From assembly GCA_013361065.1 (NCBI GenBank), contig JABWAK010000001.1, positions 4,547 through 68,546 of the forward strand: 64,000 nucleotides of DNA, read 5' to 3'. Source of the stretch: Bacteroidota bacterium. GTDB taxonomy: Bacteria > Bacteroidota > Ignavibacteria > UBA10030 > UBA8401. Below are positions 1-64,000 of this stretch, piece after piece. The stretch's first letter is position 1; every line of letters starts with the position of its first letter. Under the pieces are notes generated by a model that made no database searches, had not been told where the DNA came from, and saw nothing but the letters and a program-made list of their open reading frames with translations. The position numbers were made by a program, and so were the translations under genes.

Positions 1-56
1 CGGGGCAGAAGAACAGGTCCTGCATTTCAGCTATCCCACATAACCGACGGTTCTCT

Positions 57-482
57 ATGGAACAACGGCTCACCTTCATCACGCTCGGCGTGAACGACCT
101 TGCGGTCTCGCGGAAATTCTACGAAGGACTCTTCGGCTGGAGACCGGAAGCGAACAGCAGCGGCGATGTGGTCTTCTTTCGTCTGAACGGCATCGTGCTC
201 TCCCTCTTTCCGCGCGAGGAACTGGCGAAGGATGCCGGCGTCCCGTCCAAAGGGAGCGGCTTCCGTCCGTTCACACTGGCCCATAATGTCCGCTCGGAGC
301 AGGAGGTGGATGCGCTGATCGCGCTGCTGCGGTCCAAGGGCGTCACGGTCGTCAAAGAGCCTCAGAAGGCGTTCTGGGGCGGTTATACGGCCTATATCAG
401 CGATCCGGACGGGAATCTGTGGGAGATCGCCTATAACCCATATATGCCGCTGGACCGGGCGGGGAATGTGTCGGGGGAATGA
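57..482 (+). CDS. VOC (glyoxalase/bleomycin-resistance/dioxygenase) family protein
   Basis: 141-aa ORF. The N-terminal LTFITLGVNDLAVSRKFYEGLFGW and C-terminal YISDPDGNLWEIAYNP are typical VOC-fold motifs. The stop overlaps the next ATG (ATGA at 479-482). Confidence 0.8.
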   Translation: MEQRLTFITLGVNDLAVSRKFYEGLFGWRPEANSSGDVVFFRLNGIVLSLFPREELAKDAGVPSKGSGFRPFTLAHNVRSEQEVDALIALLRSKGVTVVKEPQKAFWGGYTAYISDPDGNLWEIAYNPYMPLDRAGNVSGE

Positions 483-943
483 TGCTGCGGATCGTTCCGT
501 ATACAGAGGAGCGGCGCGATGATTTCCGTCTGCTGAATGAGGAATGGCTGCGGAAGTACTTCACTCTGGAGCCGTTGGATATCGAACTGTTGTCTCAGCC
601 GGAGAAGAATATCATCGCTCCCGGAGGCGCGGTCTTTTTTGCGGAGCTGGAGGGAAGGATCGTCGGCACCGCGGCGATGATACCGCACGGTGAACGGGAA
701 TTCGAATTGGGGAAGATGGCCGTGACGGAAGCGGTGCAGGGGCGCGGTGTCGGTGCGGCATTGATGGAACGCTGCATCACATTCGCGCGGGAGAAGAATG
801 CTGCATCGGTCATCCTCTATAGCAATACCAAACTCGCCTCTGCCATTCATCTGTACCGCAAGTACGGCTTCGTCGAAATTCCGCTGCAGAGAAGCGGGTA
901 TGTCCGGACGAATATCATGATGGAGAAACGTCTCGGTCCATAA
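479..943 (+). CDS. GNAT family N-acetyltransferase
   Basis: 154-aa ORF with an acetyl-CoA-binding motif (VTEAVQGRGVGAALME) and YRKYGF near the C-terminus. Translationally coupled to the upstream VOC gene. Confidence 0.8.
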   Translation: MMLRIVPYTEERRDDFRLLNEEWLRKYFTLEPLDIELLSQPEKNIIAPGGAVFFAELEGRIVGTAAMIPHGEREFELGKMAVTEAVQGRGVGAALMERCITFAREKNAASVILYSNTKLASAIHLYRKYGFVEIPLQRSGYVRTNIMMEKRLGP

Positions 944-958
944 CCCACGGATGCGCCG

Positions 959-3034
959 TCACTCCGGCTGTTCGTTCGCAGAGCGCAGATACTGTTTCGC
1001 TGATTCCACCGCTTCGTGTGTCCCGCTCAGCGCGAGCACATCACCTTCCTGCAGTTGTTCCGTTGCTTTCGGTGCCACGACTCCTCCGTCCTTCCGCATG
1101 ATCGCCAGCACGGTCGCACCGGTCACGCCGCGCAGATTGAGCTGCGCCAATGTCTTCCCGACGCACGGATCGCTTCCCGACAGTTGTGCGGAGACCAGAT
1201 CGCCGAGTCCCGGCAGCATCTGATGTACTTCCGAGAGGCGTTCTTCGCCGCTCTTCGGCGGTCTGCTGCCGTGCGCATGACTGTTGAGTGCGGCGGCGAC
1301 CACTTCCGCGCCGGCACGGACATGTCCCTGCAGATCGGTCGCATTCCTCCAGAACACCACCGCCAGGATCACCAGGATCGGTACCACCACCGCAATAGCG
1401 GGAACGGAAGGAACGAACGGCTGCGACACTGCCAGCAGCGGCAATCCCACCAGCAGGATGCTCCCCAACTGCAGCGTCACCACCAGCATCCGCCGGGGCG
1501 CGGCATCCAGATCCACGCGTCCCTCCTGCTTCGCAGGGAGCGCCATGCGCGCAAAATAGAGACCGAGTTTCTTGCCGACGCGGATGATGCCGAAGCAGAA
1601 CGGGAACGCCAGCGCAGCGGCGGTGATGATCACCCCGGCGCGGATCATCGTTCCGGAGAGGTCGATCACTCCGCTGATCACACGGACGATGCTCTCCATC
1701 CCTATCGAAGTCCCGATCACGATCGCTCCCAGCACGGCGCCGTCCAGCAGCATCCGCCGCAGCAGCCGCTGCACCGGTCCGGCACTCTTCCGGTTCTCGA
1801 ACCGCAGTCGGACCTCCTCGATCCAGCTGCCGTATAAAGTAGCGAAGGTCTGCAGCGGTTTCGGAAGTTTACGGTCCAGCCAATTCGCCGCCGGTCCGGA
1901 CGCGCGGATCAGCAGCGGTGTCGTCAGCGTGGTGATGGCGGAGACCGCCACGGTGATGGGATAGAGGAAATTCCCGGTCGCATTGAGCGACAACCCCAGT
2001 CCGGCGATGATGAAGGAGAACTCCCCGATCTGCGCCATGCTCATCCCTGCTTTCACGGAAGTGCGCATTCCTGCTCCGGTCAGGAATGTTCCGGCGGCAA
2101 CGCCAAGGAACTTCACCACGATCACCGCCAGGGTGATGACGGCGATCTCGGGCAGGTACTGTACGATCACACCGGGGTCGATCAGCATGCCGACGGAGAC
2201 GAAGAAGACCGCGGCGAACATATCCCGCACCGGTTCCACCAGATGCTCCACTTCCTTCTCCTCCCCCGATTCCGCGATGAGCGAGCCGGCAAGGAACGCA
2301 CCGAGCGCCACCGAGTACCCGAACTGCTGCGCCAGCAGCGCGATGGCGAAACAGAAGCCGATGCTCGCCACCAGCGTCGTTTCTTTCCGTTTGAGCGCGT
2401 TGATGCTCCGCATCATCGGCGGGACGAAGAACAGTCCGAGCACGATGACGCCGGCCAGGAAGAAGGTCAGTTTCCCGATGGTCATCATGAGCGGACCGGC
2501 GGAAAGTCCGCTGCCCGATGCGATACCGGTGAAGACCGCCATGAACAGGATGCCGATGAGGTCCTCCACGATCAGCACGCCGACGACGATCTCGCGGTGC
2601 TTGCCGGTGATGCGCTGCTCGTCGAACACTTTCGCGATGATGGTCGTGCTGGAGATGGCGATGATGGCGCCGAGGAAGAGGCTTTCGATGGTGGTCCATC
2701 CGAACAACTGACCGAGCGTGTACCCGGTCCAGACGAGGATGCTGCTCTGGATGACGCCGATGATGCCGGCGGTGGAACCGATCTGCGCCAGTTTGCGCAG
2801 ACTGAATTCGAGACCGAGCGAGAACATCAGCAGGATCACCCCAAGCTCGGAGAGGGTCGTGACGATCGCCTGGTCCGCCACGAGCGGGATCGGCACGTGC
2901 GGTCCCACGATGACGCCGGCCAGGACATAGCCGAGCACCACCGGCTGGCGCAGCCGCTGGAACAGCACCGTCGTCACTGCGGCAACGCAGAGGACGATGG
3001 TGATGGCATTCAAAAAAGCGTGGATATCGGTCAT
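959..3034 (-). CDS. Cation:proton antiporter (CPA2/Kef-type) with C-terminal RCK/TrkA-C domain
   Basis: 691-aa polytopic hydrophobic protein. The N-terminus (VVLGYVLAGVIVGPH...LGVILLMFSLGLEFS) is typical of Na+/H+-exchanger-fold Kef/YbaL proteins. The C-terminal GKTLAQLNLRGVTGATVLAIMRKDG...LQEGDVLALSG resembles TrkA-C. Confidence 0.85.
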   Translation of the reverse strand: MTDIHAFLNAITIVLCVAAVTTVLFQRLRQPVVLGYVLAGVIVGPHVPIPLVADQAIVTTLSELGVILLMFSLGLEFSLRKLAQIGSTAGIIGVIQSSILVWTGYTLGQLFGWTTIESLFLGAIIAISSTTIIAKVFDEQRITGKHREIVVGVLIVEDLIGILFMAVFTGIASGSGLSAGPLMMTIGKLTFFLAGVIVLGLFFVPPMMRSINALKRKETTLVASIGFCFAIALLAQQFGYSVALGAFLAGSLIAESGEEKEVEHLVEPVRDMFAAVFFVSVGMLIDPGVIVQYLPEIAVITLAVIVVKFLGVAAGTFLTGAGMRTSVKAGMSMAQIGEFSFIIAGLGLSLNATGNFLYPITVAVSAITTLTTPLLIRASGPAANWLDRKLPKPLQTFATLYGSWIEEVRLRFENRKSAGPVQRLLRRMLLDGAVLGAIVIGTSIGMESIVRVISGVIDLSGTMIRAGVIITAAALAFPFCFGIIRVGKKLGLYFARMALPAKQEGRVDLDAAPRRMLVVTLQLGSILLVGLPLLAVSQPFVPSVPAIAVVVPILVILAVVFWRNATDLQGHVRAGAEVVAAALNSHAHGSRPPKSGEERLSEVHQMLPGLGDLVSAQLSGSDPCVGKTLAQLNLRGVTGATVLAIMRKDGGVVAPKATEQLQEGDVLALSGTHEAVESAKQYLRSANEQPE

Positions 3035-3232
3035 GCCGGAGTAGTCGTAGAAATGGTTTGTAACGGGTCTATGGTTTCTCTGTTCCTATGTGTTTCCGCT
3101 TTTTTTCCAGATCGGTCATCAATGTGGTCATGGTCTGGATTCAAGAGTAATGTAACAAATATCCGTAACGGTGCAATCGTCCGGCGGAATTTTTTACTGC
3201 GGGAAGTACATGGTGCGGACACAGAAAGGAAC

Positions 3233-3262
3233 GCGCGCAGGAACGGCATCGTTCCCGCGCGC
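3233..3262 (-). terminator. Putative intrinsic terminator after the ASST-like gene
   Basis: 13-bp GC-rich stem with one mismatch (gcgcgcaggaacg / cgttcccgcgcgc) and a 4-nt loop. On the minus strand it is followed by TCCTTTCT. Lies 9 nt past the stop at 3271. Confidence 0.4.
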
Positions 3263-3270
3263 AGAGCAGA

Positions 3271-4797
3271 TCACTTGATGAGGGTCATCCGTTTGGTGAG
3301 GACAACGGAGCCGGCGGTGAGCCGGTAGAAATAGACGCCGGACGGAAGCGCGGATGCATCGAACGATTCGGTGTACGTACCTGCCTTCTGCGGACGGCGG
3401 ACGATATCGCTCACATGACGTCCGAGTGCATCGAACACCGCGAGCGTCACGTCGCTTTCTTTCGGCACTGAGTACTGGATGGTGGTAACAGGATTGAATG
3501 GATTCGGGAAGTTCTGTTCCAGCGATACAGATGCCGGCACCAGTGCATCATCGTCGACACCTGCTATGATGTTCTTCAGTCCCGGATACTCCGGCGCATA
3601 CCGCAGCGCACGCACCACCTCGCCGCCGCGGTTGTACGTCCAGACATCCTTGCCGGCCGGGTCCACCTCGCGCAGGAATCCGGTGGTCGATTCCACTGCG
3701 AGCGTATTGCCGTTGGGAAGCCGCTGCAGTCCGCCGAGATGATTGGAATAGAAATCAGCCGCGGTATAACTCCAATACGGTGTTGCCGGTCCGAACGCTG
3801 CCCCGGCGGCATACGAATAGAATCCCGCACTGTCCTGCGGCGGATTCAACTCCACGACCATGGAGGTGCCCTGTCCCTCGCGGTTATTGAACGCCATGAT
3901 GTGACCTCCGCCGGGGAGCGAATCCGGTATCCAGATGGCGCAGTGGACCACTTTGAACACCTGTGTACCGGGCGCACCGTGATTGGACGGCATCCCCCAG
4001 CGGTAGAGGATGTCGCCCCCTTTGCCATAGCGGCCGCCGGTATGCCCCGCCGCTTCGGCGGTCGTCGTACTGTGGTCGATCACATACACTTCATTCAGAT
4101 TGTGCGAGGAGACAACGATCTGGTCGAGCCGCGCATTGTAGCTGATGCCGTTGAAGTGCATCCAGTCGGTGTTCGTCGCCAGATTGATATTGATCAGCTC
4201 CGGATGGTCCTTCACCACGCCATAGTTCGCTTTGGATGCATCGTACTGCTGCACCAGATGGTCCCACGCATGCCATTGCCAGACGATATTGCCGCCGGTG
4301 GTGCCGACCGGCTGCACTTCGATGATATGCTCCGGCCAGAGCGCCAGGCTCTTGTTGAGTCCCGCCGCCACCGCCTGCGCCGCCGTCTTCGCCTCCCACG
4401 CGATGATGAGTACATTGCCGTTCGGCATCGGTTCGATATCGTGATGGGCGCGGACGCTGCTGGTGCTATAGGTGTATTCCCAGACGAGAGTGTTGTTCCC
4501 GTCCACCCTCTGCACTACACCCTGGGCTCCGCCGCCGTTCAATCCGCCGCTGCTCGCCATCGCCGTGCGCAGCACCGTGCCGTCCGGAAGCAGATATGCC
4601 GAATATCCTCCCGTCCGCGAGAAGTTCCAGGTCTTCACCACGGTGTTGCTCATGTTCACAAGGTAGGCGTTCCGGGAATTGCTGACCCCGAAGAAGGTGT
4701 AGCCGTTGAATGCCTGTGCAGAAAGGAACTGCAGCGCAAGGACCGTTCCATAGAACCATGAGGGGAACCGGCGGAACGGCCGGTGTGCGTTGATCAT
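3271..4797 (-). CDS. Secreted beta-propeller protein, arylsulfotransferase(ASST)-like, with T9SS C-terminal sorting domain
   Basis: 508 aa with an N-terminal signal-like segment (FYGTVLALQFLSAQA). Motifs NGNVLIIAWE, WQWHAWDHL and DWMHFNGISYNARLDQIVVSSHNLNEVYVIDH recall ASST-type propellers. The C-terminus (LEQNFPNPFNPVTTIQY...GVYFYRLTAGSVVLTKRMTLIK) is a T9SS type-A CTD. The functional call is tentative. Confidence 0.7.
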   Translation of the reverse strand: MINAHRPFRRFPSWFYGTVLALQFLSAQAFNGYTFFGVSNSRNAYLVNMSNTVVKTWNFSRTGGYSAYLLPDGTVLRTAMASSGGLNGGGAQGVVQRVDGNNTLVWEYTYSTSSVRAHHDIEPMPNGNVLIIAWEAKTAAQAVAAGLNKSLALWPEHIIEVQPVGTTGGNIVWQWHAWDHLVQQYDASKANYGVVKDHPELININLATNTDWMHFNGISYNARLDQIVVSSHNLNEVYVIDHSTTTAEAAGHTGGRYGKGGDILYRWGMPSNHGAPGTQVFKVVHCAIWIPDSLPGGGHIMAFNNREGQGTSMVVELNPPQDSAGFYSYAAGAAFGPATPYWSYTAADFYSNHLGGLQRLPNGNTLAVESTTGFLREVDPAGKDVWTYNRGGEVVRALRYAPEYPGLKNIIAGVDDDALVPASVSLEQNFPNPFNPVTTIQYSVPKESDVTLAVFDALGRHVSDIVRRPQKAGTYTESFDASALPSGVYFYRLTAGSVVLTKRMTLIK

Positions 4798-4839
4798 AGT
4801 ACTCCAAACATTGATGATAGTGTTCTGTTCATTCGTCCG

Positions 4840-6975
4840 TTACTTGAGCAGCAGCATCCGTTTCGTTTCCGTCACCGCACCGGCTGTGAGCCGGTAGAAA
4901 TAGACGCCGCCGGCAAGAGCAGATGCATCGAAGCGGACGGTGTGCGGTCCTGCTGCCAGTTCACCGTTCACCAGCATGCGCACCTCCCGTCCGGTGATGT
5001 CGTACACACTCAGCCGCGCCTGCTGCTGTTCCGGGAGGAGGAACGAAATGGTCGTGGAGGGATTGAAGGGATTCGGGTAGTTCTGTGCGAGACCGATGCT
5101 GTTCGGCATGGCGGCTGGTCCGACGGCGAGAGGACCGTTCGTCGTTGCGAGGATCGTGCCGCCGCTGCCGGCGATGAATGCCGAGCCGGGCGTCGGAGCA
5201 TACACGGCGCGGAGGGCATTCGCCGTCCCGGAAGGTTCATGGACCCATGACGCTCCGCCATTGACGGTGTGCAGTACCGCACCGTTGGCGCCGACCGCAT
5301 AACCGTTCACACCGTCGGGCAGATGGACGCTGTGCATCGCATCGGCGATGCCGGACACCGTGTTGTTCCATGTGGTCCCGCCGTCCGTTGTCCGGAGCAT
5401 CACGGCTTCAAGACCGAAGTTCTCCCCTCCCGCAGCGATGCCGTGCAGTGCATCCGTGAAGCGGAGTCCCCAGATCATCGTTTGCTCCTTCGTCAGGACG
5501 CTGTTCCAGGAGTTGCCGCCGTTGGTGGAACGGAGAATCACCGCTGTTCCGCCGTAATCATCCCCTCCCGCCGCATAGATCGTATTCGCATCGATGCACC
5601 AGACGGACGAGAGCAGATTGCTGACACCGCTCGTCAGAGTCGTCCATTCCGCCCCGCCGTTGGTCGTGCGGAGGATCGCGCCGAAATATCCTGCCGCGAA
5701 AACCGTCCTGCCGCTGATTCCGTGGATGCTGTAGAGCCAGTCCGATACCGGAACGGTTTGCTTGGTCCAGGAAACGCCGCCGTCGGTCGTGCGCAGGATC
5801 GTGCCGGCATCACCGGCAGTATAGCCCGTATCCGCATTCGCGAACCAGACCGATTGCAGAAGGTTCGTTGTCCCGGTGATCTGTTTCGTCCATTGTGCGC
5901 CGCCGTTGGTCGTACGCAGCACGGTACCGAAATCGCCGACAGCGACCCCGGCGGCGGGTGCGGTGAAGACCATCGATGTGAGTGCATCCGTAGTACCGGC
6001 GGAGCGGACGGTCCACTGGACCCCGCCGTCCTCGGTTGTCATGACAAGGCCATTCTCACCGACAACAACACCGTTCGCCGCTTCGAAGGAGGCGAAAGAA
6101 GCCGCCATGAATGCGGTCGTTGTACCGGTCGTACTCGCACTCCAATGCACTCCGCCGTCGGTCGTGCGGAGGAAAGTGCCGCTGCTGCCGGCAGCATAGG
6201 CATGATCGGCATCTGCAAGCTGGATGGACTGCAGCCACTCGAAGGAGTCCGTTGTCAGTTTCGTCCAGCTGCTGCCGCCGTTCGTTGTCTTCAGAATGGT
6301 GCCGCCGCTTCCTGCCGCCATACCGGTGAGCGAATCGAAGAATGAGAGCGATTGGATCCAGTTGCTGGTGCCGCTCACCTGCAGATTCCACGTGATGCCG
6401 CCGTCCGTACTCTTCACGATCGTACCGGCGACACCGGCTGCATACACGGTGGTCGGTGTCGGTGCATCGACGGCAGAGAGTGTCGCAGTAGCATGAGCGG
6501 TGTGGAGCGACCAGGTCAGTCCGCCGTCGGTGGTGCGTGCCACCCTTCCTCCTGCGCCGGAGGGATCGCCGCCCGCAGCGAATCCGGCGGTGAACGAAGC
6601 GAAATCCATCGCGGCGAATGACGCAGCGCTGTCACTGAACCGCTGCGACCACGCCCCGTCGTACCGCAGAATGCGTCCATCGGCCGTCGCCGCATACCAA
6701 TCGGAAACGGTGAAACACCAGAGCGCCGTGATAGAAGCGGAGACCGGCAAACCGCCGACTATGACGGTGCTGCGGTTCCAGGTGACACCTTTATCGGTCG
6801 ACTGGATGATCGTCCCGGCGTCCCCGGCCGCTGCGAAGCGGTTCGCGGTGAGCATCCGCGCCGCACGGAGTGTATTCCCCTGCGGCAGCGGATTCTGCCA
6901 GTTCCAGACCTGTGCCGGAAGCGGCAGCGCGAAGAACAATAAGAGAGCGAGTGCCGGGATCGATGATGGGTTCAT
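4840..6975 (-). CDS. BNR/Ycf48-like (sortilin-Vps10 type) repeat propeller protein with T9SS CTD
   Basis: Start chosen at MNPSSIPALALLLFFALPLPAQ (signal peptide). There are more than 10 repeats of the form (S/T)TDGG.(S/T)W (e.g. TTDGGLTWS, STDGGITWN, TTNGGSSWT, TTDGGVHWS). The C-terminus is QNYPNPFNPSTTISF...GVYFYRLTAGAVTETKRMLLLK. Confidence 0.8.
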   Translation of the reverse strand: MNPSSIPALALLLFFALPLPAQVWNWQNPLPQGNTLRAARMLTANRFAAAGDAGTIIQSTDKGVTWNRSTVIVGGLPVSASITALWCFTVSDWYAATADGRILRYDGAWSQRFSDSAASFAAMDFASFTAGFAAGGDPSGAGGRVARTTDGGLTWSLHTAHATATLSAVDAPTPTTVYAAGVAGTIVKSTDGGITWNLQVSGTSNWIQSLSFFDSLTGMAAGSGGTILKTTNGGSSWTKLTTDSFEWLQSIQLADADHAYAAGSSGTFLRTTDGGVHWSASTTGTTTAFMAASFASFEAANGVVVGENGLVMTTEDGGVQWTVRSAGTTDALTSMVFTAPAAGVAVGDFGTVLRTTNGGAQWTKQITGTTNLLQSVWFANADTGYTAGDAGTILRTTDGGVSWTKQTVPVSDWLYSIHGISGRTVFAAGYFGAILRTTNGGAEWTTLTSGVSNLLSSVWCIDANTIYAAGGDDYGGTAVILRSTNGGNSWNSVLTKEQTMIWGLRFTDALHGIAAGGENFGLEAVMLRTTDGGTTWNNTVSGIADAMHSVHLPDGVNGYAVGANGAVLHTVNGGASWVHEPSGTANALRAVYAPTPGSAFIAGSGGTILATTNGPLAVGPAAMPNSIGLAQNYPNPFNPSTTISFLLPEQQQARLSVYDITGREVRMLVNGELAAGPHTVRFDASALAGGVYFYRLTAGAVTETKRMLLLK

Positions 6976-7014
6976 TATTCTGCGATAACGAGCGTGGTGC
7001 ATAGTTCATTTCCA

Positions 7015-9927
7015 CTATTTGATAAGCATCATCCGGCGTGTCTGTACATAGCCTCCGGCGCTGATGCGGTAGAGATAGATGCCGCTCGACAGCCGCGAGG
7101 CGTCGAAGGAGACCGTGTGCGTGCCGGCAGAACGTGCATCGTTCACTAGAACGGCGATCTCTTTGCCGATGATATCGTACACCGTCAGCCGTACTGCGGA
7201 TGCGCGCGGCAGCTGATAGGTGATGGTCGTGTTCGGGTTGAACGGATTGGGATGGTTCTGCAGCAATGCATACTCCGTCGGTACCGCAGCAGCAGCGCCG
7301 GACACCGACACCTGTACATCCTTGTTCTCTGCTGCCGGCGTCGGCACCACCTGCTTGAACGGTCCGCTGCCGTCCGGAATGCGTGCCATGGACATGTTCG
7401 CCGTCTGCGCACCGAAGGTGACGGAGTCGATCACCGTACCGTTCGCCGACGAGAGCATGATCTCCTCTCCGCTGGCGGAGAGTTTGATCATCGCATGGAT
7501 CCCCGCCTGTCCGGAATCCTCATCGCACCAGACCAGCAGATATCCTTTCGGTGCGATGCTCGTGCCGGCAGAGAAACTCCATTTGGCCGGCAGGTCGTAA
7601 TTGTCCGACAGCGAAACGCCGCCCAGGTCGATGACGCGGGTCGTCGTATTATAGAGTTCCACCCAATCCTCCGCTTCGCCGGCGGGATCGAGGATGAGCG
7701 TGTTGGAAGCGAGGAACTCGTTGATCACCACCTCGCCGGGGAGCAGCGAGGAGGGTTCGTTATTCACCCCCAGGGTCGGTATCCCCTGAACGAACGGCCC
7801 GGTGCCGTTCGGGATGCGGGCCATTGTCCGATTGGTGGTCTGCGCACCGAAAGCGACCGTATCCATCGCCGTCGTATCGGTCCCGCTCAGCACGATCCGT
7901 TCGCCGCTCTTGGACAGTTTGAACTTTGCATGCACCCCGGCCTGTCCGGAATCCTCATCCGCCCAGACCACAAGATAGCCGTTGGCAGGGATGGTGGTGC
8001 CAGCCGGGAACTTCCACTTTGCCGGGGTCAGATAGTCGTCCGACAGGAACATGCCGCCGAGATCGATGGTGCGGGATGCCGTGTTATAGAGTTCGATCCA
8101 GTCCTCTGCTTCACCGGCAGGATCGGTCAGCGAATCGTTATCCGCCGCGAATTCGTTGATCACCACCTCCCCTTTCGCCACCGGGATGACGCCGATGTTC
8201 ACAGCGCCCGGCGTGGGCAGGGATGTGTAGAACGGACCGGTGCCGTTCGGCACGCGTGACATCGTCCGGTTGAGTGCCTGCGCCCCGAAGGTGAGCGAGT
8301 CGATCACGGTGGAATCGGGATTGGAGAGGAGGAGCTGTTCGCCCCCGGCAGACAGTTTGATCAAGGCATGCAGTCCCGCCTGACCGGTATCCTCATCCGC
8401 CCAGATAACGAGATACCCTTTCGCGGGAATGGTCGTACCGTTCGGGAAGCTCCATTTGGCGGGATTCGCATAGGAGTCCGAGAGGCGGATACCGCCGAGA
8501 TCGATATCGTTCGCCGTGGTATTATAGAGTTCGATCCAATCCTCCGCTTCACCGGCAGGATCGAGGATGGAATCGTTCTGTGCGGCGAACTCATTGATCA
8601 CCACATCACCGGCGCTGATCCTGTTCGTCCAGTCGATCACCGCCGCCGCCAGCTGCTGCTTCACGCTCGTTTCGCGCGCCTGCAGGAACGACTTGATCCC
8701 CGGCTTGGTGGAACCGGCGCCCCCGGCAGCGATGATGGAACCGACAAGATTCGATTCGAACTGCTGGCTGGTGTACATCTTCTTCGGATCCGCCGACACG
8801 AACGGACGGATGACCGCGGCGATGCTGTCCGCGCGGGCCTGCAGCCGGGCAACGGAGAAGTGCTGCGTGAAGAGGGTGGAATAGGCTTTCAGATATTCAT
8901 TGCGCAGGTATGGTGTGTTGAGCACCTTGCCCAGCAGAGGACGCGTCGTGGCATTCGAGACATAGGTGATACTCAGCTGATCGAGATTGGAGAGGCTCGG
9001 CGCGTAGGCTCCAAAGCTCAGTCCCGTGTCCCAGACGATCCACTCCATCTTGCCGGTGGCAGGGAGGAAATAGACGTAGAAATTCCGCGCACTGTTGATG
9101 TAGGCATCGAGGTTCGCAAAGAGATTGTCCGCCGCCATGGTGCGGACGAAGTTCCGGAGATTCACCGCGGATGGTATCGCCGCGGCGGGAGCGGCGCTGT
9201 TGTTGACGCTGCCGATCACCCCTATCAGATCGTTCCACGGTGTGAGCGACTCCTCCGTCTTCAGTTCATAGCGCACCGCATAGGAATCGACAGCGGTACC
9301 ATAGTACCGGAAATCCGAAAAATAGTTCGCCCCCGGCCCGAAACCGTCGACCGCTTTGTAGAGATTCCCCGTCTTGTCGCCGTACCGGTCGGTCAGGAAG
9401 GTCTTATCCACATGTTCCACCATGGAGTAGAGTCCCCACGCCGCGCCGTTGATCTTCACAAAAGCATAATTGCTCCGCGGTGCGGCGATACCCGCATCGC
9501 GGAGGAAATCGAGATGCATCTTCTCGCGCATGAACGACGGATCGCCCCAGCCGTTGTTCAGATGGATGCTCTTCTCCCCGTCCCACCGGTACGCACTTTT
9601 GTACTCATCCAGACTCAGACGGATCGATTTCTTGTTGTTGGGATGCGTGAAGGAAGAATTACCTTTCAGCCGGACGCCGACCGAATCGAGCACCAGTGTG
9701 TCGTTCAGCGTCACCGTGCCGACCATGTACTGTTCCAGTCCCTGGTTATAATAATAGACGAGCGAATCCCAGTAATTGGGCTGGTTCATCTGAATGGCGA
9801 TGGAGTGTACTGTGATGCCGGCGAAGATGACATCGCCGGGATCCTGCGCCTGCAGCGGGACGATCATACCAAGCAACAGCAGGACTGCGGCGCTGCGCTG
9901 CCGGAACGTGGACCGTGGAACGTACAT
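7015..9927 (-). CDS. CotH kinase-like protein with three lamin-tail (LTD) domains and T9SS CTD
   Basis: Start chosen at MYVPRSTFRQRSAAVLLLLGMIVPLQAQ. The N-terminal half carries CotH-type motifs (IHLNNGWGDPSFMREKMHLDFLRDAGIAAPRSNYAFVKINGAAWGLYSMVEHVDKTFL...GNLYKA). Three ~130-aa tandem repeats follow (GEVVINEF...DPAGEAEDWIELYNT...IDLGG..LSD....AKW.FP.GT.I...GYL.VWADED.GQAG.HA..KLS), which are LTD-like. The C-terminus is QNHPNPFNPNTTITY...GIYLYRISAGGYVQTRRMMLIK. Confidence 0.85.
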   Translation of the reverse strand: MYVPRSTFRQRSAAVLLLLGMIVPLQAQDPGDVIFAGITVHSIAIQMNQPNYWDSLVYYYNQGLEQYMVGTVTLNDTLVLDSVGVRLKGNSSFTHPNNKKSIRLSLDEYKSAYRWDGEKSIHLNNGWGDPSFMREKMHLDFLRDAGIAAPRSNYAFVKINGAAWGLYSMVEHVDKTFLTDRYGDKTGNLYKAVDGFGPGANYFSDFRYYGTAVDSYAVRYELKTEESLTPWNDLIGVIGSVNNSAAPAAAIPSAVNLRNFVRTMAADNLFANLDAYINSARNFYVYFLPATGKMEWIVWDTGLSFGAYAPSLSNLDQLSITYVSNATTRPLLGKVLNTPYLRNEYLKAYSTLFTQHFSVARLQARADSIAAVIRPFVSADPKKMYTSQQFESNLVGSIIAAGGAGSTKPGIKSFLQARETSVKQQLAAAVIDWTNRISAGDVVINEFAAQNDSILDPAGEAEDWIELYNTTANDIDLGGIRLSDSYANPAKWSFPNGTTIPAKGYLVIWADEDTGQAGLHALIKLSAGGEQLLLSNPDSTVIDSLTFGAQALNRTMSRVPNGTGPFYTSLPTPGAVNIGVIPVAKGEVVINEFAADNDSLTDPAGEAEDWIELYNTASRTIDLGGMFLSDDYLTPAKWKFPAGTTIPANGYLVVWADEDSGQAGVHAKFKLSKSGERIVLSGTDTTAMDTVAFGAQTTNRTMARIPNGTGPFVQGIPTLGVNNEPSSLLPGEVVINEFLASNTLILDPAGEAEDWVELYNTTTRVIDLGGVSLSDNYDLPAKWSFSAGTSIAPKGYLLVWCDEDSGQAGIHAMIKLSASGEEIMLSSANGTVIDSVTFGAQTANMSMARIPDGSGPFKQVVPTPAAENKDVQVSVSGAAAAVPTEYALLQNHPNPFNPNTTITYQLPRASAVRLTVYDIIGKEIAVLVNDARSAGTHTVSFDASRLSSGIYLYRISAGGYVQTRRMMLIK

Positions 9928-10052
9928 GTCGAACTCCTGAGCGGATGATGGTGGAAGGAATGAGCGGGCCGGATGCAGCGATGAGGCGCCCCTTCCGGGA
10001 ATCTGCAAGAATAGTGCCATCTCAAAAAGGGGATTTCAGGCACAAAATGCAA

Positions 10053-10081
10053 CACCGGATGCAATGATGATGCATCCGGTG
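10053..10081 (-). terminator. Intrinsic terminator after the GH30 gene
   Basis: Perfect 11-bp stem (caccggatgca / tgcatccggtg) with a 7-nt loop. On the minus strand it is followed by TTGCATTTTGTG. Confidence 0.6.
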
Positions 10082-10131
10082 CATAAGGAGGCGCAGAATT
10101 TGCACGGCAGAACAGGCGGAAACGGCGCGTC

Positions 10132-11541
10132 CTACCAGAGATATGTGCCGACCGCTCCGGGGGCGAGCATCGCGTGGATCTCCTTGCTCCCTTCCCGGAT
10201 GGAGAATGCCTGGACGGTGGTGCTGTTATTGAGGACGATCAGCACCCGCTTGCCGTCAGGTCGAAGGAAGGCGACCGTGTTCAGCCATTCGGTCCTGCCG
10301 GAATGGATCCGGACGGAGCCGGGGCGGACGAACTTGGAGGCATGCGCGATGATATAGTACGCGGGATTCCGGACGACATTATCACCGGAGAGGGTGAGCG
10401 CTCCCAGGCACTGGTCGCAGCCGCCGGGGGTGTGCGGATCCTGATTCGGATCGGCGGCAAGGTTCCACTCCAGCACCACGCGGCACCAGTTGCGTGACGC
10501 ACCGATGATGAGATTGTTGGTGTGCCATTTCAGGTCCTGGGAGAAGTTCCCGGGCGCTCCGATCCATTGTTCGGTGAAGTACAGATGTTTGTCCGGGTAG
10601 GCGTTGTGGACCGCCGTCAGATTATCGATGCTGCCGCCGTACAGATGGAATGCCGCCCCGTCCACCACCGCCCGCGCAGCCGAATCGGCGTAGATGGTCA
10701 GCGGATAATCGGTCCGGTCCGCATTATGGTCGTACACGATGATGCGGGTGGCGATGTTGTTCGCTTTGAACGCCGGTGCCAGGTACTGTTTCACGAAGAA
10801 GGCCTGGTCCGCCGCCTGCATCACCATGCTGGGATTGTTCCCGCCGTACAGCGGTTCGTTCTGCACTGTGACGGCGTGGATGGTGATCCCTTCCGCTTTC
10901 ATCGCCTGGATGTACTTCACGAAGTACTTCGCATACGCCGCATAGTACGGCACCCGCAGGCTGCCGCCGATGCTGGAGCCGTTCGTCTTCATCCAGACCG
11001 GAGCGGACCAGGGCGAACCGAGGATGGTGATGGTCGGATCGATCGCAAGGATCTCCTTCAGGACCGGGATGAGGTGCGTCTTGTCCGGCGCGATGCTGAA
11101 CTGCGCCATGGCGGTGTCGGTCTGTCCTGCCGGCAGGTCATTGTACGAGAAGACCGATGCATCCAGATCCGATGCACCGATGCTGACACGCAGATAACTG
11201 ATGCCGATATTGTTCCCGTCCGTGGCAAAGAGCTCCTTCAGCAGCGCCGTCCGGGCCGGCGCACTCATGGCATGCAGCACCTGTGCGCTGCCGCCGGTCA
11301 GGGCGAATCCGAATCCTTCCATGGACTGGAAGGTCTGCGCCGCATCCACATCGATGACCGGTGCGTTGGCGGAGGAGATGGTGATGTTCTGTGTCTGTTT
11401 CGCGAAAAGCACGGACTTGTCCGCCGTGGAGAGCCAGAATTCATGGTTCTGCGCGGCCGGCGGTACGGGCGCGATCTCCGGTTCGGTATCGCAGGCGGTA
11501 AGAGTGAGCAGTGTCAGCAGAATGAGCATAGGAAATTTCAT
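10132..11541 (-). CDS. Glycoside hydrolase family 30 (glucosylceramidase / beta-1,6-glucanase-like) lipoprotein
   Basis: Start chosen at MKFPMLILLTLLTLTAC (lipobox). GH30-type motifs: FGFALTGGSAQ, ISYLRVSIGASD, GSPWSAPVWMKTNGS, HAVTVQNEP, YFTEQW. Confidence 0.85.
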   Translation of the reverse strand: MKFPMLILLTLLTLTACDTEPEIAPVPPAAQNHEFWLSTADKSVLFAKQTQNITISSANAPVIDVDAAQTFQSMEGFGFALTGGSAQVLHAMSAPARTALLKELFATDGNNIGISYLRVSIGASDLDASVFSYNDLPAGQTDTAMAQFSIAPDKTHLIPVLKEILAIDPTITILGSPWSAPVWMKTNGSSIGGSLRVPYYAAYAKYFVKYIQAMKAEGITIHAVTVQNEPLYGGNNPSMVMQAADQAFFVKQYLAPAFKANNIATRIIVYDHNADRTDYPLTIYADSAARAVVDGAAFHLYGGSIDNLTAVHNAYPDKHLYFTEQWIGAPGNFSQDLKWHTNNLIIGASRNWCRVVLEWNLAADPNQDPHTPGGCDQCLGALTLSGDNVVRNPAYYIIAHASKFVRPGSVRIHSGRTEWLNTVAFLRPDGKRVLIVLNNSTTVQAFSIREGSKEIHAMLAPGAVGTYLW

Positions 11542-11848
11542 TGTTCGTATCAGATCTAAAGTGGACAAAAACGCGTTGTTGCTTCAATATATCCACAATG
11601 GAGCAAAACAGCGAGGGAAGAATTCGGAACAGAGATGATGACAGAGGGCGGAATTCAGATAGCAGAAAGATGACAGATGACAGATTTCAGACAACAGAGA
11701 AGATGGCAGTGTATGATCGATACGAGGAGTGGTCGGATATTGATGTTGGAAACTTTTATTCCTTTCTGCGCTATTCTGCGCGTTCTGCGGGACTGCTTCG
11801 TTGTTCGAATTTCATTTTCATTGCCGCTTCCGTACATTGCCTCCAGTC

Positions 11849-12997
11849 ATGAAGAAGTTCATCGCCCATATCGATCTGGATTGTTTCTTCGTCTCGGTGG
11901 AGCGGATCCTGGATCCGTCGCTCAACGGCAAGCCGGTCGCGGTGGGAGGCATCGGCCGCCGCGGCGTGGTCTCCTCCGCGTCGTACGAAGCACGCGCGTT
12001 CGGCGTCCGTTCCGCCATGCCGATGGGTCAGGCGGTGGACCTCTGTCCGCAGCTGACGGTCGTCCGGGGGAATCACGGAGAGTACGGGAAATATTCCAAG
12101 AAGCTCTATCGGTTCCTCTGCGATTACGCCCCCATCGTACAGCAGGCCTCCATCGATGAGATGTACATGGATTTCACCGGGTGTGAGAAGCTCTATAATA
12201 ACGACCTGCCCGGACTGATGCGGACGCTGCAGGCGCTCGTTAAACGGGAGTTCGGACTTCCCTGCACCATCGCTCTCTCCTCCAATAAAGTGATCTCCAA
12301 GATCGCCACCGGATGCGTGAAACCGGAAGGATGCATCACCATCCCGCACGGACTGGAGAAGGAGTTTCTCGCGCCGCTGGACATCAATGTGATCCCCGGA
12401 GTCGGAAAGAAGACCGAGGTCGAACTGCGGAAGTACGACATCAACCTCATCCGCGATATCCAGAAACTCTCGCCGCAGACGCTGGAGGATATCCTCGGCG
12501 ACCATGGCGGCTACTTCTACCGGACGGCGATGGGGATCGGGAGCGACACGCTCGATGTGGAGTGGAAACGGAAGAGCATCAGCAGCGAACATACGTTCGG
12601 CAAGGACACCGCCGATACGGAACGGTTGCTGCGGTATCTGTTCGACCTGACCGAAGGGGTCTGCTACAACACCCGCCGCTACGGCTGGAAGGGGAAAACG
12701 GTGAAGCTGAAACTCCGGTACTCCGATTTCACCACGATCACCCGGAACATCACGCTCAAAGAACCGACCAACGACGACCGGGTGGTGTTCGACGCCGTCA
12801 AAGGGATCTTCCTGAAGGCCTTCCACCGGCGCAGCACTGTCCGGCTTTTGGGGGTGGGACTGACCCAATTCACTGAGGCAAAGGAGGAATCGCTCTCCTT
12901 GTTCCCGGAGGATGAAAAGCGGACCCAGATGTTGTCCGCCGTGGATAAGCTGAAAAAGAAGTTCGGCGACGATGCGATCCACACCGGCGCAGTATAA
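11849..12997 (+). CDS. dinB: DNA polymerase IV (Y-family)
   Basis: Internal ATG at 11849 gives MKKFIAHIDLDCFFVSVE.. (catalytic DxD). Also SIDEMYMD, KVISKIATGCVKP and GVGKKTEVEL. The upstream extension of the track ORF lies in AT-rich non-coding sequence. Confidence 0.9.
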   Translation: MKKFIAHIDLDCFFVSVERILDPSLNGKPVAVGGIGRRGVVSSASYEARAFGVRSAMPMGQAVDLCPQLTVVRGNHGEYGKYSKKLYRFLCDYAPIVQQASIDEMYMDFTGCEKLYNNDLPGLMRTLQALVKREFGLPCTIALSSNKVISKIATGCVKPEGCITIPHGLEKEFLAPLDINVIPGVGKKTEVELRKYDINLIRDIQKLSPQTLEDILGDHGGYFYRTAMGIGSDTLDVEWKRKSISSEHTFGKDTADTERLLRYLFDLTEGVCYNTRRYGWKGKTVKLKLRYSDFTTITRNITLKEPTNDDRVVFDAVKGIFLKAFHRRSTVRLLGVGLTQFTEAKEESLSLFPEDEKRTQMLSAVDKLKKKFGDDAIHTGAV

Positions 12998-13073
12998 CGT
13001 ATTTACGGGATTGCTAGAAACATAATTTTCTGGTAAAGTTGTGATACAATCCCATGATGAAAGGTCTCATCCT

Positions 13074-14681
13074 ATGAAGATGTTTACATTTCTCTCTCTT
13101 CTCACCACCTTCGTTCTTTGTGCCGGAACAAAAGACTCCCGCAGTCCTGTCATGCTCAAATCCGCCGTGGTCTATGAACAGCGGTTGTCCGCCGTTAGCA
13201 ATAACGAATTCTATATTTCGAACTATGGTCTCTATGGACACAATGTCTCCAATGGAGGAGCGGGCTGGTTCTGGCCCCGAAGCTCCGGCAGAGCCTATAT
13301 CTATGGTCAATCGATCTGGATGGGCGCAAAAAAACGGTTGAACGCCGACACCGTGAAGGTCGTCTCCGTAGGATATAACCCGAATTCCGGATCTTCGTGG
13401 TTTGGGCCTGGCTCTACAGCAGACGGCGGCCGTGTGCTCGGTGCGGCCGATCCGGTCTCGGCGAAATACTACCTGTATATGGCGACGGACTTCACCCCGC
13501 AGGGGAAGAATACGAAAACACCGTCGCTGCCCGATTGGCCCATCCGGAAGAAACAGAGCGGAAAAACGGTCGGGAAGAATGGTTACTACGGCGACTATAT
13601 TGCCGACCCCGCCTCCCGTGATTCCTTTCCGGCTGTGTTTATCTCCGGTGAGGATATGTTCTGCATCTATAAGGATACTGACACGCTCCGCAATCCGGAA
13701 TACAAGTTCGGGTCCGGGTATCCTTTGGGACTGGACATCCTTCAGACCACATATTCTTGGAACAGCGGACCACAGAAGGATTTTGTGTTTTTTGTGTACA
13801 CGGTCATCAACCGCAGCAACGATACGCTCAGGGAGTGTTTTCTCGGACCCGCCGGTGATTCGGATATCGGAACGGCCACGAACGATCACAATGCATTCTA
13901 TTCGGCCAATCCTTCACTGAATCTCGGCTTCCAGTTCACGGAAGAGGAATCGGGGTATTCCGGTGTTGTCGGTTTTGATTTTCTGGAAAGTCCCACGGTG
14001 CGAACAACCGCTGACTCCATCGCGATCTTCCAGCGAACGGGGAACAAACGCAACGTGGGTCAACAGATCGGTCTGACGACATTCCGTAATTGGGTGATCG
14101 AGAATGACCCGACAGGTGCATCGGGACGCTACGATTTCATGGCGGCCGGGGTGCGCGACGCCGACAATGGTCCCGGCGACAAGCGGATGTTGATGGCAAC
14201 CGGTCCGTTCACCATGAACCCCGGGGATTCTGCCCGCATTGTTGTAAGTATCCTTCTCGCACCGGGGAAAGGAAATCCGATCTCAGGTGATGTCCAGACG
14301 AACGGATTCTTGGATTCGCTTGTTGCACTGGATGCGTATGCTCAAGCAATGTATGACAACAATTTTGTGGTCAACGTGAATGCGGAGGCTCCGTTATCTC
14401 CTGCAACATTCTCCCTGTTGCAGAATTATCCAAACCCGTTCAATCCCTCCACCGGGATCCGGTTCAGCGTCGGCACACGGTCCGTCGTTTCGCTCCGGGT
14501 GTACGATGTACTGGGGCGTGCGGTCGCAACGGTGGCGCATGGCGAGTTCGGGGCAGGGGAGCATGCGGTCACCTGGAACGGAACGGATGACAACGGTCTC
14601 CCGGTCTCTTCCGGCGTCTATCTCTATCGGTTGGAGAGCGGAACGTTCACGGAGAGCAGGAAGATGCTGCTGATGCGCTGA
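13074..14681 (+). CDS. Uncharacterised secreted protein with T9SS CTD
   Basis: ATG at 13074 gives the signal peptide MKMFTFLSLLTTFVLCAG. The C-terminus is QNYPNPFNPSTGIRF...GVYLYRLESGTFTESRKMLLMR. Shares loose motif order with the 34675-37500 protein. Confidence 0.75.
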   Translation: MKMFTFLSLLTTFVLCAGTKDSRSPVMLKSAVVYEQRLSAVSNNEFYISNYGLYGHNVSNGGAGWFWPRSSGRAYIYGQSIWMGAKKRLNADTVKVVSVGYNPNSGSSWFGPGSTADGGRVLGAADPVSAKYYLYMATDFTPQGKNTKTPSLPDWPIRKKQSGKTVGKNGYYGDYIADPASRDSFPAVFISGEDMFCIYKDTDTLRNPEYKFGSGYPLGLDILQTTYSWNSGPQKDFVFFVYTVINRSNDTLRECFLGPAGDSDIGTATNDHNAFYSANPSLNLGFQFTEEESGYSGVVGFDFLESPTVRTTADSIAIFQRTGNKRNVGQQIGLTTFRNWVIENDPTGASGRYDFMAAGVRDADNGPGDKRMLMATGPFTMNPGDSARIVVSILLAPGKGNPISGDVQTNGFLDSLVALDAYAQAMYDNNFVVNVNAEAPLSPATFSLLQNYPNPFNPSTGIRFSVGTRSVVSLRVYDVLGRAVATVAHGEFGAGEHAVTWNGTDDNGLPVSSGVYLYRLESGTFTESRKMLLMR

Positions 14682-14700
14682 CCGGCACTATTGTACAGGC

Positions 14701-14736
14701 GAACGCCCCGGACAGAGGTTCTCTGCCGGGGCGTTC
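14701..14736. terminator. Hairpin between convergent genes (possible bidirectional terminator)
   Basis: Perfect 11-bp stem (gaacgccccgg / ccggggcgttc) around a 14-nt loop, followed by TGTTATTGCGTT. Lies between the stops at 14681 (+) and 14760 (-). Confidence 0.5.
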
Positions 14737-14759
14737 TGTTATTGCGTTCTTCTGACCGG

Positions 14760-15476
14760 TCAGCCGTGCGCCATATTATGGTACACGTTCTGCACATCGT
14801 CATCCTCTTCCATCGCGTCGATCAGCTCGGTCACTTCCTTCGCCTGTTCCGGCGTCAGTTCTTTCGTGGTGGTCGGGATGTACTGCAGCTCGGTGCTCGC
14901 CGGTTCGATCCCCTTCTCCTCCAGCGCCTTTTGCATGGCACCGAAATTCTGGAACGAAGTGTACACGTAGAGGAATTTCTCATCTCCGTTCAGCTCGTCC
15001 AGTCCGTGGTCGATCATCTCCAGCTCGAATTCATCCACATCCTTCACCGCTTCCAGCGCGATCTTGAAGATCCCCTTCCGTTCGAACATGAACGCGATGG
15101 ACCCGCTGTTCCCCAGCGCTCCGCCGTACTCCTTGAAGTGATGACGCACGTTGGAGACGGTGCGCGTCTGGTTGTCCGTCGCGCACTCCACGACCACCGC
15201 GATGCCGTGCGGCGCGTAGCCCTCATAGATGATCTCGAAGAATCCAGAGGTATCCTTGTTGGAGGCGCGTTTGATGGCCGCTTCCACCCGGTCCTTCGGC
15301 ATGTTCACGCTCTTCGCGTTCTGCATGGCGATCCGGAGCCGCGGATTCCCCTTCGGGTCCGGTCCCCCGGCCTTCACGGCGATCTCGATGTCCTTGCCGA
15401 TACGGTTGAAGGCTTTGGACATCTTCTTGAACCGCGCGAACATCACATGTTTCCGTTTTTCGAATATACGACCCAT
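14760..15476 (-). CDS. YebC/PmpR family DNA-binding transcriptional regulator
   Basis: Internal ATG at 15476 gives MGRIFEKRKHVMFARFKKMSKAFNRIGKDIEIAVKAGGPDPKGNPRLRIAMQNAKSVNMPKDRVEAAIKRA, the canonical YebC N-terminus. Length is 239 aa. Confidence 0.9.
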   Translation of the reverse strand: MGRIFEKRKHVMFARFKKMSKAFNRIGKDIEIAVKAGGPDPKGNPRLRIAMQNAKSVNMPKDRVEAAIKRASNKDTSGFFEIIYEGYAPHGIAVVVECATDNQTRTVSNVRHHFKEYGGALGNSGSIAFMFERKGIFKIALEAVKDVDEFELEMIDHGLDELNGDEKFLYVYTSFQNFGAMQKALEEKGIEPASTELQYIPTTTKELTPEQAKEVTELIDAMEEDDDVQNVYHNMAHG

Positions 15477-15827
15477 ATATTTCTGCTGTGTGTATGGTGA
15501 GAATTGAACGTATCGGGAATGGCGTAATAATCCACCAAAATACAAAAAAAGCGGTACAAGTGAAAGGAAGGAATCGCTTCCGCGTTGGCGCAGATGAAAC
15601 CATACCGGTTTGTCTTGTTTCGCTGTTCGGAACATGTACTGACCGTGAAATTCCGTTGACTGCCGATTTTCTATTCAGTAGTTTTTATCCAATTGGAGTG
15701 ACGTGTTTCAGTACCATCGAACGGGGCGCATGCAGACTGCACCGTATGTGTGTTCGTTCTTCCGCCGGCCGGTCGTGTATCCCTATTCTGCTGCGCCGGT
15801 GCGAACCCATACCAGCGGAGCAACATC

Positions 15828-18800
15828 ATGGCCTCACCGACAACCGGTTCCCCGCGTGCCGCCGCTCGACGGCGGCAGCTCAAAAAGAAACTCAACACCG
15901 TTCCTGCTCATCGACCTTCCGCTCACCGCCCATCGCCGCTTCCCGATCCGAAGATCCTCCAGACCCTTGCCGCTGTTGCCGATGGCGTACTCGTGGTCCG
16001 CCGGACCGGCATCATCGCATCGGCCGATGCGGGTGCCTGTTCCCTGCTGCGGTCGTCCCGCAAACGTCTCATCGGACAATCCCTGGTCTCACTGGTGCTG
16101 CCGGAGGAACGTTCCTCCCTGCGCACCGCCTGGAAGCAGCTCCGCGTTGACGGCATTATGGAGTTCCGGTTCCGGACGCCGGACCGCTCCGTTTCCCTCC
16201 GCTGTCATCATGATCCTGCCTCCCGCAGCATCATCGCCGCCCTTCGCGACATCACCGCCGAGACGCGGGACAAGGAAGCTCGACAGGCGGCGGAACTCCG
16301 CTACCGGATGTTCATCGACAACAGCTCGGAAGGGATCTGGTGTTTCGGACTGAAGCGGTCGATGGATATCCGCCTCGGCGTGAAAGAACAGATCGCCTGG
16401 TTCTTCCGGTACGGGTATCTGATGGAGTGCAACGATGCCTATGCCGCCATGTACGGTTTCACGAAGGCAGAGGAGATCACCGGGATCATGCTGCGTGATG
16501 TACTGGACCGGAAGGACCCGAAGAACATCGCCTACCTGACCTCGTTCATCACCTCCGGATACCGGCTGCGGGAGACCGAGACGAACGAACGTGACCGGAA
16601 CGGCAGGATCTTCACTGTGGCGAACAATCTCACCGGTATGGTGGTGAACGGACGGCTCATCAACGCCTGGGGCACACAGCGCGATGTCACCGAACGGAAC
16701 CGTCAGGAAGCCGCTCTGAAAGAGAGCAAGGAATCGTACGAAGGGCTCATCCGGCGTCTGCCGTTCGTCGTCTACACATGGCGGCGCACGGCGGATGGAC
16801 GGCGCTTCATCGAGTATGTGAGTCCGCAGGTGGAACAGTTGTGCGGTATCAGCGCCGGGGAACTGTTGGCACATCAGGAGCGCTTCGTCTCCATGATCCA
16901 TCCGGAGGACCGGCAGGTATTCTTGGAGCGCAATGTGGAATCGGTCACGACACTGGAACCATTCCAGTATGAATGCCGCGCCGCACTTATCGGTCGCGAA
17001 CGCTGGCTCCGTTTCGAATCCACACCGCGAAAAATGGAGAATGGAGATGTTGTGTGGAACGGGATGCTGCGCGATGTCACCGAACGGGTGCTGGCCCAGC
17101 GCGCCCTTAGTGCAAGCGAGGAACGGTACAGGAACCTGGTCAGCAACCTGAACGAAGGGATCTGGGTGATCGATGCACAGGCGGTCACCACTATGGTGAA
17201 TCCTCGGATGGCGGAGATCGTCGGTTTGCCTCCCGAACGGATCATCGGTCGCTCATTGTTCGATATCGTCCCGAAAGAGGATTTCAGCAGGGTCAACACA
17301 TCGATCGAACGGCGGAAACGGGGAGTGCAGGAGGCGCGTGAGTATACCTTCCGTCATCCGGACGGGACCGCCATCCATACCGTCATCGAGACCTACCCGC
17401 TCACCGATCCCGACGGCACGTACCGGGGGGCCGTGGCTGCTTTCACCGATGTCTCTGAACAGCGGGAAGCAGCCGATGCACTCCGGCGTCAGAACGAACA
17501 GCTCCGTTTCCTGGTAGAGGCCTCGGACCGGCTGGTCGCGTGCAACGGCGAGCAGGAGATCTACGAGTTAATGGCAGACATGGTCACGACGTTCATCCCC
17601 CGTTCCTATGCATTCGTGCTGAGCAGTTCGGCGGACGGCAATACCTGCCGGTTGAGTGCCATGGGCGGCGTGAACAAGACAATGCTGGAAGCAGGGAAGC
17701 GTCTGCAGCGCTTCGATCCGTTCAGCCAATCCTTCGGTCCGATGAAGGAATATGCGGAGAAATTCTGTTCCCCCAAGCTCCGGAAGTACCCCGGCGGACT
17801 CTATGAGACAGCGAACAAATTCCTCCCCAAGATCGTTGCGCGGGGTATCGAGAAACTGACGGGCGCGCAGCACAGTTATTCCATCGGTCTGGCGGATGGT
17901 GAGTCGTATCTGGGGTACATCTTCCTTCTCACGGCTGACCCGATCGCGGTCGATGCCGTCACGATCGAATCGTTCATCCATCAATGCTATCTGGCGCTCA
18001 ACCGGTTCGCCGTGCTCCGGCAGCGGGAGCAGGAGGCGCTCCGGCGGAGCATCCTGATGGATACGTCCAATGACGGTATCGCAGTCTTCAGTCAGGACCA
18101 CCGCATCATCGAATGTAACCCGCGGTTCTGTGCGATGCTCGGATACTCCCAGAACGAACTGCTGCAGATGCATACATGGGATATCGAAGTTAATATGACC
18201 GAGACGGAGATCCGTCGTGCATTCGCTGATATTGCAAATGTCCGCCATACCTTCGAAACCCATCACCGGCGCAAGGACGGGAGCACCTTTGATGTGGAGA
18301 TCAGCGCCAGCGGTACGAAGATTGGCGGGATACCGCTGATCATCACCATCTGCCGCGACATCACCGAACGGAAACGGATGGAGGATGCGCTGCGGTCGAG
18401 CGAGGAGCGCCTCCGCATGTATCTGGAGCATTCACCGGCCATCATCACGCTCGTCGACCGCGCCGGCCGCATCACCTATATCAACCGGACGGAGGGGAAC
18501 TACACTCCGGCCGACTTCCTCGGCACCAATATCTTCGACACGATCCATCCGGGGCAGCATGAAAGCGTGCGGTCATGTTTGGACGAGACCATCCGCACCG
18601 GAACGATGCACGCCTATGAGACCTCCGCTACGGTGGACGGTGAAACATGGTGGTACGAGAACCGCGTTGCCCCGCTGAATGCGGACCGGACCGAACTCCT
18701 GATCACCGCCATCAACGTCACCGAACAGAAACGCGCCGAGGAAGCGAGGGCCGCAGTCGCGATGGAGGTCCGCCAGAGCGAGGAGAGCTACCGCGGACTA

Positions 18801-21800
18801 TTCAACACCGTGCTCGATGCCATCTACATCCAGGACGAACATGGGGTGTTCATCGATGTGAACGAGGGGGCGGAAGCGATGTACGGCTATAGCCGGTCCG
18901 AGATGATCGGCCGGACACCGGAGTTCGTCGCAGCGCCCGGCCGGAACGACCATCTCGACTTCCCCGTCATCCTCCGCTCCGTGATGCGCGGTGCGAACCA
19001 GCAGTTCGAGTTCTGGGGACGACGCAAGAACGGCGAGATCTTCCCGAAGGATGTCCGGCTGAGTAAAGGTCTCTACTTCGGACGGCCGGTGATCATCGCG
19101 CTTGCACAGGATATCAGCGCCCGCAAACAGATGGAGCAGGACCGGGAGCGACAGTACGATGAACTGCGGTTGCTCTACGCCTTTGTGCGGGATATCGCAC
19201 GGGACCAGTCGGAAGCACCGATCTACCGTCATGCGGTGGAGTACCTTGCCGCGGGGATGCGGTGCCCCAAAGCCTCCATTCTGCTGTTCGACGCACACGG
19301 CGTCATGCAGTTCATGGATGCGGTCGGGCTCTCCGACGGATACAAGACCGCGGCCGCCCGCCATTCCCCCTGGTCCATAGATACGGAGGACCCCCAGCCG
19401 ATCTTCGTCGCCGATGTGAACGAGGAACCGTCGCTGGAAGCGCTGCGTCCGGTGATCCTGCGCGAAGGGATCCGCGCCCTCGGGTTCATTCCCCTGCTGC
19501 ATGACGGACGGTTGATCGGGAAGTTCATGGTCTATTACAGCGAACCGCACTCGTTCACGGAGCAGGAGTCCCGTCTGACGCAGACCATCGCGCAGATCGT
19601 CGCCCAGGCCGTCTCACGGGCCCGGAATGCCCAGCAACTCCGGCAGAGCGAGGAGACACTGCAGAACATCTTCGAATCGCTGGAGGAGGGGGTCGCTCTC
19701 AACGAACTTGTGTATGATGATCGCGGCACTATCGTGGACTACCGCATCCTGGAGGTGAACCGCGCGTTCGAACATATCGCGCTCCTGCCGCGGGAACAGG
19801 TGATCGGGCGACTCGCCACGGACATCTATCAGATGCCGTCGGAGTACATCACCTCCTTCTGGAACACCCATCTGCACGATTCCGGTGCGGTGAAAACCGA
19901 CCTGTACACCGATCAGATCAAGAGCTGGAAACATGTCTCCACCTCCATTCCGAAGAACGGTCGCTTCGTCACATCGTTCTTCGACATCACGGAGATGAAG
20001 AACACCGAGACCGCCCTCCGCACCAGCGAACAGTACAACCGGTCGCTGCTGGAGACCTCTCCCAACGCCATCGCGGTGACAGATCTGAACGGACGGATCG
20101 TGGACGCGAACGCCCGGGCCCTGCGCCTCTTCGGGTTCAGCGACGGCGAATCGATCATCGGTATGGATATCCGGGAACGCTTCTCTCCCGCCCTCCGTGC
20201 GGACGGGGAACGCCACTTTGCGAACCTGCTCGGCGGTACTCCGATCCATCAGCTGATGCTCCCGATGATGTGCAAAGACGGCTCCACCTTCATCGGAGAA
20301 GTGAATGGTACGCTGGTCCGGGACGCCAGCGGCGCGCCCACGTACAGCATGATCGTCGCCACGGACATCACCCAGCGGGTCCGCGCGGATGAGGAACTGC
20401 GGTTGACCAATGCACAGTTGAAGTCGCTCATCAATTCCCAGACCAATTTTGTTGTTCGGACCGACATGAAGGGGAATTACACCTTCGTGAACGACCAGTT
20501 CTGTCGCACCTTCGGATTACGGCGGGAGGATGTGATCGGTGCCGATTCCCGCACCACCTATCTGTCCGAGGATACCGCAGCGGTCGAAGCGGTCGTCATG
20601 CAGTGCATCGCACACCCCGGCACTGCGTTCCCGGTGACGGTGCAAAAAAAGCATCCGCAGCACGGCATAGCGCAAACAGAGTGGGAGTTCATCGCTATCA
20701 CGGATGAATCCGGCGCTCCCACCGAGATCCAGTGCGTGGGCCACGATGTCACGGAGAAACATCGTGCGATCGAACAGCTTCGTATCAGCGAGGAACGGTA
20801 CCGTACGGTCGCTAATTTCACGTACGATTGGGAGATGTGGATCGATGCAGCGGGCTCCATCCAATACGTCTCTCCTTCCTGCGAACGGATCTGCGGGTAC
20901 GGTCCCGGGGAGATCCAGGCCGATCCCTCATTGCTCACCGCGATGGTCCATCCGCACGACCGACAACGGGTGTCGGACCATCAGCAACACGAATTCAGCG
21001 GTCATGAACCCCATTCGCTGGAGTATCGCATCCTGCGGCGTAACGGTGAAGAACGGTGGATGAATCATATCTGCCGTCCCATCGTCACGGAGGATGGACG
21101 CAGCCTCGGCCGCCGCATCAGCATGCGGGATATCACGGAGCGCAAACGGCATGAAGAGCAGATCCGCTGGTCCGAACAGCGCTACCGCACCATGGTCGAG
21201 AACATCCATCAGGCCTATTACGAGTCGGACCGGTTCGCCAAGTTCACCTACTGCAATCCCGGTATGGTCATCCTCAGCGGATACACCGAAACGGAACTGA
21301 TCGGAATGATCTCCTTCCGTCTGGTGGCGGACGAGGACAGGTCCCGCGTCATCGCATCGTACCGCCGTTGGATGGATGCGAAACGGCAGAAGATGTCGAT
21401 GGAATTCCGTGTGCGTCTGAAGGATGCAACCCTCTTCTGGGTGGAACAAACCACTCACTTCGAATTCGATGAACAGGGGAGCTTCCGCAAAGCGGTCAAC
21501 TTCGTCAAGGATATCACGGAACGGAAACAGGCGGAAGAGAGACTGCACGCCAGTGAACTCCGCTACCGACAGATCACGGAAGCGATCACGGACTACATCT
21601 ACACCGTCACCGTGGAAGGTTCTGTGGTCTCCGCGACCAAGCATGGTCCCGGCTGTCTGGCGGTGACCGGGTACGCGGTGGAGGAATTCGAGCGCGACCG
21701 CTTCCTGTGGAATACGATGATCGTCCCGGAGGACCGGCCGATGGTCGAAGCAAGGATCCGCGCCGTGCTGGAGAACAGGACCTCGCAGCCGGTGGAGCAC

Positions 21801-23141
21801 CGCATCATCCGGAAGGATGGCGCTCTCCGGTGGGTCCGCAACACACTGGTGCCGCGGCACGGAGCGGACGGAGTGCTCATCTCGTACGACGGATTGATCC
21901 AGGATATCACGGAACGGAAGACCGCCGAGGAAGGTCTGCGGCACAGCGAAGCACGCAACCGCGCTCTCGTGCGGACCATCCCGGACATCATGTTCGTTCA
22001 GGACGGACAGGGACGCTTCCTCGACGCCCATGTTCCGGAGACCGCCTTGCTCCTGATGCAGCCGGAATTGTTCATCGGCCGCACGATCGACGAACTGCTC
22101 CAGCTCGCTCTCTCCGGCCCCGCCCGGCCGTTCAGGGTCCTTTCCCCGGATATCCCCTCGACGGCCGACAGCGCGGAGGACATCCGAAGCTTTGTGAACA
22201 CTACCATAAGACCGAAACTCCGCCGGGCTCTGGAGACTGGAACGATGCAGCAATACCAGTATTCGATCATCCTGGGCGAGCAGAAAGAGTACTTCGAGGC
22301 ACACCTCATTGCCTTTGACGATGACAAGATCCTTCATATCATCCGGAACGTCACCGATAAGATGGTGTACGAGAACACCCTCCGCATGATGAACGAGGAA
22401 CTGGAGGAACGGGTCTTCCGCCGCACCCGCCAGCTCACCGAGGCGAACCAGGAACTGGAGGCATTCAGTTACTCCGTCTCTCACGACCTGCGTGCTCCGC
22501 TCCGCGCCATCGACTCCTTCTCTGCCATGCTGGTGGAAGGATATGAGGATAAGTTCGATGATGAAGGCCGGAGGCTCATCGGCGTGGTGCGCACCAGTAT
22601 CAAGAAGATGGACCAGCTCATCAATGGACTGCTCACCCTCTCGCGCATCGGGCGGAACGAACTCCGCCCGGCACACGTTGAGATGGGTGCGCTCGTCCGC
22701 GACCTGCTGCAGGAACATATGACGGATGAACAGCGCGGCCGGTATTCGGTGATCGTCGGGAAGCTCCCCGCCTGCCGGGCGGATGAGACCCTCGTCCGTC
22801 AGGCCATGACGAATCTCATCACCAACGCGGTGAAATACTCCGCCACGGTCGATGCACCGGTCATCGTCATCAGCGGCGCTGCGGACGGGGAGTTCATCCG
22901 GTACTCGGTGAAGGATAACGGCGTCGGCTTCGACCCGTCGAACACCAATAAACTGTTCGGCATCTTCCAGCGGCTGCATACCGAGGACCAGTTCAAAGGA
23001 CTCGGTATCGGACTCTCCATCGTGCAGCGGATCGTCCACCGGCACGGCGGACGGGTCTCCGCCGAAGGACAGCTGAACGGCGGCGCAACCTTCACCATCA
23101 CGCTGCCGGCGGCGACAGGTACGCAGGAGCAGGCATCATGA
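15828..23141 (+). CDS. Giant soluble multi-PAS/GAF sensor histidine kinase (~2,437 aa)
   Basis: Start chosen at the ATG at 15828 (MASPTTG..). About 14 PAS-to-PAS junction motifs of the type D(I/V)T(E/Q)RK...L..SE.RYR are visible, and at least one clear GAF block (ILLFDAHG...FIPLLHDGRLIGKFMVYY). The C-terminus has HisKA (FSYSVSHDLRAPLRAI) and HATPase_c (NLITNAVKYS...DNGVGFD...GLGIGLSIVQRIVHRHGG). I saw no TM segment and no receiver domain. Confidence 0.9.
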   Translation: MASPTTGSPRAAARRRQLKKKLNTVPAHRPSAHRPSPLPDPKILQTLAAVADGVLVVRRTGIIASADAGACSLLRSSRKRLIGQSLVSLVLPEERSSLRTAWKQLRVDGIMEFRFRTPDRSVSLRCHHDPASRSIIAALRDITAETRDKEARQAAELRYRMFIDNSSEGIWCFGLKRSMDIRLGVKEQIAWFFRYGYLMECNDAYAAMYGFTKAEEITGIMLRDVLDRKDPKNIAYLTSFITSGYRLRETETNERDRNGRIFTVANNLTGMVVNGRLINAWGTQRDVTERNRQEAALKESKESYEGLIRRLPFVVYTWRRTADGRRFIEYVSPQVEQLCGISAGELLAHQERFVSMIHPEDRQVFLERNVESVTTLEPFQYECRAALIGRERWLRFESTPRKMENGDVVWNGMLRDVTERVLAQRALSASEERYRNLVSNLNEGIWVIDAQAVTTMVNPRMAEIVGLPPERIIGRSLFDIVPKEDFSRVNTSIERRKRGVQEAREYTFRHPDGTAIHTVIETYPLTDPDGTYRGAVAAFTDVSEQREAADALRRQNEQLRFLVEASDRLVACNGEQEIYELMADMVTTFIPRSYAFVLSSSADGNTCRLSAMGGVNKTMLEAGKRLQRFDPFSQSFGPMKEYAEKFCSPKLRKYPGGLYETANKFLPKIVARGIEKLTGAQHSYSIGLADGESYLGYIFLLTADPIAVDAVTIESFIHQCYLALNRFAVLRQREQEALRRSILMDTSNDGIAVFSQDHRIIECNPRFCAMLGYSQNELLQMHTWDIEVNMTETEIRRAFADIANVRHTFETHHRRKDGSTFDVEISASGTKIGGIPLIITICRDITERKRMEDALRSSEERLRMYLEHSPAIITLVDRAGRITYINRTEGNYTPADFLGTNIFDTIHPGQHESVRSCLDETIRTGTMHAYETSATVDGETWWYENRVAPLNADRTELLITAINVTEQKRAEEARAAVAMEVRQSEESYRGLFNTVLDAIYIQDEHGVFIDVNEGAEAMYGYSRSEMIGRTPEFVAAPGRNDHLDFPVILRSVMRGANQQFEFWGRRKNGEIFPKDVRLSKGLYFGRPVIIALAQDISARKQMEQDRERQYDELRLLYAFVRDIARDQSEAPIYRHAVEYLAAGMRCPKASILLFDAHGVMQFMDAVGLSDGYKTAAARHSPWSIDTEDPQPIFVADVNEEPSLEALRPVILREGIRALGFIPLLHDGRLIGKFMVYYSEPHSFTEQESRLTQTIAQIVAQAVSRARNAQQLRQSEETLQNIFESLEEGVALNELVYDDRGTIVDYRILEVNRAFEHIALLPREQVIGRLATDIYQMPSEYITSFWNTHLHDSGAVKTDLYTDQIKSWKHVSTSIPKNGRFVTSFFDITEMKNTETALRTSEQYNRSLLETSPNAIAVTDLNGRIVDANARALRLFGFSDGESIIGMDIRERFSPALRADGERHFANLLGGTPIHQLMLPMMCKDGSTFIGEVNGTLVRDASGAPTYSMIVATDITQRVRADEELRLTNAQLKSLINSQTNFVVRTDMKGNYTFVNDQFCRTFGLRREDVIGADSRTTYLSEDTAAVEAVVMQCIAHPGTAFPVTVQKKHPQHGIAQTEWEFIAITDESGAPTEIQCVGHDVTEKHRAIEQLRISEERYRTVANFTYDWEMWIDAAGSIQYVSPSCERICGYGPGEIQADPSLLTAMVHPHDRQRVSDHQQHEFSGHEPHSLEYRILRRNGEERWMNHICRPIVTEDGRSLGRRISMRDITERKRHEEQIRWSEQRYRTMVENIHQAYYESDRFAKFTYCNPGMVILSGYTETELIGMISFRLVADEDRSRVIASYRRWMDAKRQKMSMEFRVRLKDATLFWVEQTTHFEFDEQGSFRKAVNFVKDITERKQAEERLHASELRYRQITEAITDYIYTVTVEGSVVSATKHGPGCLAVTGYAVEEFERDRFLWNTMIVPEDRPMVEARIRAVLENRTSQPVEHRIIRKDGALRWVRNTLVPRHGADGVLISYDGLIQDITERKTAEEGLRHSEARNRALVRTIPDIMFVQDGQGRFLDAHVPETALLLMQPELFIGRTIDELLQLALSGPARPFRVLSPDIPSTADSAEDIRSFVNTTIRPKLRRALETGTMQQYQYSIILGEQKEYFEAHLIAFDDDKILHIIRNVTDKMVYENTLRMMNEELEERVFRRTRQLTEANQELEAFSYSVSHDLRAPLRAIDSFSAMLVEGYEDKFDDEGRRLIGVVRTSIKKMDQLINGLLTLSRIGRNELRPAHVEMGALVRDLLQEHMTDEQRGRYSVIVGKLPACRADETLVRQAMTNLITNAVKYSATVDAPVIVISGAADGEFIRYSVKDNGVGFDPSNTNKLFGIFQRLHTEDQFKGLGIGLSIVQRIVHRHGGRVSAEGQLNGGATFTITLPAATGTQEQAS

Positions 23142-23686
23142 CAGCACGGGGGAACCCGACTGAATTCCGCAGCGAGCTCATGGAGCGATTGTTCGGACGG
23201 TATGCGCGTCCGGAGATGCTGCGGCTGGCGGAACGGATCGGCGATGATACGGAGCGCTTCGCCGTGGTCGCACGGATGGCGCTCTCGGCCGATGCCGCCG
23301 TCGTGATGCGCGCGTCGTGGCTGCTCACCATCTGCGCGGAACTGCGTCCCGCACTCGTCACACCATGGATCCCGAAGCTCCTCGCCGCTGCGGCGCGGCC
23401 CGGAGCGTCCGACGCGCTCCGGCGGAACATCGTCCGTTCGCTCCAGTTCATCGACATTCCGCGCCGGCACCAGGGACGCGCCGCCGACCTCTGCTTCGGG
23501 TTCCTGCAGGACGTCAAAGCACCCGTTGCCGTGAAAGCGTTCTCCATGACGGTGCTCGCCAACATCGCCATGAGCGAACCGGAACTGAAGCATGAGATCG
23601 TGCTGACCATTGAACAGCTGGTGCCGTACGGTTCGGCCGGCATCCGCTCCCGCGCGCGGAAGGTGCTCGCACAGCTCCGGAAATGA
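23138..23686 (+). CDS. Hypothetical all-helical (HEAT/ARM-repeat-like) protein, translationally coupled to the kinase
   Basis: 182-aa ORF whose ATG overlaps the kinase stop (ATGA at 23138-23141). The helix-rich sequence has repeat-like blocks (VVMRASWLLTICAE.., AVKAFSMTVLANIAM..). The fold assignment is a guess. Confidence 0.6.
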   Translation: MTARGNPTEFRSELMERLFGRYARPEMLRLAERIGDDTERFAVVARMALSADAAVVMRASWLLTICAELRPALVTPWIPKLLAAAARPGASDALRRNIVRSLQFIDIPRRHQGRAADLCFGFLQDVKAPVAVKAFSMTVLANIAMSEPELKHEIVLTIEQLVPYGSAGIRSRARKVLAQLRK

Positions 23687-23771
23687 TGTTGTTTCTCTCC
23701 TCATCCCTCCCTACATTGATGAGGGTCCTCTCCCGCTCATCGCACACATCATCACCACCAAAGGTCCTGCT

Positions 23772-25910
23772 ATGATCCGAAGCCTCATCACCCTGCTGAT
23801 CTGTTGTACCGTTCTGCCTGCTCAGACCATCACCTCACCCGCCGGGAAACTCTCCCTCACCGTCTCCATGACCGCGGACAGCACGCCGCAGTATACGCTC
23901 TCGCTCGGCGCGACTCCCGTCGCCGCACCGGGCCGGCTCGGCATCATGGTGAAGGACATCCCCTCGTTCCTCTCCGGATTCGTCGTGGCCAAAGCGGAGA
24001 CCTCGCTGGTGGATGAGTCGTGGGATCCCGTCCTCGGCGAAGTGAAGACCATCCGGAACCATTACCGCCAGCTGAAACTGACCCTCCGGCAGCCGGCGGT
24101 GAAGGACCGCATCATGATCCTCACCTTCCGCCTGTTCGATGAAGGCGTCGGCTTCCGCTATGAATTCCCGCAGCAGGACAATCTGAATTACTTCACCGTC
24201 ACCGGCGAACGGACCGAGTTCGCGATGACCGGCGACCACAGGATATTCTGGATGCCGGGGGATTTCGATACCAACGAGTACAAGTATGCCGAGACCGCGC
24301 TGAGCGGTGTGGATGCCGCCGCGTACAAGGACCGCGGCGAGATCTTCACCGCCGGTATCTCCGGCAATTCCATGGTGCAGACCCCGATTCAGATGCGGTC
24401 GAAGGATGGTCTGTACATCAATATCTTCGAAGCGGCACTCAACAACTATCCCGCCATGTGCCTGGATGTCGATACGAAAAGCTTCCTGCTCCGTTCCGTG
24501 CTCGCGCCGGATGCGGTCGGCAACCGCGCCTACCTGCAGGCGCCCGCGGTCACGCCGTGGAGGACCATCATCGTCAGCCGCAAAGCGGAAGAGGTCCTCG
24601 CATCCAAGATGATCCTGAACCTGAACGAACCGCTGAAGCTGACCGATGTCAGCTGGATCACCCCGGTGAAGTATGTCGGCGTCTGGTGGGAGATGCATGT
24701 GGATGTCGCCTCCTGGAACTACGCCGATGTACGGAACGTACGGATCGGCGAGACCGACTGGAATGCACTGAAACCGAACGGCCGCCACGGTGCCACAACA
24801 GCGCGCACCAAGGTCTATATCGATTTCGCGGCGAAGCACGGTTTCGACGGTGTGCTGGTGGAAGGATGGAATGTGGGATGGGAGGACTGGTTCGGCAACT
24901 GGAAGGAACAGGTGTTCGATTTCATCACGCCGTATCCCGACTTCGACGTGAAGGAGCTCCAGCGGTACGCAAAGGAGAAGGGGGTGAAGCTCATCATGCA
25001 TCATGAGACCTCCTCCTCCGTGACGAACTACGAACGGCAGCTGGACACCGCTTACCGCTTCATGAAGGCATATGGATATGACGCGGTGAAATCCGGTTAC
25101 GTCGGCAAGATCATCCCCCGCGGCGAGGTGCACGACGGACAGTGGATGGTGAACCATTATCTCCGCGCTGTGACGAAGGCGGCGGAGTACAAGATCATGG
25201 TCAACTCACATGAATCGGTCCGCCCCACCGGGATCCAGCGCACCTATCCCAACTGGATCGCGGCCGAAGCGGCCCGCGGCAACGAGTTCAATGCGTGGAG
25301 CTCCGGCAATCCCCCCGCGCACGAGACCATCCTCCCCTTCACCCGTTTGATGGGCGGACCGATGGATTACACGCCGGGTATCTTCCAGATCAAACGGAGC
25401 TTCTACGATCCCAAACGGACGGAGCAGGTGCACACCACGCTCGTCAAACAGCTCGCGCTGTACGTCACCATGTACTCACCGCTGCAGATGGCGGCGGACC
25501 TGCCGGAGAATTACGAAGCGAAGCCGGACGCGTTCCAGTTCATCAAGGATGTCGCTGCGGATTGGGATGACACGAGGATCCTCGAAGCGGAACCGGGCGA
25601 TTACATCACCATTGCGCGGAAGGCGAAGAACAAGGAATCGTGGTTCCTCGGCGCCATCACCGATGAGAATCCGCGGAAGACCACCGTCCCGCTCTCGTTC
25701 CTGGATGCGAAGAAGAAGTATGTCGCCACGATCTATGCCGACGCTCCGGATGCTCACTATCAGACCAATCCGATGGCCTACGTCATCAGCCGACACCTGG
25801 TCACCGGCAAGACCGCACTGAAGCTCTCCCTCGCTGCCAGCGGCGGTGCTGCCGTCAGCATCATTCCGGCGACGCCGCAGGAGGAGAAACAATTGAAACT
25901 CTATAAATAA
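23772..25910 (+). CDS. Glycoside hydrolase family 97 (alpha-glucosidase/alpha-galactosidase type)
   Basis: ATG at 23772 gives the signal peptide MIRSLITLLICCTVLPAQ. GH97-type motifs: VKYVGVWWEMH, GFDGVLVEGWN, IMHHETS, VNSHESVRPTGIQRTYPNWIAAEAARGNEFNAW, MGGPMDYTPGIF. Confidence 0.9.
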   Translation: MIRSLITLLICCTVLPAQTITSPAGKLSLTVSMTADSTPQYTLSLGATPVAAPGRLGIMVKDIPSFLSGFVVAKAETSLVDESWDPVLGEVKTIRNHYRQLKLTLRQPAVKDRIMILTFRLFDEGVGFRYEFPQQDNLNYFTVTGERTEFAMTGDHRIFWMPGDFDTNEYKYAETALSGVDAAAYKDRGEIFTAGISGNSMVQTPIQMRSKDGLYINIFEAALNNYPAMCLDVDTKSFLLRSVLAPDAVGNRAYLQAPAVTPWRTIIVSRKAEEVLASKMILNLNEPLKLTDVSWITPVKYVGVWWEMHVDVASWNYADVRNVRIGETDWNALKPNGRHGATTARTKVYIDFAAKHGFDGVLVEGWNVGWEDWFGNWKEQVFDFITPYPDFDVKELQRYAKEKGVKLIMHHETSSSVTNYERQLDTAYRFMKAYGYDAVKSGYVGKIIPRGEVHDGQWMVNHYLRAVTKAAEYKIMVNSHESVRPTGIQRTYPNWIAAEAARGNEFNAWSSGNPPAHETILPFTRLMGGPMDYTPGIFQIKRSFYDPKRTEQVHTTLVKQLALYVTMYSPLQMAADLPENYEAKPDAFQFIKDVAADWDDTRILEAEPGDYITIARKAKNKESWFLGAITDENPRKTTVPLSFLDAKKKYVATIYADAPDAHYQTNPMAYVISRHLVTGKTALKLSLAASGGAAVSIIPATPQEEKQLKLYK

Positions 25911-25937
25911 CCATCATATTCTCATAAAGGACATTCC

Positions 25938-26420
25938 ATGAAGATCGCAAAGGACAAGGTCGTTTCCATCGAATATACGCTGCGGGACGACGCAGGGACC
26001 ATCATCGACACCTCCGAAGGACGCGAACCGCTCGCATACCTGCACGGGAACGGCAACCTCATCCCCGGCCTGGAAGCACAGCTGGAGGGACACGGGGTTG
26101 ATGAGACGCTCAAAGTGGCGGTCGCCCCGGCGGACGGATACGGCGAATTCGATGCGTCCCAGGTGATCGACGTGCCGCGCAGCCAGTTCACCGGCGTGCC
26201 GGACCTTGCTGTTGGCATGCAGTTCACTGCGTCCGGTCCCGAAGGGCAGCGCATCGTCACCATCACCAAGGTCGGTCTCGAGACCGTCACGGTGGACGGG
26301 AACCATCCGCTGGCAGGACAGACGCTCAACTTCGATGTGAAGATCGTCGGCATCCGCGAAGCGAGCGCCGATGAGCTCAGCCACGGCCATGTGCACGGCG
26401 CCGGCGGACATCATCATTGA
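25938..26420 (+). CDS. slyD: FKBP-type peptidyl-prolyl isomerase SlyD
   Basis: MKIAKDKVVSIEYTLRDDAGTIIDTSEGREPLAYLHGNGNLIPGLEAQLEG.., an IF-domain segment, and a His-rich tail (HGHVHGAGGHHH). Confidence 0.9.
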   Translation: MKIAKDKVVSIEYTLRDDAGTIIDTSEGREPLAYLHGNGNLIPGLEAQLEGHGVDETLKVAVAPADGYGEFDASQVIDVPRSQFTGVPDLAVGMQFTASGPEGQRIVTITKVGLETVTVDGNHPLAGQTLNFDVKIVGIREASADELSHGHVHGAGGHHH

Positions 26421-26450
26421 ACGACTGTGACTGATGCTGAAACACAACAA

Positions 26451-26476
26451 CCCCGAGCCTTCTTCGGGGTTTTTTA
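26451..26476 (+). terminator. Rho-independent terminator of slyD
   Basis: ccccga(g)..tcgggg stem followed directly by TTTTTTATTTG. Confidence 0.7.
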
Positions 26477-26804
26477 TTTGTATTCTGAGGTTTGGGATAT
26501 GATAATTTGACAATTGCTTAATTGTCCGCCGTCCTCTCTCTGCCCCCTCGTCTTTCCGTCTTCGCGAGAGCCCTGTTTTGCATTCTTTCCTGAGCATCGA
26601 CCCTGCTCTATTGGGATTTGGAATTTGGGAATTGACAGTTGCTCCATTGTTCATTGTCTTTACCGCGTCTTTGCGCGAGTGCTGTTATGCATTTTTTCCT
26701 GAGCGTCGACCCTATTGGTTTGGGATTTGGAATTTGGGATTTGACAGTTGTTCCATTGTTCATTGTCCATTGTTTTTCCGCGTCGACCTTGCTGTTTTGG
26801 GATT

Positions 26805-26833
26805 TGGACATTGGATTTTGGGATTTTTATAAT
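26805..26833 (+). promoter_or_regulatory. Sigma70-like promoter element inside a repeat unit
   Basis: TGGACA-N17-TATAAT (5/6 and 6/6 matches to the consensus hexamers). Confidence 0.35.
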
Positions 26834-26973
26834 TGTTCCATTGTTCATTGTTGATTGTTCCTGCGCATCGACCCTGTTGGTTTGGGATTTGGAATTTGGA
26901 ATTTGGGATTTGATAGTTGCTCCATTGTTCATTGTCAATTGTTTTTCCGCGTCGACCTTGCTGTTTTGGGATT

Positions 26974-27001
26974 TGGACATTGGATTTTGGGATTGTATAA
27001 T
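26974..27001 (+). promoter_or_regulatory. Sigma70-like promoter element inside a repeat unit (second copy)
   Basis: TGGACA-N16-TATAAT, the duplicate of the element at 26805. Confidence 0.35.
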
Positions 27002-27067
27002 TGTTCCATTGTTCATTGTTGATTGGAATTTGTTCTTTGGAATTTGATAATTCTTTACGATTCTCAC

Positions 27068-27096
27068 TTGACAATCCATTCCCCCCTCCCTAGATT
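27068..27096 (+). promoter_or_regulatory. Candidate promoter of the VOC/SnoaL-like gene pair
   Basis: TTGACA-N17-TAGATT, about 45 nt upstream of the ATG at 27141. An additional TTGGAA-N17-GATAAT lies at 27023-27051. Confidence 0.4.
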
Positions 27097-27140
27097 CCTC
27101 CTGCTCCATCCACGATCATCCACAACAATCAGGGGACGCC

Positions 27141-27524
27141 ATGAACGCCAGCGACAATACACTCAATTGGTTCGAGATCTGTGTGACCGATATGCCGCGC
27201 GCCAAGAAGTTCTACGAGACCATCTTCGGCATCACGATGCAGAATTGGGATATGCCGGGATTCGAAATGGTGGTCTTCCCGGCCGACCCCGGCAACGGCA
27301 AGGTCTCCGGCGCGCTGGTAAAAAGCGAGATGCATACGCCGAGCATGGACGGTTCGGTGATCTATCTGAACGGTGATCCGGATCTGAGCGCTGCACTAGA
27401 CCGTGTGGAAGCGGCGGGCGGGAAGGTGCTGATGCCCAAGACCCACATCTCCGACGAGATCGGCTATATGGCATTCTTCGCAGACAGCGAAGGGAACCGT
27501 ATGGCGCTCCATTCCAATCATTGA
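27141..27524 (+). CDS. VOC/glyoxalase family protein
   Basis: 127 aa with LNWFEICVTDMPRAKKFYETIFG and AFFADSEGNRMALHS, typical VOC motifs. Confidence 0.8.
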   Translation: MNASDNTLNWFEICVTDMPRAKKFYETIFGITMQNWDMPGFEMVVFPADPGNGKVSGALVKSEMHTPSMDGSVIYLNGDPDLSAALDRVEAAGGKVLMPKTHISDEIGYMAFFADSEGNRMALHSNH

Positions 27525-27544
27525 CGCAGACAAGGGAATCGACG

Positions 27545-27991
27545 ATGGTTACCATGAGGATCACCGCACTGTGTATACTGCTCCTGCTGACCGGATGCGG
27601 GTCCGGTTCATCCCCCGCACCGGAGGCCGCAAAGAAGAACATCAGCATCGTCAAGGATGTCTACCGGCATTTCAACGCGCATGACTGGCGCTCCATGGCG
27701 GCGCTGTACAGCGATTCGGCGGAGTTCAAGGACCCGTCGTTCGGCACCGGTATCGTCCGGCAGACACGCCAACAGATCGAGGAGAAGTACGCGGAACTTC
27801 AGAGGATGTTCCCCGATGTCCGGGATGATATCGTGCAGATCTATCCGTCCGGCACCGATCATGTGGTGGTGGAGTTCGTCTCCTCCGCCACCGCACCGGA
27901 TGGTCAGCGCTTCACCCTGCCGATCTGCACCATCTTTGAATTGCGGAACGGTGTCATTGTGAAGGATTTCACCTACTACGACAATCAGTAA
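27545..27991 (+). CDS. SnoaL-like / NTF2-family lipoprotein
   Basis: ATG at 27545 gives MVTMRITALCILLLLTGCGSG (lipobox). KDVYRHFNAHDWRSMAALYSDSAEFKDPSFG is typical of SnoaL-like polyketide-cyclase-fold proteins. The track ORF starts at a TTG at 27521. Confidence 0.65.
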   Translation: MVTMRITALCILLLLTGCGSGSSPAPEAAKKNISIVKDVYRHFNAHDWRSMAALYSDSAEFKDPSFGTGIVRQTRQQIEEKYAELQRMFPDVRDDIVQIYPSGTDHVVVEFVSSATAPDGQRFTLPICTIFELRNGVIVKDFTYYDNQ

Positions 27992-28098
27992 CGCCGGACG
28001 CTTTTCGCTGTTTCTTTTCTCGGGATTTTGGGATATCATGCGGGTGCCGGCACCATGCACGTGGACCGGCACGGCGCCGAACATCACCGGGAACGCTT

Positions 28099-28968
28099 AT
28101 GCAGGATATCCGCAGCGAGATCCAGAAGATCAACGAGATCATTCCGATCCCCTCCACCGTCACGCTCATCCTCTCCCGCTCCATGCAGGGGGAGATGGCG
28201 AACAGCAAGCTCATCCAGCTCGTCGATTCCGATTCCGTCCTCACCGCTCTGGTGCTCCGCGCCGCGAACTCCGCCTTTTACAGCATCCGCGCCGGCGTCG
28301 CCACGGTCTCCCACGCCGTCACTATGCTCGGCTATACCGAGGTGAGCAGACTGGTGCTGACCTATGAATTGCGGCAGCGCATCTTCACCCTCGATCCGCA
28401 GCAGCGTGATTTCCTGAACCGGCTCTGGCTGCACAGTCTCTGCACCGCCACCACCGCGCGCATCATCGCCCGGTACCTCCGGCTCTCCACCGGCGGCGAG
28501 GAGTTCACCGCGGGACTGCTGCACGATATGGGAAAGATCGTTCTGGCGCAGCACTACTCCTTCTCCCGGCTCAAGGTGCGGGAGATGGTCGAGGAGTTGT
28601 TCCTCTCCGACCTCGAGGCGGAACGTCAGCTCTTTGCGATGGGACACGACGAGATCGGCGAGTATCTGGGACAGAATTGGAGACTCCCGGCCGTCATCAC
28701 CGACACGATGCGCTATCATCATGATCCCGCCTTCGACGGGCCGCACCGGATCATCACCTCCATCGTGCGTACGGCGGACCTGCTGGCGGAGCAATGGAAT
28801 CTCGGCATCACGGAACGCAGCACTCCGGTCCCGGTCCCCGAGGATCCCTGCTGGTCCGTGCTGACGGAGCAGTTCCCCGTTCTCACCGAAGAACCATTCG
28901 AGACCTTTGAAGAAAGCGTACGGATGGAATTCGAGAACAATCTTGCATTCTCGGAGTTGTTCAGCTGA
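28099..28968 (+). CDS. HDOD domain-containing signalling protein
   Basis: 289 aa with LVDSDSVLTALVLRAANSAFY, AVTMLGYTEV, LWLHSL and TAGLLHDMGKIVL, which are HDOD hallmarks. Confidence 0.85.
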   Translation: MQDIRSEIQKINEIIPIPSTVTLILSRSMQGEMANSKLIQLVDSDSVLTALVLRAANSAFYSIRAGVATVSHAVTMLGYTEVSRLVLTYELRQRIFTLDPQQRDFLNRLWLHSLCTATTARIIARYLRLSTGGEEFTAGLLHDMGKIVLAQHYSFSRLKVREMVEELFLSDLEAERQLFAMGHDEIGEYLGQNWRLPAVITDTMRYHHDPAFDGPHRIITSIVRTADLLAEQWNLGITERSTPVPVPEDPCWSVLTEQFPVLTEEPFETFEESVRMEFENNLAFSELFS

Positions 28969-29087
28969 AGGATGGTCGGCTAACGGAGGAGTATGAGGGC
29001 GAAAGCAGGTATTAGGTGTTGGGTACTAGGTACTAGCTTTGGGCTCGATAGTGCATCAATGTTGTAGATCAAGATTTTGTTGTTTGC

Positions 29088-29330
29088 TCTATTGTCCATT
29101 GTTAATTGTTAATTCTCAAAAGATTCTTTCCTTCCGCATTTCTCCGAGGCATCGTTTTTCATTTTTTATTTCTGCGTTGATCTGCGTAATCTGCTTCCGC
29201 CCCAAAACATCATCAAGGCGGAATGCCGCCGTGTATTTAAAGCGTGGCGGCAGGGACGCTCTTCCTGCGCATCGATCTTGCTCAATTGTCCATTGTCAAT
29301 TGTCAATTGCTCCTCGCGCGTCGACCTTGG
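29088..29330. repeat. Dispersed, degenerate copy of the 26.5-27.0 kb repeat family
   Basis: Shares attgtccattgttaattgtt, ttcctgcgcatcga..ttgctc.attgtccattgtcaattg and cgcgtcgaccttgg with the tandem array. AT-rich and non-coding. Confidence 0.55.
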
Positions 29331-29379
29331 AACATTGAACCGATGATCCATTGACTCAATGAATCAATCCCAATAGTTA

Positions 29380-30291
29380 TTAGAACACACTCACGTTTAC
29401 ATACCTCTGCGGATTCGCCTTCAGGTCCTTCACCAGTGCGTTGATGTTCAGTACCATCGAGTCGAGATGTGTGTAGAGCCGGTCATCACGCATCAGTTTT
29501 CCGATCGTCCCGTCCCCGCGGTCCAGCCGTTTGAACACATTGTCGATCGACTCGCTCGCATCGCGGAACTTCAGCGACGCCTCCTCCATCGTCTTCGCGG
29601 TCACGCGGATGCTCTTCACGCCGTCATCGATGTTCCCTTTCTGTGAAGAAGCGATCGTATCGAGATGCTTCGCGAATTTCCCCATATCCTCCGAGAATTC
29701 CGCGAAATTCCCGACGGCATAGTTCAGATGCCCTCCCTGCTGCTGGATCACCTGCTGCAGGTCCTGCGCCGCGCGGTTCAGCTCCAGCAGGATGCTCTGG
29801 ATATTCCGGCGTGTCGGATCGTCGAATGTGGTGTTGACCCGCTCCAGGATCCCCAGCACGTTGCTGGAGATCGGCGAGAGTGTGGAGGTCAGCTCCGTCA
29901 GGTCCGCTTCGTAGGCGCCGGTCAGCGTGTCGCCGTCCCGCAATATCTCCGGACTCATCCCCGGGGTGATGGCGATCTGCTTCCCGCCCATGATGCTTGC
30001 CGATTTGATGAACGCTTTGGAATCCTTCGCGATGTTCACCTTGTTGTCCACCAGGATGCCGACCGCGATCACGTTCCCTGCCAGACGCATATCCTGCACC
30101 TTACCGATGTTCAGTCCGGCGATGGTGATGGGACTCCCCTCGGTCAGTCCGTTCACGTTGCTGTAGAACAGGGTGATCCGGTACTCTTTGGACCGGAAGT
30201 CGAGACCTTTCAGAAAGATGATCCCGCCTACCAGGATGATCACCGCAAAGAAGACCGCAATGCCGATCTTCGCTTCATTCGTCAGATTCAT
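29380..30291 (-). CDS. mlaD: MCE-domain protein (MlaD-like substrate-binding component)
   Basis: An N-terminal TM (IGIAVFFAVIILVGGIIFL) followed by an MCE core (YRITLFYSNVNGLTEGSPITIAGLNIGKV). Lies downstream of the mlaE/mlaF-like genes. Confidence 0.8.
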   Translation of the reverse strand: MNLTNEAKIGIAVFFAVIILVGGIIFLKGLDFRSKEYRITLFYSNVNGLTEGSPITIAGLNIGKVQDMRLAGNVIAVGILVDNKVNIAKDSKAFIKSASIMGGKQIAITPGMSPEILRDGDTLTGAYEADLTELTSTLSPISSNVLGILERVNTTFDDPTRRNIQSILLELNRAAQDLQQVIQQQGGHLNYAVGNFAEFSEDMGKFAKHLDTIASSQKGNIDDGVKSIRVTAKTMEEASLKFRDASESIDNVFKRLDRGDGTIGKLMRDDRLYTHLDSMVLNINALVKDLKANPQRYVNVSVF

Positions 30292-30425
30292 ATCGTTGCA
30301 CCTTCTCTTCGCGCGGATGATACCCGCTGCGATGGTAGCAGAACAGTTGTTGTGATCGTTGTATCTTTTTTGGTGTTTTTTTGAATTGAATCAATGGATC
30401 ATTGAATCAATGATTCAATTTCTTT

Positions 30426-31153
30426 CTATGTCTCTATCTCACTCTCGATATACTTCCTCACTTCCGGATTCGGACTGTTCCGGATATCATCCTTCGTTCC
30501 GGTCATGATGAACTGTCCGTTCTCGAAGATGGCGAACCGGTCGCCGATGACGAACGCGCTGTGGATGTCGTGCGTGACGACGATGGAGGTCACGCCGAGT
30601 GTCGTCTTCAGTTCGTTGATGAGCAGATTGATGCCGTCCGCTGTTTCCACATCGAGTCCGGTCGTCGGCTCGTCGTACAGCATGTACTTCGGTGTGAGGG
30701 CGATGGCGCGCGCCAGCCCCACCCGCTTCTTCATGCCGCCGGAGATGTTGGAGGGCATCAGGTGTTCCACGTTCTTCAGTTTCACCAGCTCCAGTGCATA
30801 CTTCACCCGCTCCTCGATGTCCGCATCCTTGAAGTCGCTGTGCCGGCGGAGTGCCAGCTCGATGTTCTGTCCGACGGTCATGGAGTCGAACAGCGCCGCC
30901 CCCTGGAAGAGGAATCCGAACTTGAAGCGGAGCCGCTGCAGCTGTTTGTAGGAGAGCGTGGTGACCTCCTTGCCGTCCACCGCGATCGAACCGCTGTCCG
31001 GTTTCAACAGACCGATGATCATCTTCAGCAGGACGCTCTTCCCGCCTCCGCTCCGGCCGAGGATCACCAGCGTCTCATGGTCACGCACTTCCAGATTCAC
31101 CCCCTGGTGCACCTGTTTCTCGCCGAACCGTTTCCATATGTTGGTCAGTGTGA

Positions 31154-31157
<4 letters not shown>
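30426..31157 (-). CDS. mlaF: ABC transporter ATP-binding protein (MlaF-like)
   Basis: Internal ATG at 31157 (MITLTNIWKRFGEKQV..) overlaps the mlaE stop (ATGA). Has Walker A (GRSGGGKS), signature (ISGGMKKRVGLARA) and Walker B (MLYDEPTTGLD). Confidence 0.9.
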
Positions 31158-31963
<806 letters not shown>

Positions 31964-32036
31964 TCTTCTGCTGATAATTGAGTGGTGTCAATATGAAGAA
32001 AGTCCGAGGGAAAATCAAGAAAACCGCGGAATTAGC

Positions 32037-32084
32037 AACCTTGCGAAGGTTGAGAGAGCGATGTCCTGTAACCTTCGCAAGGTT
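32037..32084. repeat. Perfect 15-bp inverted repeat (aaccttgcgaaggtt / aaccttcgcaaggtt) with 18-nt spacer
   Basis: 32070-32084 is the exact reverse complement of 32037-32051. A degenerate third copy (aaccttcgcaatgtt) lies at 32401-32415. Confidence 0.7.
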
Positions 32085-32103
32085 TCCCGATCTTTAATGA
32101 TAG

Positions 32104-32149
32104 ACCCTGAATCACCGGCAGATAAAAAATAAGGGCCGGTGTTCAGGGT
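32104..32149. other. Long imperfect hairpin with A-rich loop
   Basis: accctgaatcaccggc ... gccggtg-ttcagggt (15 of 16 positions pair) with the loop agataaaaaataagg. Confidence 0.6.
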
Positions 32150-32155
32150 GGCGTG

Positions 32156-32200
32156 GTAGTGTAGCCGGGATGGATCATCCCGGACATGCGCTGGCAGGAA
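32156..32200. repeat. ~40-nt direct repeat, copy 1, with internal 8-bp hairpin
   Basis: tgtagccgggatggatcatcccggacatgcgctgg. The hairpin ccgggatg-gat-catcccgg lies at 32165-32183. Confidence 0.65.
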
Positions 32201-32337
32201 GAGCTTTTCCCTTATTCGTCATTCTGAGGGAGCCCTTGTTTCGCTTGATGCGACCGAAGAATCTGCTTAGTATGTTCCGGGCAGACTATTCACTCGCTAT
32301 CAGGCTGATGACGGCTCGCTCAGAGTAACGCGGTAAG

Positions 32338-32382
32338 GACTGTAGCCGGGATGGGTCATCCCGGTCTTGCGCCGGAACAATG
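32338..32382. repeat. ~40-nt direct repeat, copy 2, with internal 8-bp hairpin
   Basis: tgtagccgggatgggtcatcccggtcttgcgccgg. The hairpin lies at 32346-32364. Confidence 0.65.
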
Positions 32383-32425
32383 AATCTTTCGATGCGCCGT
32401 AACCTTCGCAATGTTTCGTGAATGA

Positions 32426-32842
32426 CTACCGGAATCCCGGAACATCGATCCGGATATTCGGATTGACCTTCAGCAGATGGTTGAGGAATGCCTGCTTCTC
32501 CGCCGGGGAGATCAGCACCGATTGTCCGTTGCCATACCGGACCTCCATCCTGTCCAGCGTTGCGGCAGGAGCGCTGATCGGGTTCCGCGAAGGATGCACG
32601 GAAACGATGGAGGCGATAGGAATGGTGCTCGTGTAGAGGAAGCCGCTCTTCACAAGCAGTTGACCGTTGTGGATGGTGTAGCGGATACTCAGAAAGACGT
32701 ACGCAGTGAATGCCGCCGCGCCGGCAGGAGCGAAGAGTCCCTGCCAGATGCCGTTAACGATAAAGATGGCGAAGATCCCACCGAAGAGGATGGTGAGCGG
32801 TATCGTCAGTTCGAGTCCTATTTTGGAACGGTAGACCGTCAT
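32426..32842 (-). CDS. Membrane-anchored bacterial PH (bPH)-domain protein
   Basis: 138 aa with two N-terminal TM helices ([30 protein letters not shown]). A beta-rich segment follows ([29 protein letters not shown]...LDRMEVRY...[15 protein letters not shown]), typical of bPH/YdbS-like proteins. The ATG overlaps the upstream stop. Confidence 0.7.
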
Positions 32843-33021
32843 TCATGGTCTCCTTGTTCGTTATTCTCGGCCGTCCTCGCCCTCCCCGCCTTCCGGACCG
32901 TTTCCTTCAGCAGGAATTCGATCTGGGCGTTCACGCTCCGCAGGTCGTCCGCGGCCCACTTCTCCAATGCAGCGTACAGGTCGCCGTCCAGTCGGAGCAG
33001 GAATTTCTTCTTTTCACTCAT
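32839..33021 (-). CDS. Arc/MetJ-type ribbon-helix-helix DNA-binding protein
   Basis: 60 aa. [42 protein letters not shown] matches the beta-strand/helix/helix pattern of Arc-family repressors. Confidence 0.7.
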
Positions 33022-33036
33022 AGCGGGGACCGCGGA

Positions 33037-33546
33037 CTAGGCCGCTCCTTGTGCATGCTGACGCCGTTCGAGCAGTTTCTGGTACACTGCCATGATGATC
33101 CACGGGTGCTGCTCCAGCAGCGCCGACGGATGGTGGAATGCAACGATGATGCCGGTGCGCCAGATCGATTCGCGGCGGAACGACACCAGCCGCACCTTCT
33201 GTGCGGAGTAGAGTTCGTTCAGGTTCTTCCACATGCCGAACCGGTACTCCATCCGCTCGCCGTTCGGCAGATGGAAGAAGCCGCCTCCGGACCATCCCTC
33301 CGGCTCGTACGAAGCGAACGGCAGGTGGTCGTTCCCTTTTGTGATCTCCGTTCGCGCTTTCCAGATGCTGGGCCGGGTGATCTTCCAGCTGCCGCCGAAC
33401 CCTTCGATGATGACATCAGAGCTGTACCATTTCGGGGAGCGCATGGTCATCAGCACCGTCTCACCCGCCTGAAGGTGGTGCACCCCTTTCCAGAACGAGG
33501 GCTGCACCAGCTTCAGTTCCTGTGTTGTGTATTCTGCGAAGGTCAT
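33037..33546 (-). CDS. Hypothetical protein
   Basis: The ORF runs in the coding direction of the RHH/bPH genes, with its stop 15 nt upstream of the RHH start. Start chosen at MTFAEYTTQELK (33546); the upstream alternative is 33627. No motif recognised. Confidence 0.5.
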   Translation of the reverse strand: MTFAEYTTQELKLVQPSFWKGVHHLQAGETVLMTMRSPKWYSSDVIIEGFGGSWKITRPSIWKARTEITKGNDHLPFASYEPEGWSGGGFFHLPNGERMEYRFGMWKNLNELYSAQKVRLVSFRRESIWRTGIIVAFHHPSALLEQHPWIIMAVYQKLLERRQHAQGAA

Positions 33547-33654
33547 GGTCGCTGTTCTTATCCTGTCCGGCTGCGCCCCGCCGCCCGTAGTATCCGCGAC
33601 CTTTATGGTCGCGAAAGAGAATAACAAGCTGACGCAGCCGCTGTTCTTCCGGTA

Positions 33655-34530
33655 TTATTGATAGAGTGTTCCGGTGTTGATCACCGGTGTCGCTTCGTGG
33701 TCGGACACGAGGGCCACCATCAGGTTGTTCACCATGGTCGCCTTCTTGTCCTCATCCAGCTTCACGATCTTCTGTTCGGCAAGGATGCGCAGGGCGTCCT
33801 GCACCATGCCGACCGCGCCTTCCACGATCTTCTTGCGCGCGGCGATGATCGCCTGGGCCTGCTGCCGGCGCAGCATCGCTTGAGCGATCTCCTGCGCGTA
33901 TGCCAGATGGCTGATGCGGGCTTCGATGATCTCCACGCCGGCCACCTGCAGACGGGACTGCACCTGTGTGGTGAGCGCTTCTGCGATCTCCTGCGGATTG
34001 CCGCGCAGCGATGCCTTGTTCTCATCGTGCGAATCGTAGGAATATTCAGATGCCAGTGCACGGATGGCGGTCTCGCTCTGGATGGCAACGAACTGTTCGT
34101 AGTTCTCCACATCGAACAGCGCGCGCGCCGAATCGGTCACACGGTATACCACCACGGCGCCGATCTCGATCGGGTTGCCGTCCAGGTCGTTCACTTTGAT
34201 CCGCTCACTGTTGAAGTTGTGGATGCGGAGCGAGACGCGTTTCTTGGTGGTGAAGGGGTTGGTAAAATAGAACCCTGCGTCGCGGACCGAGCCGACGTAC
34301 TTACCGAACAGCACCAGGACGCGTGCTTCGTTCGGCTGCACGATGAAGAACCCGCCGGGAAGGATGAAGTTCGCGATCAGCATCGGAATGAACACGATGA
34401 GCATCCCCGGTTCTTCCATCCGGATCATCAGGACCAGCCAATAGACCGTAAAGACCGTCAGTGCGATGGTAAGGAACAGCATCAGATACCCGTTGGTGGA
34501 ACGTGCTTTTTTTTCAACAACCGTCTGCAT
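33655..34530 (-). CDS. SPFH/band-7 (slipin-like) membrane protein
   Basis: 291 aa with N-terminal TM helices, then [27 protein letters not shown]...RIHNF and an Ala/Gln-rich coiled coil ([26 protein letters not shown]). Confidence 0.9.
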
Positions 34531-34614
34531 AACAAGCTCCTTTCTCTGAGTTGATATTGCAATGATATCACTTTAATATCTCTTTGTCAAGTACTATTTT
34601 CATCCCCATCCCAC

Positions 34615-34645
34615 AAATAAAAACCCCGGAAATCGCGTTCCGGGG
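34615..34645 (-). terminator. Rho-independent terminator of the 34675-37500 gene
   Basis: Stem ccccggaa / ttccgggg. On the minus strand it is followed by TTTTTATTTG. Confidence 0.7.
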
Positions 34646-34674
34646 CGTTATAGGCGGTTATATATCGCTAAGGG

Positions 34675-37500
34675 TCATCTCACCAGGACCATCTTTTTGG
34701 TCGACATATAGGCTCCTGAGCGGAGGCGGTAGAGATAGAGACCGCTGGCGAACCGCGAGGCATCGAACGGGACGGAATAGCTGCCGGCATCCATCGTCCC
34801 CTCTGCAAGAACGGCGACCTCCCTCCCCAGCATATCGTACACTGCCAGCGTGACCGGTCCGCGGGTGCCGACCGAGAAACGGATGCGGGTGACCGGGTTG
34901 AACGGGTTGGGATAATTCTGATCAAGAGCGAACACGGCGGGCATATTGTTGTGCGACGGAACCGAGAGCGCCACATTGCTCAACCGGATCGTATCAAAGA
35001 TGCTGATCCCTTTCGCGGTCGTGAATGTAACGGTGTCTCCTTTGACGGGCAACAGTACCGGGCCCTCTCCCGGCAGCAGCAGGAGGTGCCACGTCAGGCG
35101 ATTGACGCCCAGGATGTTCTCTACACAATAGAACTCCAGTATTCCCGACGCTGGGGATTGGTAATAGAATGGCACCTTTTTTCCCGTGCTTATATTCACA
35201 ATGGTCATATCTACCGAATCCTGCGGCGTCACTATGCCAATGTACGGAGAAAGATCGGTCATACGGTCCCTTGGTCCGAAAATGATCCGGTAATCGGATG
35301 GGCGCGGATAACCATAGATCACGCTGCCATTCTGATGGGTGGTATTGACGGGGCTCATGTACCGCTTAAGATTGGCGTGTGCAGCGGCATTCCAGTGAGC
35401 AGAATCGAGCATCGTCGTCCGGTCGTTGACGGACATCCGAATCCCGTCGAAGACCGGGGATTCTGTGCCATTGATCAGCGGAACCGAAAGTAGGGTCGTG
35501 ATATTCTTCGTAGTATTACGGACGGTCATGCGCTTTTGACGGTCCGCAGAGGTGTCGTTGAACGAGATGATATACGTATCCGTCGTGGTCTGCCCTTTGT
35601 CCACCACGCCGAACGAGACCAGTGATGCCGCCGTTCCTGCGATCGTATGGATATTGGAGAGCGAAACGGGGCTTCTGGGGGTGTTCTTTACAAACGGAGC
35701 GGTGGAATCGGACATCGTGGTGTTCCCGTCTGTCGCCGTGATGCGGAGCCGCAGTGACGGTGAATTCGGAAGTTCGTTCAGCGCAATATCGATCATCGAT
35801 GTCTCTTTTGACGCGGGATGGACCATCTCCTTCCATCGGACCCACGCCCTTCCGGTGGAATAAGAAACGACGGTGGTCAATGTTTGCTGTTCCGGGTCAC
35901 CGAGCAATAGCTCCAACGGCAGCGATGAAGCGGTAAGCGGTGAGGAATGGATCGGTTCGGATATGATACGGACGAACGGTGAACCGTTCATGAGATTGTC
36001 CACAGTGATCGTTGCCGGGGACTGACGGAAGGAGACGATCGCGCCGGAGGGATCCCTGAAATAGATCCGGACCATCCCGAATGCACAATCATTCACGGAC
36101 GCGGTATTCCATGAGTATGCACCGTCATCCTCCGTTCCCTCGGCAACGGTGAGCCAATTCCTTCCGGCATCCGGACTGAAATAGATATCGACCGTTCCGC
36201 CGGCACTCAACGCCGGCCATTGGAGCGGCACGGTCCCGGTGAACGTTTGCGGTGTTGCAAATTGCGGCAACGCCGTCTGTGAAAGCAGCGCGGGAATGTT
36301 GAAACCGTTCGCCGACAGCAGCCGTGCCAGCCGGGTCTTCTGGATGATCCCTTGTGCGGTATGATCATAGATGAGCGCTGAGACGATCCTTGCTGTTCCT
36401 CCCGATACAATGGAGAAATATTGTGTCCCGAACATATAGTCGCCGTTCTCACCGGCTGTGGCGGTGGTATCGTTTACGATGGAGACGGGCACGCTGTAGA
36501 AGCCGGGCGACAACCGCGACCACAATTTCTCGTCATCCGCCAACGGGATCGTATGGGAAGGAGTGAAATAGTGGTATCCGCCGACAGCCCCATGTTGCTG
36601 CGAAATAAGGAATGCTTCTCCGAATTTTCCGACCCTTTCCTTCCAGAACGGATTCATGCCGACACTATTATCATAATCGCCGCTTACCACAACATTCTCT
36701 TTTTTATACAAGAAGGATACATCATCCTCGGCTTCATTGTAGAACTGTGCACCCGTTACACCAATGAGGGTTCCGGTAAGGTATCCGAAAACTGCCTTAG
36801 AATAGTCATAACTGCTTTCGTTCGTTATGTCGTAGACCCGGAAGAGCACATCGGCGAACAGCGGATGTTTGAATTGCAGATACCGAACGTCGACCCGAAT
36901 GCCATGTCCTTTCCTTGCTGTATCGGAAACCACCGGTCGGTACCGTACTCCCATCGCATTGTTCTCAGGAGAAGAGAATCGGTGGTCGTTGCGGTCATCC
37001 ATTTGATAATAAGATTCAAGATCTGCAATGACCTGCCCGTTCCCGTTCAGCCCGCGCCAGACGTTCCCCCACGACGAAGGCCAGGTGGAGGGATCGTTGC
37101 TCATGGCAACACTGTTGGTTCCTGCGGCAGCCGATGCTCCCACCGGCATCAGCGTGAAGTGCTGAATGTTATCCGGACCATAATCGTGTGAACTCGCCGG
37201 CCGCGCGACCGGCACGGTGATCACGGAGTGGATGGTATCCGGAGATCCATCATTGTTATGGTCTTTGATCGGCAGCTCCAGTCCGATCAGGATGCTGTTA
37301 TCGCCGATATAGCCATTGCTCGGAGCGAGCCACGCACCGCGCGGACGTGTATCGACCGGTTGTCCGATCACGCCCCAGTTGCCGAAGACGGTCATGATAT
37401 TGTTGCCGTTCATGACCGCAGAGCGATAAAATTCAGGACCGCTCTGCTGGGCGTGCGCAATTGTTGTAACGAGCAGGAGGATGAGCAGGATGTTCTTCAT
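34675..37500 (-). CDS. Large uncharacterised secreted protein with T9SS CTD
   Basis: 941 aa with signal peptide MKNILLILLLVTTIAHAQQ. The C-terminus is QNYPNPFNPVTRIRF...GLYLYRLRSGAYMSTKKMVLVR. No catalytic motif recognised. Confidence 0.8.
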   Translation of the reverse strand: MKNILLILLLVTTIAHAQQSGPEFYRSAVMNGNNIMTVFGNWGVIGQPVDTRPRGAWLAPSNGYIGDNSILIGLELPIKDHNNDGSPDTIHSVITVPVARPASSHDYGPDNIQHFTLMPVGASAAAGTNSVAMSNDPSTWPSSWGNVWRGLNGNGQVIADLESYYQMDDRNDHRFSSPENNAMGVRYRPVVSDTARKGHGIRVDVRYLQFKHPLFADVLFRVYDITNESSYDYSKAVFGYLTGTLIGVTGAQFYNEAEDDVSFLYKKENVVVSGDYDNSVGMNPFWKERVGKFGEAFLISQQHGAVGGYHYFTPSHTIPLADDEKLWSRLSPGFYSVPVSIVNDTTATAGENGDYMFGTQYFSIVSGGTARIVSALIYDHTAQGIIQKTRLARLLSANGFNIPALLSQTALPQFATPQTFTGTVPLQWPALSAGGTVDIYFSPDAGRNWLTVAEGTEDDGAYSWNTASVNDCAFGMVRIYFRDPSGAIVSFRQSPATITVDNLMNGSPFVRIISEPIHSSPLTASSLPLELLLGDPEQQTLTTVVSYSTGRAWVRWKEMVHPASKETSMIDIALNELPNSPSLRLRITATDGNTTMSDSTAPFVKNTPRSPVSLSNIHTIAGTAASLVSFGVVDKGQTTTDTYIISFNDTSADRQKRMTVRNTTKNITTLLSVPLINGTESPVFDGIRMSVNDRTTMLDSAHWNAAAHANLKRYMSPVNTTHQNGSVIYGYPRPSDYRIIFGPRDRMTDLSPYIGIVTPQDSVDMTIVNISTGKKVPFYYQSPASGILEFYCVENILGVNRLTWHLLLLPGEGPVLLPVKGDTVTFTTAKGISIFDTIRLSNVALSVPSHNNMPAVFALDQNYPNPFNPVTRIRFSVGTRGPVTLAVYDMLGREVAVLAEGTMDAGSYSVPFDASRFASGLYLYRLRSGAYMSTKKMVLVR

Positions 37501-37667
37501 GGATGCCTTTGTGGGATAGTTGCCGGGAGTGGTGAATCAATATACCGAACCATTGCCCCGTCAACAATCACGTGAATGCGTGTTGGCAGAAATGATGCGG
37601 TCTTTCTCACAGTACTTATATCCGTAACAACCTGGAGATGGAGGGGTCGGCGACCAATTAAAATGAA

Positions 37668-37697
37668 CATCCCCGATTCCTTGCGAAATCGGGGATG
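37668..37697 (-). terminator. Putative terminator after the 72-aa gene
   Basis: Perfect 11-bp stem (catccccgatt / aatcggggatg) with an 8-nt loop. On the minus strand it is followed by TTCATTTTAATT. Confidence 0.55.
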
Positions 37698-37735
37698 CGA
37701 GTAAACGGTCCGGTTTTATTTCTTCAGAGGCGGGG

Positions 37736-37954
37736 TCAGCGCTCCACAAAATCGTAGAACTGCACTTTGATGTCGAACTCCTGTCCGCTCTTGTAGTGCT
37801 GCTCGAACTTGCCCGGGAGCGGCTTCACCACTTTCACCGTGGCCCAGCATCCCTGCGCCTTCTGGATGGTCGCTTCGTACACCGGCACATCGTTCAGCAC
37901 GCAGGTGTACGTCTTGCCGATCTCCGGTCCGTTCTTTTGTTCGTGCGTATGCAT
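37736..37954 (-). CDS. Small hypothetical protein (72 aa)
   Basis: The ATG is preceded by GAGGAAA. G/C-rich third codon positions. Sequence MHTHEQKNGPEIGKTYTCVLNDVPVYEATIQKAQGCWATVKVVKPL.. looks beta-rich. Followed by a terminator hairpin. Confidence 0.55.
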   Translation of the reverse strand: MHTHEQKNGPEIGKTYTCVLNDVPVYEATIQKAQGCWATVKVVKPLPGKFEQHYKSGQEFDIKVQFYDFVER

Positions 37955-37975
37955 TCATTTCCTCATGATTTGTAG

Positions 37976-38055
37976 GGACGTCACAGTTTGTAAGGACGTC
38001 ACACTGTGTAGTGCGGGGGCGGCACAGTGTATAGGGACGTCACACTGTGACGTCC
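37976..38055. promoter_or_regulatory. Three GGACGTCACA direct repeats, the last forming a 10-bp-arm palindrome, with interlocking CACAGTG/CACTGTG inverted repeats
   Basis: GGACGTCACA occurs at 37976, 37994 and 38035. TGTGACGTCC at 38046-38055 completes the palindrome. cacagtg at 38023-38029 can pair with cactgtg at 38002-38008 or at 38043-38049. Confidence 0.5.
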
Positions 38056-38063
38056 TTACTCTG

Positions 38064-39278
38064 TTACGCCGCGGACGGCTTCTTCATCCGTCCGTACAGC
38101 AGCGCCGCGGCCAGGATCACCGCCAGGGCGATCAGACCGTACAGCAGCCAGTTGCTCGGTTTCACTTTTGCGTACCACAGCTGCATCTTGGTGTCGATGT
38201 CCGCCGTGTTGGCATCGGTGAACAGACCGCTCTCCTTCATCACCGGGACCCAGACCGGCTTCAGTTCGCCCGTCCAGATCTCGTTGAAGGCGCTGTACAC
38301 ATCGTACGGGTCCTGTTCGCTCTTGGCGCCGGCACCGGTGATCTGCTCGTCGATGTACTTGGCGAGGATGTTATGCACATTGTCCCCGCTGCCGATGGCC
38401 GGCACGGTGAGCTTCGCGGAGGTGAAGAGTCCGTTCAGCGAACGCCAGAACGCCTCGTCCACCTTGGCGCGCCACTCGGCGATCATCGTATCGATAGCCG
38501 GGATCTCGCGCGCTTTCTCCTTGTTGGAGAGGTAGGCGTTGCCGATGAGGTTCTTCACGCCGTTCCAGTTGGACTCGAACTTGCGCTGTTCGCCGTAGAG
38601 CTTCGCCACGTCCGAACCGGAGAGGAGTGTGGAAGAGAGGAACTCCATATTGTCCGCCGCCGCGCTCTTGATGTTGCTCAGCACGTTGCTCCGCTCGAGC
38701 TTCGCCTGCTGGTTCTTCTGCACATCGCCGGAGGGGGTGACGTTCTTGTCATACTGCATGAAGAGACTGTCCACCAGGGCGAAGATCGCCTTGTCCCGCT
38801 TGGCGATGTTATCCCGCAGGGTGTTGACGACCTTCTTCAGCGAATCACGTTCCGCGGTGGCCTGTTTCAATTGCGCCAGCAGCGCGGTGTTCTCGCCGGA
38901 GAGTTTGCTCACTTCGGCGGTGAGCGTCTCCACCTGCTGCTCCAGCGCGGCGATGCGCGCGGCGCTCTCGCCGATCGCCTTGATCTTCTGTTCGGAATAG
39001 ACGAACTGTGCCTTTAGCTTGTCGATGCTCGTATCGAAATCGTCCGGGAAGAGCGCGCCGTTCAGGAACTCGCGGTGCGGCTTGTACTCGTTCTCCAGCG
39101 CGATCACCGATTCGCCGACCGAAGCGATGGCCTCGGGCGTCTCGGCTTCGTTGATGGAACGGAGCAGCTGTTTGTACTGCTTCTCGAAATCGCGCTTCAC
39201 TTCGCTCTTGGTCCGCTCCTGTGCAGCGGCGGACGTGAACAGGAACGCGCATGCCAGTAGAATGATGGTCTGTTTCAT
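38064..39278 (-). CDS. Exported coiled-coil protein with C-terminal TM anchor (paralog A)
   Basis: Internal ATG at 39278 is preceded by AAGGAGGAAC. Has signal peptide MKQTIILLACAFLFTSAAAQE, a heptad-rich segment (LEQQVETLTAEVSKLSGENTALLAQLKQATAERDSLKK) and a C-terminal TM (WLLYGLIALAVILAAALLYGRMKK). Alignable with the next gene along its full length. Confidence 0.8.
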   Translation of the reverse strand: MKQTIILLACAFLFTSAAAQERTKSEVKRDFEKQYKQLLRSINEAETPEAIASVGESVIALENEYKPHREFLNGALFPDDFDTSIDKLKAQFVYSEQKIKAIGESAARIAALEQQVETLTAEVSKLSGENTALLAQLKQATAERDSLKKVVNTLRDNIAKRDKAIFALVDSLFMQYDKNVTPSGDVQKNQQAKLERSNVLSNIKSAAADNMEFLSSTLLSGSDVAKLYGEQRKFESNWNGVKNLIGNAYLSNKEKAREIPAIDTMIAEWRAKVDEAFWRSLNGLFTSAKLTVPAIGSGDNVHNILAKYIDEQITGAGAKSEQDPYDVYSAFNEIWTGELKPVWVPVMKESGLFTDANTADIDTKMQLWYAKVKPSNWLLYGLIALAVILAAALLYGRMKKPSAA

Positions 39279-39349
39279 CTGTTCCTCCTTAGTGAACAAC
39301 TGTACCGCCGCCCGCACAGTGTGCGTCCGGCGGCGGTGAACGTGCTCTA

Positions 39350-40543
39350 TTATGCCGTGCGCTTGCGCGTGCCGAGGTAGACCCCGGCCAGCACCGCGAT
39401 CACCAGCGCGCCGATCAGGATGTAGGTGAGCGTGCTGTCCTCGATCGGCTTCATGCCGGCGGACCAGAGTTTCGTCCGGGCATCGATCTCGTTGAGCTGC
39501 TCCTCGGTGAACATGCCGTGACGCATCATCACGGGGATCCACGACGGTTTCAGCTTGCTTCCCCAGGTCTTGTAGGCGAACGCTTCGAACATGGCGCTCT
39601 GCTCGGCCGGCGTACGCTGGGCGGTGTTCCGCGATTCCTCTTCAATGAACTTCAGGATGTTGGCGTACATCTCCTCGCCGTTGTTGAACGGTGCGATCGG
39701 GAGCTTCTCGGCCGCGAAGACCTCGTTGACCCCTTTCCAGAACACCCCGTCCGTGAGCGTGCGCCAGTTGGCGATCAGCCCGGCGATCTCCGCCACTTCC
39801 TTCCCCTGCTGCGACGCGGGAACGTACGCTTTGGAGAGCTTCTGCCCCACGCCGCTCCAGGATGACTCGAACCGGCGCTGCTCGTTGAGCAGCTGCGGGA
39901 TCTGTTGCGGCGAGAAGCTGGCGGAGGAGAGGAACAGGATGTTGTCGTTCACCGAACGGCGGATGCTCGCCACGACGTTCTTCTTCTCCAGCACGGAGAG
40001 CTTCTTCATGTCGGTGCCGGAGAGCTGGTCCGTATCGTACTTCACGAACAGACTGTCCACCAGCGCGAAGACCGCTTCGTCCCGCTTCTGGATCTCGCTC
40101 TGCAGCATGGCGATGGTCTTCTTCAGCGTGGCGAGTTCCGCCTGCGCCTTGGCCAGCTGCGAACGGAGCGAGGCGTTCTCTTCCTTCAGGGACTGCACCT
40201 GACCGGTGAGGGAGGCGATCTCCTTCTCCAGCTGTGATGCGCGGATCTTCTTCTCGGCCAGCTCCTTGGACTTCTTGAGCCGGTCGATCAGTCCGTCATA
40301 CCCGTCAGGGAAGACCGCCTTGTTTAGGAACTCCTGATGCGGTTTGAATTCGTTCTCGAACGCCGTCACGTCGGCAACGAGTTTCGTCAGCGCTTCTTCG
40401 TTCTCGGCGCTGTTCAGGTTCTTGGTGAGCAGTACGAAGCGGGTCTCGAAATCCTTCTTGATCTCGGACTGCGTCCGTTCCTGAGCATTCGCGGTGCCGA
40501 GCAGCAGGAACAGACCAACAAGCAGAGTGATGCGTGTTCTCAT
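39350..40543 (-). CDS. Exported coiled-coil protein with C-terminal TM anchor (paralog B)
   Basis: Has signal peptide MRTRITLLVGLFLLLGTANAQE, a coiled coil and a C-terminal TM (LTYILIGALVIAVLAGVYLGTRKR). Shares these blocks with paralog A: AQERT.SE.K.DFE, ENE(Y/F)KPH.EFLN, KRD.A.FALVDSLF, EQR.FES.W, LKP.W.PVM. The ATG overlaps the upstream stop (ATGA). Confidence 0.8.
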   Translation of the reverse strand: MRTRITLLVGLFLLLGTANAQERTQSEIKKDFETRFVLLTKNLNSAENEEALTKLVADVTAFENEFKPHQEFLNKAVFPDGYDGLIDRLKKSKELAEKKIRASQLEKEIASLTGQVQSLKEENASLRSQLAKAQAELATLKKTIAMLQSEIQKRDEAVFALVDSLFVKYDTDQLSGTDMKKLSVLEKKNVVASIRRSVNDNILFLSSASFSPQQIPQLLNEQRRFESSWSGVGQKLSKAYVPASQQGKEVAEIAGLIANWRTLTDGVFWKGVNEVFAAEKLPIAPFNNGEEMYANILKFIEEESRNTAQRTPAEQSAMFEAFAYKTWGSKLKPSWIPVMMRHGMFTEEQLNEIDARTKLWSAGMKPIEDSTLTYILIGALVIAVLAGVYLGTRKRTA

Positions 40544-41010
40544 TTCTTACCTCCCAGAGGTTGGGCTGCCCCTTTGGTCAGCTGGAATTTCTCTTTACCG
40601 TTCCACAGTTCGATGTAGGAACCTTTCTGGTCGAATTTCGGGTCGTCCATCTGTTTCTCGGGCGAGATGGAGAGGGTCGACGCCACGGAGAGGGCGCCGT
40701 CACCCTGAGCCAGCACGTACACGTTCTTGAACTTCTTGCCGGTCACATAATAGAAGCCCGCTTTGTCGCGGATGAGACGCAATTCCTTCGTCCCTTTCGC
40801 GGCGGCAGAATCGGCGCCGAACTCCTGCGCCAGGAGGGCGCTGACGGTGAAGGCGACGCTGTAGCGTTTCGCGTCGACCATACCTTTGCCGTTGACATCG
40901 ACGATCTCTTCCGCTGCCCAGGAGAAATCGGCCGGCTGCAGCTGCAGGGATGAGCATCCGACGATGGTGAGCGATGCGGTGATCATGATGATGAGCAGTG
41001 TCTTCTTCAT
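40540..41010 (-). CDS. Hypothetical lipoprotein
   Basis: 156 aa. MKKTLLIIMITASLTIVGCSS (lipobox), preceded by AAGGAGAGG. Starts 27 nt after the gyrA stop. Confidence 0.75.
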   Translation of the reverse strand: MKKTLLIIMITASLTIVGCSSLQLQPADFSWAAEEIVDVNGKGMVDAKRYSVAFTVSALLAQEFGADSAAAKGTKELRLIRDKAGFYYVTGKKFKNVYVLAQGDGALSVASTLSISPEKQMDDPKFDQKGSYIELWNGKEKFQLTKGAAQPLGGKK

Positions 41011-41037
41011 GGTTCCTCTCCTTCTATGATGGAATGG

Positions 41038-43821
41038 TTATTTCTTCTTTTTCTTCTTCGCTTTCGGTGCCGGTTTGGGTGCTGCTTTCGGCTTCGGCGC
41101 CGGAGTGCTCTTTTTGGCCGCCGGTTTCTGTTTCGGCGCCGGTGCTTTCTTCGCCGGTGCAGACTTCACCTTCTCCTCCGCTTTTTCTTTCCCTTTGACC
41201 GGAGCGGTGCTCTTTCCCGAACCTTTTGTTGCTGCAGAAGGTTCCGGTGCGGGCGCCGGGTCATTCTTCGTCTTCTTCAGGGCTTTTTTTTTACCGCCGA
41301 AGAGGTCCTCTGCAATGGTGTCGTCCGATCCCTGCGGTGCCGGTGCAGCGGCGGCGCGCGCCTTATCGGCCGCCTCCAGCTGCTTCTCCTCCTCGTCCTC
41401 CGAGGTGACGATGGCGACCGCCGTAACGGTATCGTTCGCGCCGAGACGGATGAGCCGCACGCCGGAGGTGTTCCGTCCGGAGACGCGGATATCCTCCGCA
41501 CGCTGGCGGATGATCATGCCGCTGCTGGAGACGACGACGATGTCGTCCGTATCCTGCACCTCTTTGATGGCGATCATCTTGCCGGTCTTGTCGTTCGCTT
41601 TCAGCGTTGCGATCCCTTTGCCGCCGCGGTGGCTCACACGGTAATCGCCCAGGTCCGAGCGCTTGCCGAAGCCGTTCTCGGTGGCGACGAGGATGGTGGT
41701 CTTGGTCCGCTTCAGCGAGACGGCGCCGATGACCTTGTCCCCTTTCTCCAGTTTGATGGCGCGGACGCCCGATGCGCTGCGGCCCATGGCGCGGACCTCG
41801 CTCTCCGGGAACCGGATGGCGATCCCTTCGTGCGTGCCGATGACGAGCTCGTGCGTGCCGTCGGTCAGTTTCACGTCGCGCAGCAGGTCCTTGCCGTCCA
41901 GACTGATGGCGCCGATACCGCTCCGGCGGGGATTGCTGAACTCCATCAGCGACGTCTTCTTCATCTGTCCCTCTTCGGTGACCATGAAGACGAACTGGTT
42001 CTCTGTGAATTCTTTGACGCTCAGGAAGGCCGTAATGTTCTCCTCGGCCTCCTTCGCGATCAGGTTGGTGATGGCCTTCCCCTTGGAGGCGCGGCCGCCT
42101 TCGGGGACCTCGAACACCTTCAGCCAGTAGCATTTCCCCTTGTCCGTGAAGAAGAGGATATAATTGTGCGTGCTGGCAATGAACATATGCTCGACGAAAT
42201 CGTCCTCGCGGGATGCCGCTCCGGTGACCCCTTTGCCGCCGCGGGACTGGCGGCGGTAGCCGCTCACCGGGAAACGCTTGATATAGCCGCCGTGTGAGAT
42301 GGTGATCACCACTTCCTCTTCCGCGATCATATCCTCGATCTTGAACTCGGTCTGCTTCATCACGATCTCGGTGCGGCGCGGATCGGCGAACTTCTCGCGG
42401 ATGGCGAGGAGTTCCTCTTTGATGAGCTGCAGCTGGAGCTGCTTGCTGCCCAGGATCGCCTTCAGGCGGTTGATCAGCTTGATCAGGTCGCGGTACTCAT
42501 CCTCGATCTTCTTGCGTTCCAGTCCGGTCAGCCGCTGCAGGCGCATGTCCAGGATAGCCTGCGCCTGGATCTCGGAGAGCTTGAACTTCTTCATCAGGCC
42601 GATCTTGGCGGTCTCGGTGTCCTTGGACGCCTTGATGAGCTTGATAATGGCATCGATGTTGTCCAGCGCGATGATGTAGCCTTCCAGGATGTGCGCGCGT
42701 TTCTCGGCGGCATCCAGGTCGAACTTGGTGCGGCGGACCACCACGTCGTTGCGGTGTTCGATGAAGTGATGGATCATATCCTTCAGCTGCAGCACCTGCG
42801 GACGGCCGTCCACGAGCGCCAGCATGATGATACCGAAGGTGGTCTGCATCTGCGTGTGCTTGTAGAGGTTGTTCAGCACCACGCTCGCATTGGCATCGCG
42901 TTTCAGGTCGACCACGATGCGCATGCCGTCGCGGTCCGACTCGTCGTTGATGCCGGAGATATCGTCGATCTTCTTGTCGCGCACCAGCTCGGCGATCTTC
43001 TCGATGAGCGATGCCTTGTTCACCTGGTACGGGATCTCGGAGATGATGATGCTCTGCCGGTCGTTCTTCGCCGTCTCGATGGTCGCCTTGGCGCGGATGG
43101 TGATCTTGCCGCGGCCGGTCTTGTACGCCTCCTTCACCCCGTCGTACCCGTAGATGATGCCGCCGGTCGGGAAGTCGGGCGCCTTGATGTGCTTCATCAG
43201 CTTGTCGTTGTCGATGCTGCGGTCACCGATCATCGCCACCACGCCGTCGATCACCTCGCCGAGGTTGTGCGGCGGGATGTTCGTGGTCATACCGACCGCG
43301 ATACCGCTCGCGCCGTTCACCAGCAGGTTCGGGATGGCGGCCGGGAGCACCTTCGGCTCCAGCAGCGTATCGTCGAAGTTCGGCGAGAAGTCGACCGTGT
43401 TCTTCTCGATGTCGCGGAGCATCTCCTCCGCCACGCGGGTCATGCGGACCTCGGTATACCGCATCGCGGCGGCGGAATCACCGTCCACCGACCCGAAGTT
43501 CCCCTGGCCGTCCACCAGCATGTAGCGGAGCGAGAAGTCCTGCGCCATGCGGACGATGGTGTCGTACACCGATGCGTCGCCGTGCGGATGGTACTTACCG
43601 AGTACCTCTCCGACCACGCGTGCGCTCTTCTTGTACGGTTTGTTCGGCATCAGGCTCAGTTCGTTCATGCCGTACAGCACGCGCCGGTGGACCGGCTTCA
43701 GGCCGTCCCGGACATCCGGGAGGGCGCGGGCGACGATGACCGACATCGAGTAATCGATGTACGAGCCTTTCATCTCTTCTTCAATATCGACGGGGAGTAT
43801 GCGTTCGTTGGATGTGGCCAT
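41038..43821 (-). CDS. gyrA: DNA gyrase subunit A with extended Lys/Ala/Pro-rich C-terminal tail
   Basis: [18 protein letters not shown], the active-site AAMRYTEVR, and six beta-pinwheel CTD blades. Ends with a ~120-aa tail (...[37 protein letters not shown]). Confidence 0.95.
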
Positions 43822-43862
43822 ATGCTCTTATGAAATGATGGATGTTCCGGATTCGGTATCGG

Positions 43863-45932
<2,070 letters not shown>

Positions 45933-46226
45933 TTATCGGAATTTGATGTCGGTGATGCTGGCGGAGTTCGTCCGCTCGTGGATCTTCTCCAGCAGCTCCC
46001 GTTTACGGAAGGTCAGTTCCGAGCGCCACGGCGCGTTGTTCACGGCTACGATGAGCACGCCGTTCTGGATCCGTTCCGGCTGCGCCACCTTCGCCACCTG
46101 CGGACCGACCACTTCGTTCCACACGTCGAAGATCTTGTACTGTTCCACCTGCTTCTCGATGCCGAGGCTCTGCACGAGCTGCTTCAGCGCGTCGCCGATG
46201 GATTGCATGTTCTCTTTGCGGATCAT
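45933..46226 (-). CDS. DUF721 (DciA-like) protein
   Basis: Internal ATG gives ~97 aa (MIRKENMQSIGDALKQLVQSLGIEKQVEQYKIFDVWNEVVGPQVAKV...GVLIVAVNNAPWRSELTFRKRELLEKI), the classic DUF721 pattern. It sits in the conserved slot between recF and gyrB. Confidence 0.75.
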   Translation of the reverse strand: MIRKENMQSIGDALKQLVQSLGIEKQVEQYKIFDVWNEVVGPQVAKVAQPERIQNGVLIVAVNNAPWRSELTFRKRELLEKIHERTNSASITDIKFR

Positions 46227-46257
46227 GGACCGTCCGTTGCGTGCGTTGCCGTGCGGC

Positions 46258-47391
46258 TCAGGCCGCCTGCAGTGTGCCGGCGAGCGCGCCGTTGCGGATG
46301 AAGAACCTCCGCCGTTCGTTGTTCCACTCCGCGCCGCCGAACACCTTCTCGCTGGTGGTGGTGATGAAGATCTGACCGAGCGATTCCGCCACGGTGAGCA
46401 GTTTGCGGCTGCGGTGCTCGTCCAGCTCGCTGAACACATCGTCCAGCAGGAAGACCGGCGTTTCGCTGCAGCGTTCCTTCAGATAGAAGAACTCCGCCAC
46501 CTTCAGCGCCACCAGGAAGGTCTTGTGTTGTCCCTGCGACGCATAATGCTTGAGCGACATCCCGTTCAGCGTGAAGAGCATCTCGTCCCGGTGCGGGCCG
46601 ACGAGGGTGGTGCGGAACCGGAGTTCGTCGTTCCTCTTCCGGTGCAGTTTGGCCATCATCGCCTCAGCGATGCCGCCGACCGTCGGTGCTTCGGAGAGGT
46701 CCACGGAAGGAGCGTACTCGATCCGCGGCGTCTCCCGTTCATCCACGATCTCCAGATAGGTGCGGGCGATGAACGGGGCGAACTCGTTCAGGAACGTGCT
46801 GCGCCGGTGGATGATGCGCGCGCCGGTGTTCACCAGCATCTCGTTCCAGGGTGCGATCTCCGCACTGCAGTCCCGGCCGTTCGCGTCCGCCAGCACCGCA
46901 TTCCGCTGCCGCACGATGCGGCGGTATTCCAGTGAATCCTCGATGTACGCGGCACTGCTCTGCGAGATCACCAGGTCCGCGAACTTCCGCCGGTCCGCCG
47001 GGGACCCGAAGGTGATCGCGTTGTTCTCCGGCGAGAGGACCACCACCGGGAACATGCCGATGACAGAGGAGAACCGTTCCGCTTCGGCGCCGTTGATGGT
47101 GAATTTCTTCTCCTTCTTCGTGTCGTCGTACGCCACCCGCACCTGGAACTCCTTCCCCTCGTCCGACACCATCGTGCTCCGCACCTCGAAGAAGGTCTGC
47201 TGCTGCTGCATCACCATGGCGTCCGAACTGGCATAGAAACTCTTGGTGAGACAGAGGAAGGAGAGCGCTTCGAGAGCGTTCGTCTTCCCCTGGCCGTTCT
47301 CTCCCAGCAGCACATTGACCCGTGCGCCGAAATCGAACGCCGTTTCGCGGTGGTTGCGGAAACTGCGCAGGTGGGCGTTGGTGATCCTCAT
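46258..47391 (-). CDS. recF: DNA replication/repair protein RecF
   Basis: MRITNAHLRSFRNH.., Walker A (GENGQGKTNALEA), signature (SQGQHKTFLVALKVAEF) and Walker B (LLDDVFSELD). Confidence 0.95.
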   Translation of the reverse strand: MRITNAHLRSFRNHRETAFDFGARVNVLLGENGQGKTNALEALSFLCLTKSFYASSDAMVMQQQQTFFEVRSTMVSDEGKEFQVRVAYDDTKKEKKFTINGAEAERFSSVIGMFPVVVLSPENNAITFGSPADRRKFADLVISQSSAAYIEDSLEYRRIVRQRNAVLADANGRDCSAEIAPWNEMLVNTGARIIHRRSTFLNEFAPFIARTYLEIVDERETPRIEYAPSVDLSEAPTVGGIAEAMMAKLHRKRNDELRFRTTLVGPHRDEMLFTLNGMSLKHYASQGQHKTFLVALKVAEFFYLKERCSETPVFLLDDVFSELDEHRSRKLLTVAESLGQIFITTTSEKVFGGAEWNNERRRFFIRNGALAGTLQAA

Positions 47392-47401
47392 CAGGCGATG
47401 G

Positions 47402-48520
47402 TCAGTTGTTCAGCCGCACCGGCATGATCAGCATCAGGACATCCTCCCCTTCCTTTTTGGTGACCGGGGAGACGATGGCTGCGCGGTTGGGCGAACTGAG
47501 CTTGAACTCCACCTCTTCGGAATCGATGTGCGACAGCACATCCATCACGTACGCGGAATTGAAGCCGATCTCCATCTCATCATCGTTGTAATCGCAGGAG
47601 ATCTTCTCCTTCGCTTCGCTGCCGAAATCCTGGTCCTCCGCGGTCACGCGGAGCTCGTCCTTGGCAACGGAGAGACGGATCTGGTGTGTGGTGGAGTTCG
47701 AATAGAGCGACACGCGGCGGACCGACTGCAGCATCTCGTTCTTGCTGACGATCAGCGCCCGTTCGTTGTCCAGCGGGATGACCGTCTCGTAATTCGGGTA
47801 TTTCTCCTCGATCAAGCGGGAGATGAGCGATGTGCCGTCGAACTTGAACATCACATGCGTTCCGCTGATGGAGACCTTCGTTTCGGAACCGGCTGCGACC
47901 TTGTCCAGCTGGGAGAGCGCTTTCGCCGGGATGATGATATCCTTCGTCAGTTTCGTATTGCCGAGGTTCTTGTTGTTCACCCGGACCAGGCGATGGCCGT
48001 CCGTGGCGACCGCACGCACCTCGCTCTTGGAGAACTGGAACAGCACGCCCATCATAGCAGGACGGAGCTCGTCCGCGCTGACGGCGAACATGGTGGTGCC
48101 GATGAGCCGCTGCAGCACCTGCACATCGAAGGTCACTTCCGCTTCCCCTTTGAATTCGGGGATGGCCGGGAATTCCTCGCTCGATTCGCCGGTGAGCGTA
48201 TATTCACCGTTGTCCGTCTTCATCTTGATCTTGTTGGACTCGGTGTCGATGGTGAAGGTGATGTTCGTATCGGAGAGCGCACGGACCGTATCCGAGATCC
48301 TCTTCGCCGGGATCGCGATGGTGCCGTTCTGAGCCCCCTGGACCTCCAGCGAGACGGACACGGAGATCTCCAGATCGGTCGCGGTGATCTTCAGCGTATT
48401 GGCATGGACGTCGAAATGGAGGTTCTCCAGGATGGGGAGCGTGGAACGGGTCGGTACGACACTGACGGTCTTTGCCAGCGCTTTTTGCAATTCTGCGCTC
48501 CGTACGGAAAATTTCATCAT
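47402..48520 (-). CDS. dnaN: DNA polymerase III beta sliding clamp
   Basis: 372 aa. MKFSVRSAELQKAL..VVPTRSTLPILENLHF; ends with MLIMPVRLN. AAGGAG lies upstream. Confidence 0.95.
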   Translation of the reverse strand: MMKFSVRSAELQKALAKTVSVVPTRSTLPILENLHFDVHANTLKITATDLEISVSVSLEVQGAQNGTIAIPAKRISDTVRALSDTNITFTIDTESNKIKMKTDNGEYTLTGESSEEFPAIPEFKGEAEVTFDVQVLQRLIGTTMFAVSADELRPAMMGVLFQFSKSEVRAVATDGHRLVRVNNKNLGNTKLTKDIIIPAKALSQLDKVAAGSETKVSISGTHVMFKFDGTSLISRLIEEKYPNYETVIPLDNERALIVSKNEMLQSVRRVSLYSNSTTHQIRLSVAKDELRVTAEDQDFGSEAKEKISCDYNDDEMEIGFNSAYVMDVLSHIDSEEVEFKLSSPNRAAIVSPVTKKEGEDVLMLIMPVRLNN

Positions 48521-48688
48521 CGGTCTCCTTAGAATATTGAGCGGGAAAGATAACTGTTCAGTGGGGAAATATACGAAAAATGTGCCGGATTGCCAATGGA
48601 AGAATGCCTGTAAGTATTTACTCTTTCAGTGAGTTAGGGGCTTCTTGAATGAGATATTCCATTCACTAAAGAATAACAACACTAATAG

Positions 48689-48884
48689 CGTGGATAAGTG
48701 GATAACATGGCAATAGCCGGTCCTTCGCTGGCAATTCCATAAAAAGAGCTGTCGATGACATGTTGGTACATCGGAAGATTGTCCACACTCATCCACACAC
48801 CGTACACCTTTCCTTCGCCGCACCGGATGTACCAACATTCCATTCACACTGTTCCACAGACGGTCCACAGGAATTTGTGGATAA
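48689..48884. other. DnaA-box cluster in the dnaN-dnaA intergenic region (possible second oriC module or dnaN regulatory region)
   Basis: Boxes relative to TTATCCACA: cGTGGATAA at 48689, aGTGGATAA at 48697, TTgTCCACA at 48779, TcATCCACA at 48789, and a perfect TGTGGATAA at 48876. Confidence 0.6.
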
Positions 48885-48950
48885 CATTTAAACGCAAAAG
48901 GGATCCGGAACCCCGGACCCCTTTGACTGCCGCCGCTTCCCGTATGATGC

Positions 48951-50405
48951 TCAGCGGGAATAGAGATCGATCTTCTTCTTGATCTGATCGATGGTCGTGC
49001 GGAACTTCGGATCGATCTTGATCTGCTCCTCCACCGTCTGATACGCGTGGATGACCGTGCTGTGGTCCCGTCCCCCGAAATTGAGACCGATGGTCTTGAG
49101 CGAACAGTTCGTCAGTTCCTTCGCCAGGTACATCGACACCTGCCGTGCGATCACCACCTCCTGCTTGCGCGTCTTGGCACGCAGCAGGTCGTTCGGGATG
49201 TCGTAATAGTCCGACACGATCCTCTGGATCTCCTCCACGGTGAGCGGGGAGCGGACCTCGGTGACGACGGAGCTGAGCACTTCCCGCGCCATCTCGATAT
49301 CGATATCCTTCCCCAGCAGCGAAGCGTTGAAGAGCAGTTTGGTATAGCAGCCCTCCAGCTCCCGCACGTTGGATTTGACGTTCGCTGCGATGAAATCGAG
49401 CACCGGCTCCGGGATGGTCACATCGTCCCGCTGGCACTTGTTGCGCAGGATGGCGGAGCGCGTTTCCAGATCGGGCGGCTGGATATCGGCGGTCAGCCCC
49501 CATTGGAACCGGGAGATGAGCCGCTCGTCCAGTCCCTGCAGTTCCTTCGGCGGCCGGTCGGAGGAGAGGATGATCTGTTTCCCGAGCTGATGGAGTGAAT
49601 TGAAGGTGTGGAAGAAGCTGTCCTGCGTCTTCTCCTTGCCGGTGAAGAACTGGATATCGTCCACGATCAGGATATCCATGCTCCGGTAGAAGTTGGAGAA
49701 GTCGGTGGTAGCGTCGTTCCGGATGGCATCGATGAACTCGTTGGTGAACTTCTCGCTCGACACGTACATCACCCGCTTCGCTTTGCCGGTCTCCAGGGCA
49801 TAATTACCGATCGCCTGCATCAGATGGGTCTTGCCGAGGCCGGTCCCGCCGTACAGCACCAGCGGATTGAACGAGGTCCCGCCGGGGTTGTTGGCGACCG
49901 CCATGGCTGCAGCGCGGGCCAGCTGGTTGCTCTCCCCTTTGATGAAATTATTGAACGTATTCCGTTTATTCAGGAAGGTCTTCTCGTACGCCAGCGGCTG
50001 GGAATAGAGCGACTGTTCGGCCTTCGCCGGCGTCACTTCCGGTGCCCGGCCCGCCGGTTCGTTCGGCGAGACAACGATGGCGGGCGCCGGTTCGTCCGAC
50101 GGGACCACCGTATAGGTGAGCGACGCTTTCTCGCCGAGCACCTTGGTCAGCGCGCCGGAGATAAGGGAATAGTAATGCTCCTCCAGCCATTCATAAAAGA
50201 ACTGGCTCGGCACGGTGACGGAAACAACATTGTTCTCGATCTTTACCGGCTTGATCGGTTCGAACCAGGTCTTAAAACTCTGCGAATTGATCTCAGGCTG
50301 GATGTGGGACAGGATCCTCTTCCAGACAGCCTCAAGCTCTTCGCTCTGCAGCAGGTCAGACTTCACCGTCGCGGAAGCATCGGAAGCAGTAACAATGGAA
50401 ATCAT
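48951..50405 (-). CDS. dnaA: Chromosomal replication initiator protein DnaA
   Basis: 484 aa with FNPLVLYGGTGLGKTHLMQAIGN (Walker A), LIVDDIQFF, a sensor/box VII region and the C-terminal DNA-binding GGRDHSTVIHAYQ. GAGGAG lies upstream. Confidence 0.95.
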   Translation of the reverse strand: MISIVTASDASATVKSDLLQSEELEAVWKRILSHIQPEINSQSFKTWFEPIKPVKIENNVVSVTVPSQFFYEWLEEHYYSLISGALTKVLGEKASLTYTVVPSDEPAPAIVVSPNEPAGRAPEVTPAKAEQSLYSQPLAYEKTFLNKRNTFNNFIKGESNQLARAAAMAVANNPGGTSFNPLVLYGGTGLGKTHLMQAIGNYALETGKAKRVMYVSSEKFTNEFIDAIRNDATTDFSNFYRSMDILIVDDIQFFTGKEKTQDSFFHTFNSLHQLGKQIILSSDRPPKELQGLDERLISRFQWGLTADIQPPDLETRSAILRNKCQRDDVTIPEPVLDFIAANVKSNVRELEGCYTKLLFNASLLGKDIDIEMAREVLSSVVTEVRSPLTVEEIQRIVSDYYDIPNDLLRAKTRKQEVVIARQVSMYLAKELTNCSLKTIGLNFGGRDHSTVIHAYQTVEEQIKIDPKFRTTIDQIKKKIDLYSR

Positions 50406-50864
50406 AACTCCTCGAACGTTATCAACACCAAATCAGGTGTTATACACAATCTTATTCACACAGAAAAAAATCGATTTCAAAAAACTTACAGGGAACCAAG
50501 AATTATACACATTATCATAACACCGGTAACCCCAAGCAAATCAACAACAGGACCACCCCTCCACCAACTTATCAACATCAACTGTGAATATCTTCCCGGC
50601 GCATTTTACCACGCTTCCATCACCGGTTCCAACCGAAAAAGTTATCCACATTTCATCCACACAACAGGATCGCCCGGCTGGACTCTTATTATATCGTACT
50701 TCATGGAGGGAAGTCAAGAGAAATGTTCGTACCAAAAAAAGAATTTTCGAACATCCCCGTAAACAGGCCAAAAATATACGGATAGGGGAGCAGCGGTGAA
50801 AATTATCTTGTTTGTCCGTCCATGTTTTCGTATTTTGTCTTGCTTTTATTCACCTGGAGAAACA
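50406..50864. other. Candidate oriC (dnaA-rpmH intergenic region)
   Basis: AT-rich 459-bp spacer with at least 7 co-oriented DnaA-type boxes: TTATCaACA at 50419, TTATaCACA at 50440, TTATtCACA at 50452, TTATaCACA at 50503, TTATCaACA at 50569, a perfect TTATCCACA at 50642, and TcATCCACA at 50653. Also has A/T tracts (cagaaaaaaatcgatttcaaaaaac). Gene orientation diverges here. Confidence 0.65.
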
Positions 50865-51017
50865 ATGAAACGCACATTCCAACCGCACAAACGTAAACGC
50901 AGGAACACCCACGGATTCCGTGAGCGCATGGCCACGAAGAACGGACGCAAGGTCCTTTCCAGCCGCCGTGCCAAAGGACGTCACAAACTGACCGTAAGCG
51001 ACGAACCGCGTTCCTAA
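50865..51017 (+). CDS. rpmH: 50S ribosomal protein L34
   Basis: Internal ATG at 50865 gives [44 protein letters not shown]. Confidence 0.95.
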
Positions 51018-51078
51018 ACGCGGCGTTGCTTCCGTTCGTGCTTCTCTCCTCTCGGTCCATCAGGAAGCGGCGGCGTGA

Positions 51079-51465
51079 GTGCGACAGACACTTCCCAAAT
51101 CCATCATCCTTCGCGGATACCAATCGTTCACCAAAGTCATTTCAAGCGGAACAGCACTGCACGGCACCCTGCTGACCGCGTTCCTGCTGACGAACGCGGA
51201 TGACAGGAAGGTTCTGATCGGATTCTCTGTACCCAAGAAGCAGGTGCCTCTCGCCGCGCACCGCAACCGGATCAAACGGCTGATGCGCGAGGTGGTCCGC
51301 AGGGACTTTTCCGGCGTCATCACCGCAGCGGAGGGGAAGGATCTCGGCGCACGCATCGTACTGATGTTCCGGCGGGACCGGTCGCACGACATCCTTCGAC
51401 TGACGCTGCACGACCTGGAACCGGTCTGGACCGACCTCCGGCAGCGGATACTGAAAGCGCTATGA
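51079..51465 (+). CDS. rnpA: Ribonuclease P protein component
   Basis: GTG start. [29 protein letters not shown] is the RNR motif region. Conserved position after rpmH. Confidence 0.85.
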
Positions 51466-51701
51466 GACATCTGTTCATCTTCCTGATCCGCGTGTACCAG
51501 ATGGTGATCTCGCCGTTCCTTCCGGCGAATTCCTGCCGCTTTTTCCCGACCTGTTCCACTTACACCATAGAGTCCATTCAAAAACACGGAGCGTTCAAGG
51601 GGACCCTGCTCGGCTGTGTGCGGATCTGCAAGTGCCATCCGTACCACGAAGGGGGCTACGATCCCGTTCCGGACCATTTCTCACTGACGAAACAACACTG
51701 A
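51462..51701 (+). CDS. yidD: Membrane protein insertion efficiency factor YidD
   Basis: 79 aa. [53 protein letters not shown]. Confidence 0.9.
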
Positions 51702-51708
51702 CACCATT

Positions 51709-53511
51709 ATGGGCAGACAAGAGACCTTAGGATTCGTACTGATCGCCGCCGTGCTGATGGCATGGATGTACTACACCTCGCCGCAGCGCCAGCCGCAGCA
51801 GACATCGACGCCGGCAGCCGCGGAGACATCCGCCGTTGCCTCCTCTTCCGCACCGCAGGGCTCCGCCGGTACCATCGCACCGCAGCAGCAATCCTCCGTC
51901 CCCGCGCCGGCATCGGACCGGTACGGCAAGTTCTTCAGCGGCACGGATGCCGGCACCGAGCGGACCATCACCATCGAAACGGATCAGTACATCGCCGAAC
52001 TCTCCACCAAAGGGGGAACAGTGAAGCGGTGGACGCTGAAGAAGCACACCACCTGGGACCGTCATCCTGTGCAGCTGGTCAACGATGCGTCGGGTGATTT
52101 CAACGTGCTCTTCACGACCACGGACGGCCGTACCATCAATACGAAGAATCATTACTTCGAAACGGTCAACACCCCGGGCGCACCGGTCGTCCTCTCCGGC
52201 GACCAGACCTACACCGTCCACTTTCGGCTGAGAGGGACCGAAGGGGAGATCATCAAAACGCTGGTCTTCAAGAACGGCAAGTACGATTTCGATGCCGGCA
52301 TCACGTTCAATAATATGCAGAACGTCGTGGCGAACTACGAGTACCAGATCCTCTGGGAACACGGCGTGACGTACACGGAATACAACAGTGTGGACGAGTC
52401 CAACCTTGCTGCTGCGTACACGTACGGCGGCGGCGAGCTGAAAGAAGTGAATGCGGCCGCAGCGGGTGACATGCCGAAAGAGGATCCGACCGGACAGACC
52501 GACTGGGTGGCGGTGCGCAACAAGTATTTCGCGGTGGCGATGATGGCGAAAGAGAAACAGGCAGCCGGTGCGTACCTGGAAGGGGTGCACAACTCCGTTG
52601 CTGATGCCGGCGTGGTGGAGAAGTATTCCATCGCACTGAAGTATCCGTTCAAGAACACCATCCAGGAGACCGCATGGGTGACCATGTTCATCGGTCCGCT
52701 GGAGTTCACCACCATCAAATCGTACGGCCGCGGGCTGGACCAGATCATGTCGCTCGGCTGGTCATGGATCCGTCCGATCACCGAGTATATCTTCATCCCG
52801 CTCTTCCGTCTGCTCCATTCGTTCATCACCAATTACGGCCTGGTGATCATCATCTTCTCCATTCTCATCAAGCTGGCGCTGCACCCGCTGACCAAATCCA
52901 GCATGAACTCCATGCGCCGGATGCAGAAACTGCAGCCGATGATGCAGGAGATCCGCGAGAAGTACAAGAACGATGCGAACCAGCTGAACCTCCAGACGAT
53001 GAAATTGTACAAGGATTACGGGGTGAATCCTGCCGGCGGATGCCTGCCGCTGCTGCTGCAGCTGCCGATCCTGTACGCCCTCTATTCGCTCTTCACCGCC
53101 TCCATCGAACTGCGGCAGGAGCCGTTCATCTTCTGGATCACCGACCTCTCCGTGCCGGACGTGCTGATCCCGCTGCCGTTCAGCATCCCGCTGCTCGGCA
53201 ATTTCATCAGCGGTCTCACGCTGGCGATGGGCATCACGATGTATGTGCAGCAGAAGCAGACCGTGACCGATCCGACCCAGCAGGCGCTGGTCTGGATGAT
53301 GCCGATCATGATGACGGTGATGTTCAATCACTTTCCGTCCGGACTGAACCTCTATTACTTTGTCTTCAACCTGCTCTCCATCGGCCAGCAGTACTACTTC
53401 AACATGCGGCACAAGGATGAGCCGCTGCAGAAGATACCGGAGCACAAGCGCAAACCCGGCTTCCTGGAGCGGATGCAGGCGAACATGCCGCAGCAGCCGA
53501 AGAAGAAATAA
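51709..53511 (+). CDS. yidC: Membrane protein insertase YidC
   Basis: 600 aa: an N-terminal TM, a large periplasmic domain, then the conserved core (NYGLVIIIFSILIKLALHPLT..SMRRMQKLQPMMQEIREKYK...GGCLPLLLQLPILYALY). Confidence 0.95.
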   Translation: MGRQETLGFVLIAAVLMAWMYYTSPQRQPQQTSTPAAAETSAVASSSAPQGSAGTIAPQQQSSVPAPASDRYGKFFSGTDAGTERTITIETDQYIAELSTKGGTVKRWTLKKHTTWDRHPVQLVNDASGDFNVLFTTTDGRTINTKNHYFETVNTPGAPVVLSGDQTYTVHFRLRGTEGEIIKTLVFKNGKYDFDAGITFNNMQNVVANYEYQILWEHGVTYTEYNSVDESNLAAAYTYGGGELKEVNAAAAGDMPKEDPTGQTDWVAVRNKYFAVAMMAKEKQAAGAYLEGVHNSVADAGVVEKYSIALKYPFKNTIQETAWVTMFIGPLEFTTIKSYGRGLDQIMSLGWSWIRPITEYIFIPLFRLLHSFITNYGLVIIIFSILIKLALHPLTKSSMNSMRRMQKLQPMMQEIREKYKNDANQLNLQTMKLYKDYGVNPAGGCLPLLLQLPILYALYSLFTASIELRQEPFIFWITDLSVPDVLIPLPFSIPLLGNFISGLTLAMGITMYVQQKQTVTDPTQQALVWMMPIMMTVMFNHFPSGLNLYYFVFNLLSIGQQYYFNMRHKDEPLQKIPEHKRKPGFLERMQANMPQQPKKK

Positions 53512-53530
53512 TCGCACATCGAAAGAAAAT

Positions 53531-53568
53531 ACGAACGCCCGGTAGCAGTGCCGGGCGTTCGTCGTTTT
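53531..53568. terminator. Bidirectional terminator between yidC and the convergent hydrolase gene
   Basis: Perfect 12-bp stem (acgaacgcccgg / ccgggcgttcgt) followed by CGTTTTAAA. An A-tract precedes it, serving the opposite direction. Confidence 0.7.
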
Positions 53569-53587
53569 AAAGATACCACAATCGCCG

Positions 53588-54709
53588 TCAGAGGACCGAC
53601 GCCAGGAAGTATTCCACCGCATACCGGCTCAGCCGTCCTCCCGGTCCATTGAAGTTGTAATCGAACGCATGCGTTCCCCACGGCAGCTCGATGTAGAGGT
53701 TCCGCACACCTTGTTTGGTCAGCCGCGCGGCGAGACGTTCGCTCTGCCGGTACCAGGTGAGCGGGTCCTTGGCACCGTGGATGAGCAGCATCGGCGGCGA
53801 CTGGGGTGTGATGTGGTGATACGCGGAGGCATCACGGTATTGCTCCGGCAGCCGATCGAGCGGACCGCCTAAATAGTTGTGGAGCAATGTCCGTGAATCG
53901 AGGATGTCCGGTTCCGGCGAGAGATGTTCGTAGGCAAAGACGAGGTCCGCCGGTGCGTAGAAGGCGATGCATCCGCGGATGGCGGGATCGGAGGCTGTGC
54001 AGGCTGTTGCTTCCGCGATCTGTCCGCCCGCGGAACGACCGAAGAGGACGAAGCGTGATGCATCGATGCCGAACTGCGCTGCATGCGCTTTCAGGAAAGC
54101 GATCGCCGCCGCCGCATCCTCCCGCTGCGCGGGCCAGGGATGACGGGGAGCGAACCGGTACTCGATGCAGGCAACGGCATATCCGATAGACGCAAGGTGG
54201 CGGCTCATCATCGGGAATTCAGCAGGGGAACCGCTGTCCCACCCGCCGGTGTGGATGATGACCACGCAGGGAGCGGGTGCAGAAGAGTGTGCGCGATGGA
54301 AGAGCAGATGCAGCGATTTGCCGCCGTGTTCTGCATACACGATCGATTCCGGTTCCGAGGCCGGCGGGAACGGTCCAAACCAGAGACGACGGAGTGAGAA
54401 CGACGCAGCGTGATGGGATGTCCTGCCGAAAGCATCCGCGAGCCGTCGTGATAAGGACCGGGAGAGTACGACGGCGGCGAACGAAGGGTACAGCAACACA
54501 GCGGATGCGGCAGCGGCAATGATGGATGTGATCAGGGCGAGCGGTGTTTCCGCACCGGCGAGAACCATCACCAGGATCGGCAGCAGGACGAAATACTGTC
54601 CAAACTCTGTTGCGGCAAGGGAGATCTTCCAGAGGATGGGGCGGCGCAGGTCCAGAAAGAGCAGGAGTGCGCAGACGAGCAGCAGCAGCGACGCGAACAG
54701 GAGGATCAT
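53588..54709 (-). CDS. Membrane-anchored alpha/beta hydrolase (esterase/lipase type)
   Basis: Start chosen at MILLFASLLLLVCALLLF (54709), whose ATG overlaps the upstream stop (ATGA). Has 3-4 N-terminal TM helices, IIHTGGWDSGS (oxyanion region) and GRSAGGQIA (nucleophile elbow GxSxG). Confidence 0.8.
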   Translation of the reverse strand: MILLFASLLLLVCALLLFLDLRRPILWKISLAATEFGQYFVLLPILVMVLAGAETPLALITSIIAAAASAVLLYPSFAAVVLSRSLSRRLADAFGRTSHHAASFSLRRLWFGPFPPASEPESIVYAEHGGKSLHLLFHRAHSSAPAPCVVIIHTGGWDSGSPAEFPMMSRHLASIGYAVACIEYRFAPRHPWPAQREDAAAAIAFLKAHAAQFGIDASRFVLFGRSAGGQIAEATACTASDPAIRGCIAFYAPADLVFAYEHLSPEPDILDSRTLLHNYLGGPLDRLPEQYRDASAYHHITPQSPPMLLIHGAKDPLTWYRQSERLAARLTKQGVRNLYIELPWGTHAFDYNFNGPGGRLSRYAVEYFLASVL

Positions 54710-55125
54710 CGCACCCCATCCGGATGATGCTGATGACCGAAGTGGCTCTCCCGGCATTCCGGACAGATTCCGTGGGAGAAGAGTGCTTCGGAGTGGGCGG
54801 TCACATATGCTTCCAGGGAACACCATTCATCGCCATTGCGGATCTTCTTGCAGTATGCGCAGATGGGCACATATCCTTCGAAGAACCGGATGCGGCCCAT
54901 GAGGATCTTCGTCAGCGTCAGCGAGACCGCCGCCAGCACGATGATATAGGAGGATTCGATCACTATCTCCGGCCAGTTGACGGGAGTGGCGAGTGTGCCG
55001 AAGACCGTATGCGGGAGATCGAACAGTTCGTCGCCGGCGATCAGGAAGAGCAGTGCAGCATATCCGACCAACTGGATGACAATGAGTGAGCGGACGAGCC
55101 TCTGTTTGGTGAACATCGTATTCAT
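54706..55125 (-). CDS. Two-TM protein with C-terminal Cys-rich (CxxC...CxxC) module
   Basis: Internal ATG at 55125 (MNTMFTKQRL..); the longer track ORF would overlap the GNAT gene. Has two TM helices, then GYVPICAYCKKIRNGDEWCSLEAYVTAHSEALFSHGICPECRESHFG. Confidence 0.7.
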   Translation of the reverse strand: MNTMFTKQRLVRSLIVIQLVGYAALLFLIAGDELFDLPHTVFGTLATPVNWPEIVIESSYIIVLAAVSLTLTKILMGRIRFFEGYVPICAYCKKIRNGDEWCSLEAYVTAHSEALFSHGICPECRESHFGHQHHPDGVR

Positions 55126-55145
55126 GATTACCCCACTGTCCCGGA

Positions 55146-55613
55146 TCAGAGCTGCAGTTCCAGGTACACGACGCCGTCGAGCGGATTGTCGTAGTATGCC
55201 GGTGTCTCGGTGAATCCGAGCTGCCGGTAGAGCGCGCGCGCTTCCTCCATCCGCTGCAGGGTGTCGAGCCGCATCGTATGGTATCCGATGGCGCGCGCCT
55301 CGGCAACGATCTGTTCGGTCATCATCCTGCCGATGCCGCGTCCGCGGAACGCTTCCCGCACGAACAACCGCTTCATCTCGCACACCCCTTCCCCGTCGAA
55401 CGGCCGGAGCGCGATGCATCCGCAGATAACGCCATCCGCCTCGGCCAGCAGCAGCCTTCCGGCCGGCGGCGCATACTTCCCCGGCAGTTCCGCCAGTTCC
55501 TTGTCGAATCCCTGGAAGCAGAGGGAGAACTGGAGCCAGGACTGGTATTCCGTGAACAGCTCCCGGATCGTTGCGATATCCTCCGCTGTTGCAGCATTCC
55601 TCAGTGTGATCAT
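55146..55613 (-). CDS. GNAT family N-acetyltransferase
   Basis: 155 aa. RLFVREAFRGRGIGRMMTEQIV (acetyl-CoA motif A) and ALYRQLGF. Confidence 0.85.
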   Translation of the reverse strand: MITLRNAATAEDIATIRELFTEYQSWLQFSLCFQGFDKELAELPGKYAPPAGRLLLAEADGVICGCIALRPFDGEGVCEMKRLFVREAFRGRGIGRMMTEQIVAEARAIGYHTMRLDTLQRMEEARALYRQLGFTETPAYYDNPLDGVVYLELQL

Positions 55614-55630
55614 ATGATGTCCGTCCCCGG

Positions 55631-55667
55631 AAAAATACAGAAGCCCGCCGGTGGGAGCGCGGGCTTC
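55631..55667 (-). terminator. Terminator after the M28 peptidase gene
   Basis: 9-bp stem (gaagcccgc / gcgggcttc). On the minus strand it is followed by TGTATTTTTCC. Confidence 0.55.
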
Positions 55668-55700
55668 GATGCGTGGGTGAATCGGTTGCCGGTGCGCGGC

Positions 55701-57347
55701 TCAGCGCCCGTGATCATGTCCGCAATCCCACTCTTCGTCATACCCTACGCTGCGCGTGCGGGGGGAAGGTTCCTTGCGGGGGAACCGCTCGTCCCGCATC
55801 GACGCATTGTAGGCGAACGCCGCCATGAGGGTGGCCGCCTGTTTCATATCCTCTTCCTGGGAGCGGTCCCACACATCCATCGTGGAGTGCCAGGTGCGGG
55901 TGCCGTACTCGATCGGGTCTTGGATGAACTGGAAGCCCGGGAGCCCGAGCGCATCGAAGGCCTGATGGTCCGTTCCGCCGGTGTTCATCGGCGTGATGGT
56001 GGATGCGCCGAGGTCGTTGAACGGTTTCAGCCATGCACGGAAGACCGGGCGGAGCGCTTCGTTCCCCTGCATGTAGATGCCGCGGACCTTTCCGGTGCCG
56101 TTGTCGTTGTTGAAGTACGCGGAGAACTTCTGTGCTGCCGGTGTCAGAGAATCCTTCGCGCCGAAATGTTTCGCCACGTAGGCGCGCGAACCGAGCAGAC
56201 CCTGCTCCTCCCCGCCCCAGAGCGCGGCGCGGATGGTGCGGCGCGGTTTCGCACCGCTCGCCTTCAGGATGCGCATCGCCTCCATCACCGCCGAGACGCC
56301 GGTGCCGTTGTCCGTCGCACCGGTACCGCCGTGCCACGAATCCAGATGCGCACCGATCATCACCACCTCGTCCTTCAGGTCGGTGCCGGGGATCTCCGCG
56401 ATCACGTTGTAGCAGGAATCATCCTTCTGTGACGTCCACTCCACGTCCAACGTCATGGCGATCCGGACGGTCTCGCCCTTCCCGATCATCCGCACCATGC
56501 GGTTGTACGCCTCATTCCCCACTTCGATCTGCGGCGGAAGGTTCTTCGGCGCCTTGGCGTTATAGGAGGAGATGCGGTTCACGCTTGTCATCGGCGTATC
56601 GGGATGGTTCGGAGCGGTCGCGCCCATGACGAACACGCTTCCGCCTTCGTTGCGCTGCGCAGCGGCGGAAGTGAGCACGCCGGCGACATTCTCCTTCATC
56701 AGCAGCTGCCACCGTTCGTACGCGAACAGCTGCGCTTTGCGGAAGTTGTCATTCCCGCCGCCGCTGCCCGGACGGCGTCCGCCGCCGCCGGCCACATCGG
56801 CATTGGCCATCACCAGCAGCGAAGAATCGCTGTAGCGCGATGCCGGAGGGGTGAAGTATGCCTTCAGCGGATTCGGTTTTCCGATCAGAACGAATTTCCC
56901 TTTCAGTTTTCCCTTGTATGCCGACAGCTGTTCCATGGAATCGGCATCCAGATAGACCACCTCCGCCGTCACTTCCTTGCCGGAGAGCCCGGGCGACCAT
57001 GCCTTCGGATACGAGACCAGCGGCTGCACCTGCCGGCCGATGAGATTGGCGGAGTACTTCTTCAGCCTCCATCCCCGTCCGAACGGCCCCCACGATTCCA
57101 GATGCACATCGCCGATCCCCATGGCGATGAACTTCTCCTTTGCCCATTGTGCCGACGCGGTGTATTCCGGTGAACCGGTGAGGCGCGGGCCGTAGACATC
57201 GGTGAGCCACGAGAGGATCTCGCGGGCCTGCGAGCGGTTCATGCCCTCGTCGCGGATCTTCGCGACCATGGAAGTGTCGATGGTTTCCTGTGCGGCGGCG
57301 GCCTGCACCAGCAGGACCAGCAGCGCCAAACGGAGGATGGTCTTCAT
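55701..57347 (-). CDS. M28 family metallopeptidase (aminopeptidase) with PA domain
   Basis: Signal peptide MKTILRLALLVLLVQAAAAQE. Zinc-ligand regions: MIGAHLDSWHGGTGATDNGTGVSAVMEAMRIL, WGGEEQGLLGSRAYV, GGTDHQAF. Confidence 0.9.
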   Translation of the reverse strand: MKTILRLALLVLLVQAAAAQETIDTSMVAKIRDEGMNRSQAREILSWLTDVYGPRLTGSPEYTASAQWAKEKFIAMGIGDVHLESWGPFGRGWRLKKYSANLIGRQVQPLVSYPKAWSPGLSGKEVTAEVVYLDADSMEQLSAYKGKLKGKFVLIGKPNPLKAYFTPPASRYSDSSLLVMANADVAGGGGRRPGSGGGNDNFRKAQLFAYERWQLLMKENVAGVLTSAAAQRNEGGSVFVMGATAPNHPDTPMTSVNRISSYNAKAPKNLPPQIEVGNEAYNRMVRMIGKGETVRIAMTLDVEWTSQKDDSCYNVIAEIPGTDLKDEVVMIGAHLDSWHGGTGATDNGTGVSAVMEAMRILKASGAKPRRTIRAALWGGEEQGLLGSRAYVAKHFGAKDSLTPAAQKFSAYFNNDNGTGKVRGIYMQGNEALRPVFRAWLKPFNDLGASTITPMNTGGTDHQAFDALGLPGFQFIQDPIEYGTRTWHSTMDVWDRSQEEDMKQAATLMAAFAYNASMRDERFPRKEPSPRTRSVGYDEEWDCGHDHGR

Positions 57348-57384
57348 GTGTTCCCTTTATATTATTGAGTGACGTGGTGCGATG

Positions 57385-57870
57385 TCATGGTGCCTGGAGC
57401 GAATCGGACGGCACGGCCGGTCCCGCTTTCTTCGGCGGCACATCGCCGATGGAGTTCAGGAAATCCTTCCGCATGTTCGCCGCGACGCGCACATCGGAAC
57501 CGTTATGCCAGATCTTCCCGTCCCAGACGCGTGATTCGATCTTGAACTCGAGTTTCTTCCGGTCCGGTGTGAACTTCGCCACGATGCGGATCTGATACCG
57601 CTCATTCTGCAGGTCCTCGGTGAAGTAGGACTGTCCGTACGCGGAGCGCACGTAGCCGTCCTCCTTGGAGATCATCTCCAGTTCGAACTTCTTGGTGATG
57701 ATATAGATGACCCGCTGCCAGGCATCATCGTACTTGACGGACGGCTTCAGGTCCATCGATTCCCAGTACTGCCGGTTCATCTGCATGAAGGAATCGGGAG
57801 CGCCCAGACCGCATCCGGCGGAGGCAATGAGCATCAAGACAGCAAGCGAACGAACGAGAGCAGTTCTCAT
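57385..57870 (-). CDS. Hypothetical lipoprotein
   Basis: 161 aa. MRTALVRSLAVLMLIASAGCG (lipobox). No recognised domain. Confidence 0.7.
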   Translation of the reverse strand: MRTALVRSLAVLMLIASAGCGLGAPDSFMQMNRQYWESMDLKPSVKYDDAWQRVIYIITKKFELEMISKEDGYVRSAYGQSYFTEDLQNERYQIRIVAKFTPDRKKLEFKIESRVWDGKIWHNGSDVRVAANMRKDFLNSIGDVPPKKAGPAVPSDSLQAP

Positions 57871-57963
57871 GGGTGGTCCTCCGGTCGGTGAAAGACGGAA
57901 CAGTGAGGAAATATACAGTTTTTGGAAGAAAAGGACAGCAGAATTCTTCTGCGGGGAAGTGCG

Positions 57964-58380
57964 TCAGTCCGGATAATCGTACTGCACATCGAGTTTCAGG
58001 TCCGGATGGAGGCTCTTGGCGACCGGACAGGAATCGCCGATCTCGCGCAACCGCGCACGGTACTGCTGCGGAACGCCGGCCGGGAACGAGAGGTGCGCCA
58101 CGATCTTCGCGATGCGCCGCGGTGCATCGGTGCTCATATGCTTCTCGATGCGGATGTGGGTGCCGTCCAGCGAGAGCGCCATCTTCTCCTTCACCGCGAA
58201 GATCCCCATGGTGGTGATCATGCAGCTGCCGAGCGCCGTCGCCACCAGGTCGGTCGGGGAGAAGCTCTCCCCTTTGCCGAGATTGTCGGTCGGTGCATCG
58301 GTGATGAAGCGCATGCCGCTGTTGTCGTGGGTGGCGCTACAGCGGAGCTGGCCGTGATAGGCGATGGAGATGGGGACCAT
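57964..58380 (-). CDS. OsmC/Ohr family peroxiredoxin-like protein
   Basis: Internal ATG at 58380 (MVPISIAYHGQLRC..). Has FSPTDLVATALGSCMITTMG and the second conserved Cys in GDSCPVAKSL. Confidence 0.85.
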   Translation of the reverse strand: MVPISIAYHGQLRCSATHDNSGMRFITDAPTDNLGKGESFSPTDLVATALGSCMITTMGIFAVKEKMALSLDGTHIRIEKHMSTDAPRRIAKIVAHLSFPAGVPQQYRARLREIGDSCPVAKSLHPDLKLDVQYDYPD

Positions 58381-58387
58381 GGGATGC

Positions 58388-59230
58388 TCAGGGTTTGATG
58401 AAGTCGATGTTGCTGCGGTATTCCACCGCATTCGCGGTGGTGTTCACGGTGGAGCGGCTGAACCGGAGATAGCGCTTCACGAACGCCATCCGGTCCGCAC
58501 CATACTGAGCCGCCGGCACCGGGAAGACGATCTCGGACGTGACGGCGGAGGGGATCAGCACCGGCTTGATGAGGTCGGTGGTGAGCAGCGGGATCTCCTT
58601 GTAGTACGGCACCTGCCATCCGAGCAGGTCGATGGTGATCTTCGTCTTGAGCTTCACCGTCTTCGGCACAGGATTGAGCCGGATGAAATCGGAATCGGCG
58701 GCGGCCACGGTGAAGAACACCTGCTCATCCAGATAGAAGTGGACCTGCGGTGCGATGCGCGCGGAGACGCCGGCATAGCTTCCCGAAGCCTTGAGTGCGC
58801 CGGTCCCCTCGATCTCGATCTGTGCGTAGATGGTGTTGTTCACGATCTCAGTGAAAAGGAACTTCTTCAGGTCGATATCCAGTGTGCCGGTGTCCACATT
58901 CACGGCGTTCGTATAGCCGATGCCGAGCACCGACTTCTCCTCCTTCCAGAGCGGACGGGTCGCAAGGAAGTCCACATGGATATCCTTCGCCGTCCGTTCC
59001 GCCACCGCTGTCAGCAGTCTGTTCACGCCGGAAGTGCGGGTGCTGGTGATCAGATCATGGCCGCGGGGGAGCTTCCGCGTCTGTGCGTTGACGATCGAAT
59101 CGAGCCGGTCCAGCTGCGGTTTCACGGCGTTGATGAGGGCCTGGGAATCCTTCACGGACGGGGTGTTGATCGACGAGCCGCAGCCGGTCAGGATGATGAG
59201 CGCAAGCGCCGTTGCAAGGTATGTTCTCAT
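58388..59230 (-). CDS. Hypothetical lipoprotein
   Basis: 280 aa. MRTYLATALALIILTGCGSS (lipobox). The ATG overlaps the upstream stop by 4 nt. Confidence 0.7.
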   Translation of the reverse strand: MRTYLATALALIILTGCGSSINTPSVKDSQALINAVKPQLDRLDSIVNAQTRKLPRGHDLITSTRTSGVNRLLTAVAERTAKDIHVDFLATRPLWKEEKSVLGIGYTNAVNVDTGTLDIDLKKFLFTEIVNNTIYAQIEIEGTGALKASGSYAGVSARIAPQVHFYLDEQVFFTVAAADSDFIRLNPVPKTVKLKTKITIDLLGWQVPYYKEIPLLTTDLIKPVLIPSAVTSEIVFPVPAAQYGADRMAFVKRYLRFSRSTVNTTANAVEYRSNIDFIKP

Positions 59231-60045
59231 GGTGTCACCCCCGCATGCTTCACGTTCATCGCAACGAAGAGCCGCTCCTTGAAGATGAGCACTTCCTTCA
59301 GTTCCAGGGAGTACTGCAGCGTCTGCGCCGGCGTGCTGATGTTCATGTTCAGACCAGAACGGACCCGGACACTGGATGCCTGCACCGGGAACTGATTGGT
59401 GAAGTCGACCGGGAACCGGATCGGCGGCAGGTTGTCGCTGATGGTGGAGAGTTTCGCCGTCACCACATCCTGGATGATCCCTTCGAGCGCAGCGGTGATC
59501 CCTTTCGCTTTCACGTTCGGCACCACATTGAACGGCTCGAGAGTGGCGTTGAAAGCGCCGCTGTCCACACTGAAGGCGAGCAGGCAGTCCATCAGCACAT
59601 TCACCCGTACATTGTACTCACGGCTGAGCGCCGACATATTGATGGTGGCGATGGCGGAACCGTTGTAGAGTTTCACCCGGATGCTGCGGATGGAGTACGA
59701 GGTAAGGGAGTCGAGCCAGCCGTCGGTGGAGTCGAGCTGCGAGGCGGCCTTGTTCAGCAGCGCTTCGGAGAAGGAGAAGGTCATGTCCGCATTCTCGATC
59801 GGATCGCCGTTGGTCATCCGGTCGGACAGGCTCCGCGCGCCGTTGAGGCGAACCTGGAGCACCTTGGCCTCGCGCGCTTTCTGCAACTGCGCGATGTTGA
59901 CGTCCGCTCCGGCGAAGGGACGGATGATGAAGCAGCCCTGGAGGGCCGCAGCGGCGATGAGCAGGGCGAGGCCCTGAACAAAAAAACGAAGAGCGGGCAG
60001 CCGGCGCACCGGTGCTGCGTCACTCTTCGTTCGCTGATGGTCCAT
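59227..60045 (-). CDS. Hypothetical lipoprotein
   Basis: 272 aa. ..LALLIAAAALQGCFI (lipobox). Starts 16 nt after the msrA stop. Confidence 0.65.
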   Translation of the reverse strand: MDHQRTKSDAAPVRRLPALRFFVQGLALLIAAAALQGCFIIRPFAGADVNIAQLQKAREAKVLQVRLNGARSLSDRMTNGDPIENADMTFSFSEALLNKAASQLDSTDGWLDSLTSYSIRSIRVKLYNGSAIATINMSALSREYNVRVNVLMDCLLAFSVDSGAFNATLEPFNVVPNVKAKGITAALEGIIQDVVTAKLSTISDNLPPIRFPVDFTNQFPVQASSVRVRSGLNMNISTPAQTLQYSLELKEVLIFKERLFVAMNVKHAGVTP

Positions 60046-60061
60046 ACGCGTTCCGGAAAGG

Positions 60062-60694
60062 TTATTGTTTCTTCAGCTTGCTGCTGAACTCCTTCCTGAA
60101 TTTACTCAATTTTGGATTGATTACCATCATGCAATACGGCTGGGACGAATTCTGGTCATAGTAGTTCTGATGGTACTGCTCCGCCTTGTAAAAGACGGTG
60201 AACGGGGAGATCTCGGTGACGATGGGATCGTCCCAGACCTTCGCCGCTTCCATCTCCTTCTTCACCTGTTCCGCGGCCGCCTTCTGTTCCGGGGAATGGT
60301 AGTAGATGACCGAGCGGTACTGGGTGCCGACATCGGCTCCCTGCCGGTTGAGCGTGGTCGGATCGTGGGTCTTGAAGAAGACCTCGAGCAGTTCCTTGTA
60401 CGCGATCTTCTTCGGGTCGAAGGTCACCTGGATCACTTCGGCGTGACCCGTCCTGCCGGTGCAGACCTGCTCATAGGTGGGATTCTTCACGGAACCGCCG
60501 GAGTATCCGGAGGCGACCGCCTCCACCCCTTCCAGCCGTTCGTAGATCGCTTCCACGCACCAGAAGCAGCCGGCGCCGAGCGTAGCGGTCTCAGTGGATG
60601 TTTGCATGGTTCGTCCTTTCGTTGCGGGAGCGCTCTGTGCGGACAGGATCTCCGTCAGCATCAGCATTGCCCCGATCATGAGTATCGTTCTCAT
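60062..60694 (-). CDS. msrA: Peptide-methionine (S)-S-oxide reductase MsrA, with predicted signal peptide
   Basis: Internal ATG at 60694 is preceded by [28 protein letters not shown] is signal-like. Has the catalytic [10 protein letters not shown], plus [17 protein letters not shown] and [10 protein letters not shown]. Confidence 0.9.
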
Positions 60695-60865
60695 TGTGCA
60701 CCTCCGCCATGTAGAACACCGGTTTCCGCCGAAAGATTTCACCGGCCCGACCGCCGTCACACAAAAAGAATGCTTGCGTTCCGTCCGTCAAATTAAGAAA
60801 TTTCACAGGAATCACCAAGGAAGCCGTGCCGGTCTTCCGTTGTCACCGCGCTACCAGGGGGAACC

Positions 60866-61618
60866 ATGAGATCCACCGCTTCGATGTTGCTGACCGCTTG
60901 TTCGGCCCTGGTCCTGGCCGCCGGATGCTCCGGGCTCTCCGTCTCCTCCGGCAGGCCCGGGACTGATTACATCTATTCGTATTCCATGCTGCAACCGGAA
61001 CAGAAGAAGGAGCTGGTGTACAGCGACGGCAGCATCTCTGCCACCTTCACCATCGATGCCGCGGCGGTGATCTTCGATCTGCATAACCTCACCGACCAGC
61101 AGCTCTCCATCGTCTGGGAGCGGGTATCGCTGGGGGTGAACCGGAGGACCTACTCCGTGCGGAACGTGAACACCTTCTATTCGATGGGGCACGCCACGCC
61201 GCAGCCGCTGGTGGTGCCGCCGCAGGGATTCCTGCGCGAGACGGTGATCCCGTGGCAGCATGTGAATTATGAGAACGGCGCGTGGAAGGAACGGGACCTG
61301 TTCCCGACCAATGACAGCGGAACGCAGCGCCTGAAGGGGATGATCGAACGGAGCGCCGGGAGCGAGATCACACTGGTGCTGCCGCTGAGGATCGGGAAGG
61401 TGGTGATGGATTATACGTTCATCTTCAAGGTCGACTCGGTCACACCGCTCCCGCCCGGCACGGCGCTGCCTGAGAGGGAACGCCCGCCGATGCCGGATGC
61501 TCCAATGTACGAACTCTCCATCCTGCAGGGATACCTGCCGGTGATGATCTCCGCCGGCATCCTTGCGGCATCGGTGATCATCTTCACGCAGAAGAAGACA
61601 CCTGCCGAAGGGTTCTGA
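60866..61618 (+). CDS. Hypothetical lipoprotein with C-terminal TM helix
   Basis: 250 aa. MRSTASMLLTACSALVLAAGCSG (lipobox). C-terminal LPVMISAGILAASVIIFTQKK. No recognised domain. Confidence 0.7.
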   Translation: MRSTASMLLTACSALVLAAGCSGLSVSSGRPGTDYIYSYSMLQPEQKKELVYSDGSISATFTIDAAAVIFDLHNLTDQQLSIVWERVSLGVNRRTYSVRNVNTFYSMGHATPQPLVVPPQGFLRETVIPWQHVNYENGAWKERDLFPTNDSGTQRLKGMIERSAGSEITLVLPLRIGKVVMDYTFIFKVDSVTPLPPGTALPERERPPMPDAPMYELSILQGYLPVMISAGILAASVIIFTQKKTPAEGF

Positions 61619-61676
61619 AATACGAACGCCGGTCACCGGACCGGCATTCAGGGACACACCTCAACAGCCAACGTAG

Positions 61677-62099
61677 TTACCGCTGGTCCGTTAACCACGC
61701 CATCGCATATCCCAGATCACGGAAGACCCTCACTTCGTAGTCCATGTCACTCCTCTGCCCTTCCCACATACGGAACATCCCGTACATCATATCATTGCCG
61801 GCCACCATTCCCACCTTCCCGCCGGACAGTTCTGCGGACCGGGTGAGTACGTAGGCGGCGAGCTTCCATTGCCCCTGCACCGTGACCGCCATATCGGTCA
61901 CACCGCGTGCATCGATCAATTCACGCCACGGCTTCGCCACTTGATTGAAATCGGTACATTTATAATAGTCGAGCAGTTCGTCATCGGTCACCCGTCCCGT
62001 CAGAGAGGTGACGATCATACCAGCGTTGTACGAGAATTGGATCGGCATGCAGTATCGGGTCGTTCGGGGAAGAGAATTGTTCGGAACGAAGTTCTTCAT
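61677..62099 (-). CDS. Hypothetical cytoplasmic protein (start uncertain)
   Basis: Last ORF of the co-directional MauE/Yip1 cluster. Possible starts are TTG at 62117, ATG at 62099 and ATG at 62048, none with a clear SD. The sequence (..GMIVTSLTGRVTDDELLDYY...LIDARGVTDMAV...GGKVGMVAGNDMMYGMFRM..) loosely suggests a STAS/SpoIIAA-like fold; this is a guess. Confidence 0.5.
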   Translation of the reverse strand: MKNFVPNNSLPRTTRYCMPIQFSYNAGMIVTSLTGRVTDDELLDYYKCTDFNQVAKPWRELIDARGVTDMAVTVQGQWKLAAYVLTRSAELSGGKVGMVAGNDMMYGMFRMWEGQRSDMDYEVRVFRDLGYAMAWLTDQR

Positions 62100-62132
62100 T
62101 GAAGGAGTGAAAAGCAACAGGAATATTCCGTA

Positions 62133-62576
62133 TCACGGACCAAAAGGGCCGCATTGTTGTTGCTGCGGATCCCGGGGACCACGGGCCGTGATGGCGAGAA
62201 GGACGAGCAGAAGGATGTTGCGCAGCATGGTCCATCGATCGATGATCCCTCCCGATGAAGCAGCACCGAAGCACCCGCAAGCGATATCGATGCCGCGCAG
62301 GAGTGCACTGACGATTGCTATTGTGAAGACCCCCACAAGACAGAACAGCACAACAGCGTTCCGTCGCGGCGAGATCCCCAGCATCATCATCATACCGCAC
62401 ACGATCTCGATTCCGGTGATGGACACCGCCACCGCCAACGACCAGCCGTGCGGCGTCAGATCGAACTCGGAAATGACGGCTGCGAACGAACCGACGTCCG
62501 CGCCCTTGAACAGACCGCTCAAAAGGAAGAACGTGCCGAGGGAGATGTGGAAGATGCGGCGGATGAGCCGGTTCAT
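62133..62576 (-). CDS. MauE/DoxX-family redox-associated membrane protein
   Basis: 147 aa with 4 TM helices and the hallmark DIACGCFG motif of MauE-like proteins. The ATG overlaps the upstream stop (ATGA). Confidence 0.8.
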   Translation of the reverse strand: MNRLIRRIFHISLGTFFLLSGLFKGADVGSFAAVISEFDLTPHGWSLAVAVSITGIEIVCGMMMMLGISPRRNAVVLFCLVGVFTIAIVSALLRGIDIACGCFGAASSGGIIDRWTMLRNILLLVLLAITARGPRDPQQQQCGPFGP

Positions 62577-63271
62577 CCTATCGTCCCGGCCAGGAGACGC
62601 TGGGTGATGATCACCATGGAAGCCTCGAACGCAACTCCGGTCACCCAGAGACCGATCGCAATGCCGTAAGCCTGTCTGTTCGTGATCGATGCGGTCACAC
62701 AGAGTCCCGTTGCAAGCACCATGGTATACCAGACGGTGAACGGATTCACGGCACTCAGCACGGTATACCAGACCCTGTGCCGGTCCCTCTCCGGAAGCAG
62801 CAGATCAAGCCCCGGAACGGTCTGCAGATCCATGCTGCTCCGGATCTGTTCCAGCCCCCGCAAATGCAGCAGGAGGAGTGTCATGATGGACATGACGGCA
62901 AAGACCATCTGAGCACAGATGACGACGGCGAAGACCGTCCGGAACGGGACCGCTGAACCGGACAGACCGCGGACCGCCGCGAACAGGAGCAGCGAAACGA
63001 TCCCCCACCGCACGATCCGTTCCACCGGGACCAGGGCGATGCCGATCATCCGCATCTCCCGTGTTGCCGCAACGGCCTGTGCCGCAGTGCTGCTGTCCGG
63101 GGTCCGGCCGAGCGTCAGCATCACTGCCCGTTCTGTGAACGGAATGGAAAGCCAGGCAGATGCCATGGAAACGGCACAGATGATGATGAACGGTGCCATC
63201 CAACCGGGACGCTCCCCGGCTTCACGGAAGAATTGTGTCGGATGGAACAACAGCTGTACGATCGGATGCAT
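62573..63271 (-). CDS. Yip1-domain multi-pass membrane protein
   Basis: 232 aa. N-terminal LLFHPTQFFREAGERPGWMAPFIIICAV, followed by ~5 TM helices, is typical of bacterial Yip1/YIPF-like proteins. AAAAGGAGG lies 7 nt upstream of the ATG. Confidence 0.7.
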   Translation of the reverse strand: MHPIVQLLFHPTQFFREAGERPGWMAPFIIICAVSMASAWLSIPFTERAVMLTLGRTPDSSTAAQAVAATREMRMIGIALVPVERIVRWGIVSLLLFAAVRGLSGSAVPFRTVFAVVICAQMVFAVMSIMTLLLLHLRGLEQIRSSMDLQTVPGLDLLLPERDRHRVWYTVLSAVNPFTVWYTMVLATGLCVTASITNRQAYGIAIGLWVTGVAFEASMVIITQRLLAGTIG

Positions 63272-63325
63272 GCGAACGCCTCCTTTTCAACAGAGAGAAG
63301 AATGAAACGGTGCTCTATTAAAGAT

Positions 63326-63353
63326 GCGGGGACCGCGTTCCTTCGGTCCCCGC
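63326..63353 (-). terminator. GC-rich hairpin between the small peptide gene and the Yip1 gene (terminator/attenuator)
   Basis: Perfect 10-bp stem (gcggggaccg / cggtccccgc) with an 8-nt loop. On the minus strand it is followed by ATCTTTAAT (weak U-tract). Confidence 0.5.
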
Positions 63354-63367
63354 TGCGCACGAAGTGA

Positions 63368-63619
63368 TCAGGCGCCGTTCTCAACGGAAAGACAATACGC
63401 GGTGAGCCCGGCACAGATCAACGATGCCCACCAGACGGGTCCGATGGCGCTGATGCACGACAGCAGCAGAGCCGTACATTCCACGACATCCTTCCCGCCC
63501 ACCACGGATTCCATCTGCACGGCGGTAAGGGGCTGCGACTGCGGCGGTGCGGACAGGAGTGGTGCGGCGCTTGTCAGGAGAAGCACGACCATCATCAGGA
63601 TGCTGATCGATTGTTTCAT
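63368..63619 (-). CDS. Small Cys-containing hydrophobic peptide/protein (83 aa) with double-glycine-type motif
   Basis: GAGGAGG lies 5 nt upstream of the ATG, and third codon positions are G/C-rich. The product is MKQSISILMMVVLLLTSAAPLLSAPPQSQPLTAVQMESVVGG-KDVVECTALLLSCISAIGPVWWASLICAGLTAYCLSVENGA. Confidence 0.65.
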   Translation of the reverse strand: MKQSISILMMVVLLLTSAAPLLSAPPQSQPLTAVQMESVVGGKDVVECTALLLSCISAIGPVWWASLICAGLTAYCLSVENGA

Positions 63620-63844
63620 GGGATCCTCCTCGGATAGTGTTGATAGGTTTTCGTGAATGGTCCCCGCACAGCAGCGGTCCGTTCGCCCATGTCAACACCT
63701 CCGCCGCGGCGGGGACCGAGCCGGCGCGGGACGATATCGTGCATGGGCGAACCTGCGGTGGCAGGGAAAAGAAGCTTGGCGGACCGGCAGCGCCGCCGGT
63801 CATGGTCGGGATGAAACGTCAGGGCGAGAAAGGAGCGGCGATGG

Positions 63845-64000
63845 TCACCGCTTCCAGAGATAACTGAGCGTGACCGCTTTTGCGGCAGCGTCGAACAGGA
63901 GCAGCTGGACCGTCACCGAACCGCGCTCCCACACGCGGCGCTTGCCGAGCATCGGCAGGGTCGATTCGGATGTCGGTTCACCGAGCCGCCGCGTCACATC
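63845..64000 (-). CDS. 3' end of an unidentified gene running off the window
   Basis: Open frame from the window edge to TGA at 63845-63847 (..GEPTSESTLPMLGKRRVWERGSVTVQLLLFDAAAKAVTLSYLWKR*). Not in the ORF track because it has no start. Function unknown. Confidence 0.35.
   Translation of the reverse strand, partial: DVTRRLGEPTSESTLPMLGKRRVWERGSVTVQLLLFDAAAKAVTLSYLWKR

Follow-up and report, generated by a model that had tools for sequence, protein, structure and literature searches.

Braun's lipoprotein (Lpp) is a single 58-residue chain that forms trimers and combines a lipid anchor with a coiled coil ending in a peptidoglycan-linked lysine, the length of the coiled coil setting the spacing. 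TolA, in turn, has an N-terminal membrane anchor, draws its energy from TolQR, and binds Pal and TolB via a globular domain at its C-terminus. To our knowledge, membrane spacing and mechanical connection in diderms outside the Proteobacteria are largely unknown, and the group formed by Bacteroidota, Ignavibacteria and Balneolales is without Lpp. Here we analyze a locus in a 64,000-nucleotide stretch of Ignavibacteria DNA (hereinafter the window), for which an original prediction had proposed an uncharacterised exported envelope module downstream of gyrA. This characterization is upheld, and comparative analysis shows the conserved unit at its core to be a two-gene envelope module, which codes for a small predicted lipoprotein and an exported, C-terminally anchored leucine-zipper protein (the coiled-coil or cc protein, present in the window as ccA and ccB).

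Organization and transcription of the locus

All genes at the locus are on the minus strand of the window and constitute a tight, co-directional string dciA-gyrB-gyrA-lipoprotein-ccA-ccB. The context genes gyrB (43863-45878) and gyrA (41038-43821), the latter lying outside the module, score above their NCBIfam equivalog cut-offs (1202 bits for gyrA with TIGR01063). The gyrA stop codon TAA (41038-41040) is separated from the ATG of the lipoprotein gene at 41010 by 27 nt containing AAGGAGAGG. The lipoprotein gene (40540-41010; 156 aa) runs into ccA (39350-40543; 397 aa), which codes for an exported coiled-coil protein with a C-terminal transmembrane (TM) anchor; the junction reads ...AAATGAG..., and the ATGA overlap by which the two genes were said to be coupled is thus directly visible. 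A 71-nt spacer (39279-39349), which contains a GC-rich hairpin as well as the Shine-Dalgarno sequence of ccB (AAGGAGGAA), then leads to ccB (38064-39278; 404 aa), a paralog of ccA; the hairpin has a predicted energy of -30.7 kcal/mol (z -3.95) and no U-run. While the open reading frame list gave a 492-aa GTG frame for ccB, the 404-aa ATG start with its Shine-Dalgarno sequence is the one to which all homologs align. A 72-aa gene (37736-37954) follows, and the first terminator-like site detected on the coding strand, a hairpin at 37667-37698, lies beyond this gene. All sequence features originally ascribed to the gyrA-linked cluster are present at the coordinates given for them.

The three genes following gyrA are real and expressed: RNA contigs from an activated-sludge metatranscriptome, 100% identical to the window, span the lipoprotein gene, ccA, ccB and the 72-aa gene, with DNA carry-over being possible in such material. 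The junction between gyrA and the lipoprotein gene is crossed by no RNA contig, though RNA contigs cover all the genes. From 37.4 to 46.8 kb the coding strand contains no Bacteroidetes-type -7 promoter motif (TAnnTTTG), and a sigma-70 promoter scan performed no better than on shuffled sequences.

Phyletic distribution of the conserved pair

The module is known in the Ignavibacteria and the Balneolales, well beyond the source genome, with members in the cultured Ignavibacterium album (IALB_0199), Balneola, Gracilimonas and Cyclonatronum. The two protein families so defined comprise about 157 clusters at 50% identity (E <1e-30), whose members are labeled "hypothetical" in the databases or mislabeled as FtsB, SMC or "regulator of replication initiation timing". 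In all of the complete loci inspected, about 90 in total, the cc gene is immediately preceded by the lipoprotein gene: two surveys recovered this order in 10/10 relatives and 19/19 loci, and a third recovered it in all loci not cut at that spot. In a class sample of 201 genomes, strong matches to the cc protein were found in 44 genomes and the lipoprotein was found in 45, with all 44 overlapping; in the one remaining genome a divergent 458-aa cc gene abuts the lipoprotein gene, so that both genes are present in 45/45. Further, unlinked second copies, seen in seven genomes, are always duplicated as a pair. Genus g37 possesses an extra lipoprotein copy coupled, via a 4-nt overlap, to a 179-186-aa protein that has the signal peptide, hairpin and zipper only, and lacks both the bundle and the TM helix described below. 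No third conserved partner gene was found, the next commonest neighbor being present in 13/34 loci; in the Balneolaceae, hpt is upstream and an exported histidine phosphatase downstream of the module, an arrangement which we treat as lineage synteny. The module is missing from about three quarters of the genomes in the 201-genome sample; hence, a general architectural role would need it to be dispensable or replaced in the others.

In the original prediction, the lipoprotein and the two large proteins were treated together as a trio. This trio exists in the window's genus, to which the tandem ccA/ccB arrangement is confined; elsewhere, however, the lipoprotein is accompanied by one coiled-coil protein. 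Two intact copies are seen in 16 of the 19 genomes of the genus, with the second copy split in one genome and the sequence ending at a contig edge in 2. The supposed paralogy of the two large proteins is far beyond chance, ccA and ccB being 38% identical over 391 residues (E 3e-95). In the tree, ccA is a fast-evolving copy of the A type (stem length 0.7), and the ccB clade is sister to ccA together with the single-copy sister genera. The segment between P79 and R154 has 83 residues in ccB, which is the family mode, as against 75 in ccA. On this comparison ccB retains the ancestral stalk length, with ccA being 8 residues shorter.

Linkage of the module to gyrA is seen only in the window's own family and on one further contig, and is absent in I. 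album, other Ignavibacteria families, the Balneolaceae and Cyclonatronum (Balneolales). The placement after gyrA, close to the origin, had been taken as meaningful, a view that does not survive this distribution: it is the synteny of one family and, therefore, says nothing on function. Both the position beside gyrA and the second zipper gene are local peculiarities. The tiny gene pointed out in the original prediction is indeed present after the module as the above-mentioned 72-aa gene, but it accompanies the gyrA-linked arrangement only (tblastn survey); it matched no family in searches that included PADLOC and PHROGs.

Domain architecture and predicted structure of the cc protein

From the N- to the C-terminus, the cc protein displays a signal peptide, an N-terminal helical hairpin, the zipper, a Trp-rich helical bundle, a C-terminal TM helix and a basic tail. 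The ccA signal peptide (residues 1-20; 40484-40543) ends in ...TANA↓QERT, and the predicted signal peptidase I sites (ANA↓QERT in ccA, AAA↓QERT in ccB) leave Gln at +1; the "AQE" previously noted as the signal-peptide end is thereby borne out, its Gln being the +1 residue. A Q-rule has been described for signal peptidase I substrates of Bacteroidetes (PMC5837995), and ccA and ccB both carry Gln directly after the predicted site. Across 135 representatives of the family, a Gln is located no more than 5 residues upstream of a conserved SD[YF]E block in 131. Additionally, an N-terminal signal-like region is found in 130/135, a C-terminal 19-residue hydrophobic window in 134/135 and at least 2 K/R residues directly after that window in 127/135, and none of the 135 has an internal TM segment. 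The combination of signal peptide, C-terminal TM helix and basic residues, which had been proposed for the two window proteins, hence extends family-wide. In ccA, the TM helix (residues 371-391; 39371-39433) is followed by TRKRTA, reaches a Kyte-Doolittle value of 2.44 over a 19-residue window, and corresponds to a helix at 369-393 in the AlphaFold model; that of ccB is at 38091-38150. Pro366, which precedes the helix, is invariant in a 30-sequence alignment, and the predicted cytoplasmic tail is made up of few, variable basic residues without a domain.

The roughly 60-aa heptad-rich coiled coil foreseen in the original prediction is recovered by a/d periodicity as nine heptads in residues 102-165 of ccA (40049-40240), with its ccB equivalent at 38763-38954. 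In ccA, position d is occupied by Leu at 105, 112, 119, 126, 133, 140, 147 and 161, and position a by I/V/L with Asn123; such unbroken heptads, in which d is Leu and a is either beta-branched or Asn, are those of a leucine zipper. Position d is hydrophobic in at least 93% of sequences in 7/9 heptads, the exceptions being 105 (64%) and 154, which is part of a near-invariant Arg154-Asp155 pair at positions d-e (R in 119/135, D in 129/135 representatives). Asn is present at one a position (a123) in 73/135 representatives. By the established coiled-coil rules, Asn and beta-branched residues at a, in combination with Leu at d, favor parallel dimers, and the cc zipper is accordingly predicted to be a parallel dimer. 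Counts of attractive and repulsive g-e' charge pairs (AA 6/2, BB 4/0, AB 6/1) do not separate homo- from heterodimers. The distance from P79 to R154 is 76, 83, 90, 97 or 104 residues in 112/135 representatives, i.e., it changes in steps of seven, unlike the other segments of the cc protein, whose length varies continuously.

The Trp-rich helical bundle spans residues 190-364 of ccA (39452-39976) and adjoins the membrane; W229, W260, W269, W327, W335 and W360 are conserved. It is the best-conserved and best-modeled part of the cc protein, with pLDDT of 80-95 (about 90) in an all-alpha AlphaFold monomer model of ccA whose pTM of 0.47 leaves the arrangement of the domains uncertain.

The cc proteins matched no named family or fold in Pfam, NCBIfam, PADLOC, PHROGs, PDB sequences or Foldseek searches with the AlphaFold models, which agrees with the original prediction that no named family is recognizable here. 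Pfam and NCBIfam searches with the three proteins gave sub-threshold coiled-coil matches only and nothing for the lipoprotein; ten distant family members gave nothing consistent against Pfam, and when the C-terminal domain on its own was scanned against Pfam member by member, no family matched more than one of them. Profile searches of the PDB returned no relative, whether made with the whole cc family, with its C-terminal domain or with the lipoprotein, and the best Foldseek match of the ccA model in the PDB (E 0.075) was to generic helical repeats. The PADLOC and PHROGs matches represent coiled-coil noise, so that the module is not one of defence or phage origin. No publication was found by the locus tags or accessions CYPRO_1611, IALB_0199, IALB_0200, WP_014559070 and I0AG04.

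The lipoprotein

The signal peptide of the 156-aa protein ends in a lipobox of the type [LVI][ASTVI][GAS]C, namely I-V-G-C19 (Cys19 codon, 40954-40956), at which it is predicted to be cleaved (IVG↓C19) and lipidated. A lipobox is present in 107/109 homologs, and the Cys is invariant in the lipoprotein alignment. Only about 6 residues separate this predicted lipidated Cys from a near-invariant L.PADFSW motif (tether motif), which is strongly conserved across the alignment, yet has low pLDDT in the AlphaFold model. The body of the model (pLDDT 83.7, pTM 0.73) is mostly beta-strand, with 11 strands. Pfam, NCBIfam and PDB searches with the lipoprotein gave no match; in Pfam scans of individual family members the commonest matches were non-significant and restricted to at most 4/23 members. 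Likewise, the best Foldseek E against PDB structures was 0.14, the weak matches being propeller-blade-like. The +2 rule of lipoprotein sorting does not hold in Bacteroidetes (PMC5837995); thus, an inner-membrane location is possible for the lipoprotein in this lineage.

Functional implications

Taken together, we tentatively favor, with less than even confidence, a reading in which the module consists of a dimeric stalk, anchored in the inner membrane, to which the lipoprotein docks, and acts as a periplasmic strut or tether. The cc protein would be exported via Sec, cut by signal peptidase I before Gln21, and retained at the inner membrane through its C-terminal TM helix, leaving only 3-10 basic residues on the cytoplasmic side. 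The Trp-rich bundle would rest against the periplasmic side of the inner membrane, and from it the nine-heptad zipper would rise as a parallel in-register dimer, so that the hairpin and the mature N-terminus, which is conserved, would come to lie roughly 12-18 nm out in the periplasm. The lipoprotein, presumably made in 1:1 coupling with the cc protein, could dock through its PADFSW tether motif to the distal N-terminal part of the latter. Such docking is supported by the conservation of the tether motif and by the g37 short variant, which retains its lipoprotein partner despite having neither bundle nor TM helix. A lipoprotein docked at the distal end would probably have its lipid anchor in the outer membrane, within the inner leaflet, and the pair could then serve as a strut or tether between the two membranes, with a structural, spacing role rather than one in signaling. 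In the window's genus, duplication of the stalk gene, with ccA 8 residues shorter than ccB, might provide two stalk species, or a heterodimer, sharing one lipoprotein.

Alternatively, it is possible, if rather doubtful, that the pair forms a complex at the face of the inner membrane, where a lipoprotein anchored in that same membrane would bind the Trp-rich bundle, the zipper would only dimerise or reach the cell wall, and the whole would scaffold or regulate an envelope-biogenesis enzyme, as in EnvC-FtsEX or LpoA/B-PBP. The short spacing of about 6 residues between Cys and tether motif implies that the lipoprotein must act near its own membrane, the bundle is the part of the cc protein with the strongest conservation and modeling, and lipoprotein sorting is not predictable in the phylum (PMC5837995). 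However, the short variant keeps its lipoprotein partner without bundle and TM helix, no enzyme gene is a conserved neighbor, and no catalytic or peptidoglycan-binding domain was detected; indeed, the Pfam and NCBIfam searches revealed no enzyme, transporter or peptidoglycan-binding domain that might suggest a tethering target.

A lipoprotein together with an inner-membrane-anchored periplasmic protein of defined stalk length could also be compared with envelope-stress sensor pairs such as RcsF-IgaA or NlpE-CpxA, wherein an outer-membrane lipoprotein reports to an inner-membrane receiver. This is improbable, given that the cytoplasmic tail offers only variable basic residues and that there is no conserved kinase or regulator neighbor. 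Still less credible is the notion that the tripartite succession of Pro366, TM helix and basic cluster is a cleavable sorting signal of the exosortase, rhombosortase or sortase type, from which the mature protein would be moved to another envelope layer: the single Pro is its sole signature, searches up to E 1 gave no match to an NCBIfam model of the CTERM type, and no sortase-like gene is a conserved neighbor. Finally, a role connected with gyrase, with replication or with the origin region, which might be suggested by the co-directional string from dciA to ccB, the 27-nt gap and the lack of a terminator-like site until past the 72-aa gene, is barely conceivable, being contradicted by the restricted distribution of the linkage and by the export signals of all three proteins.

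Returning to the strut or tether reading, the pair makes a compact candidate, in that two orphan families with perfect co-occurrence supply a predicted rigid stalk varying by whole heptads; cultured hosts (Ignavibacterium album, Balneola, Gracilimonas, Cyclonatronum) allow it to be tested. Even if this reading is wrong, two new protein families have been defined.

Comparison with known systems

In overall layout, the cc proteins resemble the TIGR04211 "SH3 and anchor" proteins of the E. coli YgiM type, which likewise have a signal peptide, coiled coil, C-terminal TM anchor and short tail. However, the window proteins are twice as long, with an N-terminal hairpin, a Trp-rich bundle and an obligate lipoprotein partner. 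As a candidate member of this family, ccA scores 18.4 bits against a cut-off of 65, through residues 99-154 (coiled coil) only; no SH3 domain is found among the Pfam and NCBIfam matches at E up to 1, and the model is all-alpha. Murein hydrolase activators of the EnvC/PcsB type were rejected on comparable grounds, with the coiled coil alone matching at 12.6-19.2 bits against cut-offs of 270-450 and the C-terminal domain profile, in place of a LytM/CHAP domain, having no Pfam or PDB relative. With the GCN4/bZIP zippers, the cc proteins share Leu at d, beta-branched residues at a and a conserved Asn at one a position, and bZIP_1 gives a sub-threshold match to ccB residues 114-150; the likeness is one of structural motif only, as the cc proteins lack a basic DNA-binding region and are exported.

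The TolA-Pal/CpoB system offers another analogy, namely an inner-membrane-anchored long helical protein reaching an outer-membrane lipoprotein, which in the present case is conjectural. Here, however, the polarity is reversed, the anchor being C-terminal, and motor genes are not linked. Tol-Pal membership was rejected on the C-terminal anchor and a TolA_bind_tri (PF16331) score of 15 bits against a cut-off of 30.1.

Lpp (PDB 1eq7; NF011925) is similar in being a periplasmic coiled coil that joins envelope layers, and its weak matches to the window proteins are confined to the coiled coil. The cc proteins are not Lpp homologs by the features examined: they have an AxA↓Q signal peptidase I site and no Cys lipobox, terminate in a TM helix plus basic tail, and score 11 bits against 108 with NF011925. 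In contrast to Lpp, a separate, beta-rich protein carries the lipid anchor, and the coiled-coil chain has dimer-type heptads and a TM end. At its most speculative, and unlikely to hold in full, the module could be seen as an "upside-down" counterpart of Braun's lipoprotein in the Ignavibacteria and Balneolales: a dimeric zipper strut with its C-terminal TM helix in the inner membrane and an outer-membrane lipoprotein as its dedicated cap. The heptad-quantised length of such a strut would determine or measure periplasmic width, with the struts of 83 and 75 residues in the window's genus sharing one cap.

Gene layout and expression of the locus

On the minus strand of the window, gyrB (43863-45878) and gyrA (41038-43821; stop at 41038-41040), both scoring far over the NCBIfam equivalog cut-offs, are followed, after a 27-nt gap containing AAGGAGAGG, by the gene for a 156-aa lipoprotein (ATG at 41010; lipobox I-V-G-C19). 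Its stop overlaps in ATGA the start of ccA (39350-40543; 397 aa), the first of two paralogous exported coiled-coil proteins of what is here called the cc family. A 71-nt spacer, whose sequence includes AAGGAGGAA and can form a GC-rich hairpin (-30.7 kcal/mol, z -3.95), separates ccA from the second, ccB (38064-39278; 404 aa), which is 38% identical to it over 391 residues (E 3e-95), and a 72-aa gene (37736-37954) lies 3' of ccB. The gene lengths, gap, overlap, spacer and paralogy of the original prediction are all recovered at these coordinates, and its description is hence correct throughout. The structured spacer and tiny gene that it placed after ccB are likewise present: the spacer (37955-38063) carries a palindrome and three GGACGTCACA repeats, its predicted RNA fold is very stable (-43.9 kcal/mol, z -6.2), and the core GTGACGTC also looks like a protein-binding half-site. 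Upstream, a DciA-family protein (97 aa, PF05258, 87.6 bits; 45933-46226) adjoins gyrB.

Contigs of an activated-sludge metatranscriptome match the window at 100% identity, with cover over each of the six genes from gyrB to the 72-aa gene, and none of these RNA contigs spans the junction between gyrA and the lipoprotein gene. On the lipoprotein side, those of two RNA runs end at 41011-41019, where DNA contigs of the same sample continue through. As contig ends are not transcript ends, this break fits transcription with or without gyrA; it could mark a 5' end or a site of transcript processing in the gyrA tail, or a low-complexity assembly break. RNA contig depth is almost nil over the gyrA 3' tail region (41011-41600). 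The first terminator-like hairpin on the coding strand lies past the 72-aa gene, at 37698-37667.

Distribution and history of the pair

The cc family comprises 157 clusters at 50% identity (E below 1e-30 in a search of 1.84 billion representatives), nearly all of 400-460 aa and matching end to end. Besides many uncultured Ignavibacteria and 'Bacteroidota' MAGs, they include the cultured or named Ignavibacterium album (IALB_0199), Balneola, Gracilimonas and Cyclonatronum proteinivorum (CYPRO_1611). In all loci free of a contig-end cut, the gene immediately 5' of cc encodes a homolog of the 156-aa lipoprotein; this includes Cyclonatronum, where that homolog is 28% identical (E 2e-22). In a 201-genome sample of the class, strong matches to cc occur in 44 genomes and to the lipoprotein in 45, with 44/44 overlap, and in the sole lipoprotein-only genome a divergent 458-aa cc gene abuts the lipoprotein gene. 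Any second, unlinked cc copy in this sample always has a second lipoprotein adjoining, and a search among the neighbours at the loci examined found no third gene conserved with the pair. By contrast, a gyrB-gyrA position 5' of the pair is restricted to the window's own family and one further contig, which removes the significance first attached to the gyrA placement. The conserved unit is the pair of lipoprotein and one cc gene, and its gyrA adjacency is incidental. Of the trio first described, the pair is conserved well beyond this genome, whereas the second cc copy is confined to the window's genus; the original interpretation is thus supported in part, as the uncharacterized envelope module is real, conserved and unnamed, but a pair defines it.

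Within that genus (19 genomes), two intact copies are present in 16 and a split second copy in one, and two are truncated at a contig end. The split ccB (genome G010; locus L036, 7225-8591) consists of two matching pieces with a gap between them, and may represent a disruption or an insertion. In a maximum-likelihood tree the ccB clade is sister to a clade of the single-copy genes of sister genera plus ccA, with ccA nested among the former on a long stem (0.7). The placement of both clades makes the duplication older than the genus; the sister genera retained the A-type copy, with ccA then fast-evolving.

Other neighbours vary. The 72-aa gene is found immediately 3' of the cc gene(s) only in gyrA-linked loci (46-100% identity there) and has no family match in Pfam, PADLOC or PHROGs. 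An SPFH/Band-7 gene (291 aa) and a gene of roughly 165 aa, family unknown, form a conserved unit downstream of the module in the window (33061-34530); in Ignavibacterium album (contig L104, 9899-11290) the same unit (69% and 28% identity) stands immediately 5' of the pair on the same strand, which may reflect a loose ancestral linkage. Between the 72-aa and SPFH genes, the window and a few genus relatives have a gene (34675-37500) for a protein of 941 aa that carries a type IX secretion C-terminal sorting domain; it looks like an insertion, since in most relatives the SPFH gene directly follows the 72-aa gene. In Balneolaceae (L091-L100) a fixed string runs through a divergent deaminase, a Pribosyltran phosphoribosyltransferase, the lipoprotein, cc and an exported histidine-phosphatase-like protein (RHAEK...GHSNT), with a BatA/MoxR-type cluster on the opposite strand.

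Anatomy of the two proteins

Among 135 cc representatives, an N-terminal signal-like region is present in 130, a C-terminal hydrophobic window of transmembrane grade in 134, and at least two K/R just past it in 127, bearing out the predicted C-terminal anchor with basic residues; none of the 135 has an internal transmembrane segment. The 'AQE' ending originally read into the signal peptide proves to be the Gln after the predicted cleavage site (ANA/QERT and AAA/QERT in the window pair), just ahead of a near-invariant S-D-[YF]-E block in 131/135. A Gln after the signal peptidase I site is the Q-rule of Bacteroidetes substrates of this enzyme (PMC5837995).

The AlphaFold model of ccA (pLDDT 76.7 overall, about 90 in the C-terminal bundle) runs through a helical hairpin (25-76), a single long helix (81-170) and, past a linker of low model quality, a bundle of helices rich in conserved Trp (190-364); the transmembrane helix (about 371-391) starts only a few residues past the bundle. 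The zipper (102-165, ccA numbering as below) has nine unbroken heptads family-wide, with Leu at d, Ile/Val/Leu at a, Asn at a123 in 73/135 and a near-invariant Arg154-Asp155 at d-e (R in 119, D in 129). The spacing from Arg154 to the likewise near-invariant Pro79 is 83 residues in 84/135 and 76, 90, 97 or 104 in 28 more, that is, in steps of exactly seven; the flanking segments vary continuously in length. In the window, ccB has the modal 83 residues and ccA has 75. Beta-branched residues at a, Leu at d and a buried Asn at a favour a parallel dimer under established coiled-coil rules. We infer that the zipper would form a parallel, in-register dimer, which would place both transmembrane helices in the same membrane.

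In the lipoprotein the Cys is invariant, and about six residues past it comes a near-invariant L.PADFSW, unstructured and of low confidence in the model, ahead of a compact beta domain (eleven strands; pLDDT 83.7, pTM 0.73). Conserved linear motifs within flexible tethers are typical of docking segments, and L.PADFSW is a putative one. Three genomes of another Ignavibacteria genus (L109 1004-2229; L110 995-2337; L111 993-2194) carry a second lipoprotein gene that shares a 4-nt overlap with a gene of 179-186 aa, whose product has only the signal peptide, hairpin and zipper, and neither bundle nor transmembrane helix. The lipoprotein thus stays with the cc N-terminal half, which in the full-length protein is the predicted end distal to the inner membrane.

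Interpretation and comparison with known systems

[quoted passage not shown] At 0.15 nm per residue, some 63 zipper residues, together with the helix before them and the bundle, would span an estimated 12-18 nm; this reach and the N-terminal pairing favour an outer-membrane lipoprotein. That placement is the weakest step, lipoprotein sorting being not predictable in the Bacteroidetes phylum (PMC5837995). A scaffold at the inner-membrane face is the next candidate, and a rather unlikely one. A stress-sensor pair is improbable, the very short, variable cytoplasmic tail of cc and the lack of linked regulators both speaking against a signalling device. Still less plausibly, the C-terminal region, hydrophobic window and basic residues included, would be a cleavable sorting signal. 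A gyrase- or origin-related role, suggested by the window locus, is contradicted by the pair's distribution and hardly credible. With a clear structural prediction and cultured hosts, the stalk-and-cap reading is open to testing.

The original reading recognized no named family, and every search bore this out. ccA and ccB gave only sub-threshold coiled-coil matches in Pfam and NCBIfam, and the window lipoprotein none; Pfam scans of ten distant cc members, the cc C-terminal domain alone and 23 single lipoproteins found no family, and PADLOC and PHROGs were negative. Profiles of the whole cc family, its C-terminal domain and the lipoprotein retrieved generic coiled coils at most among solved structures, and Foldseek against the PDB returned nothing significant for the ccA (best E 0.075) or lipoprotein (best E 0.14) models, the latter bearing a faint likeness to a few beta-propeller blades. 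Database records of both families read hypothetical, some being mislabelled through the coiled coil as FtsB, chromosome segregation ATPase or regulator of replication initiation timing, and a literature search by locus tag found no paper mentioning the tags.

Among known systems, the YgiM-type 'SH3 and anchor' proteins have the same topology as cc; however, cc falls below that family's score threshold and has no SH3 domain. The likeness to Lpp and TolA-Pal is one of functional analogy only; their defining features were sought in cc and are absent. On these grounds cc and the lipoprotein are two undescribed protein families, within the class of envelope complexes that join a lipoprotein to a periplasmic coiled coil.
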